41,530 bases of DNA from an uncultured Woeseiaceae bacterium (GCA_964384925.1 CAYLNP010000004.1:1-41530); one strand, 5' to 3'. Positions 1-41,530 are shown, counted from the first letter of the stretch. The notes: generated from the letters alone by a model not told the origin. Made by a program: numbers and translations.

Positions 1-208
1 GCGCGTTGGTGATCACCGAAACAGACGACAGGCTCATCGCCGCCGCCGCGATCATGGGTGAGGGCAGCAGATCGGTGACCGGGGCAGCGGCCAGCGCGGC
101 GGCGTCGTTTACGCCGTCGCCTGCCATGGCGATCTTGTGGCCATCGACTGCGATGAACATCGCCGTCTTGCCCTCGGCGCGCAGAATGTCAGCCTTCGCT
201 TCGGCCGA
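1..208 (-). pseudogene. Internally deleted C-terminal remnant of a P1B-type (CopA/SilP-like) heavy-metal ATPase; runs off the left edge
   Basis: Manual minus-strand translation (not in the ORF track): SAEAKADILRAEGKTAMFIAVDG|HKIAMAGDGVNDAAALAAA|PVTDLLPSPMIAAAAMSLSSVSVITNA. It contains the GDGVND hinge and the last-TM MSLSS motif, but the segments that normally lie between these blocks are missing. Confidence 0.8.
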
Positions 209-445
209 GCTTGCGTGCTGGTCATGTCGGTCTCGCTTCGATTGAAAAACGAAAAATCGCCCTCAACCGGCCCATACCTGGGACACGGTCGTGTACGCTT
301 TCCATCAGAACCTTCCGGGATATTCACCAAGAAGGCTACGTGGGGGCTCCATCTGCAAAGCGACATTCGCGCCCGTTTCGGGTGATGCAGAAGAGGGCCG
401 ATACGAGTCGACGATCAGGACACGACATCAGAGGAAATAATTTTT

Positions 446-1240
446 TTGTCTGCACTTGCACGAAACAACGTTCGGACGCATGGCGACGCCGGGCCCCTGA
501 TGCTCTTCGCGCACGGTTTCGGGTGCGACCAGAACATGTGGCACCTTGTGGCGTCACAGTTCGTCGATCGACATCAGGTGGCGCTGTTCGATCACGTGGG
601 GGCGGGCAGGTCCGACCTGAGCGCCTGGTCACCGGAGAAATACTCAAGCCTCCAGGGCTATGCCGATGACGTCGTCGAGATCCTGCACGAGCTTGCATCG
701 GGCAAGGCAATCTTCGTCGGCCACTCCGTCAGTTCAATGATCGGCGTGCTCGCAGTGCGGGCGGCGCCTGAATTGTTCAGCCATCTCGTGATGGTCTGCC
801 CTTCGCCAAGGTATATCGACGATGGCGACTACGTCGGCGGGTTCTCCGCAGGCCAGATCGAGGAGCTGCTGGAGTTTCTGGACAGCAATCACCTGGGATG
901 GTCCGCAGCCATGGGGCCGGTCATCATGGGCAACCCGGGCCAGCCGGAACTGGGCGAGGCGTTGACCAACAGCTTCTGCAGGACCGATCCGGAGATCGCC
1001 CGGCATTTCGCCCGCACCACGTTCACAAGTGACAACCGCGCCGACCTGAAGCACGTCACGATCCCGACGCTGATCCTGCAGTGCCGCGAGGATGTGATCG
1101 CGCCCCGGGCGGTCGGCGAGTATGTGCATCAAGCAATGCCGGCCAGCAGACTTGTCACGCTGGACGCGACCGGCCACTGCCCGAATCTGAGTGCCCCCGA
1201 GCAGACGACGGCGGCGATCCGCGACTTCCTGGCGGACTGA
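446..1240 (+). CDS. rsbQ: RsbQ-like alpha/beta hydrolase (KAI2/D14-related family)
   Basis: HGFGCDQNMW, nucleophile elbow GHSVS, SPRYIDD, and C-terminal GHCPNLSAP. TTG start with AGAGGA upstream. Confidence 0.88.
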   Translation: MSALARNNVRTHGDAGPLMLFAHGFGCDQNMWHLVASQFVDRHQVALFDHVGAGRSDLSAWSPEKYSSLQGYADDVVEILHELASGKAIFVGHSVSSMIGVLAVRAAPELFSHLVMVCPSPRYIDDGDYVGGFSAGQIEELLEFLDSNHLGWSAAMGPVIMGNPGQPELGEALTNSFCRTDPEIARHFARTTFTSDNRADLKHVTIPTLILQCREDVIAPRAVGEYVHQAMPASRLVTLDATGHCPNLSAPEQTTAAIRDFLAD

Positions 1241-1241
1241 A

Positions 1242-2741
1242 GTGGCGCGAATCAGCAATCCGGACGCCTCGTCCTCCACAGCACGCATGGAGGAGCTGGA
1301 GGATCTCTTCGAGCATGCGCCCTGCGGCTACCTTTCGCTTCATCCCGACGGCCGCATCGAGCGGGTCAACGCGACCTTTCTGGCATGGACCGGACATAGC
1401 CACACGGAGCTTGCGGGCAGCCGGTTTCAGGAGCTGCTCACCATCGCCGGCAAGATCTACTACGAGACCCACTTCTCACCGATGTTGCGGATGCAGGGAT
1501 TCTTTGACGAGGTGGCGCTCGATCTGGTCGCTAAAGACGGCAATCCGATCCCTGCGCTCGTCAATGCAGTCGAACGCCGCGACCGCGACGACCAGGTCAA
1601 CTTCATACGGATCACGGTGTTCAACGCCACAGACCGACGGCGTTACGAACTCGAATTGCTGGCGGTGCGCAATGCGCTGGACCGGGCGAATCATGAGTTG
1701 CGCGCCTTCTACGACACGCTTCCGGTCGGCATCTTTCGCGCCGACGCAGCTGGCGGCATCGTCCAGGCAAGCCGGCGCTTCAGCACGCTGCTGGGCGTCG
1801 ATGCGCCTGATGACTGGCGCACTGCCATCGTCGATGACGACCTGCCGGCCACCGAGCAGCAGGTGCAGCGTGCGTTTCGTGCTGGCGAGCCGCTGTCGCA
1901 TCGCTTCCGGGTGGCCGGCGGCGAGGCGGGGTTTCGGCACATCGAGTTGAAGGCCGTGCCGATTCCGGGGTCGGGAACCGATGCGCCGGCGTTCGTGGGG
2001 GTGGTCGAGGACGTGACCGAGCGGGTGCGTATCGACGCCCAGCAACGCCAGATAGACCGACAGTCCGCCGTCAGCCAGCTGACTGGTGGATTGGCGCATA
2101 CGCTCAACAACATCCTGATGATTATCGTGGGCAATCTGGAAACGCTCGAGGATGCGCTTGTGGATCGTCCCGAGCTTCGTGGCACCCTCGAGGGCGGTCT
2201 CGCAGCCACACAGCGTGCCGCGGTACTGGTGAGCCGCCTTCTCGTGTTCGCCGGCCATAGCACCGCACGGCCCGATGCGATCGAAATCGACGCATGCCTG
2301 CGCGCCATGCTCGAGGCCCTGTCCCGGCGGATTGGAACGCGCCATCGCCTGATCGGCGATCTTCGCGCGCCAGGCGCGGTTGTCGAACTTGACGCCGGCC
2401 TTTTTAAAGAGGCCATCCAGGAGTTGGTCGCGAACGCCGCTGCTGCGATGCCCGCAGGCGGCGAAATCCGGCTCTCTACACGGTCGGAGCGACCCCATCC
2501 GTCGATGGGGCAGGAAAAGGTGGTCATCGCCCTGAGTGATCAGGGCATCGGCATGGATGAGGCCACACTGGTCAGGGCGCGCGAGCCGTTTTTCACGATG
2601 CGGGAGGTGGGCAGGGGCATCGGGCTGGGCCTGAGCGTGGTCGACGGTGTCTCGCGTATCGCCGGGGGCGAACTCCGACTCCGCAGCGTGCCTGATGCGG
2701 GCACGACCGCGGAGCTACATCTGCCTTTGGTGAGTGATTAG
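1242..2741 (+). CDS. PAS-PAS sensor histidine kinase with an RsbP-type N-terminal PAS domain; no receiver domain
   Basis: LFEHAPCGYLS...IYYETHFSPMLRMQG (RsbP-like PAS), second PAS (LPVGIFRAD...VEDVTER), H-box GGLAHTLNN, and HATPase boxes DQGIGM, EPFFT, GIGLGL. GTG start 1 nt after the rsbQ stop (alternative ATG at 1287). Confidence 0.85.
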   Translation: MARISNPDASSSTARMEELEDLFEHAPCGYLSLHPDGRIERVNATFLAWTGHSHTELAGSRFQELLTIAGKIYYETHFSPMLRMQGFFDEVALDLVAKDGNPIPALVNAVERRDRDDQVNFIRITVFNATDRRRYELELLAVRNALDRANHELRAFYDTLPVGIFRADAAGGIVQASRRFSTLLGVDAPDDWRTAIVDDDLPATEQQVQRAFRAGEPLSHRFRVAGGEAGFRHIELKAVPIPGSGTDAPAFVGVVEDVTERVRIDAQQRQIDRQSAVSQLTGGLAHTLNNILMIIVGNLETLEDALVDRPELRGTLEGGLAATQRAAVLVSRLLVFAGHSTARPDAIEIDACLRAMLEALSRRIGTRHRLIGDLRAPGAVVELDAGLFKEAIQELVANAAAAMPAGGEIRLSTRSERPHPSMGQEKVVIALSDQGIGMDEATLVRAREPFFTMREVGRGIGLGLSVVDGVSRIAGGELRLRSVPDAGTTAELHLPLVSD

Positions 2742-2750
2742 GCCTCAGGG

Positions 2751-2778
2751 TTCCAAGCGGCGGGATGTTTGGTACGCT
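2751..2778 (+). promoter_or_regulatory. Putative sigma70 promoter for the kinase-phosphatase pair
   Basis: TTCCAA (2751-2756), 16 nt spacer, extended -10 TGgTACGCT (2770-2778), upstream of a GGAGGG RBS. Confidence 0.35.
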
Positions 2779-2814
2779 GCGCATTGCCAGAGTCACGCCG
2801 GGCCGGAGGGTCAC

Positions 2815-3615
2815 TTGAGCAAGTCGAAACTCTTGCGAGCCCGGCAGAAGCTGGGCAAGTATCGAATCGAGCGCTGTCTTGCAGACGGTCCGCGCTGCGC
2901 GGTCTATCAGGCCTACGACTCCATTCACGGCTGCCGTGTCGCACTGAAGATTCCCTATCCCGGCATGATGGATGAATTTTTCCTGGCGGACTTTCGTCGC
3001 GAGGCGCGGCTTGCCACGCGCATGGATCACCCCAACGTGCTGCCCATCCTCAACGCAAGCTTCATCGACGAGCACTTCGTCATCGCGATGCCGCTGGGAC
3101 TGGAATCACTGGGTGAGCGGCTGGCGCGACGTATCTCCACCGAGAAGGCACTCGACTACACGGGGCAGATGCTCGCGGCGCTGTCGCATGCCCACAGCAA
3201 ACGCATCATTCACTGTGATGTGAAGCCGGACAATTTCATCCTGTTTCCGGACAACAGGATCCGGCTGACGGATTTCGGTTTTTCCAAGATCGCGCTGCGT
3301 ACCATCAAGGCTTCCGGATCGGGCACTGTCGGCTATCTCGCGCCCGAGCAGGCCCTGGGTCACCCGATGTTCCAGTCGGATGTGTTCTCGCTGGGTCTGG
3401 TGATCTACCGGATGTTCAGTTCCACCTTGCCGGAGTGGCCCTACGCATGGCCTGCCGCCGGCCATCGAAGGCTCGCAAGCAAGCTGCGTCCGCCGATGAT
3501 TGCGTGGCTGCGGCGTTCGATGGAGCTTCGCCCGCAATCGCGCTTCAGCAACGCGGTGGAAATGGAGCAGGCTTTCCAAAGATTGCGCGGCCGGGCGCGC
3601 GACCCGATTGCATAG
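2815..3615 (+). CDS. Stand-alone Hanks-type Ser/Thr protein kinase (non-RD)
   Basis: VALK, REA, HPNVL, IIHCDVKPDN, DFG, GTVGYLAPEQ, SDVFSLG. Likely TTG start at 2815 behind GGAGGG (the track ORF starts at 2734). Confidence 0.88.
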   Translation: MSKSKLLRARQKLGKYRIERCLADGPRCAVYQAYDSIHGCRVALKIPYPGMMDEFFLADFRREARLATRMDHPNVLPILNASFIDEHFVIAMPLGLESLGERLARRISTEKALDYTGQMLAALSHAHSKRIIHCDVKPDNFILFPDNRIRLTDFGFSKIALRTIKASGSGTVGYLAPEQALGHPMFQSDVFSLGLVIYRMFSSTLPEWPYAWPAAGHRRLASKLRPPMIAWLRRSMELRPQSRFSNAVEMEQAFQRLRGRARDPIA

Positions 3616-3619
3616 GGAC

Positions 3620-4543
3620 ATGCGGCACATGAGTGATGGTTCAATCGCGTTTCTCGATGACTCGCAGGTGTTCGTGGATGATGTCAGCGCCGTGGCGGGG
3701 GATTTCCTTGCACGCTGCGGTCAGCTCAGCGTGTACACGCGACGCGATCCCCACAAGGCGACGCCGGCGGAGGATGCGGTCGGCGTGTTCCGTGTCGGCG
3801 CCCAGTCATGGGTGCTCGCGGTGGCTGATGGCGTCGGCGGGGGTGCTGGCGGCAGGGCCGCGGCGCTGGCGACGATGGCTGCGCTCGGCGAATCGCTGGC
3901 GGCCGCGGGCGACGAGGCGGCCAGACTGCGCAGCGCGATCCTCGATGGCATCGAGCTTGCGAATCGCAGGGTGCTCGATCTGGCCAATGGTGCCGCCACA
4001 ACCGTGGCCGTGGCCGAAATCGGCGCCGGCTATGTGCGCTCCTACCACGTCGGCGATTCGGCGGTCATGCTGGTGGGCCAGCGCGGCCGGCTGAAGCTGC
4101 TCACCGTCGCACACTCGCCGGTTGGGTTCGCGGTCGAGGCCGGTCTGCTCGAAGCCAGTGAGGCCATCCATCACGAACTGCTGCACATCATCTCCAATGT
4201 CATCGGCAGCAGCGACATGCGCATCGAGGTCGGCCCGGAGCTGGCGCTTGCCGAGCGAGACACGCTGCTGCTGGCCAGCGACGGGCTGTTCGACAACCTG
4301 CTTGGCGAGGAGATCGTCGAGCGCATCCGCTGCGGTGCACTGCCGGAAGTGATGGCCGGGCTGCGCAGCGCCGTCGCCGACCGCATGCGTGGCGGAGTAC
4401 CCGGGCGACCCTGCAAGCCTGATGACTGCAGCATCGTCCTGTTCCGGCGCCACTCGGCGCTGACCGCGCGCGCCTGGCAGTCACACGAGCCTGGCACGCA
4501 GGACTGGGTGGACTCCACGCCGCAACTCGAACCTGCGGGCTGA
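3620..4543 (+). CDS. PP2C/PPM-family Ser/Thr protein phosphatase
   Basis: AEDA, VADGVGG, HVGDS, ASDGLFD and DD motifs. ATG at 3620 (or 3629), 4 nt after the kinase stop. Confidence 0.87.
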   Translation: MRHMSDGSIAFLDDSQVFVDDVSAVAGDFLARCGQLSVYTRRDPHKATPAEDAVGVFRVGAQSWVLAVADGVGGGAGGRAAALATMAALGESLAAAGDEAARLRSAILDGIELANRRVLDLANGAATTVAVAEIGAGYVRSYHVGDSAVMLVGQRGRLKLLTVAHSPVGFAVEAGLLEASEAIHHELLHIISNVIGSSDMRIEVGPELALAERDTLLLASDGLFDNLLGEEIVERIRCGALPEVMAGLRSAVADRMRGGVPGRPCKPDDCSIVLFRRHSALTARAWQSHEPGTQDWVDSTPQLEPAG

Positions 4544-4592
4544 CGCCGGCACGGCTCCGTTTCCCGTCACGCAGGCCGCTGCGCGCTGGACT

Positions 4593-4630
4593 TGACCGGA
4601 CCGGTACGGTATTAGTGGACCGGCCGGTCA
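4593..4630. promoter_or_regulatory. Paired palindromic boxes upstream of the GntR gene (candidate operator)
   Basis: Perfect 12-bp palindrome GACCGGCCGGTC at 4618-4629 and a near copy TGACCGGACCGGT at 4593-4605, overlapping a TTGACC hexamer. Confidence 0.35.
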
Positions 4631-4708
4631 GCACCATCTGCTGGCCGGCCCCTCGCGCCGGACGCAGCTTCGGTCTTCCGCCTCACGTATCGACACAAGG
4701 GCCTGCGC

Positions 4709-5476
4709 ATGGCGAACGATGGCGAAAGCGGCAGACGCACACCGCGCTACCGCGAACTTGCGGAGGTGCTGCTCGGGGATATCCGCAGTGGCCGGGTCGG
4801 TATAGGACAGCGTCTGCCTGGCGAGATTGCGCTGACACGGCAGTTCAACGTCAGCCGGCATACCGTTCGTGAGGCCTTGCGCGTCATCGAAGAGCTCGGG
4901 CTTGTCGGCAGGCGGCCCGGTGTGGGTACGGTCGTGCGTCACGCGGACGTGCCGGCCACGCCCAGCCAGCGCGTGTTGTCGCTCACCGAACTGCTGCGCT
5001 ATCCGGGTGAGACACAATTGCGCGTGATCGACGCCATGCAAGTCCAGGTGGACGCCCGGCTGGCGCGCGTCCTGGCGGTGCCGGCCGGCGAAGATCGCTG
5101 GCATATCAGCGCGGTGCGCCGCTGCAGCGATGACGAGGTGCCGATCTGCTGGACAGATGTCTATCTGCTGCCTGCCTATGGCGCCGTCACCGGCATGATC
5201 GGCAAGGACAGCCGCCCCGTGTATCGGCTCGTCGAAGAGCGCTTCGGCGAGCATCCGCAGCAGGTGGAAGTACAGATCAGTGCCAGCGTGCTCTCCGCAG
5301 ACCGGGCGAGCGCGCTGGACGTGTCCGACGGCAGCCCGGCGTTGCGTGTGGTGCGGCGCTACCGCAACGCAGCCGGCCAGCTCTACGAGATCTCGGTCAC
5401 CGAGCATCCTGCCGATCGGATCACCTACACCCTGCGTCTGGATCCCGACAGCGGCGGCGCCGGGATCGGCGACTAG
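4709..5476 (+). CDS. GntR-family (HutC/UTRA) transcriptional regulator
   Basis: wHTH LPGEIALTRQFNVSRHTVREAL...RRPGVGTVV plus a UTRA-type C-terminus (PALRVVRRYRN...YEISVT). Confidence 0.9.
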   Translation: MANDGESGRRTPRYRELAEVLLGDIRSGRVGIGQRLPGEIALTRQFNVSRHTVREALRVIEELGLVGRRPGVGTVVRHADVPATPSQRVLSLTELLRYPGETQLRVIDAMQVQVDARLARVLAVPAGEDRWHISAVRRCSDDEVPICWTDVYLLPAYGAVTGMIGKDSRPVYRLVEERFGEHPQQVEVQISASVLSADRASALDVSDGSPALRVVRRYRNAAGQLYEISVTEHPADRITYTLRLDPDSGGAGIGD

Positions 5477-5512
5477 CGCAAGCGGCGCGCCTTTCGCGTC
5501 GCCCGATCGGTG

Positions 5513-6484
5513 TCACTGGCGACGTTGTCGAGGCGGGGCCGGGCCTGCGGCCTCATCGGGCAGCGGCAGCGACCGCGACCGCGTTCCGGGACGTTCCAGC
5601 CAGGCAATGGTGAGCACGATCAGCCCGGCGCCCATCAGCTGCGCCAGGCTGAGCAGTTCGTCGAGAATCAACCATGCCAGCACGATGGTCGCAGGCGGTC
5701 CGACCGTACTGACCAGTGCCGCGCGCTCCGCGCCGATCCGACGTACGCCCTCGGCAATCATGAACAGTGGCGCGACCGTCGCGATGACCACCATGGCGAT
5801 CAACCACGGCCAGGCCTGCGGGGACACGCTCACCGTGCTCCAGCCCGGCGACAGGGCGTAGTGCGCCGCCAGCCCGCCGGATGCCGCCGTCATCGCCCAG
5901 GTGGTGAAGCTGGTGCTGCTGACGTCCCGGCCAACGCGCTCGTTGATCAGGAAGTACACCGCCAGTGTCGCCGCGCAGATCAGCACCATCAGCGCGCCTT
6001 CGGCGTTCTGTTGCAGCAGGGCAAGGTCCAGGCCGCCGACGACGAGTACGGTACCCACCCAGGTCAGCAGCAGCGCGACGAGGACCCCGGGTTCACCGAC
6101 CCTGCGCGTAGAGACGATGCGCGCCAGCACAACGAGGGCCGGATAGGTGAACAGCAGCACGCGTTCCAGACTGGCGTCGATCAGAGTCAGCGCATAGAAG
6201 TTCGCCATCGCGCCTGCGTAGTAGCACAGAAAGCCCGCGGCCGCCGAGAGCAGCAGCATGCGGGGACTGAGCGTATACAGCAGGGGTGCGGGGCCAAGCC
6301 GCCACAGCGCGAACAGCCAGAACAGCGGCAGGGCGAGCAGCATCCGGATGGTCGTCAAGCTCTGCCAGTCCACGCCATGGGCATAGAGCAGCTTGGCGAA
6401 TATGCCCTTGGATGACAGCAGCAGCGTCCCGGTGACCACCAGCAGCACGCCGCCGGCCGCGGCTGTCCGGACCGAGGGCTTCAT
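5513..6484 (-). CDS. DMT/EamA-family transporter
   Basis: About 10 hydrophobic helices in two repeats; LLFTYPALV and AEGVRRIGAERAALVSTVGP...LDELLS. Confidence 0.88.
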   Translation of the reverse strand: MKPSVRTAAAGGVLLVVTGTLLLSSKGIFAKLLYAHGVDWQSLTTIRMLLALPLFWLFALWRLGPAPLLYTLSPRMLLLSAAAGFLCYYAGAMANFYALTLIDASLERVLLFTYPALVVLARIVSTRRVGEPGVLVALLLTWVGTVLVVGGLDLALLQQNAEGALMVLICAATLAVYFLINERVGRDVSSTSFTTWAMTAASGGLAAHYALSPGWSTVSVSPQAWPWLIAMVVIATVAPLFMIAEGVRRIGAERAALVSTVGPPATIVLAWLILDELLSLAQLMGAGLIVLTIAWLERPGTRSRSLPLPDEAAGPAPPRQRRQ

Positions 6485-6520
6485 GCCTGCGGATGGCCGC
6501 AGGCATGTTCACAGCGCGGC

Positions 6521-7807
6521 TCAGGCGCGCTGGCGGCGAGCCGCCTGCAGGGCCTCGAGGGCGTCTGCGTAGGCGCGCGCAAATTCCTCGCCAAAGAGTT
6601 GCGGAAACTGGCCGGGCGCATGCCGCGTCAGGACTTCGTAGAGTTCAGAATACTGCTCCCAGTTCCGCGCCTTGACCGAACCTGGCAACAACGCCTTGCG
6701 GCGTCCGCCTGACTCGAAACGCTGCTCGAGCTCGGCGGGGTCCAGGCGTTCGATGAAATCGATGAATGCCTGCTGCATGGCAGTCATCGTGGCGCCCTGA
6801 TGTTCCTTGATATCACGAAACGCATCGCGAATGGCAGGCACAGGCGCCATGTACTCGGGACTGCTGTCCGTAATCAGTCGGGACATGGTTTCCTGCATGC
6901 TTGCAGAGAACTTCAGCGGGTTGTTGTTGCGTGGCTGGATCGTGGTGTTTCCCAGTCTGAGTTCATGCTTGTGGCGCGCACGATCGTGCAGCGTCTCGGT
7001 GACGCCTGCGACCGTCTCGCGCAGCAGCTGGCCAAGCGTATGCATCAGTGTTCTGGCATCCACCGGCGGCAGGTTCTGGGCGTCTAGTCCGGCCGCGCGC
7101 ATGAACACGCCCACGAGCTCCGCGGGTGAGTCACCGGTGCCAGGCTTGCGCGCCGCAGCAGTGTTTGCGGCTTTCGCCTGAGCTGCTGCGGGGTTCGCTG
7201 CAGGCTGACGGGTACTGCTTGAGGAGCCACCATCCACCACACTGAGCTTCACCGGCCTGCGCTTCCCAGGGGTCTTGGCGTCGACCGGCTGGGTACTGCC
7301 GGGCTTGAAGGACTCGGGCAGCGAACCTCCGCTGTAGGTCTTCTCCAGGTGCAGATCGTCGAACGCGCCGGTGAGCAGGTGCTCTTCGATGAGTTCGGGA
7401 TCCGTGCCATCGGACAGATCCACTCTCTGCGCCTGATTGACGGGATCGGGCGCGTCTTCGAGCAGGGCGGCGGTCAGATCGCTGTCCTCGGCGATCTGTA
7501 CGACCATGAGATACTCGCCCATGCGCAGCCGATCGCCGGAGAACAGCCGCTGAGTGCGTCCGCGCCCGATGGGTGTATCGGAATCGTTGACGTAGACGCC
7601 ATTGGTCGACAGGTCGATGAGGTGATAGCTGCCCGAACGGAAATCGATCGCGGCGTGTCGACTGGACACGAAGCGGTCGGAATCCGGCAGGATCCAGTCG
7701 CACTCCAGCGAGCGGCCAAGATTGCCGCCATGCCGGTCGAATATACAGCGGGCGCGCTCGCCAAGGGCTGCGCGCTGCCGACTGATGATTTCGAGTGTCA
7801 GGGCCAT
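6521..7807 (-). CDS. tagH: TagH/Fha-type FHA-domain protein (T6SS-associated family)
   Basis: N-terminal FHA (LGRSLECDWILPD, VSSRHA, DLSTNGVYVN), Pro/Ala-rich linker, and TagH C-terminal motifs NNNPLKFS and LFGEEFARAY. Confidence 0.85.
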   Translation of the reverse strand: MALTLEIISRQRAALGERARCIFDRHGGNLGRSLECDWILPDSDRFVSSRHAAIDFRSGSYHLIDLSTNGVYVNDSDTPIGRGRTQRLFSGDRLRMGEYLMVVQIAEDSDLTAALLEDAPDPVNQAQRVDLSDGTDPELIEEHLLTGAFDDLHLEKTYSGGSLPESFKPGSTQPVDAKTPGKRRPVKLSVVDGGSSSSTRQPAANPAAAQAKAANTAAARKPGTGDSPAELVGVFMRAAGLDAQNLPPVDARTLMHTLGQLLRETVAGVTETLHDRARHKHELRLGNTTIQPRNNNPLKFSASMQETMSRLITDSSPEYMAPVPAIRDAFRDIKEHQGATMTAMQQAFIDFIERLDPAELEQRFESGGRRKALLPGSVKARNWEQYSELYEVLTRHAPGQFPQLFGEEFARAYADALEALQAARRQRA

Positions 7808-7835
7808 GCTGCCTCCACCCGTAAGAATGAACTTG

Positions 7836-7897
7836 AGTATAGGGCCTTCAAGTGCTGCGGCAGGCGTCGGCGTGCAAGATCTGTGATGGCGTTCTCA
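7836..7897 (-). promoter_or_regulatory. Putative tagH promoter: -10 TATACT and a CRP/Vfr-like box
   Basis: Minus-strand TATACT at 7841-7836, weak -35, and TGTGA-N6-TCTCA at 7882-7897 (one mismatch from TGTGA-N6-TCACA), centred about 60-61 nt upstream of the inferred start site. Confidence 0.45.
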
Positions 7898-8036
7898 CTG
7901 CATCGCCCGGCTGCGTGCGGCGCCTCTCCCGAGCGCAGTGCGGGGCATCCCGACGACGGTCGGGCAGCGCCTGCCAGGCCGGTGCGCGCGGCGATTATGC
8001 TACCCTTGACGCGTCAGAGACCGGCAAGGGATGTGC

Positions 8037-8378
8037 ATGGCCAGCAGACAGATCTATCGCGTGCTTTTCATGAGCCAGGGCAAGGTCTATGAAGTCTATG
8101 CCCGCAGCGTCGGCCAGGGTGGCCTGTTCGGCTTCATCGAGATTGAGGAGCTGGTATTCGGTGCGCGCTCCAGCGTTGTCGTCGACCCTACCGAGGAGCG
8201 CATCAAGGCGGAGTTCGAGGGCGTCAAGCGGACGTTTCTGCCGATGCACTCGATCCTGCGCATCGACGAAGTCGACAAGCAGGGCATCAGCAAGATCTCC
8301 AAGTTCGAAGGCGGCAACGTGACCCAGTTTCCGGTACCCGTCTACACACCGGGCGGTGGCCCCGGCGCCGGCAGCTGA
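8037..8378 (+). CDS. DUF1820-family protein
   Basis: IYRVLFMSQGKVYEVYARSV...FGFIEIEELVF...VVDPTEERIKAEFEGVKRTFLPMHSILRIDEV matches my recollection of this gammaproteobacterial family. Confidence 0.75.
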   Translation: MASRQIYRVLFMSQGKVYEVYARSVGQGGLFGFIEIEELVFGARSSVVVDPTEERIKAEFEGVKRTFLPMHSILRIDEVDKQGISKISKFEGGNVTQFPVPVYTPGGGPGAGS

Positions 8379-8389
8379 CCGGCCCCGCG

Positions 8390-9154
8390 GTGCGCTTGGC
8401 GTATCTGGGCAGCGGCAGTCGCGGCAACGCCGCGCTGATCGAGCATCGCGACACCCTTGTTATGCTCGATTGCGGGTTCTCCGCCGCTGAAACCGAACGG
8501 CGTCTGCGCCGGTGCCAGCGAGAGCCCGGCGATGTCGATGCCGTACTCGTCACGCATGAGCATTCCGATCACGCCAGCGGCGTGCTGCGCTTCGCCGCGC
8601 GCCACCAGATACCCGTCTACCTGACGCGCGGCACCGCCTGGTCGATTCGTGCCCAGGACTACGCACACCTGCGCTGCATCAGCGCCCACGATCCCTTCCA
8701 GGTGGGCAACGTGACGATTCGCCCGGTGCCCGTCCCCCACGATGCGCGCGAGCCCTGCCAGTTTGTCTTCGAGGCCGAGGGTCAGCGGCTCGGCGTGCTG
8801 ACCGATGCCGGTCATCTCACACCGCATCTGTGCGAGGCACTCACCGGATGTGATGGGCTGGCCGTGGAATGCAATCACGATGCCGACATGCTGGCGGTGG
8901 GCCCATATCCCGCCTCGCTCAAGCGGCGCGTGGGCGGCGCGCTTGGGCATCTGAATAACAGCCAGGCCGCCCAGCTGGTGGCCCTGCAGGATCACACGCG
9001 ACTGCAATGGCTGGTCGGGGTGCATCTTTCCGAACAGAACAACACCCCGCAGCGGGCGCGCGCCGCCCTCGACGCGGCACTGGACAACGCGGCTACGCCG
9101 GTCTTCCTTGCCGATCAGGACACGGGTCTGGACTGGCTGGAACTCGCGCGCTGA
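8390..9154 (+). CDS. Metallo-beta-lactamase-fold hydrolase (YycJ/WalJ-like)
   Basis: LGSGSRGNA, THEHSDH, HDAREP, ECNHD, GHLNN and HLSEQNN motifs. Confidence 0.87.
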   Translation: MRLAYLGSGSRGNAALIEHRDTLVMLDCGFSAAETERRLRRCQREPGDVDAVLVTHEHSDHASGVLRFAARHQIPVYLTRGTAWSIRAQDYAHLRCISAHDPFQVGNVTIRPVPVPHDAREPCQFVFEAEGQRLGVLTDAGHLTPHLCEALTGCDGLAVECNHDADMLAVGPYPASLKRRVGGALGHLNNSQAAQLVALQDHTRLQWLVGVHLSEQNNTPQRARAALDAALDNAATPVFLADQDTGLDWLELAR

Positions 9155-9223
9155 GGCCTGCAGGACTGCCTCGCACTGGCGCCATCCGGTATCATGCCGA
9201 GTTGCCTAGTCAGGGTCCGTTCC

Positions 9224-12200
9224 ATGCTGTTACTTCCCGGCCCGCCCGCACTCTCCGCGCATCGACTCGACAAGCTTCTGCCCAGGTTGCAGGCCCTGGC
9301 GCCGGCGATTGTCTCGCTGCGCGCAGACTTCGAGCACTACGCCAATCTTGCTGGTGAACTCACGGCCGCGCAGCGGCACCGCCTCGAGCGCCTGCTGAGT
9401 TACGGCAGCGAATCGGTGCGCCCGTCGGGGGAGGGACAGCCGTTGTGGGTGGTGCCGCGGCTGGGCACCATCTCGCCCTGGTCGTCCAAGGCCAGTGACA
9501 TCGCGCAGCTGTGCGCGCTGCCTGAGGTGCTGCGCCTGGAGCGCGGCGTGCGCTTCGAGATCGAGGCGACACAGGCGCTCGACACCGATGAACTGCACGC
9601 GGCCGCAGGCTTGCTGCACGATCGGATGACGCAGAGCGCGCTTTTCGCGGCGCCGACGAACACGCAGATTTTCGAGCGCCACGCAGCGCGCCCGCTGACG
9701 ACGGTGGATGTGCTGGGCGAGGGCAGGGCGGCGCTGCAGGCCGCCAATGATGCGCTGGGACTCGCGCTGTCGGATGACGAGATCGAATATCTGCATGACA
9801 ACTTTGCCCGACTGGCGCGAAACCCCACGGATGTCGAGCTGATGATGTTCGCGCAGGCCAACTCCGAGCACTGCCGCCACAAGATCTTCAATGCCGACTG
9901 GATCATCGACGGACAGGCGCGCGATCAGACGCTGTTCGGCATGATTCGCAACACCCATGCGCACGCACCCGAGGGTGTGCTCTCGGCCTACAAGGACAAT
10001 GCCGCGGTGATCCGTGGCAGCCGAGGGCGGCGCTTCTTCGCCGATCCGCACTCCGGGCGCTATGGGGCCCAGGAAGAGGATATCCACATCCTGATGAAGG
10101 TGGAGACGCACAATCACCCCACCGCCATCGCGCCGCACGCCGGTGCCGCGACCGGCGCGGGCGGGGAGATCCGCGACGAGGGCGCCACCGGGCGCGGCGC
10201 GCGCCCCAAGGCGGGCCTGTGCGGCTTCTCGGTGTCTCATCTGCGTATCCCCGGGGCAGTAAGGCCGTGGGAGCGGGACTTCGGCAAGCCGGCGCACATC
10301 GCCTCGGCGCTGGAGATCATGCTCGAAGGTCCCATCGGTGCCGCGGCGTTCAATAATGAATTTGGCCGACCGAATCTTGCCGGCTACTTCCGCAGCTTTG
10401 AGCAGCTCAGTGGCGACCCGGCGGTGGCCCGCGGCTATCACAAGCCGATCATGCTCGCCGGCGGGCTGGGCAACATCCGCGGCATGCATGTCGACAAGGC
10501 CGAAGTGCCCGTGGCGGGCAAACTGATCGTCCTCGGTGGCCCGGCGATGCTGATCGGCCTGGGCGGTGGGGCCGCCTCATCGAAACAGGGCAGCGAGGGC
10601 ACCGAGGCGCTGGATTTCGCCTCGGTGCAGCGCGAGAACCCTGAGATGCAGCGCCGTGCCCAGGAGGTGATCGACCGCTGCTGGGCGCTGGGTGAGGACA
10701 ATCCGGTGCTGCTGATTCATGACGTAGGCGCGGGCGGGCTGTCGAACGCCGTGCCCGAGGCCGTTGATCACAGCCACCGCGGTGCGGTCGTGGATTTGCG
10801 CGCGGTTCCCAACGACGAGCCCGGCATGTCGCCGATGGAGATCTGGTGCAACGAGTCGCAGGAGCGCTACGTGCTCGTGGTCGCGGCCGATTCTCTCGAT
10901 GCGTTCGATGCGATTTGCCGGCGTGAACGCTGTCCGTACGCAGTGCTCGGGAACATCACCGCAGAGCGTCTGCTGAAGGTGCATGATCCACAGTTCCGCA
11001 ATCTGCCGGTGGCGATGCCGATGGAGGTGCTGCTCGGCAAGACGCCGAAGATGCTTCGTGACGTGACGCACGTGAGCGAAACGCGGCAGCCCTGGCATGC
11101 CGCGGATATCGATGTCAGTGAGGCACTTCATCGCGTACTCGCCCATCCGACGGTCGCCGACAAGTCCTTTCTGATTCATATCGGCGATCGCACCGTGGGC
11201 GGGCTCACCGCGCGCGATCAGCTGGTGGGGCCCTGGCAGGTTCCGGTCAGTGATGTGGCGGTCACGCTCGCCGACTTCGATGGCTACGCGGGCGAGGCCA
11301 TGTCCATCGGCGAGCGCACCCCCGTGGCGCTGCTTTCAGGACCTGCCTCGGCGAGGCTCGCGGTTGCCGAGGCGTTGACCAACCTGGCGGCCGCGGACGT
11401 CGCGTCGCTCGCCGATGTACGCCTGTCGGCGAACTGGATGGCGGCGGCCGGCTGGCCCGGCGAGGATGCCGTGCTGTTCGACACCGTTCAGGCGATCGGC
11501 GAGACCCTGTGCCCGGCACTGGGCATCGCCATTCCGGTCGGCAAGGATTCGATGTCGATGCGCACCACGTGGCGGGAGGAGGGCGAACAGCGCGCCGTGG
11601 TCGCGCCGTTGTCGCTGATCATCTCCGCGTTTGCGCCCGTGGACGATGCGCGTCGCACACTCGACCCGCAGATTCATCCGGACATCGAAGACACCGTGCT
11701 GGTGCTGATCGACCTGTCGGCAGGCCGCAATCGGCTGGGTGGCTCGATCCTCGCGCAGGTCTACGGTGCACTGGGCAGCGACGCGGCCGACCTTGACGAT
11801 CCGCAGCGCCTGGCCGGGTTCTTCCGCGGCATGGTTGCGGCGCGCCGCGAGGGTCTGGTGCTGGCCTATCACGATCGCAGCGACGGCGGCCTGATCGTCA
11901 CGCTGGTGGAGATGGCCTTTGCCGGGCGTTGCGGGCTGACCATCAATCTGCCCGGCGACGTCGATGACGTGGCGATACTGTTCGCCGAGGAACCCGGGGC
12001 GGTATTGCAGGTGAAACACGGCGATCTGTCGCGTCTGCGTGTGCTGTTCGCCGCCGAGGGTCTGGACGCCGAACTCTGCGTACTCGGCACGCCGACGCAG
12101 GGCCGCCGCATCGTCGTGCAACAGGGCGACGTGCGCGTGCTGGACGCCGATCGCAGCGAACTCAGGCGCGTATGGTCCGATAACAGCTGGCGGATGCAAC

Positions 12201-13105
12201 GGCTGCGCGACGACCCGGGCTGTGCCGATCAGGCGCTTGCGCTGCTGCTCGATGATGCCGACCCGGGACTCAACGTCGTGCAGCGCTTTGCCGTCACGCC
12301 GCCGGCCATTGTTGGCGCGGCGCGGCCCAGGGTGGCGATTCTTCGCGAGCAGGGCGTGAATTCGCAGGTGGAAATGGCAGCGGCGTTCGATCGCGCCGGC
12401 TTCGAAGCCATCGATGTGCACATGAGCGATGTGCTCGAAGGGCGACAGGACCTGCGGGATGTGCGCGGGCTGGTCGCCTGCGGGGGCTTCAGCTACGGTG
12501 ATGTGCTCGGCGCAGGCGAAGGCTGGGCAAAAACGATCGCCTACAATCCGCAGGCCCGTGACATCTTCGCCGAGTACTTCCTGCGCGCCGATGCCTTCAC
12601 GCTGGGCGTATGCAACGGCTGCCAGATGCTCGCCGCACTGCGCGAGATCATTCCGGGCAGCGATCACTGGCCACGTTTCGTGCGCAATGCCAGCGAGCAG
12701 TTCGAGGCGCGGCTGTCGCTGGTCGAAGTGCTCGACTCGCCGTCGGTGCTGCTGACCGGAATGCAGGGCTCACGTCTGCTGATCGCGAGCTCGCATGGTG
12801 AGGGCCGTGCGCTGTTTGCCAGGCCCGACGCAGCCGACGAGGCGCTGGCGCACGGTCTGGTCGGCCTGCGCTATGTCGACCACCATGGACAGGCAACCAC
12901 TCGCTATCCGCAGAACCCCAACGGCTCTCCCGGGGGCATCTGCGCGCTCTCCAGTGTCGACGGTCGCGCGACCATCATGATGCCCCACCCCGAGCGGGTG
13001 TTCAGGACCGTGCAGCACGCCTGGCACCCGCCGGGCGGTGCCGAGGACGGCGCATGGATGCAGTTGTGGTACAACGCGCGCCGCTGGGTCGGTCAGGGCG
13101 GTTGA
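9224..13105 (+). CDS. purL: Phosphoribosylformylglycinamidine synthase (large single-chain PurL)
   Basis: [36 protein letters not shown], glutaminase GVCNGCQ and MMPHPER. Likely ATG at 9224. Confidence 0.98.
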
Positions 13106-13156
13106 TCGCGGGCGCGGCGGCCCGGCGCATGTGCGTCGAGCCGCGTCGCGGGGGCT

Positions 13157-14635
13157 TCAGGCGCGATGAGCGTTCGCGATACTGCTCTGCGGCATCCAGC
13201 AGGCATGAAATCCTGAAGGCACATGGCGTGGCAGGCGCACGCGCGCGACGGGGCCTGCACTGATGTCGCGCGCATCGAAGACCTGCAGCTGCTGTTCGCG
13301 GCTGGCCTCGTTCCAGGCGAAGACCACCACATAGCCGTCGTCCTCGGCCTGGCCGTCATCGGCCGGCGCGAACCAGGCCTCCGAGTACCAGCTGTGCTCG
13401 GCGCCGTCGCTGAACGCGCCTGTGCACTCACCGCTGTCGGTGTCGAACTTGCGGATGCCCGTCCAGTGCAGAATATGCGGGTGGTGATCCACCAGGTAAC
13501 CCCAGCGCGTCGGGCGCCCGGTGCGTCCGGCATGCATGCTCGGAAACTCGACGTTGTAGCGATCATCGAGCTGTTCCTCTCGCGCCTCGCCGGTGCGCAG
13601 ATTCATGCGCCAGCGCCACAGGCGTGCATTCATTCGCAGCTCGGCGATACTGCGCGCCGTGCGAGGTGCGTCTATCGCTCCGCTTGCAGTGCGCTCGGGC
13701 AGGTAGCGACAACCCACCATCACCACCTCATCGCCCTGTTCCCATGCGTTGATGGTGTGATAAACGAAGCATGGCGAGAATTCGAACCAGCGAATCGAGT
13801 CGCTCGCGCCATACCGTGGGATGACGCCGAAGCGGGTGGGCATCTCCGGATGAAAGTTCAGCTTGTGGCGACCCAGTGCCATCGCCGCCTCATCGTGCAG
13901 CAGCGGCAGATCGTGCAGGATCGAATAATGCTCGGTGATGGCCATGTCATGCGGCAGGCGCGGGCCGGGCAGTTCAATGGGCACATGGTTGCGCACAGTG
14001 CCGTCGGCGGCAACCACGCCGTAGCTCATGTACGGCGCGTCGTTCCAGTAATCGAAGAACATCAGCTCGCCGGTATGCGCGTCGACCTTGGGGTGAGCCG
14101 AGAATCCGCCCCCGTGGCGTCTGGCGTACGGCGCCTTGCCCAGCGTCTCCAGGGTCACCGGATCGAGCGTGTAGATCTCACCCGACATGTACCAGCTCGC
14201 CAGGGCCACGCCGCCATGGCCGATCACATCCGTATTGGCGGCATCTTTTAGGCGTTTGTCCGTGCGACCCTTGAGGGTTTCGCGGATACCGTGGAACGTC
14301 GCGCGGCCGGCGCGATCTTCTTCGCGCCAGGCATCGGTGCGGACCCAGCGATTGCGGTACACGACACGGCCACGTTCGAAGTGCGCGGCATGGATCATGC
14401 CGTCACCATCGAAGGGATGGTAGCGACCCTGCGGGGCAAACCGCGGGTTCGGGCCGTTGCGAAGGTAGACGCCGTTCAGATCCGCGGGAATCTCACCCTC
14501 GACCGGCAGGTCGTCCCACACTGACTCATCGGCCACCGGCGCGAACGGGCCCATCAGCATCGGGCCGTAGTCTTCGCCGAACGGTGCTTCCGGCGCGACG
14601 TCGGGGCCTCTGACAGGCAGCGCAGTGTGTCGCAT
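13157..14635 (-). CDS. Carotenoid-cleavage oxygenase (RPE65/lignostilbene dioxygenase) family protein
   Basis: YLRNGPNP, HPFDGDGM and four Fe-ligand His motifs (SAHPK, PHDMAIT, VYHTINAWE, GFHACW). Confidence 0.9.
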   Translation of the reverse strand: MRHTALPVRGPDVAPEAPFGEDYGPMLMGPFAPVADESVWDDLPVEGEIPADLNGVYLRNGPNPRFAPQGRYHPFDGDGMIHAAHFERGRVVYRNRWVRTDAWREEDRAGRATFHGIRETLKGRTDKRLKDAANTDVIGHGGVALASWYMSGEIYTLDPVTLETLGKAPYARRHGGGFSAHPKVDAHTGELMFFDYWNDAPYMSYGVVAADGTVRNHVPIELPGPRLPHDMAITEHYSILHDLPLLHDEAAMALGRHKLNFHPEMPTRFGVIPRYGASDSIRWFEFSPCFVYHTINAWEQGDEVVMVGCRYLPERTASGAIDAPRTARSIAELRMNARLWRWRMNLRTGEAREEQLDDRYNVEFPSMHAGRTGRPTRWGYLVDHHPHILHWTGIRKFDTDSGECTGAFSDGAEHSWYSEAWFAPADDGQAEDDGYVVVFAWNEASREQQLQVFDARDISAGPVARVRLPRHVPSGFHACWMPQSSIANAHRA

Positions 14636-14804
14636 TCGGGCGTCTCCGCGGGGATGTTCACGACGCAGACGGTGTAAGTCTGCTTATGAAAGTAAGTCGA
14701 GTGTAAAGCAGCGTCCTACAGGTCGCAAGTCACGTATGCTGCATCGCAGCACGAAGGTTGGCGGGATGCTGGAGCGGCGCCGTGCGGCCGGCGCGTCCGC
14801 GTGC

Positions 14805-15557
14805 TCAGGCGCTGTCGGCCTTTGGATCAGGACCGGTGTCGTCGATGTCATGGGCCGCACCGTGCGCCGACACCACCGCCAGCCTGCGCCCGGACTGGGC
14901 GGCGAAGAAGCGTCGCATGCGCATCGCCCGGGTAAGTTTTTCGCGGCGGATATAGGTCTGGTAGAGCAGGTCCTTCATCGCCTCGAGCAGCGCCCCTGCC
15001 TGGCTGGCATCGACTTCCGGCAGCGTGGCGTCACGCTCCGCCGTGCCACCGAAGATGATCGAGCGCAGCACCTGGGCGGTATCGCCGTCGAGCTCGCACA
15101 ACTCGATGATGTCCTCGAGCGTGTCGAACATGCGCAACCGTCCGCCCTCACCGAGGTCTTCGAACACCGCCTGTGCGCTGCGTCGACACATCGAGGCAAA
15201 GGCGTTGAAGCAGTCACTGGCGTGACAGGCCAGTGCCTCGCGGAACAGCCGGGCAACATTGGCGGGCAGGTATACGAACGCATAGCGTTCCGGCGCACGC
15301 TCCAGTTCCTGGCCATTGCCGGCCAGTTCGATGCGCTGTGCATCCTGACGACGGACCGTGTAGCGGAAAAATCTCGGCGCGTCACAGGCGTTGCAGCGAA
15401 ACACGATCCCTACACGCGAGGGAGCATCGCGCCGCAGGCTTGCGAAGTCGGGCACCGAGACGGGAGTCAGGGTCGCCTGCGCATGACAATGCGGACACTC
15501 TGCAGGCAGCGGCTGCGCCGAGGGTGGCTGAAGCCCTGCAGGTGTGATGGTCCACAT
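14805..15557 (-). CDS. Hypothetical protein with an N-terminal Zn ribbon and a DUF4145-like helical domain
   Basis: CPHC...CNAC pair, then LFREALACH...FNAFASMCRRSAQ...LLEAMKDLLYQTY. Starts 3 nt after the ettA stop. Confidence 0.6.
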   Translation of the reverse strand: MWTITPAGLQPPSAQPLPAECPHCHAQATLTPVSVPDFASLRRDAPSRVGIVFRCNACDAPRFFRYTVRRQDAQRIELAGNGQELERAPERYAFVYLPANVARLFREALACHASDCFNAFASMCRRSAQAVFEDLGEGGRLRMFDTLEDIIELCELDGDTAQVLRSIIFGGTAERDATLPEVDASQAGALLEAMKDLLYQTYIRREKLTRAMRMRRFFAAQSGRRLAVVSAHGAAHDIDDTGPDPKADSA

Positions 15558-15560
15558 GTA

Positions 15561-17228
15561 TCAGGCCTCCAGGCGGCGGTAGCGTATCCGGTGTGGCTGG
15601 TCGGCATCATCGCCACGACGTCGCTTCAGATCGGCTGCATAGTCTGCGTAGTTGCCCTGGAACCAGACTACCTGACTGTCGCCCTCGAACGCGAGAATAT
15701 GGGTGGCGATGCGATCGAGAAACCAGCGGTCATGGGAGATCACCATCGCGCAGCCTGGAAACTCCAGCAGCGCTTCTTCGAGCGCGCGCAGCGTCTCCAC
15801 GTCGAGATCGTTGGTTGGTTCGTCAAGCAGGATCACGTTGCCACCGGATTTAAGGACTTTCGCCAGGTGCACGCGATTGCGCTCACCGCCGGAGAGCAGG
15901 CCGATCTTCTGCTGCTGGTTGGTGCCGCGGAAATTGAACCGGCCGACGTAGGCCCGGGAGGAGGTCTCGTAGTTGCCGATGCGGATCATGTCCAGACCAT
16001 CGGAGATCTCCTCCCACACTGTCTTGGCATCATCGAGGCTCTGGCGCGACTGGTCGACGTAGGCCATCTGCACGGTCTCGCCGATGCGGATATCGCCGCT
16101 GTCGGGCTGCTCCTGTCCGGTGATCATCCGGAACAGCGTGGTCTTGCCGGCCCCGTTGGGACCGATGATGCCGACGATCGCGCCTGCCGGCACCTGAAAC
16201 TCGAGGTCTTCGAACAGCACCTTGTTGCCGAAGGCCTTGCTCACACCCTGAGGGTGGATCACCAGATCGCCGAGGCGCGGCCCGGGTGGAATATAGATCT
16301 CGTTGGTCTCGTTGCGCTTCTGGTATTCCTGCGAGGAGAGCTCCTCGAAGCGCTGCAGGCGGGCCTTGCTCTTGGCCTGGCGGCCCTTGGGATTCTGTCG
16401 CACCCAGTCGAGCTCTGCACTCATCGCCTTGCGACGCCCTTCCTCCTGTTTTTCCTCGACGGCGAGGCGTGCTTCCTTCTGCTCCAGCCAGGACGAATAG
16501 TTGCCCTGCCAGGGGATCCCATGCCCACGATCGAGTTCGAGGATCCAGCCGGCGACGTTGTCGAGGAAGTAGCGGTCATGGGTCACCGCGATCACGGTGC
16601 CCGGATATTCTTCGAGAAAACGCTCGAGCCACGCGACGCTCTCGGCATCGAGATGGTTGGTCGGTTCATCGAGCAGCAGCATGTCGGGTGCAGAGAGCAG
16701 CAGCCGGCACAGCGCGACGCGCCGTCGTTCACCGCCTGAGAGCTTTGTCACGTCCGCGTCCCATGGCGGCAGACGCAGGGCCTCGGCGGCGACTTCAAGC
16801 TTGCGTTCGAGATTGTGCGCATCCGCGGCCTGGATGATGTTCTCGAGTTCTGCCTGCTTCTTCGCCAGCGCATCGAAATCGGCATCGGGTTCAGCGTAGG
16901 CGGCATACACGGCATCGAGCGCCTGCTGGGCTTCCACAAGCTCGCCCAGGCCTTCCTCGACATTGCCACGCACGTCCTTGCTGGCATCGAGCTCAGGCTC
17001 CTGTGGCAGGTAGCCGATCTTGATGCCCGGCTGGGGGCGTGCCTCGCCATCGAACTCACGATCGATGCCCGCCATGATGCGCAGCAGCGTGGACTTGCCA
17101 GAACCGTTCAGGCCAAGCACGCCGATCTTGGCGCCCGGATAGAACGACAGCGAGATGTCGCGAATGATGTAACGTTTGGGTGGCACGATCTTGGCCACCC
17201 GGTTCATCGTGTAAATGTACTGGGCCAT
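15561..17228 (-). CDS. ettA: ABC-F translation throttle protein EttA
   Basis: 555 aa from [11 protein letters not shown]; two ABC domains ([32 protein letters not shown]), no TM helices. Confidence 0.97.
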
Positions 17229-17395
17229 GGGATCTCTGAGTCCGCTCGAAGAGTAGAGTGTGATGGCGCCGCCGGCGCAGGCCGCACCGCGTGGGGCGCA
17301 AGGTCCGCGATTATCCGCTTTCGGGCAGCGCATGACCACCGGCGCCGGCAGCCCAGCTGCTAGAATCTCTTCCCGATTCCCGCCAGCAGGCCACC

Positions 17396-18385
17396 ATGCA
17401 CCAGCCCATTGAAACGCGCGACATTGCCCCCGGCAGCACGCTGCTGGTCTCCGGGCCGCAAATCGCTGCCTACGGCTTCGGTAATGGCCACCCGTTCGGA
17501 CCGGATCGTCACGAAGCGTTCATGCAGGCAGCGCGCAATGCCGGTCTGCTGGAACGTGTGGCTCACCTGGCACCGCGCCGGGCCACGCGCGAGGAGCTGC
17601 TGGCATTTCACACTGCGGCCTACGTGGCGCTCGTCGAGCGCCGCTGTGCCAGCGGCAGCGGCTATCTGGATGGCGGGGATACGCCGGCGCTGCAGGGACT
17701 TTTCGAGTCGGCGTGCTGGGTGGTGGGTGCAACGTTGCGCGCGGTGGAGCAGGTGATGACCACCGGCGGGCGTGCCTTCGTACCCATCGCCGGTCTGCAT
17801 CATGCCGCGCGCGGCGCCGCTGCGGGCTTCTGCGTGTTCAACGACTGTGCGATTGCCGCCGAGCTGCTGCGCAGTCGCTACGGGCTGTCGCGCATCGCCT
17901 ATGTCGATATCGACGCCCACCATGGCGACGGCGTGTTCTACGGCTTCGAGGATGACCCGGCGATGCTGTTCGCCGACACCCATGAAGACGGTCGCTATCT
18001 GTATCCGGGCACCGGGGCGCGGATCGAGACCGGCCGCGGCGCCGCCGTGGGCACCAAGCTCAACCTGCCGTTGCCCCCTGGGGCGGGAGATGCGGAATTT
18101 CTCGCGGCGTGGGAGGAGGTCGAAGCGTACCTGGAGGCCGCGCGGCCCGAGTTCATCCTGCTGCAGTGTGGTGCCGACAGCCTCGCCGGAGACCCGATCA
18201 CGCATCTGCGCTTCTCGGAGGCTGCCCATGGCCACGCGGCGACACGCCTTTGCATGCTTGCGGATCGTCATGCGCAGGGCCGTATCGTCGCGATGGGCGG
18301 CGGCGGCTACAACCGGGACAATCTGGGCCGCGCCTGGTCGGCGGTGGTTGCCGCCTTCGTCGCCCACGAACAGGCCGGCCACTAG
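17396..18385 (+). CDS. Zn-dependent histone-deacetylase family protein (AcuC-like)
   Basis: [36 protein letters not shown] and GGGGY motifs. Extended -10 TGcTAGAAT at 17358-17366. Confidence 0.9.
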
Positions 18386-18416
18386 CGTCGCGGCGGCCGC
18401 CGCCCGGGGCGGTGGC

Positions 18417-18425
18417 TGCTACAAT
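18417..18425 (+). promoter_or_regulatory. Extended -10 element for the glyA-nrdR-rib operon
   Basis: TGcTACAAT about 57 nt upstream of the glyA start. Confidence 0.45.
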
Positions 18426-18481
18426 TGCCCGGCGCGGCGGCATGGAACGCCGTCTTCGCCGCTTTGCCCAGGAGAACGTAC

Positions 18482-19744
18482 GTGTTCGATGCCGACATGA
18501 AGATTGCCGGGTTCGACCCCGAACTCGAGACCGCCATTCGCAACGAGGAGCAGCGCCAGGAAGATCATCTGGAGCTGATCGCCTCGGAAAACTACGCAAG
18601 CCCGCGGGTCATGGAAGCCCAGGGCACGGTGCTGACCAACAAGTACGCTGAAGGCTATCCAGGCAAGCGCTATTACGGCGGCTGCGAACATGTCGACGTA
18701 GCCGAGCGCCTGGCCATCGAGCGCGCCTGCCGCCTGTTCGGCGCGGACTATGCCAATGTTCAGCCGCACTCGGGCTCACAGGCGAACGCCGCGGTCTACC
18801 TGGCATTGCTCACTGCCGGTGATGGCATTCTGGGCATGAGCCTGGATCATGGCGGCCATCTGACCCATGGTGCGAAGCCAAACTTCTCGGGCAAGCTGTT
18901 CGACGCACACCAGTACGGCGTCGACGCCAGCACCGGCGAGATCGACTACGCGCAGGTCCAGACGCTGGCCGAGCAGCATCGCCCGAAGATGATCATCGCC
19001 GGCTTCTCGGCGTATTCACGCGTCGTCGACTGGCAGCGCTTCCGCGACATCGCCGACAGCGTCGGTGCGTATCTGATGGTCGACATGGCACATGTCGCGG
19101 GCCTGGTCGCCGCCGGCGTCTACCCCAACCCGGTGCCGATCGCCGATGTGGTCACCACCACCACCCACAAGACCCTGCGAGGGCCACGTGGTGGCCTGAT
19201 TCTCGCCAAACGCAACGACGAGCTGACGAAGAAGTTCAACTCGCTGGTCTTCCCGGGTACCCAGGGCGGTCCGCTGATGCATGTCATCGCCGCCAAGGCG
19301 GTGGCGTTTCTTGAAGCGCTGGAACCCGGCTTTGCCGACTATCAGCGCAGTGTCGTCGCCAACGCGCGGTGCATGGCCACCACCCTGACCGCGCGGGGCT
19401 ATCGCATCGTCTCCGGCGGCACGGACAATCACCTGGTGCTGGTCGATCTGACCGACAAGGACATCACCGGCAAGGATGCGGAGGCCGCGCTGGGGCGTGC
19501 CAACATCACGGTCAACAAGAACACGGTGCCCAACGATCCGCGTTCGCCTTTCGTCACCAGCGGTCTGCGCATGGGTACGCCCGCGATCACGACGCGCGGC
19601 TTCGGCCTGGCGGAGACGGCGCAGATGTGCGAGTGGATTGCCGATGTGCTCGACGACATCGCCAGCGAATCGGTCATCACGCGCGTGCGTGACCAGGTCG
19701 TCGCGCTGTGCCGGCGCTTTCCGGTCTACGCCGGGGCGCGCTGA
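18482..19744 (+). CDS. glyA: Serine hydroxymethyltransferase
   Basis: [24 protein letters not shown] and PLP-lysine [17 protein letters not shown] start at 18482 behind AGGAGA. Confidence 0.98.
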
Positions 19745-19768
19745 GGCGCGCCGGCATCCGGGCGTCCC

Positions 19769-20278
19769 ATGCACTGTCCCTTCTGCGGGCATGAGGAGAC
19801 CAAGGTCATCGACTCGCGGCTGGCCGGGGAGGGCAGACAGGTACGCCGTCGCCGCGAATGCCTGCGCTGCGAAGAGCGTTTCACAACCTTCGAAACGCCG
19901 GAGCTGGTGGCGCCACGACTGGTCAAGCGTGACGGCCGTCGCGAACCGTTCGATGAGCACAAGTTGCGCGCTGGCATGGCGCGCGCGCTGGAGAAGCGCC
20001 CGGTCGCGGTCGAGGACATGGAGGCCGCACTGCAGCGTATCGTGCACCGGCTGCAGACCATGGGCGAACGCGAGATTCCTTCCAGCCGGCTTGGCGACCT
20101 GGTGATGGACGCGCTGCGTCAACTCGACGAGATCGCCTACGTGCGCTTCGCCTCGGTCTATCGCAGCTTTCAGGATGTCACGGAATTCCAGGAGGAGATC
20201 CAGCGGCTGCAGCAGCTTGCGCGAACCGCGGCGGCGCGCGAACAGATGTCACTGCTGCCCGACGACGAGGACACATGA
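19769..20278 (+). CDS. nrdR: Transcriptional repressor NrdR
   Basis: MHCPFC...VIDSR...RRRRECLRC...RFTTFE, ATP cone, and [12 protein letters not shown]. Confidence 0.97.
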
Positions 20279-21387
20279 GCGGCACCCAGGCAGCCGAAGA
20301 TGCGCGCTGGATGGGACGTGCGATCGCCCTGGCCCGGCGCGGACTTGCCAGCACCGACCCGAATCCACGGGTGGGCTGTGTGATCGTGCGTGATGGCCGT
20401 GTCGCGGGTGAAGGCTGGCATCGCCGTGCAGGCGAGCCGCATGCCGAGCCGCTGGCCCTTGCAGCCGCGGGTGCCGAAGCGCGCGGCGCCACCGTCTATG
20501 TGTCACTTGAACCCTGCACACACCACGGACGCACACCCCCGTGCGTCGAGGCGCTGATCGGCGCGGGGGTCGCGCGCGTGGTCTATGCCGCAGATGATCC
20601 CGATCCAAGGGTGGCCGGGCGCAGTGCCGCGGTGCTGCGGGCGGCCGGTATCGAGGTGACCTCCGGCGTGCTCGAGGCGCAGGCCACGAACCTGAATGCC
20701 GGTTTCATGCAACGCATGCGCACCGGACTGCCACGCGTCACCGTCAAGCTGGCGGCCAGCCTGGATGGACGCACCGCGATGGCCAACGGTGAGAGTCAAT
20801 GGATCACCGGGGTGGCGGCGCGCGAGGATGTGCAGCGGCTGCGTGCGTGCAGCGGCGCCGTGCTGACGGGCATTGGCACGCTGCTGGCCGATGATCCGCG
20901 CCTGGATGTGCGCCGCGACGACCTCGTCGTCGATTGTCTGCAACCGTGGCGTGCCGTGGTCGACAGCGAACTGGTCACACCGCCGGACGCGCTAATCCTC
21001 GGCGACGATGCGCGGGGCGTGATCTTCACGACGCAGCCTGACGATGCGCCCGCCGCGCAGGCACTGTCCCGGCGCGGCGCGCGGCTGGAACATGTGGCTG
21101 CGACGGCCGACGGGCGATGCGATCTGCAGTCCGTGTTGCGACGCCTCGGCGAGCTGGGTGCCAACGATGTGCTGGTGGAAGCCGGACCACGACTCGTGGG
21201 GGCGTTGGTGCACGCCGGACTCGTCGATGTCTGGGTGGTCTACCTCGCCCCAAGGCTGCTCGGGGATCTCGCTCGCGGTATGCTGACGCTACCCGGGCTG
21301 GACCGACTGGCGGATACGCCGCAATTACAATGGCAGGACTGTCGTCGGGTCGGTGAGGATCTGCGCCTGACGCTGGCACCTGCCTGA
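20275..21387 (+). CDS. ribD: Bifunctional riboflavin deaminase/reductase RibD
   Basis: [36 protein letters not shown] and ESQWITG motifs. Confidence 0.97.
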
Positions 21388-21420
21388 CGCCACCCGCAGA
21401 TACGCGAGGATTCCTGTCAC

Positions 21421-22080
21421 ATGTTCACCGGCATTATCGAGGCGATCGGCAGCGTGCATTCAGCATCGCCGCGCGATGGCGATGTTCGCCTGCAGCTTGC
21501 CTGTGCCGGGCTGGACCTTCACGGTGCGCGTGCCGGCGACAGCATCGCCGTCAACGGCGCCTGCCTGACGGCCGTCTCGCTCACCTCCGACGGCTTCGCT
21601 GCGGACGTGTCGCGCGAAACGCTTGCCATGACGACGCTTGCGGACCTGACCGCCGGCAGTCCCGTCAACCTCGAAACCGCCCTGAAGGCGGGTCAGCCTC
21701 TGGGCGGTCATCTCGTCAGCGGCCACGTCGACGGGATCGGCGAGGTGGTATCGGTGACCAGGGACGCGCGTTCCTGGCGCCTGGTGTTCGCAGCGCCAAC
21801 GCAGCTTGCCCGCTACATCGCACGCAAAGGCTCCATCTGCATCGATGGCGTCAGCCTGACGGTCAACGAGGTCGAAGGCACACGCTTCGGCGTCAACATC
21901 GTCCCGCACACCTGGCAGGCAACGACCATCTCGGGCTATCGCGCCGGCACGCGCGTCAATCTCGAGGTCGATCAGCTGGCACGCTATCTCGAACGACTGC
22001 TCGAGGTTGCCGCGGACGGCGGCAATCCCCTGAACGAGGAACGGCTACGGAGACTCGGCTATGGCCCGGCAAGTGACTGA
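21421..22080 (+). CDS. ribE: Riboflavin synthase (alpha chain; ribC in E. coli nomenclature)
   Basis: MFTGII, GDSIAVNGACLT, GGHLVSGHVDG and KGSICIDGVSLTVN. Confidence 0.97.
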   Translation: MFTGIIEAIGSVHSASPRDGDVRLQLACAGLDLHGARAGDSIAVNGACLTAVSLTSDGFAADVSRETLAMTTLADLTAGSPVNLETALKAGQPLGGHLVSGHVDGIGEVVSVTRDARSWRLVFAAPTQLARYIARKGSICIDGVSLTVNEVEGTRFGVNIVPHTWQATTISGYRAGTRVNLEVDQLARYLERLLEVAADGGNPLNEERLRRLGYGPASD

Positions 22081-23209
22081 CATCGGCGGGGACGCCTCGC
22101 GCGGCCTCGACAGTATCGAGGACATCATCGCGGATCTCGCCGCCGGGCGCATGGTCGTGATGATGGACGATGAAGATCGCGAGAACGAGGGCGATCTGGT
22201 CATGGCGGCCGCGCACGTAAGACCCGAAGACGTCAACTTCATGGCGCGCTACGGCCGCGGACTGATCTGCCTGACGCTGACGCGCGAGCGCTGCCAGCAG
22301 CTGCGTCTGCCGTTGATGGTGCGCGATACGGACTACCACCAGACGACAAATTTCACCGTGTCGATCGAGGCCGCCGAGGGCATTACCACGGGTATCTCCG
22401 CCCACGATCGCGCGCGCACCGTACAGGCCGCCGTGGCCGACGCAGCGCGCCCGGAAGATTTGCGTCAGCCAGGCCATGTTTTTCCGCTCATGGCCCAGCC
22501 CGGCGGCGTGCTGACCCGCGCCGGGCATACCGAGGCAGGCTGTGATCTGGCGCGACTGGCCGGACTTTCGCCGGCGGCGGTGATCGTTGAGATACTCAAC
22601 GACGATGGCACGATGGCGCGCCGGCCTCAGCTTGAGGTGTTTGCGCGCCGCCATCGCCTGCGCATGGGCACCATCGCCGATCTGATCCGCTACCGGCTTG
22701 AAAAAGAGGAGTCGGTCGAGCGCATCAGCGAACAGCGCATCGAAACGCAGTTTGGTGCGTTCTCGATGTTCTGCTTCGAAGACCATGTCAATCGCAACGT
22801 CCACATCGCCCTGACGCGAGGCGAGCTCACGCCCGAGGAACCCGTGCTGGTGCGCGTACATGTCACCGACACGCTCGGGGATATCATCGGCGTGCAAAGC
22901 CCCCGGCTGGGCTGGCCGCTGCGCGACGCCATCCGCCGCATCGCCGAGGAGCCCGCCGGCGTGGTCGTGGTGTTGCGCAATCCGGAGAGCCCGCGCGAGC
23001 TCATGGGTACGGTCGCCTCGCTGGCCGGGGAGCGCGCCGAAACCGATTCGCGTCGCGATCGTGGCGAGGTGCTGCGCACCTACGGCACCGGGGCGCAGAT
23101 CCTGCGCAACCTCGGAGTGCGGCGCATGCGCGTGCTCTCCGCGCCCAAGCAGATGCACGGCATTTCGGGGTTCGGTCTCGAGGTCGTCGAGTACGTCGAG
23201 TCGGATTAG
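22061..23209 (+). CDS. ribB: 3,4-dihydroxy-2-butanone-4-phosphate synthase fused to a degenerate GTP cyclohydrolase II domain (RibBX type)
   Basis: [18 protein letters not shown] and [11 protein letters not shown]. The C-terminal domain reads [11 protein letters not shown] and lacks the Zn-binding cysteines. Alternative GTG start at 22073. Confidence 0.93.
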
Positions 23210-23319
23210 CCGGCCGCCCCAGGCGGGGACGGCCGGGCGACAATGCGCACCGGGTTCACGCGCCCGGGCAGGTGGCATGCGATAATGCCCCGGTAATTCC
23301 GGAAATCCAGGATCCGCAG

Positions 23320-23796
<477 letters not shown>

Positions 23797-23807
23797 GGGC
23801 TCGCCCG

Positions 23808-24260
23808 ATGACCTCCCTACGAGCCGCCGGGCTGAAGGCCCGCAGGCGCGCCCGCGAATTTCTGATCCAGGCGCTGTATCAGCACCAGATGACCGGTCAC
23901 GATGTGGCGGAACTGCGTCGGCAGTTCACCGAGCGCGACAACTTCGCAGCCTCCGATCAGCAGTACTTCGACGCCGTACTCGGAGGGGTGATTGAGCGAC
24001 AGGACAGCCTCAACCAGCAGATTGCGCTGCACGCGGCGCGCGGCGAGGACCAGCTCGACCCGGTGGCCCGTGCGATCCTCTGGATAGGCCTGTTCGAACT
24101 CGCCGAACGGCCCGATGTGCCGCACCGTGTCGCCATCAATGAGGCGGTGGAACTGAGCAAGCGCTTCGGTACCACGGACAGTCATCGCTTCGTCAATGCG
24201 CTGCTCGATCGCGCCCGTCGCGAGGAGCAGGCACCCACCGGGCCGCAGTCGGACGCCTGA
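23808..24260 (+). CDS. nusB: Transcription antitermination factor NusB
   Basis: ARRRAREFLIQALYQ, VAINEAVELSKRFG and FVNALLD. ATG at 23808. Confidence 0.96.
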   Translation: MTSLRAAGLKARRRAREFLIQALYQHQMTGHDVAELRRQFTERDNFAASDQQYFDAVLGGVIERQDSLNQQIALHAARGEDQLDPVARAILWIGLFELAERPDVPHRVAINEAVELSKRFGTTDSHRFVNALLDRARREEQAPTGPQSDA

Positions 24261-25210
24261 TGGACACCCCTGCAGAGTTCGCGTTGATCCGTCGCTGGCT
24301 GGCCGGCATGGATCAGGGCCAGGGCGTGGTGCTGGGGGTCGGTGACGATGCCGCGGTGCTTGCGCCGCCGCCGGACCGCCAGCTGGTGATGACCGTCGAC
24401 ACCGTGGTCAGCGGGACGCATTTTCCTGAGGGCGCCGATGCCGCCGACATCGGTCATCGGGCGCTGGCGGTGAGCCTCAGCGACCTGGCCGCGATGGGCG
24501 CCACACCGCTTTGGGCCTTGCTGGCGCTGACACTGCCAACCCCTGATGAAGCCTGGCTGGAAGGCTTTGTCGCCGGGTTCAGGCCGCTAGCGCAGACTCA
24601 TGGCGTGGCCCTTGTCGGCGGGAATCTGAGTCGTGGCCCGCTGATGGCCAGCGTGCAGCTGACCGGGCACGTACCTGTCGGACGATGGCTTTCGCGCGGC
24701 GGTGCGCGCCCAGGCCACCTGCTGCTGGTCAGCGGCACCCCGGGCGATGCCGCAGGCGGTCTGGCCCTTTGGCAGACAGCTTCGAGCCCCCATCGCGACG
24801 CGCTGCTCGCACGCTATCTGCGCCCGAGTGCGCGGGTGGCGATGGGCATGGCGGCTCTTGACGTGGCCGCGGCGGCGATCGATATCTCCGACGGTCTGCT
24901 CGATGATCTCGGCCACCTCTGCCAGGCCAGTGAGTGCGGTGCAGATATACAGACCGAGGCCCTGCCGCTCTCGCAGGCTATGCTTGCGTGCTTTGGCCGC
25001 GAACGTGCGATCGCCATGGCGCTGCGCGGCAGTGATGACTATGAGCTTCTGCTGGCCTGCGACCCTGAATCACTGCCTGCCCTGCTGAACGCGGCAAGCG
25101 GTGCTTCGTGTCCGCTGAGCGTGATCGGGCGCTTCGAGGCCGCGCCCGGTATCCGCATCGATGGGCGTGCATCCGCCAATACAGGCTCAGACGGCTTTCG
25201 CCACTTCTGA
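24260..25210 (+). CDS. thiL: Thiamine-monophosphate kinase
   Basis: EFALIRR, GVGDDAA, SLSDLAAMGA, IDISDGL and GSDDYEL motifs. Confidence 0.95.
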   Translation: MDTPAEFALIRRWLAGMDQGQGVVLGVGDDAAVLAPPPDRQLVMTVDTVVSGTHFPEGADAADIGHRALAVSLSDLAAMGATPLWALLALTLPTPDEAWLEGFVAGFRPLAQTHGVALVGGNLSRGPLMASVQLTGHVPVGRWLSRGGARPGHLLLVSGTPGDAAGGLALWQTASSPHRDALLARYLRPSARVAMGMAALDVAAAAIDISDGLLDDLGHLCQASECGADIQTEALPLSQAMLACFGRERAIAMALRGSDDYELLLACDPESLPALLNAASGASCPLSVIGRFEAAPGIRIDGRASANTGSDGFRHF

Positions 25211-25223
25211 TGAGGGCTTTTTC

Positions 25224-25718
25224 GTGAACCACAGCCGGCCAGTGACCTTCAGCGAATTCGTGCGGGCGCCGGTGCACTGGCTCGCGCTGGGCTTCGGTAC
25301 GGGTCTGGCGCGGCGTGCACCCGGGACCTTCGGCACGCTCGTGGCCGTGCCGCTGCACCTGCTGCTGATGATGCTGCCCTGGGGCGTGCATGGTGCTGTG
25401 CTGGTGCTCGGCGGCGTGCTCGGCGTCTGGATCTGCGGCGAAAGTGCGCGAAAACTCGGTGTGCACGACCATTCCGCCATCGTCTGGGACGAGATCGTCG
25501 CGTTCGGCCTGCTGCTGTGGGCATTGCCGGTGCAGTCACCTGCCTGGTGGCTGGCCGCCTTCCTGCTTTTTCGCCTGTTCGACATCTGGAAGCCCTGGCC
25601 GATACGCGATCTGGATCACAGACTCCAGGGCGGGACGGGAATTATGCTCGATGACATCGTGGCGGCGCTGTTTGCATGGGTGGTGCTGCTGGCTTCGACT
25701 CTCATCGTCAACCAATAA
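25224..25718 (+). CDS. pgpA: Phosphatidylglycerophosphatase A
   Basis: GFGTGL..APGTFGTL, HDHSAIVWDEIV, FRLFDIWKPWPI and GIMLDDIVA. GTG start at 25224. Confidence 0.95.
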   Translation: MNHSRPVTFSEFVRAPVHWLALGFGTGLARRAPGTFGTLVAVPLHLLLMMLPWGVHGAVLVLGGVLGVWICGESARKLGVHDHSAIVWDEIVAFGLLLWALPVQSPAWWLAAFLLFRLFDIWKPWPIRDLDHRLQGGTGIMLDDIVAALFAWVVLLASTLIVNQ

Positions 25719-25729
25719 CCGGCGGCTAC

Positions 25730-27034
25730 ATGGCGCAACCGACCCTGGCGAATGCCGTCTGTGCGGACGTTCCGGACAAGATCGGCAAGTACGTCATCAT
25801 CAACGAGGTCGGCCAGGGCAGCACAGGGCGTGTGTTTCTCTCGCACGATCCCTACTACGGGCGCGATGTCGCGATCAAGCTCTATCATGTCGAGACAGAG
25901 TTTGATGAATCCCGCGCGCGCATAGCGCGCAAGATGTTCTTCAACGAAGCCCACATGGTGGGCAAGCTGCAGCATCCGAACATTCTGCCAATCTTCGATG
26001 CAGGCGAGGAGCACGGCAAGTACTACGTCGTCACAGAGCACATCCACGGTGCACGCACGCTGTCAGCGTACTGCCGGCCGGACAATCTGCTGCCGGTGGA
26101 CGACGTGATCGAAATCGTCTTCAAGTGCGCACGTGCGCTGAACTATGCACATTCGCGCGGCGTCATCCACCGCGATATCAAGCCCAGCAACATCATGCTC
26201 ACGCTCGACAACGACGTGCGCATCATCGATTTCGGTATCGCGCTGGTCAAGGATTCGGACATCTCGCGTATCGAGGGCATTGCCGGCTCTCCAAGCTACA
26301 TGTCGCCCGAGCAGGTCCAGTCGGAAGATCTCACCGAGCGCTCCGATCTGTACTCACTTGGCGCTGTGGCCTACGAACTGCTGACCGGCTACCGTCCGTT
26401 TCGCGGCAACAATCTCTCCAAACTGCTGCATCAGATCGTCTATGCCTCGCCGCCGCCGATTCATACCCTGCGCAAGGATATCGCCGAGGAACTCGAGGCG
26501 GTGGTCATGGTGGCCCTGCAGAAGAATCCAGCCAAGCGCCACGCCAGCGGGATGGAGTTTGCGGCGGCGCTGACGCGGGTTTACCAGCAGCTGCGCCGAC
26601 GCAGCGACCGCATCGATCGACAGGAGCAGTTCGATGTGATGCGCCGTCTCAAGTTCTTCCACGATTTTTCGCACGAGGAAATCTGGGAAGTGCTGCGCGC
26701 AAGCGCCTGGCAGAGTTATCAGCCCGGCGAGGAGATCGTCCGCGAAGGCGACATGGACGAGCGCTTCTACATGATCGTCTCGGGGACGGTCAGCGTGATG
26801 ACCGGCGGCCGTCGGGTCGGTCAGCTCTCCAGCGGAGACTGCTTCGGCGAATCGAGCTATGTGCGCGGCGCCCGGCGCAGTGCCAGCATCCAGGCCGCCG
26901 AGGAGCCCGTGACGCTCATCCGTGTGAGTGCGACGATGCTCGAGCAGGCCTCGTCTGCCTGTCAGCTGAGATTCAACAAGGTTTTCCTGAGGGCGCTGAT
27001 CGAGCGTCTTCAGTCGGTCGGCAAGTCGACTTAA
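25730..27034 (+). CDS. Ser/Thr protein kinase with a C-terminal cyclic-nucleotide-binding domain
   Basis: VGQGSTGRVF, VAIK, HRDIKPSN, DFG and GSPSYMSPEQ, then IVREGD...FYMIVSG...FGE...RRSASI. ATG at 25730. Confidence 0.92.
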   Translation: MAQPTLANAVCADVPDKIGKYVIINEVGQGSTGRVFLSHDPYYGRDVAIKLYHVETEFDESRARIARKMFFNEAHMVGKLQHPNILPIFDAGEEHGKYYVVTEHIHGARTLSAYCRPDNLLPVDDVIEIVFKCARALNYAHSRGVIHRDIKPSNIMLTLDNDVRIIDFGIALVKDSDISRIEGIAGSPSYMSPEQVQSEDLTERSDLYSLGAVAYELLTGYRPFRGNNLSKLLHQIVYASPPPIHTLRKDIAEELEAVVMVALQKNPAKRHASGMEFAAALTRVYQQLRRRSDRIDRQEQFDVMRRLKFFHDFSHEEIWEVLRASAWQSYQPGEEIVREGDMDERFYMIVSGTVSVMTGGRRVGQLSSGDCFGESSYVRGARRSASIQAAEEPVTLIRVSATMLEQASSACQLRFNKVFLRALIERLQSVGKST

Positions 27035-27039
27035 GACTG

Positions 27040-27864
27040 CTAAGCCTGAGGCTGATCCTTGTCCCGAGCCAGCTGCGCCCACGCCGAGTGGTTGTGGATG
27101 GACTCAAAATTCTCGCAGCTGACCTGATAGGCACGGATCCGCTCATCGGCGTTGAGCTCGATGGCCAGGTCGCGAATCATGTCCTCGACGAACTTCGGAT
27201 TGTCGTAGGCGCGCTCGGTAATGTGCTTCTCGTCCGTGCGCTTGAGTACGCCGTAGACCTCGGAGGAGGCCGTGCGCTCGGCGATCTCGATGAGCTCTTC
27301 GAGCCAGATGATGTCTTCGACACGGGCTTCGATGGTGATCTCGGAGCGCTGGTTGTGCGCGCCATATTCGGATATGCGCTTGGAGCATGGGCACAGGCTG
27401 GTGGCCGGTGCCGCAACGCGCAACCAGACTTCGTTGTGCCCCTGCCGGCGACGGCCGATGAACGCGGCACGGTAATCCATCAGACTGGCAACGCCTGATA
27501 TCGGGGCGAGCTTGCGCCGGAAATACGGGAAGCTGATCTCGATGTCGCCGTCGCGGGCGTCGAGTCGCTCGGTCATGGCCTCGAGCAGGTGGCGGAAGCT
27601 GTGCACCGAGAGCGCCTCGGTGTGCTCATTGATGAGTTCGACGAAGCGCGACATGTGCGCGCCCTTGCTGTCGTGCGCAAGCGCCACGGTCATGGTCAGT
27701 TCGGCCACGGTGGCCTGCCGGTGCCCGGATCGGTCCTCGATCTGCAGCGGGTGACGCAGTGCGCGCACACCGACCTGATCGATGGCGATTCGACGGGGGT
27801 CGGCTTCGCCCTGGACGTCGGCGGGACCGTCCTGTGCGGGGCCTGCCCGGTGAATCTGCTTCAT
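27040..27864 (-). CDS. folE2: GTP cyclohydrolase IB
   Basis: IDQVGV, KGAHMSRF, TSLCPCSK, GAHNQRS, LKRTDEK and ESIHNHSA motifs. Confidence 0.96.
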   Translation of the reverse strand: MKQIHRAGPAQDGPADVQGEADPRRIAIDQVGVRALRHPLQIEDRSGHRQATVAELTMTVALAHDSKGAHMSRFVELINEHTEALSVHSFRHLLEAMTERLDARDGDIEISFPYFRRKLAPISGVASLMDYRAAFIGRRRQGHNEVWLRVAAPATSLCPCSKRISEYGAHNQRSEITIEARVEDIIWLEELIEIAERTASSEVYGVLKRTDEKHITERAYDNPKFVEDMIRDLAIELNADERIRAYQVSCENFESIHNHSAWAQLARDKDQPQA

Positions 27865-27899
27865 GTCGCTTCCCTGCTCAAGTGCACCTGTGGACCGGA

Positions 27900-27905
27900 A
27901 TTATA
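27900..27905 (-). promoter_or_regulatory. Consensus -10 hexamer between dxs and folE2 (internal promoter)
   Basis: Perfect TATAAT on the minus strand 36 nt upstream of the folE2 ATG in otherwise GC-rich DNA; no good -35. Confidence 0.45.
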
Positions 27906-27938
27906 GACCAGCCTGTCGCCGGGCCACGCCGACGGCGT

Positions 27939-29831
27939 TCACAGGGCGGGCGAGGCCGGCTTCAGCGCCGCAGGGTGATACCACTCCCGAACCCTGGTCA
28001 GCACGCTGTCCGCGTCCAGACCGGCGTCGCGCAGGTTGTCATCGCGCGAGCCATGCTCTATGACCGTGTCGGGTATGCCAATGTTCAATACCGGGATCTG
28101 GACTCCGTGGACGGCCAGCAGTTCGTTGACGGCGCTCCCCGCACCGCCGGCCACCGCGTTGTCTTCCAACGTGACGATGACATCGTGATCGGCAGCCATC
28201 GCCAGAATCATGTCCGCGTCCAGCGGTTTGACGAAGCGCATGTTCACGACGCTGCCCCCCAGCGTCCTGGCACACACCTCGGCGGTCGGCACCATCGCGC
28301 CGAATGCCAGCCAGGCGACGCCATGGCCGCGGTGCCGCAGCTCGGCGCGTCCGATCTCAAGGGCGGTCATCGCCTCTTCGATGGCCACGCCGGGCCCCTG
28401 GCCACGCGGATATCGAATCGCGCTCGGACCCTCCAGCGTGTAACCGGTGTAGAGCATCTGACGGCACTCGTTTTCGTCGGCCGGCGCCATGATCACCATG
28501 TTCGGAAGGCAGCGCATGAACGAAAGATCATAGGCGCCCTGATGGGTTGCCCCGTCGCTGCCGACCAGTCCGGCGCGATCGATCGCAAAGACCACGGGCA
28601 GATTCTGGATCGCGACATCATGGACCAGCTGGTCGTAACCACGCTGCAAAAACGATGAATAGATCGCCACGACCGGCTTCATGCCACCGCAGGCCAGACC
28701 CGCCGCGAGCGTCACCGCGTGCTGTTCGGCGATGGCCACATCGAAGTACTGCTCCGGAAAGCGACGCTCGAACTCGACCATGCCGGAGCCTTCGCGCATT
28801 GCCGGCGTGATGCCCACGAGGCGCTTGTCAGCTTCGGCCATGTCGCACAGCCAGTGCCCGAAGATCTGCGAATAGGTCGGTGAACCGGGCTTTTTCTTGT
28901 TGATGACGCCGGTCGCAGGGTCGAAAGGACCCGGACCATGCCAGGTGATCGGGTCGAGCTCGGCAGGCTTGTAGCCCTTGCCCTTGCGTGTGACCACGTG
29001 CAGCAGTTGCGGGCCCTTTAGATCCACGACGTTGGTCAGCGTCCTGACCAGCGCGTCGAGATCATGGCCGTCGACGGGGCCGATGTAGTTCAGGCCCATC
29101 TCCTCGAAAATGGTGCCCGGCAGGATCATGCCCTTGGCGAATGCCTCGGAGCGGCGCGCCAGTTCCCATACCGTAGGAATGAGTTCCAGCACCTTCTTGC
29201 TGCCTTCGCGCACATTGGTATAGAGCCTGCCCGAGAGCAGGCGCGCGAGATAATTGGACATCGCGCCGACGTTCGGTGAGATCGACATGTCATTGTCGTT
29301 GAGAATCACCAGCAGATTCACGTGCAGGCTGCCGGCATGGTTGAGCGCTTCGAATGCCATGCCGGCGCTCAGTGCCCCGTCGCCGATCACGGCGGCAACG
29401 TGATGGTCCTGCCCCAGCTTCTGTGCGGCGATGGCATAGCCCAACGCGGCACTGATCGAGGTGCTGGAGTGACCCACGCCGAACGTGTCGTAGGGGCTTT
29501 CGTCGCGCTTCGGAAACGGCGCCAGCCCCCCGTGGCGCTTGATCGTCGGCAGTTCGCGCCGACGGCCGGTCAGCACCTTGTGCGGATAGGCCTGATGGCC
29601 GACGTCCCAGATCAGCTTGTCGCGCGGTGTATCAAGCACATAGTGCAGCGCGCAGGTCAGTTCCACAGTGCCCAGCCCGGCGGCGAAATGCCCGCCCTTG
29701 GCGCTGACCGTATGAATCAGGAACTGGCGCAACTCCGCGGTGACCTGGTGCAGCTGTTCCGGGTCGAGACGCCGCAGATCATCCGGACTCTCGATGGTCG
29801 ACAGCAGTGGATACGGATCGGCTTCGCTCAT
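27939..29831 (-). CDS. dxs: 1-deoxy-D-xylulose-5-phosphate synthase
   Basis: [24 protein letters not shown]...ILNDN, AIAEQHA and [13 protein letters not shown]. Confidence 0.98.
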
Positions 29832-29881
29832 GGGGTCTCACCCGGCGGCCGCGGCCGCGCGCAGGGTTGCCAGTACGGATG

Positions 29882-29925
29882 TGTCAACATTATGGGACAC
29901 CTCTGGCCCTGACGCCAATATGACA
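29882..29925 (-). promoter_or_regulatory. Putative dxs promoter with a PpsR/CrtJ-like TGTC-N10-GACA palindrome
   Basis: TGTCAACATTATGGGACA at 29882-29899 overlaps a minus-strand CATAAT -10. TTGGCG -35-like hexamer at 29918-29913. A second half-site TGACA lies at 29921-29925. Confidence 0.45.
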
Positions 29926-29949
29926 GCCATGCTGCTTCGCAGCAAAGCC

Positions 29950-30888
29950 TCAATGTCGTCGCTCGATGATGAAGCGCGCGAGCCCCGCAAGGCCCTCGCC
30001 GGCGCGGCCCAGCGGCGTCAGGGCGGCCAGCGCCTCGTCGAGCAGACGCACGGCCTCACGCCGCGCGCCCTCGAGCCCCAGCAGCGCTGGATAGGTGGCT
30101 TTGTGCAGGCGCTCGTCGGCACCCACACGCTTGCCGGTGGTCGTCTCGTCACCCTCGACATCCAGGATGTCGTCGCGTACCTGAAAGGCCAGGCCGATGC
30201 GATCCGCGTAGGTGGACAGTGCGCTGGCCTGACCTTCATCGGCATGTGCAAGATCGGCCATCATCAGCACGCAGGCCTGTATCAACGCACCGGTCTTGCG
30301 ACGATGTACGGCGGCGAGTTCTTCGAGCGACAGGTCCCGCTCCTCGGCCGCAAGGTCCATGGCCTGACCACCGGCCATGCCGTCGATGCCGCTCGCACCG
30401 GCCAGGCGCCCCACCAGCGCAAGTCGCAACTGCGGATCGGCGATCATGCGGTCATCGCCGGCGAGTACCTCAAACGCCAGCACCTGCAGGGCGTCGCCGG
30501 CCAGGATGGCGGTCGCCTCGTCGAATGCGCGGTGACAGGTGGGCCGGCCGCGACGCAGATCGTCGTCGTCCATGGCCGGCAGGTCGTCATGGATCAGCGA
30601 ATAGGCATGGATCATCTCGACTGCGCAGGCAGGCGCATCCAGACGTTCGATGTCGAGCGCCAGCGCCTCACCGGTGAGATAACACAGCACGGGCCGGATG
30701 CGCTTGCCGGGACCCAGAACGCTGTAGCGCATGGCTTCGAGCAGCCGCGCGGGGCGTCCGGGGCGGGTTGCAAGGCACTGCGTCAGCGCCGTGTCCACCC
30801 GCTGTTTCAGAGACGCGATGCGGCCGGCGATATCCAACCTGGCGCCGCCGTCAGTCGTCAGCGTCGAAGGCGACCGGACGGGCGCCAT
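29950..30888 (-). CDS. ispA: Farnesyl/geranyl diphosphate synthase
   Basis: [37 protein letters not shown] and [10 protein letters not shown]. True start uncertain (possibly TTG at 30837). Confidence 0.95.
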
Positions 30889-31129
30889 CAGCGCTGCCGC
30901 TGAGAATCTCGACCTTCTGTTCTGCCTGGCGCAGGGCCTGCTGGCACTCGCGGGTCAGGCGCACGCCCGTCTCGAACGCCTCCAGTGCCTGCTCGAGCGG
31001 CAATTCACCGCCTTCCAGGCGCACTACAAGCGCCTCGAGCGACTCGAGCGAACGCTCGAAATCCACCGCGCTGGCGGCGTCGCCGGGCACGGCGTCCGGG
31101 GTTTCGTTCGGGGCGGTTTTCCGCGGCAT
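30851..31129 (-). CDS. xseB: Exodeoxyribonuclease VII small subunit
   Basis: [51 protein letters not shown]; usual xseB-ispA-dxs order. Confidence 0.95.
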
Positions 31130-31250
31130 GCAGCCTGCTCCAGATGACGTGGGTCGCGCTGGGCACGACGTGCGGCAGCGTTGGGTACGCTACACACGGC
31201 GCGCAGGGCGGTCAACGCGGCGCGCGCACCACAGGGCACAAGGGCAGCGG

Positions 31251-31302
31251 TTGACAAGGCTGGCGCAGGGGTCTAGCTTTCGAGTGGTTAGACTGAGTCT
31301 AA
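31251..31302 (+). promoter_or_regulatory. Sigma70 promoter plus a 7-1-7 Fur-family (PerR/Irr-like) operator for the rubrerythrin operon
   Basis: TTGACA (31251-31256), 17 nt, TAGCTT (31274-31279), then the perfect inverted repeat TTAGACT-G-AGTCTAA (31288-31302) at the expected start site. Confidence 0.72.
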
Positions 31303-31362
31303 AACTTCGCGTGGGAAATCGGTTTCCCGCGTCGGACATTACAAAGGCAAGGAGCAATCAGC

Positions 31363-31782
31363 ATGGAACTCAAGGGCAGCAAGACAGAGAACAACCTGAA
31401 GGAAGCCTTCGCCGGTGAATCCCAGGCCAACCGCCGTTACCTGTATTTCGCCTCGAAAGCCGATGTCGAGGGCTACAACGATGTGGCCACGGTGTTTCGC
31501 TCGACCGCAGAGGGTGAGACGGGCCATGCGCACGGGCACCTGGAGTACCTCGAAGCCGTGGGTGACCCGGCGACCGGTCTGCCGATCGGCCCCACGTCGC
31601 ACAATCTGAAAGCGGCTGTGGCCGGCGAGACCCACGAGTACACCGACATGTATCCGGGCATGGCCAAGACGGCGCGCGACGAAGGCTTCGACGAGATCGC
31701 CGACTGGTTCGAGACGCTTGCCAAGGCCGAGCGCTCGCATGCCAACCGGTTCCAGAAGGCCCTGGATCAGCTCGACGCCTGA
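31363..31782 (+). CDS. rbr: Short (rubredoxin-less) rubrerythrin
   Basis: [28 protein letters not shown], di-iron motifs ETGH and ERSH, no C-terminal CxxC rubredoxin domain. AAGGAG RBS. Confidence 0.93.
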
Positions 31783-31839
31783 TCTGGCACCGCAGGTCGC
31801 GCTCAGGCGTTTCAGCCCAGCGCGGCCAATGGAGTCGCG

Positions 31840-31869
31840 AACGGGGCGGGCCGCTGCCCGCCCCGTTTT
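31840..31869 (+). terminator. GC-rich hairpin with a short U tract between rbr and the Fe-S oxidoreductase gene
   Basis: AACGGGGCGGGC-CGCT-GCCCGCCCCGTT followed by TT. Confidence 0.6.
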
Positions 31870-31893
31870 CGTATCAACAGCAAGGACCCGTCG

Positions 31894-33243
31894 ATGTCCA
31901 GCAAGCCCCCTGATCAGCAGCGCGAAGGCAGTCTCGACGCGCCCACCCGGCACCCCGTCGACTGGAAATCGCCGGATTTCACCGATGAGGGCGCGCTGTT
32001 CGGTGAACTCGAGCGCGTGTTCGATATCTGCCATGGCTGCCGGCGCTGCTTCAGTCTGTGCAATTCCTTCCCCACCCTGTTCGATGCCGTGGATGAATCC
32101 GATACCGGGGAAGTCGACGGCATGCCGCGCAAGGCGTACTGGGACGTCGTCGACCACTGCTACCTGTGTGACATGTGCTACATGACCAAGTGTCCGTACG
32201 TGCCGCCGCATCCATGGAACGTCGATTTCCCGCATCTGATGCTTCGCGCCAAGGTCGCGAAGTTCAAGGACGGCAAGGTTTCGACGCGAGACAGGATTCT
32301 TTCGGCCACCGATACCCTCGGATCACTCGCCGGCATCCCGGTGGTTGTGCAGGCCGTCAATGCGGCGAATCGCAATGCCACGGCGCGCAAGGTGCTGGAG
32401 AATGTGCTCGGCGTGCATGCACAGGCGCCTGTGCCGCAGTATCACAGCAATACCGCGCGCAAGCGCCTGGCGTCGCTGCATGACGAGACCGGCGAGAGCG
32501 CAGAGGCCGCCGGGGCCACGCGCGGGCGCGCCGTGCTGTTCACCACCTGCTATGGCAACCGCAATCTGCCCGCGATGGCTGAGGATCTGGTAGCGGTGTT
32601 CCGGCACAACGATATTCCGCTGCGGCTTGCCGACACCGAGAAGTGCTGCGGCATGCCGAAGCTCGAGCTCGGCGATCTCGAAGCGGTCGAGAAAGCCAGG
32701 GACATCAATGTGCCGGTGCTTGCCGCGCTGGTGGATGAGGGCTGGGATATCGTCGCCCCGGTGCCGTCCTGTGTGCTGATGTTCAAGCAGGAGCTGCCCC
32801 TGCTGTTCCCCGACGACGAACTGGTGAAGAAAGTGGCCGCGGCCATGTGGGATCCCTTCAACTATCTGATGGCCCGGCACAAGGCAGGCAAGCTCAAGAC
32901 CGATTTCACCAAGGCGCTTGGCAAGATTGCCTACCAGGTGCCCTGTCACCTGCGGGTGCAGAACATCGGCCTGAAGACCCGCGATGTCCTTGAGCTGGTC
33001 CCGGATACGCACGTCGAGGCCATCGAGCGCTGCTCAGGTCACGACGGCACCTATGCAGTGAAGAAGGAGTTCCACGAAGTCTCGCGAAAAATCGCGCAGC
33101 CGGTGGTCCGGCGCGTGGAGAACGCGAAGGCGGAGCATTTCACCAGCGACTGCCCGATGGCGGCTGAACAGATTGCGGCTGGCAGCAAGGATGTGCAGGC
33201 CAGTCACCCGATGAGCCTGCTGCGCCAGGCCTACGGCCTCTGA
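31894..33243 (+). CDS. Rubrerythrin-associated Fe-S oxidoreductase (GlpC/HdrD-like, CCG domains)
   Basis: CHGCRRCFSLC and CYLCDMCYMTKC ferredoxin motifs; CCGMP, PSC, PCH, CSGHDG and DCPMA. Confidence 0.9.
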   Translation: MSSKPPDQQREGSLDAPTRHPVDWKSPDFTDEGALFGELERVFDICHGCRRCFSLCNSFPTLFDAVDESDTGEVDGMPRKAYWDVVDHCYLCDMCYMTKCPYVPPHPWNVDFPHLMLRAKVAKFKDGKVSTRDRILSATDTLGSLAGIPVVVQAVNAANRNATARKVLENVLGVHAQAPVPQYHSNTARKRLASLHDETGESAEAAGATRGRAVLFTTCYGNRNLPAMAEDLVAVFRHNDIPLRLADTEKCCGMPKLELGDLEAVEKARDINVPVLAALVDEGWDIVAPVPSCVLMFKQELPLLFPDDELVKKVAAAMWDPFNYLMARHKAGKLKTDFTKALGKIAYQVPCHLRVQNIGLKTRDVLELVPDTHVEAIERCSGHDGTYAVKKEFHEVSRKIAQPVVRRVENAKAEHFTSDCPMAAEQIAAGSKDVQASHPMSLLRQAYGL

Positions 33244-33259
33244 AGCGACAAGGACGAAC

Positions 33260-33847
33260 ATGAAAAAGCTGACACGCGGAGATCTTTACAGTCTCGAGGA
33301 ATACGCAAGCCTGCGTCCGGAATTCCGGGCCAAGGTGATCGCCCACAAGCAGCATCGCAAGCTGCACATCGGCGAGAACGCCACGCTGTACTTCGAGGAT
33401 CGTCTGACCCTGCAATACCAGGTGCAGGAGATGCTGCGCATCGAACGGGTGTTCGAGGCCCAGGGCATCGAGGATGAACTGGCTGCCTACAATCCGCTGA
33501 TCCCTGATGGCAGCAACCTGAAGGCCACCTTCATGGTGGAGTTCCCGGACACAGACGAGCGTCGCCGTCGGCTCGCCGAGCTGATCGGCATCGAGAAGGG
33601 CACATGGCTGCAGGTCGAAGGCTTCGAGCGTGTGACACCGATCGCCAACGAAGACCTCGAGCGCAGCACCGACGAGAAAACCTCCGCCGTGCATTTCATG
33701 CGCTTCGAGTTCTCTGCGGAGATGATTGCGGCATTTCGCGGCGGCGCGAAGCTCTCTGCGGGCATAGACCACGACCACTATCGCCACACCGTCGATCCGG
33801 TACCCGAGCCGGTGGCGCAGGCGTTGCGGGCGGATTTTCAGGCTTGA
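33260..33847 (+). CDS. DUF3501-family protein
   Basis: YQVQEMLRIE...ELAAYNPLIP...LKAT...KTSAVHFMRF; canonical third gene after the short rbr and the Fe-S oxidoreductase. Confidence 0.87.
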   Translation: MKKLTRGDLYSLEEYASLRPEFRAKVIAHKQHRKLHIGENATLYFEDRLTLQYQVQEMLRIERVFEAQGIEDELAAYNPLIPDGSNLKATFMVEFPDTDERRRRLAELIGIEKGTWLQVEGFERVTPIANEDLERSTDEKTSAVHFMRFEFSAEMIAAFRGGAKLSAGIDHDHYRHTVDPVPEPVAQALRADFQA

Positions 33848-33883
33848 ACAACGCATCCGCCTAGGCGCAGGCACGGCGCGGCG

Positions 33884-34732
33884 ATGGTCGAAATCACCGG
33901 ACTCAACATCTTCCCCGTGAAGTCCCTGCAGGGCATTGCGGTGGACTCCGCCCCGCTGGGTGTACGCGGGCTGGCCTTTGATCGCTGCTGGATGGTGACG
34001 GATTCCACGGGTCGCTTCATGACCCAGCGCGAACTGCCGGCGATGGCCACCATCGGCGTTCGCCTGGCCCCCGAGGCGCTGGTGCTGGAGCACCCGTCGA
34101 CCAGCGCGCTTGTGGTGGATCGCAATGAACCAGGCGGCACGCGAGTGCGGGTGAAGGTCTGGAAGGACGAGTGCCCTGCCTACGACGAGGGTGAGGCGGC
34201 CGCGCGCTGGCTGACGACAGTGCTTGGGACGTGGCGGGACGGGGCTCTGCGGCTGGTACGATTCGCCGATGACCATCGCCGTCCGGTCGACGCACGATAC
34301 CTGCGGGGCGAGCGTTCGCACACCGCCTTCACGGATGGCTTTCCCTTGCTCGTCACCTCCGAGTCCTCGCTGGCGAGTCTCAACGCGCAGCTCGCGGCCA
34401 GTGGCGTAGCCACGGTGCCCATGAACCGGTTCCGCGCCAACATCGTCGTCAGCGGCCTGGCGCCGTTCGAGGAAGATGCACTCGACGCGCTTGTGCCCAC
34501 CGGCGGTGCCTACGAAATCGCCATGCGCAAGCCTTGTCGGCGCTGCGCCATCATCACCACCGATCAGACCGACGGGCTTGTCCCCGATTCTCAGGAACCG
34601 CTGCGTACACTGATGCGCATGAACACGCGCGCTGACATGCCCGGGGCCTTTTTCGGGCAGAACGCCATTGTGCTGAATGCACACGGCGCGACGGTGTCGG
34701 TTGGCGACCAGCTGATACCCACGCGTAATTGA
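33884..34732 (+). CDS. MOSC-domain protein (YcbX/mARC-like)
   Basis: IFPVKS, DRCWMV, FTDGFPLL, RFRANIVV, PCRRC and FGQN motifs. Confidence 0.9.
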   Translation: MVEITGLNIFPVKSLQGIAVDSAPLGVRGLAFDRCWMVTDSTGRFMTQRELPAMATIGVRLAPEALVLEHPSTSALVVDRNEPGGTRVRVKVWKDECPAYDEGEAAARWLTTVLGTWRDGALRLVRFADDHRRPVDARYLRGERSHTAFTDGFPLLVTSESSLASLNAQLAASGVATVPMNRFRANIVVSGLAPFEEDALDALVPTGGAYEIAMRKPCRRCAIITTDQTDGLVPDSQEPLRTLMRMNTRADMPGAFFGQNAIVLNAHGATVSVGDQLIPTRN

Positions 34733-34734
34733 CC

Positions 34735-35355
34735 TCAGTGGAATGTGCCGCTGATCATCGGTCGCAGCTCCACGGCCAGCAGAAGTGTCGCGATGGCGGT
34801 CACCCAGGCCGCCGCCACGCAGGCAATCGTATCTGTCCAGGATGATCGCAATCGCTGGCGGATGGATTCTGCGACTGCGGCGATGCATAACATCATGAAC
34901 GGCGCGCCAGCCAACGAGCCGGCGAGTGTGATGGCAACGGCGCGCATGGGCCCTGGCTCTGGCAGGGACCCAAGACCGACCACCAGCCCCCCGACGGCGC
35001 CCACGAAGATGGCTACACCCTGAGCCCGACTGAAAAAAAGTACGGGCGCAGTCAACAGGACTGCGGCCAAAGGTGCCCAGCCTGTCAGCGCTGCCGTGGG
35101 GACGCTCCGGCCAAACAGGGCGCCTATCGCAAGCGAAGCCGCGAAGGCAGCGAAGGCCGGACGCGCGACGTTCATGCCTCGAAAGCCCAACAGCAGGCCC
35201 ACAACCGAAAGCAGCAGGATGTGCCCAGGCACGGTGAGCGGATGCAGCATGCCCACATAGAAACCTTCGATGCCCGGCACCGGGCTGTGCGCCCAGGCCG
35301 CCGAAGGCGACGCGATGGCACCTGTCAGCAGGATCGATTTCTCGCAAAGCCTCAT
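34735..35355 (-). CDS. Divergent HupE/UreJ-like membrane protein
   Basis: Signal-like N-terminus ending AWA-HSPVPGIEGFYVGMLHPLTVPGH, then several TM helices. ATG at 35355 overlaps the upstream stop (ATGA); the longer track ORF is an N-terminal over-extension. Confidence 0.7.
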   Translation of the reverse strand: MRLCEKSILLTGAIASPSAAWAHSPVPGIEGFYVGMLHPLTVPGHILLLSVVGLLLGFRGMNVARPAFAAFAASLAIGALFGRSVPTAALTGWAPLAAVLLTAPVLFFSRAQGVAIFVGAVGGLVVGLGSLPEPGPMRAVAITLAGSLAGAPFMMLCIAAVAESIRQRLRSSWTDTIACVAAAWVTAIATLLLAVELRPMISGTFH

Positions 35356-35969
35356 CTGATGAGAAACATGACCCCGACCATGGCGACGATGACGCCGCTG
35401 CCGCGCAGGATCCAGCTGCCGGCGCGCCAGTGAATCAGCAGACCCAGCGCCACGCCACCCAGATGCAGTAAGCCGGTGGCGATCACGAAACCCAGCGCGT
35501 AGCCAAACGGGCTGGCCGACGCCGGCAACTCTGTCCCATGTGCGTGACCGTGAAACAATGCAAACAGCGCGACCAGCAGCGCCGCGACGGCCAGCGGCAG
35601 TCGAACCATGAACGCAACCAGTATCCCCAGGGCGAGGGCCGAGACGGCGATAATCGGCTCGACATGTCCGAGAGGTACCCCGACGACCCCGAGTGCTCCG
35701 CCCACCGCCATGATCAGCGGGAACGTCACGGGCAGAAGCCAAAGAGCCGGCGCGCGGAGTATTGCGCCCCACATGCCGACGGCCACCATGGCAACGAGGT
35801 GATCGACCCCCAGTACGGGGTGCACGAGACCGGCCAGGAATCCACCGTCATGGTCGTGGTCCGCATGCGCCAGTACGTCCGGCGCCCACAGAATCAGCCC
35901 GGCGAGCAGTCCGGCCAGGACTATTCGTTCGGCGAGAAAGCCCGGCGCATTATCGGTATTCAGTCTCAT
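35352..35969 (-). CDS. HupE/UreJ-family Ni/Co-binding membrane protein
   Basis: AHADHDHD, HPVLGVDH, FHGHAHGTE and ATGLLHLGG. ATG at 35969 behind GGAGG. Confidence 0.92.
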   Translation of the reverse strand: MRLNTDNAPGFLAERIVLAGLLAGLILWAPDVLAHADHDHDGGFLAGLVHPVLGVDHLVAMVAVGMWGAILRAPALWLLPVTFPLIMAVGGALGVVGVPLGHVEPIIAVSALALGILVAFMVRLPLAVAALLVALFALFHGHAHGTELPASASPFGYALGFVIATGLLHLGGVALGLLIHWRAGSWILRGSGVIVAMVGVMFLIR

Positions 35970-36013
35970 CACACCCCTCCGCTCGGATTGCAGATTCAAT
36001 GGTCTTCGGAAAC

Positions 36014-37069
36014 TCAGCTGCCGAGTACAGCGAGCCGTTGCAGTAACCAGAATGCAGCGGTTCCGCCAATGACATAACCGACGACCGGAGTTCCGAGTGA
36101 CGAGTATGTCGACGCGACAGGAAAAAGCCGCAGTGGCTTAGCCCACCAGACTGAACGAACCAACCCAAGGTACAGAAGCATCACTGTGGCGAACGCCAGC
36201 TGGCCAACTTCGATGCCAAGATTGAAAAAAAGCAAGGCACCAGGGATCTGGGTCTGCGGCAAGCCGATCTCGTTCAATACGCTGGCGAAGCCGAAGCCGT
36301 GCAGAAGACCGAAGATCAGTGAGACGAGGATCGGAAACCGCCATGCAAGCGTATCGCGTCGACGCCGGACGAGTTCCGCTGCAAGCATGACGACGCTCAG
36401 TGCGATACATGCCTCCATGGGGGCCACGGGCAGTCGTACGATGTCCAGTGCTGACAGACCCAGTGTCACGGAGTGGGCCAGCGTAAAGCCGGTAATCGCC
36501 AGTGCAATGCGCGGCAGCGTGCCGGCGATCCAGAGCAGGCAGACAACGAACAGCAGGTGGTCTATGCCTGTCAGGATGTGCTTGATGCCAAGCGTCATGT
36601 AGGCTGCCGCGACGCCACCGAATGTTTCGGGCGAGGGCAGGGCTATCCGTGTTTCGTCCGGCCCCGCCGCCAGCATGCGATGCTCGCCGCTGAGCCACGT
36701 GATGCCGACCAGGATGTTCAGCGCGGGATTGAACTCGGGGTATCTGAGGATCAGCTCGGCCGACGCCAGGCCGTCATCGCAGGAATAGAATTCTGACAGT
36801 GCCTCAGCGGGATAGTCCTTATCCGCGCCGGGTACCTGGCGGTCGACGCGATCGCACGATGCACCCAGAAGTTCCACTTCGGGAAGTGCGCGTATGGACA
36901 CAATTGGTGGCAGTTTCGTGCTGATCCTGAACAGGTTCGGTGCGTGTTCCACGATTTCCAGATACATCGGTCGCAGATCATGAGCGTTGGCGACGAAGCA
37001 GCCGAGGGAGAGGTACAGCGTCACCGCTGGTATGGTCAACGCGCGCGAAACGTGGCTTGCTCGCCTCAC
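36014..37069 (-). CDS. HupE/UreJ_2-type membrane protein with an N-terminal extracytoplasmic domain
   Basis: Signal peptide ending ANA-HD, soluble domain, then GIKHILTGIDHLLF, FTLAHSVTL, FGLLHGFGFA and FNLGIEVGQL. Confidence 0.88.
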   Translation of the reverse strand: MRRASHVSRALTIPAVTLYLSLGCFVANAHDLRPMYLEIVEHAPNLFRISTKLPPIVSIRALPEVELLGASCDRVDRQVPGADKDYPAEALSEFYSCDDGLASAELILRYPEFNPALNILVGITWLSGEHRMLAAGPDETRIALPSPETFGGVAAAYMTLGIKHILTGIDHLLFVVCLLWIAGTLPRIALAITGFTLAHSVTLGLSALDIVRLPVAPMEACIALSVVMLAAELVRRRRDTLAWRFPILVSLIFGLLHGFGFASVLNEIGLPQTQIPGALLFFNLGIEVGQLAFATVMLLYLGLVRSVWWAKPLRLFPVASTYSSLGTPVVGYVIGGTAAFWLLQRLAVLGS

Positions 37070-37923
37070 TGTCGGTTGGCCTTGTCCGGTCCGGGCATCT
37101 CGATCGCGTAGTTGCGTCGCATCTCCGAGAAAACAGCCGAACGAAGCTCACGACGCCGATTCTCGAGATATTCACTTCTGACCTCGAACGCCACGTCCTC
37201 GAAAGCCGCATCACGTGATGGGGTACGTGTTCTGATCAGGACCAGGTGCACACCGAAACCGGATTCGACCGGACCTTGCCAGCTCCCGGCAGGCAACTCG
37301 AATAATCGCTCGGCAAATGCCCTGCCGAACTGGCGCGCCACGTCCCGCTTCGTCGTAGCCTCATGGCTCGGGCGTATCGGCGGGACGTCTCCCAGACCAT
37401 CGGCATCCGAGACCGCGGTGGCGCGAAGCGCCTCGAGAAGTGCCTGGGCATCCTCCGACAGACAGTCTCCGCGCGCATCCCGATCCAGGAAGACATGCGT
37501 GAACGACATCTGCTCCGGCGTGGCGAACCGTGCCGCATGCTCCGCAAAGTAGGCGCGCAAGTCGGCTTGCGTGGGCTCGGCAGGAATGCCCGCGTCGATA
37601 ATGGCGAACGCCTCCATCTTTCTTGCCAGTCGCTGTCGTACGACTGCATCGTTTCGGTCCAGGCCGCGTGCCAGCGCCTCCCGGTAGAGCACCTCCTCGC
37701 GCAGGTACTCCTGGATCAAAACCTCGCGTTCCAGGTCATCAGGAGGCCGGCGCCACTGGCGAACGAAGTCGCGTTCAAGCCGGTTGACAAGCGCTGCATC
37801 GACGACGATACGGTTCACCGACACTTCGTCCGGCGCCTGTGCCAGCATCGAGTACGCTGCAAACAGCAGACTGCCGATGATCACGAAGTGGACCAGTGGC
37901 TCCCTGACCAGCAGCCTCAGCAT
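37066..37923 (-). CDS. Membrane-anchored parvulin-type peptidyl-prolyl isomerase/foldase (Rotamase_2-like)
   Basis: REPLVHF plus TM anchor, REEVLYREALARGLD, FGRAFAERLF and WQGPVESGFGVHLV. Confidence 0.88.
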   Translation of the reverse strand: MLRLLVREPLVHFVIIGSLLFAAYSMLAQAPDEVSVNRIVVDAALVNRLERDFVRQWRRPPDDLEREVLIQEYLREEVLYREALARGLDRNDAVVRQRLARKMEAFAIIDAGIPAEPTQADLRAYFAEHAARFATPEQMSFTHVFLDRDARGDCLSEDAQALLEALRATAVSDADGLGDVPPIRPSHEATTKRDVARQFGRAFAERLFELPAGSWQGPVESGFGVHLVLIRTRTPSRDAAFEDVAFEVRSEYLENRRRELRSAVFSEMRRNYAIEMPGPDKANRQ

Positions 37924-37950
37924 GCGGGAGACGCAACCACGAGTTGAAAG

Positions 37951-39948
37951 CTAGTCCCCGGCGAGCGGCGCATACCAGATCGGCGAAGTCCAGGCCATTT
38001 CCTGGATGGTTCTGGGCGCGTCGTTCTGGCAGGCTGCGGGGCGTTCGTCAGGGGGTAGGGCGACGCACTGCGCCCAGTTCCAACGCAGGGTCGGCACTTC
38101 GACCACGCGCAGGTAATAGTAGGTCGATTCCGCCGGATCGAAAGCCGTGTCTTCGAACACCGCACACAGCGATGTCGACCCCTCGCCAGTCCACTGGCCC
38201 GTGAGGAGGTTGATCTGTCCGTCGGAGCTATCCGAACCCGCCACGTCGAAAACCTCGTAGCGCGCCTGGCCCGAAGTATCGATCCATCCCTTGATGATCT
38301 GCAGCTTCTGCAGCGCGGCGCCGTCGGGATCCCTGACTGCCGAGGCCAGCAACCGCGGCTTGCCCGATGCCGTGGCCGGCGGCAGGTCGCTGCCCATAGG
38401 GACGCCATGGGCGTATCCGTGCTCCGGCAGATCCGCGAGATTGCAAGCTTTGTCGTCAATATCCCAGCCGGCAAACAGGCGAGGTTGAATGCGCGTGCCC
38501 GAGGTGCCGAAGACCTCGCGCCTGCGCATGGCCTCGAACAGCGCATCGCGAGAGTTCTCTACCGCCCAGATGCCGGCCAGGCCTCCGGGATTGCTGACGA
38601 GAGACTGTGGAGAAAAAAGCCCGGCCCTGAGACGCGCCTCGAGCTCGGTCTCAGGCACGAGGTGTCCTGGCCAGTCCGCCTCATCCGTGGCGCCCGCCAG
38701 CGCCAGGTGAGTATCCGTCGATCCGATCGCTCCCAACTTGTATGGATTCACGCCGATGGCCGCCTCGTCCTGAAGGCCGGTCAGCAGCACGCTGCGGAAG
38801 AAGTCGTTCCTCGAGACACAGCCCACGGCAGCAAAGCCGCGTCGGCCGATTTCCCCTTCCTCGCAGAACCTCAGTTCGTAGGTTTCCCCGAAGATCAGGC
38901 GACGCTCGCCGACTGCCCGCACCTGCTCGAACTCGCACAGCTCATCCGGCGCGCCGAGAATTCCCGGGAAACCATTGAAGCACTCGGAGTTCCCCTTGTG
39001 CTGGAAGATCTCCATGATCGGCTCCATGGCAGCCTGCAGACGGGCCGCGGCCGGAGCGAATTCTGCGGTCTCGGAGCCGGCCGCATAGGAAGGGAACATC
39101 GACCCGGAACTCAGGTTGGAATTGTGCGGGATCACCAGCACGTCGCACCCGTCAACTGCGTTCAGGCACTCATCGGTGAGCGCGTTCCACAGGTCAAGAC
39201 CTCTCGGGGCGTCAATGTAGGAGATGGCGCGCGCCGGTACGTCGGCATTGCGGAAAATGACGTTGCGGTGATAGTTGTTGGAATTGGGTGTGCCGGTATG
39301 CTCATAACCGACAAAGGTGGTGAACTCGCAGCGCGCCGAGCGATCGTAGGCCTCCTCGGCCATCTGCTGCGTCGCTTTCCACAGCGGGCTGGCCGACTCG
39401 ACGCATGCAGCGGGGTCCTCGCCGCAGATTTCCTCGACCTGATAAGGAGAGTCGGTGAGCAGGCTGTTCACGAACAGCATGAACATATCTCCGCCACTTC
39501 CGCGCATGTACACGCAGGCTTCCTGCTCATACACGCTGCTGGAGGGGTCCATGCACAGCCCCAATTCGCCAAAGAACTCGGCATGGTCGGTGACGGCGGC
39601 GAAATCCAGGGGTGTCCGCAGCTGCAGGGTCGCCGTCTCTTTCCCACTGTCGTCGAAGGGCGGAACACCGATCGAGCCGCCCCGGGCGAAGCGGTAGGCG
39701 TCGGCCGGTGTCGTGGTCGAGCCGAAGGGGCTTACGTCGTAGGAGAAGCCTGTGTGGATATGCAGGTCGCCGAAGTAGGCGTTCCGAGTGGCGCTGCGCT
39801 CGGTGCAGGGGTCTCGTGCTTCCGTGTAGACCACCAGCGCATCGGATGATGCCACCTGCTGAGAGGTGGCAGTTTCTACAGCCTCAACATAGCCACAGCA
39901 TAGCGCTGCTACGCCCGCGACCAGTAACGAGCCAGACATTCTGTACAT
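37951..39948 (-). CDS. DUF3604-family exported PHP-like metallohydrolase
   Basis: Signal peptide; FGDLHIHTGFSYD, LDFAAVTDHAE, GYEHT, HRNVIF, IPHNSNLS, EIFQHKGNSE, GSTDTH and IQEMAWTSPIWY. Confidence 0.87.
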   Translation of the reverse strand: MYRMSGSLLVAGVAALCCGYVEAVETATSQQVASSDALVVYTEARDPCTERSATRNAYFGDLHIHTGFSYDVSPFGSTTTPADAYRFARGGSIGVPPFDDSGKETATLQLRTPLDFAAVTDHAEFFGELGLCMDPSSSVYEQEACVYMRGSGGDMFMLFVNSLLTDSPYQVEEICGEDPAACVESASPLWKATQQMAEEAYDRSARCEFTTFVGYEHTGTPNSNNYHRNVIFRNADVPARAISYIDAPRGLDLWNALTDECLNAVDGCDVLVIPHNSNLSSGSMFPSYAAGSETAEFAPAAARLQAAMEPIMEIFQHKGNSECFNGFPGILGAPDELCEFEQVRAVGERRLIFGETYELRFCEEGEIGRRGFAAVGCVSRNDFFRSVLLTGLQDEAAIGVNPYKLGAIGSTDTHLALAGATDEADWPGHLVPETELEARLRAGLFSPQSLVSNPGGLAGIWAVENSRDALFEAMRRREVFGTSGTRIQPRLFAGWDIDDKACNLADLPEHGYAHGVPMGSDLPPATASGKPRLLASAVRDPDGAALQKLQIIKGWIDTSGQARYEVFDVAGSDSSDGQINLLTGQWTGEGSTSLCAVFEDTAFDPAESTYYYLRVVEVPTLRWNWAQCVALPPDERPAACQNDAPRTIQEMAWTSPIWYAPLAGD

Positions 39949-39969
39949 CGGTCATCCCCCTGCTGAGGT

Positions 39970-41034
39970 TCAGTCCCGCGCCACCCGGAAGCCGAACGTG
40001 AACCTGCGATCCGTGGCATTCATCTTCAGCCTGAACGCAGGCCGCGTACTCGCCGCGATCGCCGTCCAGCCCTGTCCGCGCATCACGCGCAGACCGCAGT
40101 CCGCACCGGTGAGTCTCGCCGCCTGGTTGGAAGGCGCGTCGCTGTGGTCGTCGTTCCAGCAATCGGCAACCCACTCATTGGCGTTGCCCAGCATGCCATG
40201 CAGACCGAAGGGGTTTGCAGCCGTTTCGTGAACGGGCGCTGTCGTTGCATGGCCGTCGCGACAGTCCTCTCCTTTCCAGTTGTCCATCATCTCGTACTTG
40301 ATCTCGGTTTGGTCCCAGCCGAAGCGCTCCCGTGTGGTAATGTCGCCGAGATTAACGAACTCACATATTTGTTCGGGGTCGTCACCGAACCAGTAAACAG
40401 TCTGGGTGCCGGCGCGCACTGCATACTCCCACTCCGATTCGCTCGCCAGTCGGTAGGGTTGGCCGGTCTTGCTGCCCAGCCAGGCTAGATATGCCTGTGC
40501 GTCGAGCCAGTTAACACAGGTGACCGGATGCCCGTCGCCCTGGTCGATGCCGGCGTCCTGCCAGTTTCGAGCCTCATCGAACAACCACTCGCTGCCCACG
40601 AAGTGCCAGCACCCCGGGGCCGGTGAATAGCCGGTCGCTGCGACAAACTGCGCGAACTCGCCTCGGGAGACCTCGTATTTCCCAAGATAGAACGGCCGCT
40701 CCACGGTCACACGATGCACGGGCTGCTCACGTGTGGCCCAGAATTCCGGCAAGCCGAGCTTGCGCGGCTCCGTGATATCGGCACCCATCAGAAATTCGCC
40801 GGCAGGGATCAGTACCAATTCGGGGCAGGTCGTGCAGTCGCGAGTCACCTCGGTGACAGCGATATTGGAGGTGCGCTTCTCCGGAGGCTGGCCGGCGACC
40901 AGGCTCGTGCTTGAACACAGCGCGATACAGCCGAGCACGGCTCGCAATAGGACTGCGGGGCAGCTTGCCGGCTGTGCACTGGCGGCGCTAGCTTGAACGT
41001 GAGTGTGTCGCCCGGTGATATCCGCGATCATCAT
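39970..41034 (-). CDS. Formylglycine-generating-enzyme (SUMF1/EgtB/PvdO) domain protein, probably exported
   Basis: RDCTTCPELVLIPAGEFLMG, PVTCVNWLDA, RLASESEWEYA, NPFGLHGMLGNANEW and FGFRVARD. Likely ATG at 41034/41031 behind GAGGGG; hydrophobic stretch before the domain. Confidence 0.88.
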   Translation of the reverse strand: MMIADITGRHTHVQASAASAQPASCPAVLLRAVLGCIALCSSTSLVAGQPPEKRTSNIAVTEVTRDCTTCPELVLIPAGEFLMGADITEPRKLGLPEFWATREQPVHRVTVERPFYLGKYEVSRGEFAQFVAATGYSPAPGCWHFVGSEWLFDEARNWQDAGIDQGDGHPVTCVNWLDAQAYLAWLGSKTGQPYRLASESEWEYAVRAGTQTVYWFGDDPEQICEFVNLGDITTRERFGWDQTEIKYEMMDNWKGEDCRDGHATTAPVHETAANPFGLHGMLGNANEWVADCWNDDHSDAPSNQAARLTGADCGLRVMRGQGWTAIAASTRPAFRLKMNATDRRFTFGFRVARD

Positions 41035-41224
41035 GGCCCCTCGGCAGCTCCGCGCCAACTCGTTGCGCATCGCTGCCCAGTATGACGCAACGAGCCTATT
41101 GACCTTATGCATTGTGCGCATGAGGGCGGTCGTCATTCGAATTGTTATATTTGCCGACATCCCGATAATCTCAACTGGTTCGCGTGCGAATGCTTCTGTG
41201 TGCGCTTACCTACAGGTGTCGCCA

Positions 41225-41530
41225 ATGATCAATACTCTGCGCCAAGCCCTTGTTCGAGACTTGGTCGTGTCACGCGGAGCGTCGGAGAACTTTGCAGCGG
41301 ATTCCATAGACGCCCGCCGTCGTCAGCTGCTGGGTGGAGCGCCGCTGGCCCTGGCCGGTCTTGGCATGCTCCCAGGCAGTCTGAATGCATCCACGGTTAG
41401 TCAATTCCCTCCGTACGACGATGGATTTATCCACTTAACGGACGCCCGCGAAAAGTTCACCGCACTGTTCAGACTCGAGCGCGACCTTCGAGACGAAGGC
41501 ACGGCGCTGTCGACCTACCAGTTTCTGATG
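41225..41530 (+). CDS. Partial Tat-signal protein, tentatively DUF1838-like; runs off the right edge
   Basis: Manual translation, open to the window end: MINTLRQ...DARRRQLLGGAPLALAGLGMLPGSLNA...IHLTDAREKFTALFRLERDLRDEG. Twin-arginine motif plus hydrophobic stretch. The family guess rests only on resemblance. Confidence 0.55.
   Translation, partial: MINTLRQALVRDLVVSRGASENFAADSIDARRRQLLGGAPLALAGLGMLPGSLNASTVSQFPPYDDGFIHLTDAREKFTALFRLERDLRDEGTALSTYQFLM

Follow-up and report, generated by a model that had tools for sequence, protein, structure and literature searches.

The conserved core of the cassette described here is a triad of genes for a DUF3604 protein, a Rotamase_2 parvulin and a HupE_UreJ_2 permease, a widespread module to which the other three genes of the cassette are local add-ons. 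The triad is an undescribed gene module, and we found no paper describing it. In the window, by which we mean the whole 41,530-nt stretch of DNA analysed, all six genes are co-oriented on the minus strand with gaps of at most 44 nt (Table 1). The spacings from the FGE-domain gene to gene 6, taken from the coordinates, are 21, 27, -4, 44 and -4 nt; genes, spacings and domain families are as an initial reading of the sequence alone (the sequence-only reading) had them. The window showed no Rfam riboswitch and no regulatory signal indicative of any metal, and promoter and terminator matches there were at chance level only.

Table 1. Coordinates of the six cassette genes and of neighbouring features in the window
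Feature	Position	Strand	Description
Gene 1, PvdO-like FGE-fold protein	39970-41034	-	354 aa; PF03781 187.3 bits, 5.1e-55
Gene 2, DUF3604	37951-39948	-	665 aa; PF12228 521.7 bits, 3.1e-156
Gene 3, Rotamase_2 parvulin	37066-37923	-	285 aa; PF13145 58 bits, 2.2e-15
Gene 4, HupE_UreJ_2 permease	36014-37069	-	351 aa; PF13795 148.7 bits, 1.5e-43
Gene 5, classical HupE/UreJ permease	35352-35969	-	205 aa; PF04955 192.4 bits, 6.2e-57
Gene 6, divergent HupE/UreJ-like membrane protein	34735-35355	-	206 aa; PF04955 only 15.6 bits
Indel block versus closest relative L001	33838-36022	.	MOSC gene plus genes 6 and 5; blastn
MOSC gene	33884-34732	+	MOSC_N plus MOSC by Pfam; inside indel block
Truncated gene, divergently transcribed, twin-arginine-like signal	41225-41530	+	102-aa stub without Pfam match

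Among 401 evenly drawn Pseudomonadota genomes, we found 33 full-length DUF3604 genes in 21 genomes. Within 5 kb, 23 of these 33 genes have a triad-type parvulin as well as a PF13795 match, giving at least one complete triad set in 18 of the 21 genomes, so the DUF3604-PPIase-HupE neighbourhoods that the sequence-only reading had mentioned from other genomes are real and far above chance. For 18 of the 23 linked genes, the parvulin is separated from DUF3604 by 6-78 nt. Twenty canonical loci were fetched as well; because these were picked for adjacency, only their gene order (DUF3604, parvulin, permease) and their flanks, which are unrelated, are informative. Partner genes also adjoin DUF3604 in loci titled Myxococcota, Binatia, Thermodesulfobacteriota and Limnocylindria. 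The same survey, which had been suggested as a check on co-occurrence, found the linkage to be independent of urease and hydrogenase: of 20 other DUF3604 genomes, eight have a strong urease alpha match and one a full NiFe hydrogenase, and 10 of the 11 with neither carry an adjacent triad. Urease and hydrogenase had been noted as missing from the window, and we found neither the urease alpha subunit nor NiFe hydrogenase even in the whole of its own genome (93% complete).

The association is asymmetric. Across the 401 genomes, a parvulin profile scored at least 135 bits at 26 places, with the next match at 80 bits (a 113-bit fragment at a contig end was left out). A HupE_UreJ_2 match lies within about 0.5 kb of 25 of these places and DUF3604 within 1.4 kb of 22. 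The genome also has a full-length DUF3604 for 24 of them; the remaining two are in G247, beside a DUF3604 remnant, and in G293, with an in-frame stop. DUF3604 itself also occurs alone. Five complete genomes that carry the closest relatives of the window protein (53-63% identical) gave no match to PF13795, and their parvulin hits were all generic ones of PpiD size at 46-62 bits; in the tree the window falls in a large clade with 35 rows without partners versus eight with them. The predicted ligands are all conserved in DUF3604 proteins both with and without partners. Given these helper-less genomes and the retained ligands, the enzyme evidently can fold, and presumably metallate, without helpers, and the accessory genes are not needed across the family as a whole. 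Since DUF3604 stands alone in some genomes and the helpers are nearly confined to DUF3604 genomes, the parvulin and permease look like dedicated but dispensable accessories.

The DUF3604 protein of the window is present as a single copy in its genome. Its PF12228 match spans model positions 3-591 of 591 (cut-off 20.4 bits), and the remaining 32 full-length proteins sampled all score higher, at 657-822 bits, placing the window protein on a divergent branch. It has a hydrophobic N-terminal signal and 18 cysteines; all 43 aligned DUF3604 N-termini are hydrophobic and signal-like, with a lipobox-like motif in approximately 18. The PHP-like motifs read earlier are present as D61-L-H63-I-H65, T-D121-H122, H275-N and D412-T-H414, with their His/Asp ligand residues invariant; the columns invariant across the 43 proteins are H63, H65, D71, D121, H122, E216, H227, H275, D412 and H414. 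No sequence match to any solved chain was detectable. The AF2 model (pLDDT 90.5, pTM 0.91) found 3E38 as its best Foldseek match (E 7.7e-05), and its closest structures by VIA were BVU_3505 (3E38, Z 16.0, 231 aligned, rmsd 3.7) and TM0559 (2ANU, Z 14.4, 215 aligned, rmsd 3.8). The next PHP proteins ranged from Z 12.2 down to 6.2, including RNase AM (9ETK, 8.4) and YcdX (1M65, 6.5), with unrelated TIM-like barrels at 5.0 or below.

Judged by this model, DUF3604 has the PHP superfamily fold, a distorted (beta/alpha)7 barrel. The fold and the invariant ligand columns support the earlier assignment of DUF3604 as an exported metallohydrolase, here of PHP type with a predicted trinuclear metal site and a C-terminal Ig-like beta-sandwich. 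With the PHP phosphoesterases, among whose closest known members are also the histidinol-phosphate phosphatases, it shares the barrel, the HxH at the first strand and an Asp/His/Glu set fitting a three-metal site, and 3E38 likewise carries a second beta-sandwich domain. Unlike them, DUF3604 is exported and has the many cysteines noted above, and large insertions bring it to roughly double their length. We take its ligands to pair one-to-one with those of YcdX. By default, PHP-fold enzymes hydrolyse phosphoesters, and the metals in solved PHP enzymes are as a rule Zn, Mn or Fe. According to a 2026 preprint, metal binding had not been reported for the DUF3604 family (10.64898/2026.10.18.759936).

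Gene 3 is a candidate for the dedicated foldase of the triad, a single-pass membrane-anchored parvulin of the SurA/PpiD/PrsA-like kind as judged from its sequence. The anchor that had been assigned to it corresponds to a single hydrophobic segment near the N-terminus (residues 10-28), and the PF13145 match covers residues 117-244 (cut-off 27 bits). The R-E-P-L-x-H-F motif of the transmembrane segment is conserved, with its His in 21 of 24 sequences. W215, G217, P218, S221, G224 and H226 are invariant or nearly so. Among the presumed catalytic residues, both G178-D and the C-terminal S221-x-x-G224-x-H226 are kept, and the window protein has His at the first His position, where many homologues have Gln.

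The first 4 nt of the permease gene are shared with the end of the parvulin gene. The permease has a signal peptide, a putative mature N-terminal His30, an Ig-like periplasmic domain at residues about 34-144 and a PF13795 match at residues 157-306 (cut-off 24.5 bits); the signal-peptide junction reads A-N-A followed by H30-D, the cleavage site being placed by alignment. In the model (pLDDT 81.4), the N-domain resembles ZrgA (8EZW, Z 7.6), PA4063 (7AHW, Z 7.3) and the anglerase permeases' Ang-1 domain (9GCE, Z 6.4, 105 aligned, rmsd 3.7, 6% identity, in a Z range that is common for this tool), with His30 aligned beside residue 2 of 9GCE. Ang-1 binds Cu (Kd 74 nM) and Ni (220 nM) through His1, which is 100% conserved in that domain (PMC12537917, Franco Cairo et al., Nat Commun 2025). 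In section 8 of that paper, these are the only metals measured for this nearest characterised relative of gene 4; the paper also names ZrgA, cited as 8F1B, as the nearest structural neighbour of Ang-1. Gene 4 resembles the Ang-1-HupE/UreJ-2 permeases in its architecture of signal peptide, putative first mature His, Ig-like beta-sandwich and PF13795 membrane domain. The triad permeases differ in that a profile of 25 of them, searched against PDB sequences, did not match 9GCE, and their N-terminal position is His in 15 of 25 and Asp in 10 of 25.

Predictions of a parvulin-permease complex gave a median ipSAE of 0.58 (runs 0.58, 0.63 and 0.49) against 0.00 for the best of three controls, with at least 77% of contacts in common between runs and partner pLDDT of at least 81. 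Of 157 solved complexes used in calibration, 116 reached the tool's mark, as did 2 of 215 mismatched pairs; only 18 of the 157 solved complexes passed at 0.60 or below, and so did both passing mismatches. The prediction lends weak support to a parvulin-permease complex. A docking complex with no metal traffic, in which the permease domain is an anchor or a conduit for a non-metal substrate or product of the enzyme, could be built from the same parts. The short gaps reported above, with genes translationally coupled or nearly so in many loci, suggest stoichiometric subunits; many DUF3604 homologues are lipoprotein-like themselves; and the permease N-domain has no invariant metal ligand save position 1, His or Asp. 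We nevertheless consider this unlikely, since the membrane domain keeps the invariant His, Asp and Glu residues of the HupE family (H164, D170, H171, H199, E219, E232, H257 and E287, besides N283 and Q290), which is hard to square with a mere anchor.

Building on gene anatomy, folds, conserved ligands and the conserved yet asymmetric linkage, we give about an even chance to the triad being a three-gene envelope module in which the two helpers fold the exported DUF3604 protein and supply or exchange its metal. The enzyme is a cysteine-rich hydrolase of the PHP fold that carries the ligands of a trinuclear centre and, at its C-terminal end, an Ig-like domain. The parvulin and the anglerase-like permease would sit together in the inner membrane as a physical complex, act as chaperones on this cysteine-rich client after its export, and hand over or exchange the ions of its active site. 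The occurrence asymmetry, with the parvulin nearly confined to DUF3604 genomes, is what argues for accessory status. Counting against maturation are the Asp at position 1 of many triad permeases, the helper-less DUF3604 genes and the weak-band complex score, as does the published model for anglerase permeases, in which metal is taken up into the cell and not delivered to a periplasmic client.

A more specific and distinctly more tentative version is that the triad is an assembly line for metal centres outside the cytoplasm, filling the three-metal site before periplasmic Zn or Cu can mis-metallate it. The membrane parvulin would hold the unfolded, Sec-exported PHP enzyme at the permease, which would present a metal that competes poorly (Mn, Fe, Co or Ni), taken either from inside the cell or from the permease's own 'fishing' domain with its His/Asp tip; the extra HupE pair of this genome may feed the same line. 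If true, exported enzymes would have a new way of acquiring their correct metal, an old problem.

The closest known systems to the triad are the anglerase Ang-1-HupE/UreJ-2 permeases, as described in the main text of PMC12537917, and E. coli ycdX-ycdY-ycdZ, as described in PMC4464133, which encodes a PHP zinc phosphatase, a dedicated chaperone and an inner-membrane protein. Like the triad, ycdXYZ places a PHP enzyme gene beside those of a dedicated helper and a small inner-membrane protein, and YcdY is reported to take part in Zn-cofactor maturation of the trinuclear enzyme YcdX (PMC4464133). By analogy, no nearer functional precedent is known to us for a maturation factor dedicated to a PHP enzyme. 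Unlike the triad proteins, however, YcdX is cytoplasmic, YcdY belongs to the TorD/DmsD family and is not a parvulin, and YcdZ is a DUF1097 protein and not HupE-like, leaving no homologous counterpart except the PHP fold. For the anglerases, metal uptake is proposed (PMC12537917), compared with enzyme maturation for the triad. The neighbourhood survey in that paper names DUF4198, indigoidine-A-like proteins and PfkB kinases, and the words DUF3604, prolyl, isomerase and rotamase are absent from its main text.

Capture and uptake is the only published model for Ang-HupE/UreJ-2 permeases (PMC12537917, section 8), and the triad could accordingly be read as an uptake route, with DUF3604 hydrolysing an imported periplasmic compound (for example a metal chelate, or an ester of the organophosphate or organosulfate kind), HupE_UreJ_2 catching the freed ion with its periplasmic domain and importing it into the cytoplasm, and the parvulin being only a folding helper. 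The neighbours at the 76 closest DUF3604 loci do look like a periplasmic import or catabolism setting, with TonB-dependent receptors (14), PepSY_TM (7), DUF1838 arrays (13 loci), beta-lactamase-family proteins (15) and alpha/beta hydrolases (13) recurring. Such permeases also have a life of their own: in G133, genes for HupE, a degenerate HupE and a 397-aa HupE_UreJ_2 protein stand in tandem in a genome with no DUF3604. The TonB-receptor and DUF1838 contexts, however, are mostly at DUF3604 genes without a permease, and the families common to the 20 canonical loci include no Pfam-proven TonB-dependent receptor, with one TonB-like protein. The occurrence asymmetry also fits helpers serving an enzyme better than an enzyme serving a permease. 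We therefore regard the uptake route as rather doubtful.

Genes 5 and 6 form a separate two-gene module, probably a general metal permease of the Ni/Co type. Classical HupE/UreJ proteins are nickel or cobalt permeases, for example HupE of Rhizobium leguminosarum. Like these, gene 5 is a full PF04955 member with both His motifs (HPxxGxDH and FHGHAHG), and its mature N-terminus is His-rich; unlike them, it is in a genome without detected hydrogenase or urease and is paired with a degenerate paralogue, a pairing of which we know of no description. Gene 6 is coupled to gene 5 by an ATGA overlap, keeps the first motif as HPxxxxxH and lacks the second. The sequence-only reading had counted three HupE/UreJ-type proteins. 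This stands for genes 4 and 5; gene 6 falls below the Pfam cut-off (23 bits) and is nonetheless probably a divergent member, given that its homologues in L102 and L103 (31-33% identity), each directly after a classical HupE, pass it with 39.2 and 38.6 bits. In 5.8 billion proteins, gene 6 has 14 homologues.

Comparison with the closest relative by blastn aligned window positions 30083-33837 and 36023-41530 and nothing between, which marks a 2.2-kb indel with no flanking repeats at its junctions. L001 keeps the FGE gene and the triad at 85-90% nucleotide identity without genes 5 and 6, which tblastn found in none of the 76 related loci; a pair of this type recurs without DUF3604 in G133 and G350. 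These observations weigh against the proposal that all six genes work as one system, with three HupE/UreJ proteins and a foldase loading Ni or Co into periplasmic DUF3604 and the FGE protein as a further maturation factor. Apart from co-orientation and close spacing, that proposal draws on the Ni affinity of Ang-1 (PMC12537917), on the HupE-type pair adjoining a HupE_UreJ_2 gene in G133, and on the lack of an obvious canonical client for the classical HupE pair, in that its genome (93% complete) has no match to urease alpha, NiFe hydrogenase, CobN or CbiX. Ni-SOD and nitrile hydratase also gave no match in this genome, and control genomes were likewise without a match for both families. Against it, Cu and not Ni is the tightest Ang-1 binder (PMC12537917), the habitual metals of solved PHP enzymes are others, and the FGE gene is rare. 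Therefore, the six genes are not one conserved cassette, as had been supposed, and we consider a six-gene Ni/Co-loading system very improbable.

The FGE-like gene lies 21 nt upstream of DUF3604 and, among the 76 related loci, occurs only in two, L001 and L002; no FGE is among the gene families common to the 20 canonical loci. The PF03781 match covers positions 2-255 of 255, and the N-terminus is signal- or lipoprotein-like. The best solved relative is PvdO (5HHA, 7.1e-39, two aligned stretches, residues 63-354), the periplasmic FGE-fold protein of pyoverdine maturation in Pseudomonas aeruginosa, ahead of FGE itself (1.8e-17). The catalytic Cys pair of FGE sits in the C-terminal segment; gene 1 and its two orthologues have no Cys after C313, in the last 41 residues, a trait shared with PvdO. 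We thus rejected gene 1 as a formylglycine generator, with this pair missing and PvdO closer than FGE. As for possible clients, no sulfatase (PF00884) was found in the 93%-complete genome, and the C/S-x-P/A-x-R motif is absent from all six cassette proteins. Unlike PvdO, gene 1 scores under the NCBIfam cut-off (NF051459, 172.9 versus 500 bits), with no pyoverdine context visible in the window. From its sequence, we classify it as a PvdO-like, lineage-specific add-on.

Beyond gene 1, the counterpart in L001 of the truncated gene at the window's end (L001:7629-8618) matches DUF1838 (Pfam, 9.5e-12). It is the first of four DUF1838 genes there, after which comes a Tat CN_hydrolase.

The window, which is the entire 41.5-kb contig of a 3.03-Mb parent assembly (93% complete), carries six genes in one orientation on the minus strand at 34735-41034, and the spacings computed from the gene coordinates (21, 27, -4, 44 and -4 nt) are identical to those of a sequence-only reading. 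That reading took the six genes for a single cassette, an exported Ni/Co metallohydrolase with its own foldase and metal-loading machinery. The single cassette has to be given up: tblastn searches for the other five window proteins around the closest 76 of 446 confirmed relatives of the window DUF3604 found the FGE-domain protein at two loci, those of the nearest relatives L001 and L002, and genes 5 and 6 at none, and these last two genes lie in an indel absent from L001. The run is composite: a conserved module joined by two local additions. We regard the six-gene Ni/Co system as highly improbable. The lesson is that a six-gene operon can look neat and still be such a composite. Scans of 33800-41530 gave two promoter-like sites (1.5 expected) and four terminator-like sites (5.1 expected), with no internal promoter or terminator signal between genes 4 and 5, and an Rfam scan of the whole window gave no match to cobalamin, NiCo or other riboswitches.

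Coordinates of the six genes, their flanks and the comparison features
Feature	Coordinates	Strand	Details
Gene 1, FGE-domain protein	39970-41034	-	354 aa; PF03781, 5.1e-55
Gene 2, DUF3604	37951-39948	-	665 aa; PF12228, 3.1e-156
Gene 3, Rotamase_2 parvulin	37066-37923	-	285 aa; 2.2e-15
Gene 4, HupE_UreJ_2	36014-37069	-	351 aa; 1.5e-43
Gene 5, classical HupE_UreJ	35352-35969	-	205 aa; 6.2e-57
Gene 6, membrane protein	34735-35355	-	206 aa; below PF04955 cut-off
HupE + degenerate HupE pair, window	34735-35969
HupE + degenerate HupE pair, L102 (G133:C58)	336-2783
HupE + degenerate HupE pair, L103 (G350:C2)	577-2040
CCG-domain Fe-S oxidoreductase-like gene and DUF3501 gene, window	31894-33847	+	449 aa and 195 aa
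Truncated gene with Tat-like signal, window	41225-41530	+	divergent from the six-gene run
Four-DUF1838 array, L001	3722-8618	-	headed by the counterpart of the truncated gene
Parvulin and permease beside DUF3604 remnant	G247:C12:454243-456335		remnant of 113 aa with in-frame TGA
Interrupted parvulin	G293:C9:13302-14937		in-frame TAA

The conserved module is a triad of DUF3604, the Rotamase_2 parvulin and the HupE_UreJ_2 permease. Among the 76 related loci, the parvulin was matched at 17, the permease at 12 and at least one of these two helpers at 21; many loci have short flanks, so these counts are lower bounds. We also searched an unbiased sample of 401 evenly drawn Pseudomonadota genomes with PF12228, PF13795 and a triad-parvulin profile, taking distances from coordinates. 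The DUF3604 family is large and widespread in the environment, and the triad offers it a concrete, testable context: next to the 446 confirmed relatives, 21 of the 401 genomes hold 33 full-length genes, and at least one complete triad set was found in 18 of the 21. The sequence-only reading named DUF3604-isomerase-HupE neighbourhoods in other genomes, and the survey bore this out, with both partners within 5 kb of 23 of the 33 full-length genes. Usually DUF3604 comes first, followed after 6-78 nt by the parvulin and then by the permease, whose PF13795 match begins about 450 nt past the parvulin, the span of its N-terminal domain. Twenty canonical loci, fetched for adjacency of the pair and hence triad-bearing by construction, have near-constant gene order and unrelated flanking genes, and Pfam identified no FGE protein or classical PF04955 HupE among the gene families common to at least two of them. 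Judging by record titles, partner-bearing loci beyond Pseudomonadota come from Myxococcota, Binatia, Thermodesulfobacteriota and Limnocylindria.

Occurrence within the triad is asymmetric. Across the 401 genomes the triad-parvulin profile reached at least 135 bits at 26 places; leaving aside a fragment of 113 bits at the end of a contig, the next match scored 80 bits. Nearly all of the 26 adjoin a HupE_UreJ_2 gene (25), 22 lie at most 1.4 kb from DUF3604 and 24 are in genomes carrying full-length DUF3604. HupE_UreJ_2 is a wider family, since just 21 of 99 strong PF13795 matches are near DUF3604. DUF3604 also occurs by itself: the five complete chromosomes that encode it at 53-63% identity to the window protein have no PF13795 match and contain generic PpiD-size parvulins (46-62 bits) with none of the triad type. 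These helper-less chromosomes (G401-G405, with DUF3604 loci L009, L011, L012, L033 and L030) are 2.5-3.4 Mb long, and one has at least two DUF3604 copies (L033, L076); the neighbouring genes encode beta-lactamase-family, alpha/beta-hydrolase, OsmC and TonB-receptor proteins. Two decaying triads, one with an intact parvulin and permease beside a DUF3604 remnant (G247) and one with an interrupted parvulin in a genome without DUF3604 (G293), suggest loss of the enzyme and then decay of the helpers.

A FastTree phylogeny of 80 DUF3604 proteins (SH-like supports only, midpoint root) separates two main clades; rows shorter than 560 aa or longer than 760 aa were omitted, removing 17 ORFs that include several Myxococcota and Binatia loci with triad partners. 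The canonical clade has the triad in 20 of 21 rows, partly through selection, and the window's clade comprises 35 rows without partners, eight with them and 16 whose short flanks allow no judgement. At least six changes of the triad label are needed on this tree, in which the window, L001 and Glaciecola L005 carry the triad within a clade that mostly shed the helpers. The L005 record belongs to Glaciecola sp. 33A, a culturable carrier in which the triad adjoins a DUF3604 of 59-61% identity to that of the window. The occurrence pattern fits dispensable accessory factors serving DUF3604. We give about an even chance to a triad composed of an exported PHP hydrolase and two dedicated, dispensable inner-membrane helpers: DUF3604 is the exported hydrolase, of the PHP superfamily of metal-dependent phosphoesterases, and the parvulin and permease, together in the inner membrane, would aid its folding once exported and help to fill its metal site. 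Should loading by the helpers prove true, it would stand as a rare instance of dedicated periplasmic metallation of a Sec-exported enzyme. That DUF3604 instead feeds the permease is unlikely in our judgement, since the asymmetric occurrence favours maturation helpers; such an uptake route would match the uptake model in the main text of the paper on the anglerase (Ang-1-HupE/UreJ-2) permeases (PMC12537917) and the TonB-receptor, PepSY_TM and DUF1838 contexts around helper-less DUF3604 genes, and it would be a new route of metal or nutrient acquisition in marine and soil bacteria.

We know of no function, metal or structure for DUF3604. An AlphaFold model built from a 43-sequence alignment (pLDDT 90.5, pTM 0.91) gave, in an exhaustive structural search, 3E38 (Z 16.0, 231 residues aligned, rmsd 3.7), 2ANU (14.4) and PsfC (12.2), followed by EndoQ (10.9), 3O0F (9.9), RNase AM (8.4), polymerase III PHP domains (about 8) and YcdX (6.5); the best Foldseek match is likewise 3E38 (E 7.7e-05). 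Searching the sequence against all PDB chains returned no match at E of 1 or below. Residues H63, H65, D71, D121, H122, E216, H227, H275, D412 and H414 are invariant in both clades, and together with the fold matches to PHP structures they uphold the PHP-like metal ligands read from the sequence. All 43 aligned N-termini are signal-like, in line with the signal peptide read from the sequence; about 18 of them have a lipobox-like motif. The window protein scores about 520 bits on the Pfam model, compared with 657-822 for the sample's remaining 32 full-length matches, and contains 18 cysteines; extra conserved cysteines are numerous in its clade.

In the gene 4 model (pLDDT 81.4) residues 34-144 form a beta-sandwich, and a helical bundle comes after it. 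Structurally the sandwich resembles two periplasmic zinc-binding proteins, ZrgA (Z 7.6; also the top Foldseek match for this domain) and PA4063 (7.3), as well as the Ang-1 domain with bound copper, 9GCE (6.4; residues 31-147 of the model on 2-156 of the chain); all three Z values are in a range that the tool calls common. No sequence match to 9GCE came from a profile built on 25 triad permeases. Invariant in the membrane domain are H164, D170, H171, H199, E219, E232, H257, N283, E287 and Q290, and the first mature residue of the triad permeases is His in 15 of 25 and Asp in ten. The parvulin keeps its C-terminal S-x-x-G-x-H motif, with His or Gln at the first catalytic His position, and has a conserved R-E-P-L-x-H-F motif near the transmembrane segment (His in 21 of 24 sequences), which is unusual for a mere anchor. 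Complex prediction weakly supports a parvulin-permease contact, with a median ipSAE of 0.58 (runs 0.58, 0.63 and 0.49; best of three controls 0.00), at least 77% of contacts in common between runs and partner pLDDT of at least 81. In calibration the tool's mark was passed by 116 of 157 solved complexes and two of 215 mismatches, and scores of 0.60 or below that reach it include only 18 of the 157 solved complexes and both passing mismatches. We consider a docking complex that carries no metal traffic quite unlikely.

The HupE_UreJ_2 linkage is independent of hydrogenase and urease. The window's own genome has no match for urease alpha, NiFe hydrogenase, CobN or CbiX; it also has none for Ni-SOD or nitrile hydratase alpha, two results that are uninformative because control genomes gave no match either. 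Among 20 other DUF3604 genomes, urease alpha has a strong match in eight (177-197 bits) and a fragment barely over the cut-off in three more, and a full NiFe hydrogenase is present in one. Neither enzyme occurs in 11 of the 20, and ten of these 11 have an adjacent triad, which argues that the triad permease is not accessory to either; service to urease or hydrogenase is ruled out by this survey and the window's own genome. Zn, Mn or Fe are the usual metals of PHP enzymes. For the Ang-1 domain, the main text of the anglerase paper gives affinities of 74 nM for Cu and 220 nM for Ni (PMC12537917).

The closest known systems are the Ang-1-HupE/UreJ-2 anglerases (PMC12537917) and PHP phosphoesterases, and a functional precedent is E. 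coli ycdX-ycdY-ycdZ, in which maturation of a Zn-dependent PHP phosphatase involves a dedicated chaperone (PMC4464133). A search of full-text literature, including the main text of the anglerase paper, found no description of the triad as one unit; the words DUF3604, prolyl, isomerase and rotamase are absent from that main text. Full-text literature yielded no mention of PF12228, and the passages found in articles naming DUF3604 or anglerase do not link DUF3604 to the permease or the parvulin; one such article lists a Chlamydia gene under DUF3604 in a table. Titles combining HupE, UreJ and peptidyl-prolyl looked unrelated, and 10.64898/2026.10.18.759936 states that metal binding is so far unreported for the DUF3604 family. 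Through the triad, the anglerase permeases, described recently, gain a first candidate client. New with this window are the composite make-up of the run and its indel, a HupE pair that is independent, sister genomes lacking the helpers, and the alternation of His and Asp.

The indel is seen by blastn against L001 (85-90% nucleotide identity), in which window 30083-33837 and 36023-41530 align with no alignment between them; the L001 permease gene runs straight into the DUF3501 gene. The 2.2 kb absent from L001 hold genes 6 and 5 and a plus-strand MOSC gene. Repeats at the junctions (33838 and 36022) are short, chance-like matches only, so that either an insertion here or a deletion in L001 may have occurred. 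The CCG-domain/DUF3501 pair, syntenic with L001 and followed there by a rubrerythrin-like ORF, is unrelated to the cassette and marks the indel edge.

Three HupE/UreJ-type proteins had been read in the run. Genes 4 and 5 do exceed their Pfam cut-offs; gene 6 itself falls short (15.6 bits on PF04955 against 23), and its homologues in two other genomes pass (39.2 and 38.6 bits), so it is probably a divergent member of the HupE/UreJ proteins. The second His motif is missing from its sequence and was evidently lost. Direct BLASTP to gene 5 gives a 33-residue match only (E 0.018), and 14 relatives were found among 5.8 billion proteins. In the 401 genomes the two homologues each directly follow a classical HupE, and the pair is present at all three places where the gene 6 family was found; this recurrence marks HupE plus degenerate HupE as a separate two-gene module. 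In G133, a genome without a DUF3604 match, a 397-aa HupE_UreJ_2 gene follows as third member, making two instances so far of the pair beside such a gene. The pair, with HupE_UreJ_2 in G133, may form a heteromeric metal permease.

Gene 1 is conserved only within the window's immediate lineage. It is closer to PvdO, the FGE-fold pyoverdine-maturation protein (5HHA, 7.1e-39), than to human FGE (1.8e-17), and scores 172.9 bits against a PvdO equivalog cut-off of 500. None of three orthologues has a cysteine after C313, the C-terminal part in which the catalytic Cys pair of FGE sits, and none of the six cassette proteins has a C/S-x-P/A-x-R motif. With both the motif and the C-terminal cysteines absent, the idea that the FGE protein modifies DUF3604 is rejected. 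No sulfatase was matched in the window's genome, at 93% completeness. Elsewhere, a type-I sulfatase gene (PF00884, representative 6e-48) adjoins the triad in four of the 20 canonical loci (L086, L091, L095 and L096, from genomes G107, G259 and G188 of two genera); with the window's FGE-like gene, this small and related sample hints at sulfated substrates. Upstream of gene 1, the counterpart in L001 of the window's truncated gene heads an array that includes a Tat-signal CN_hydrolase, and DUF1838 is the most repeated neighbour of the window-type DUF3604 clade (34 genes at 13 loci).
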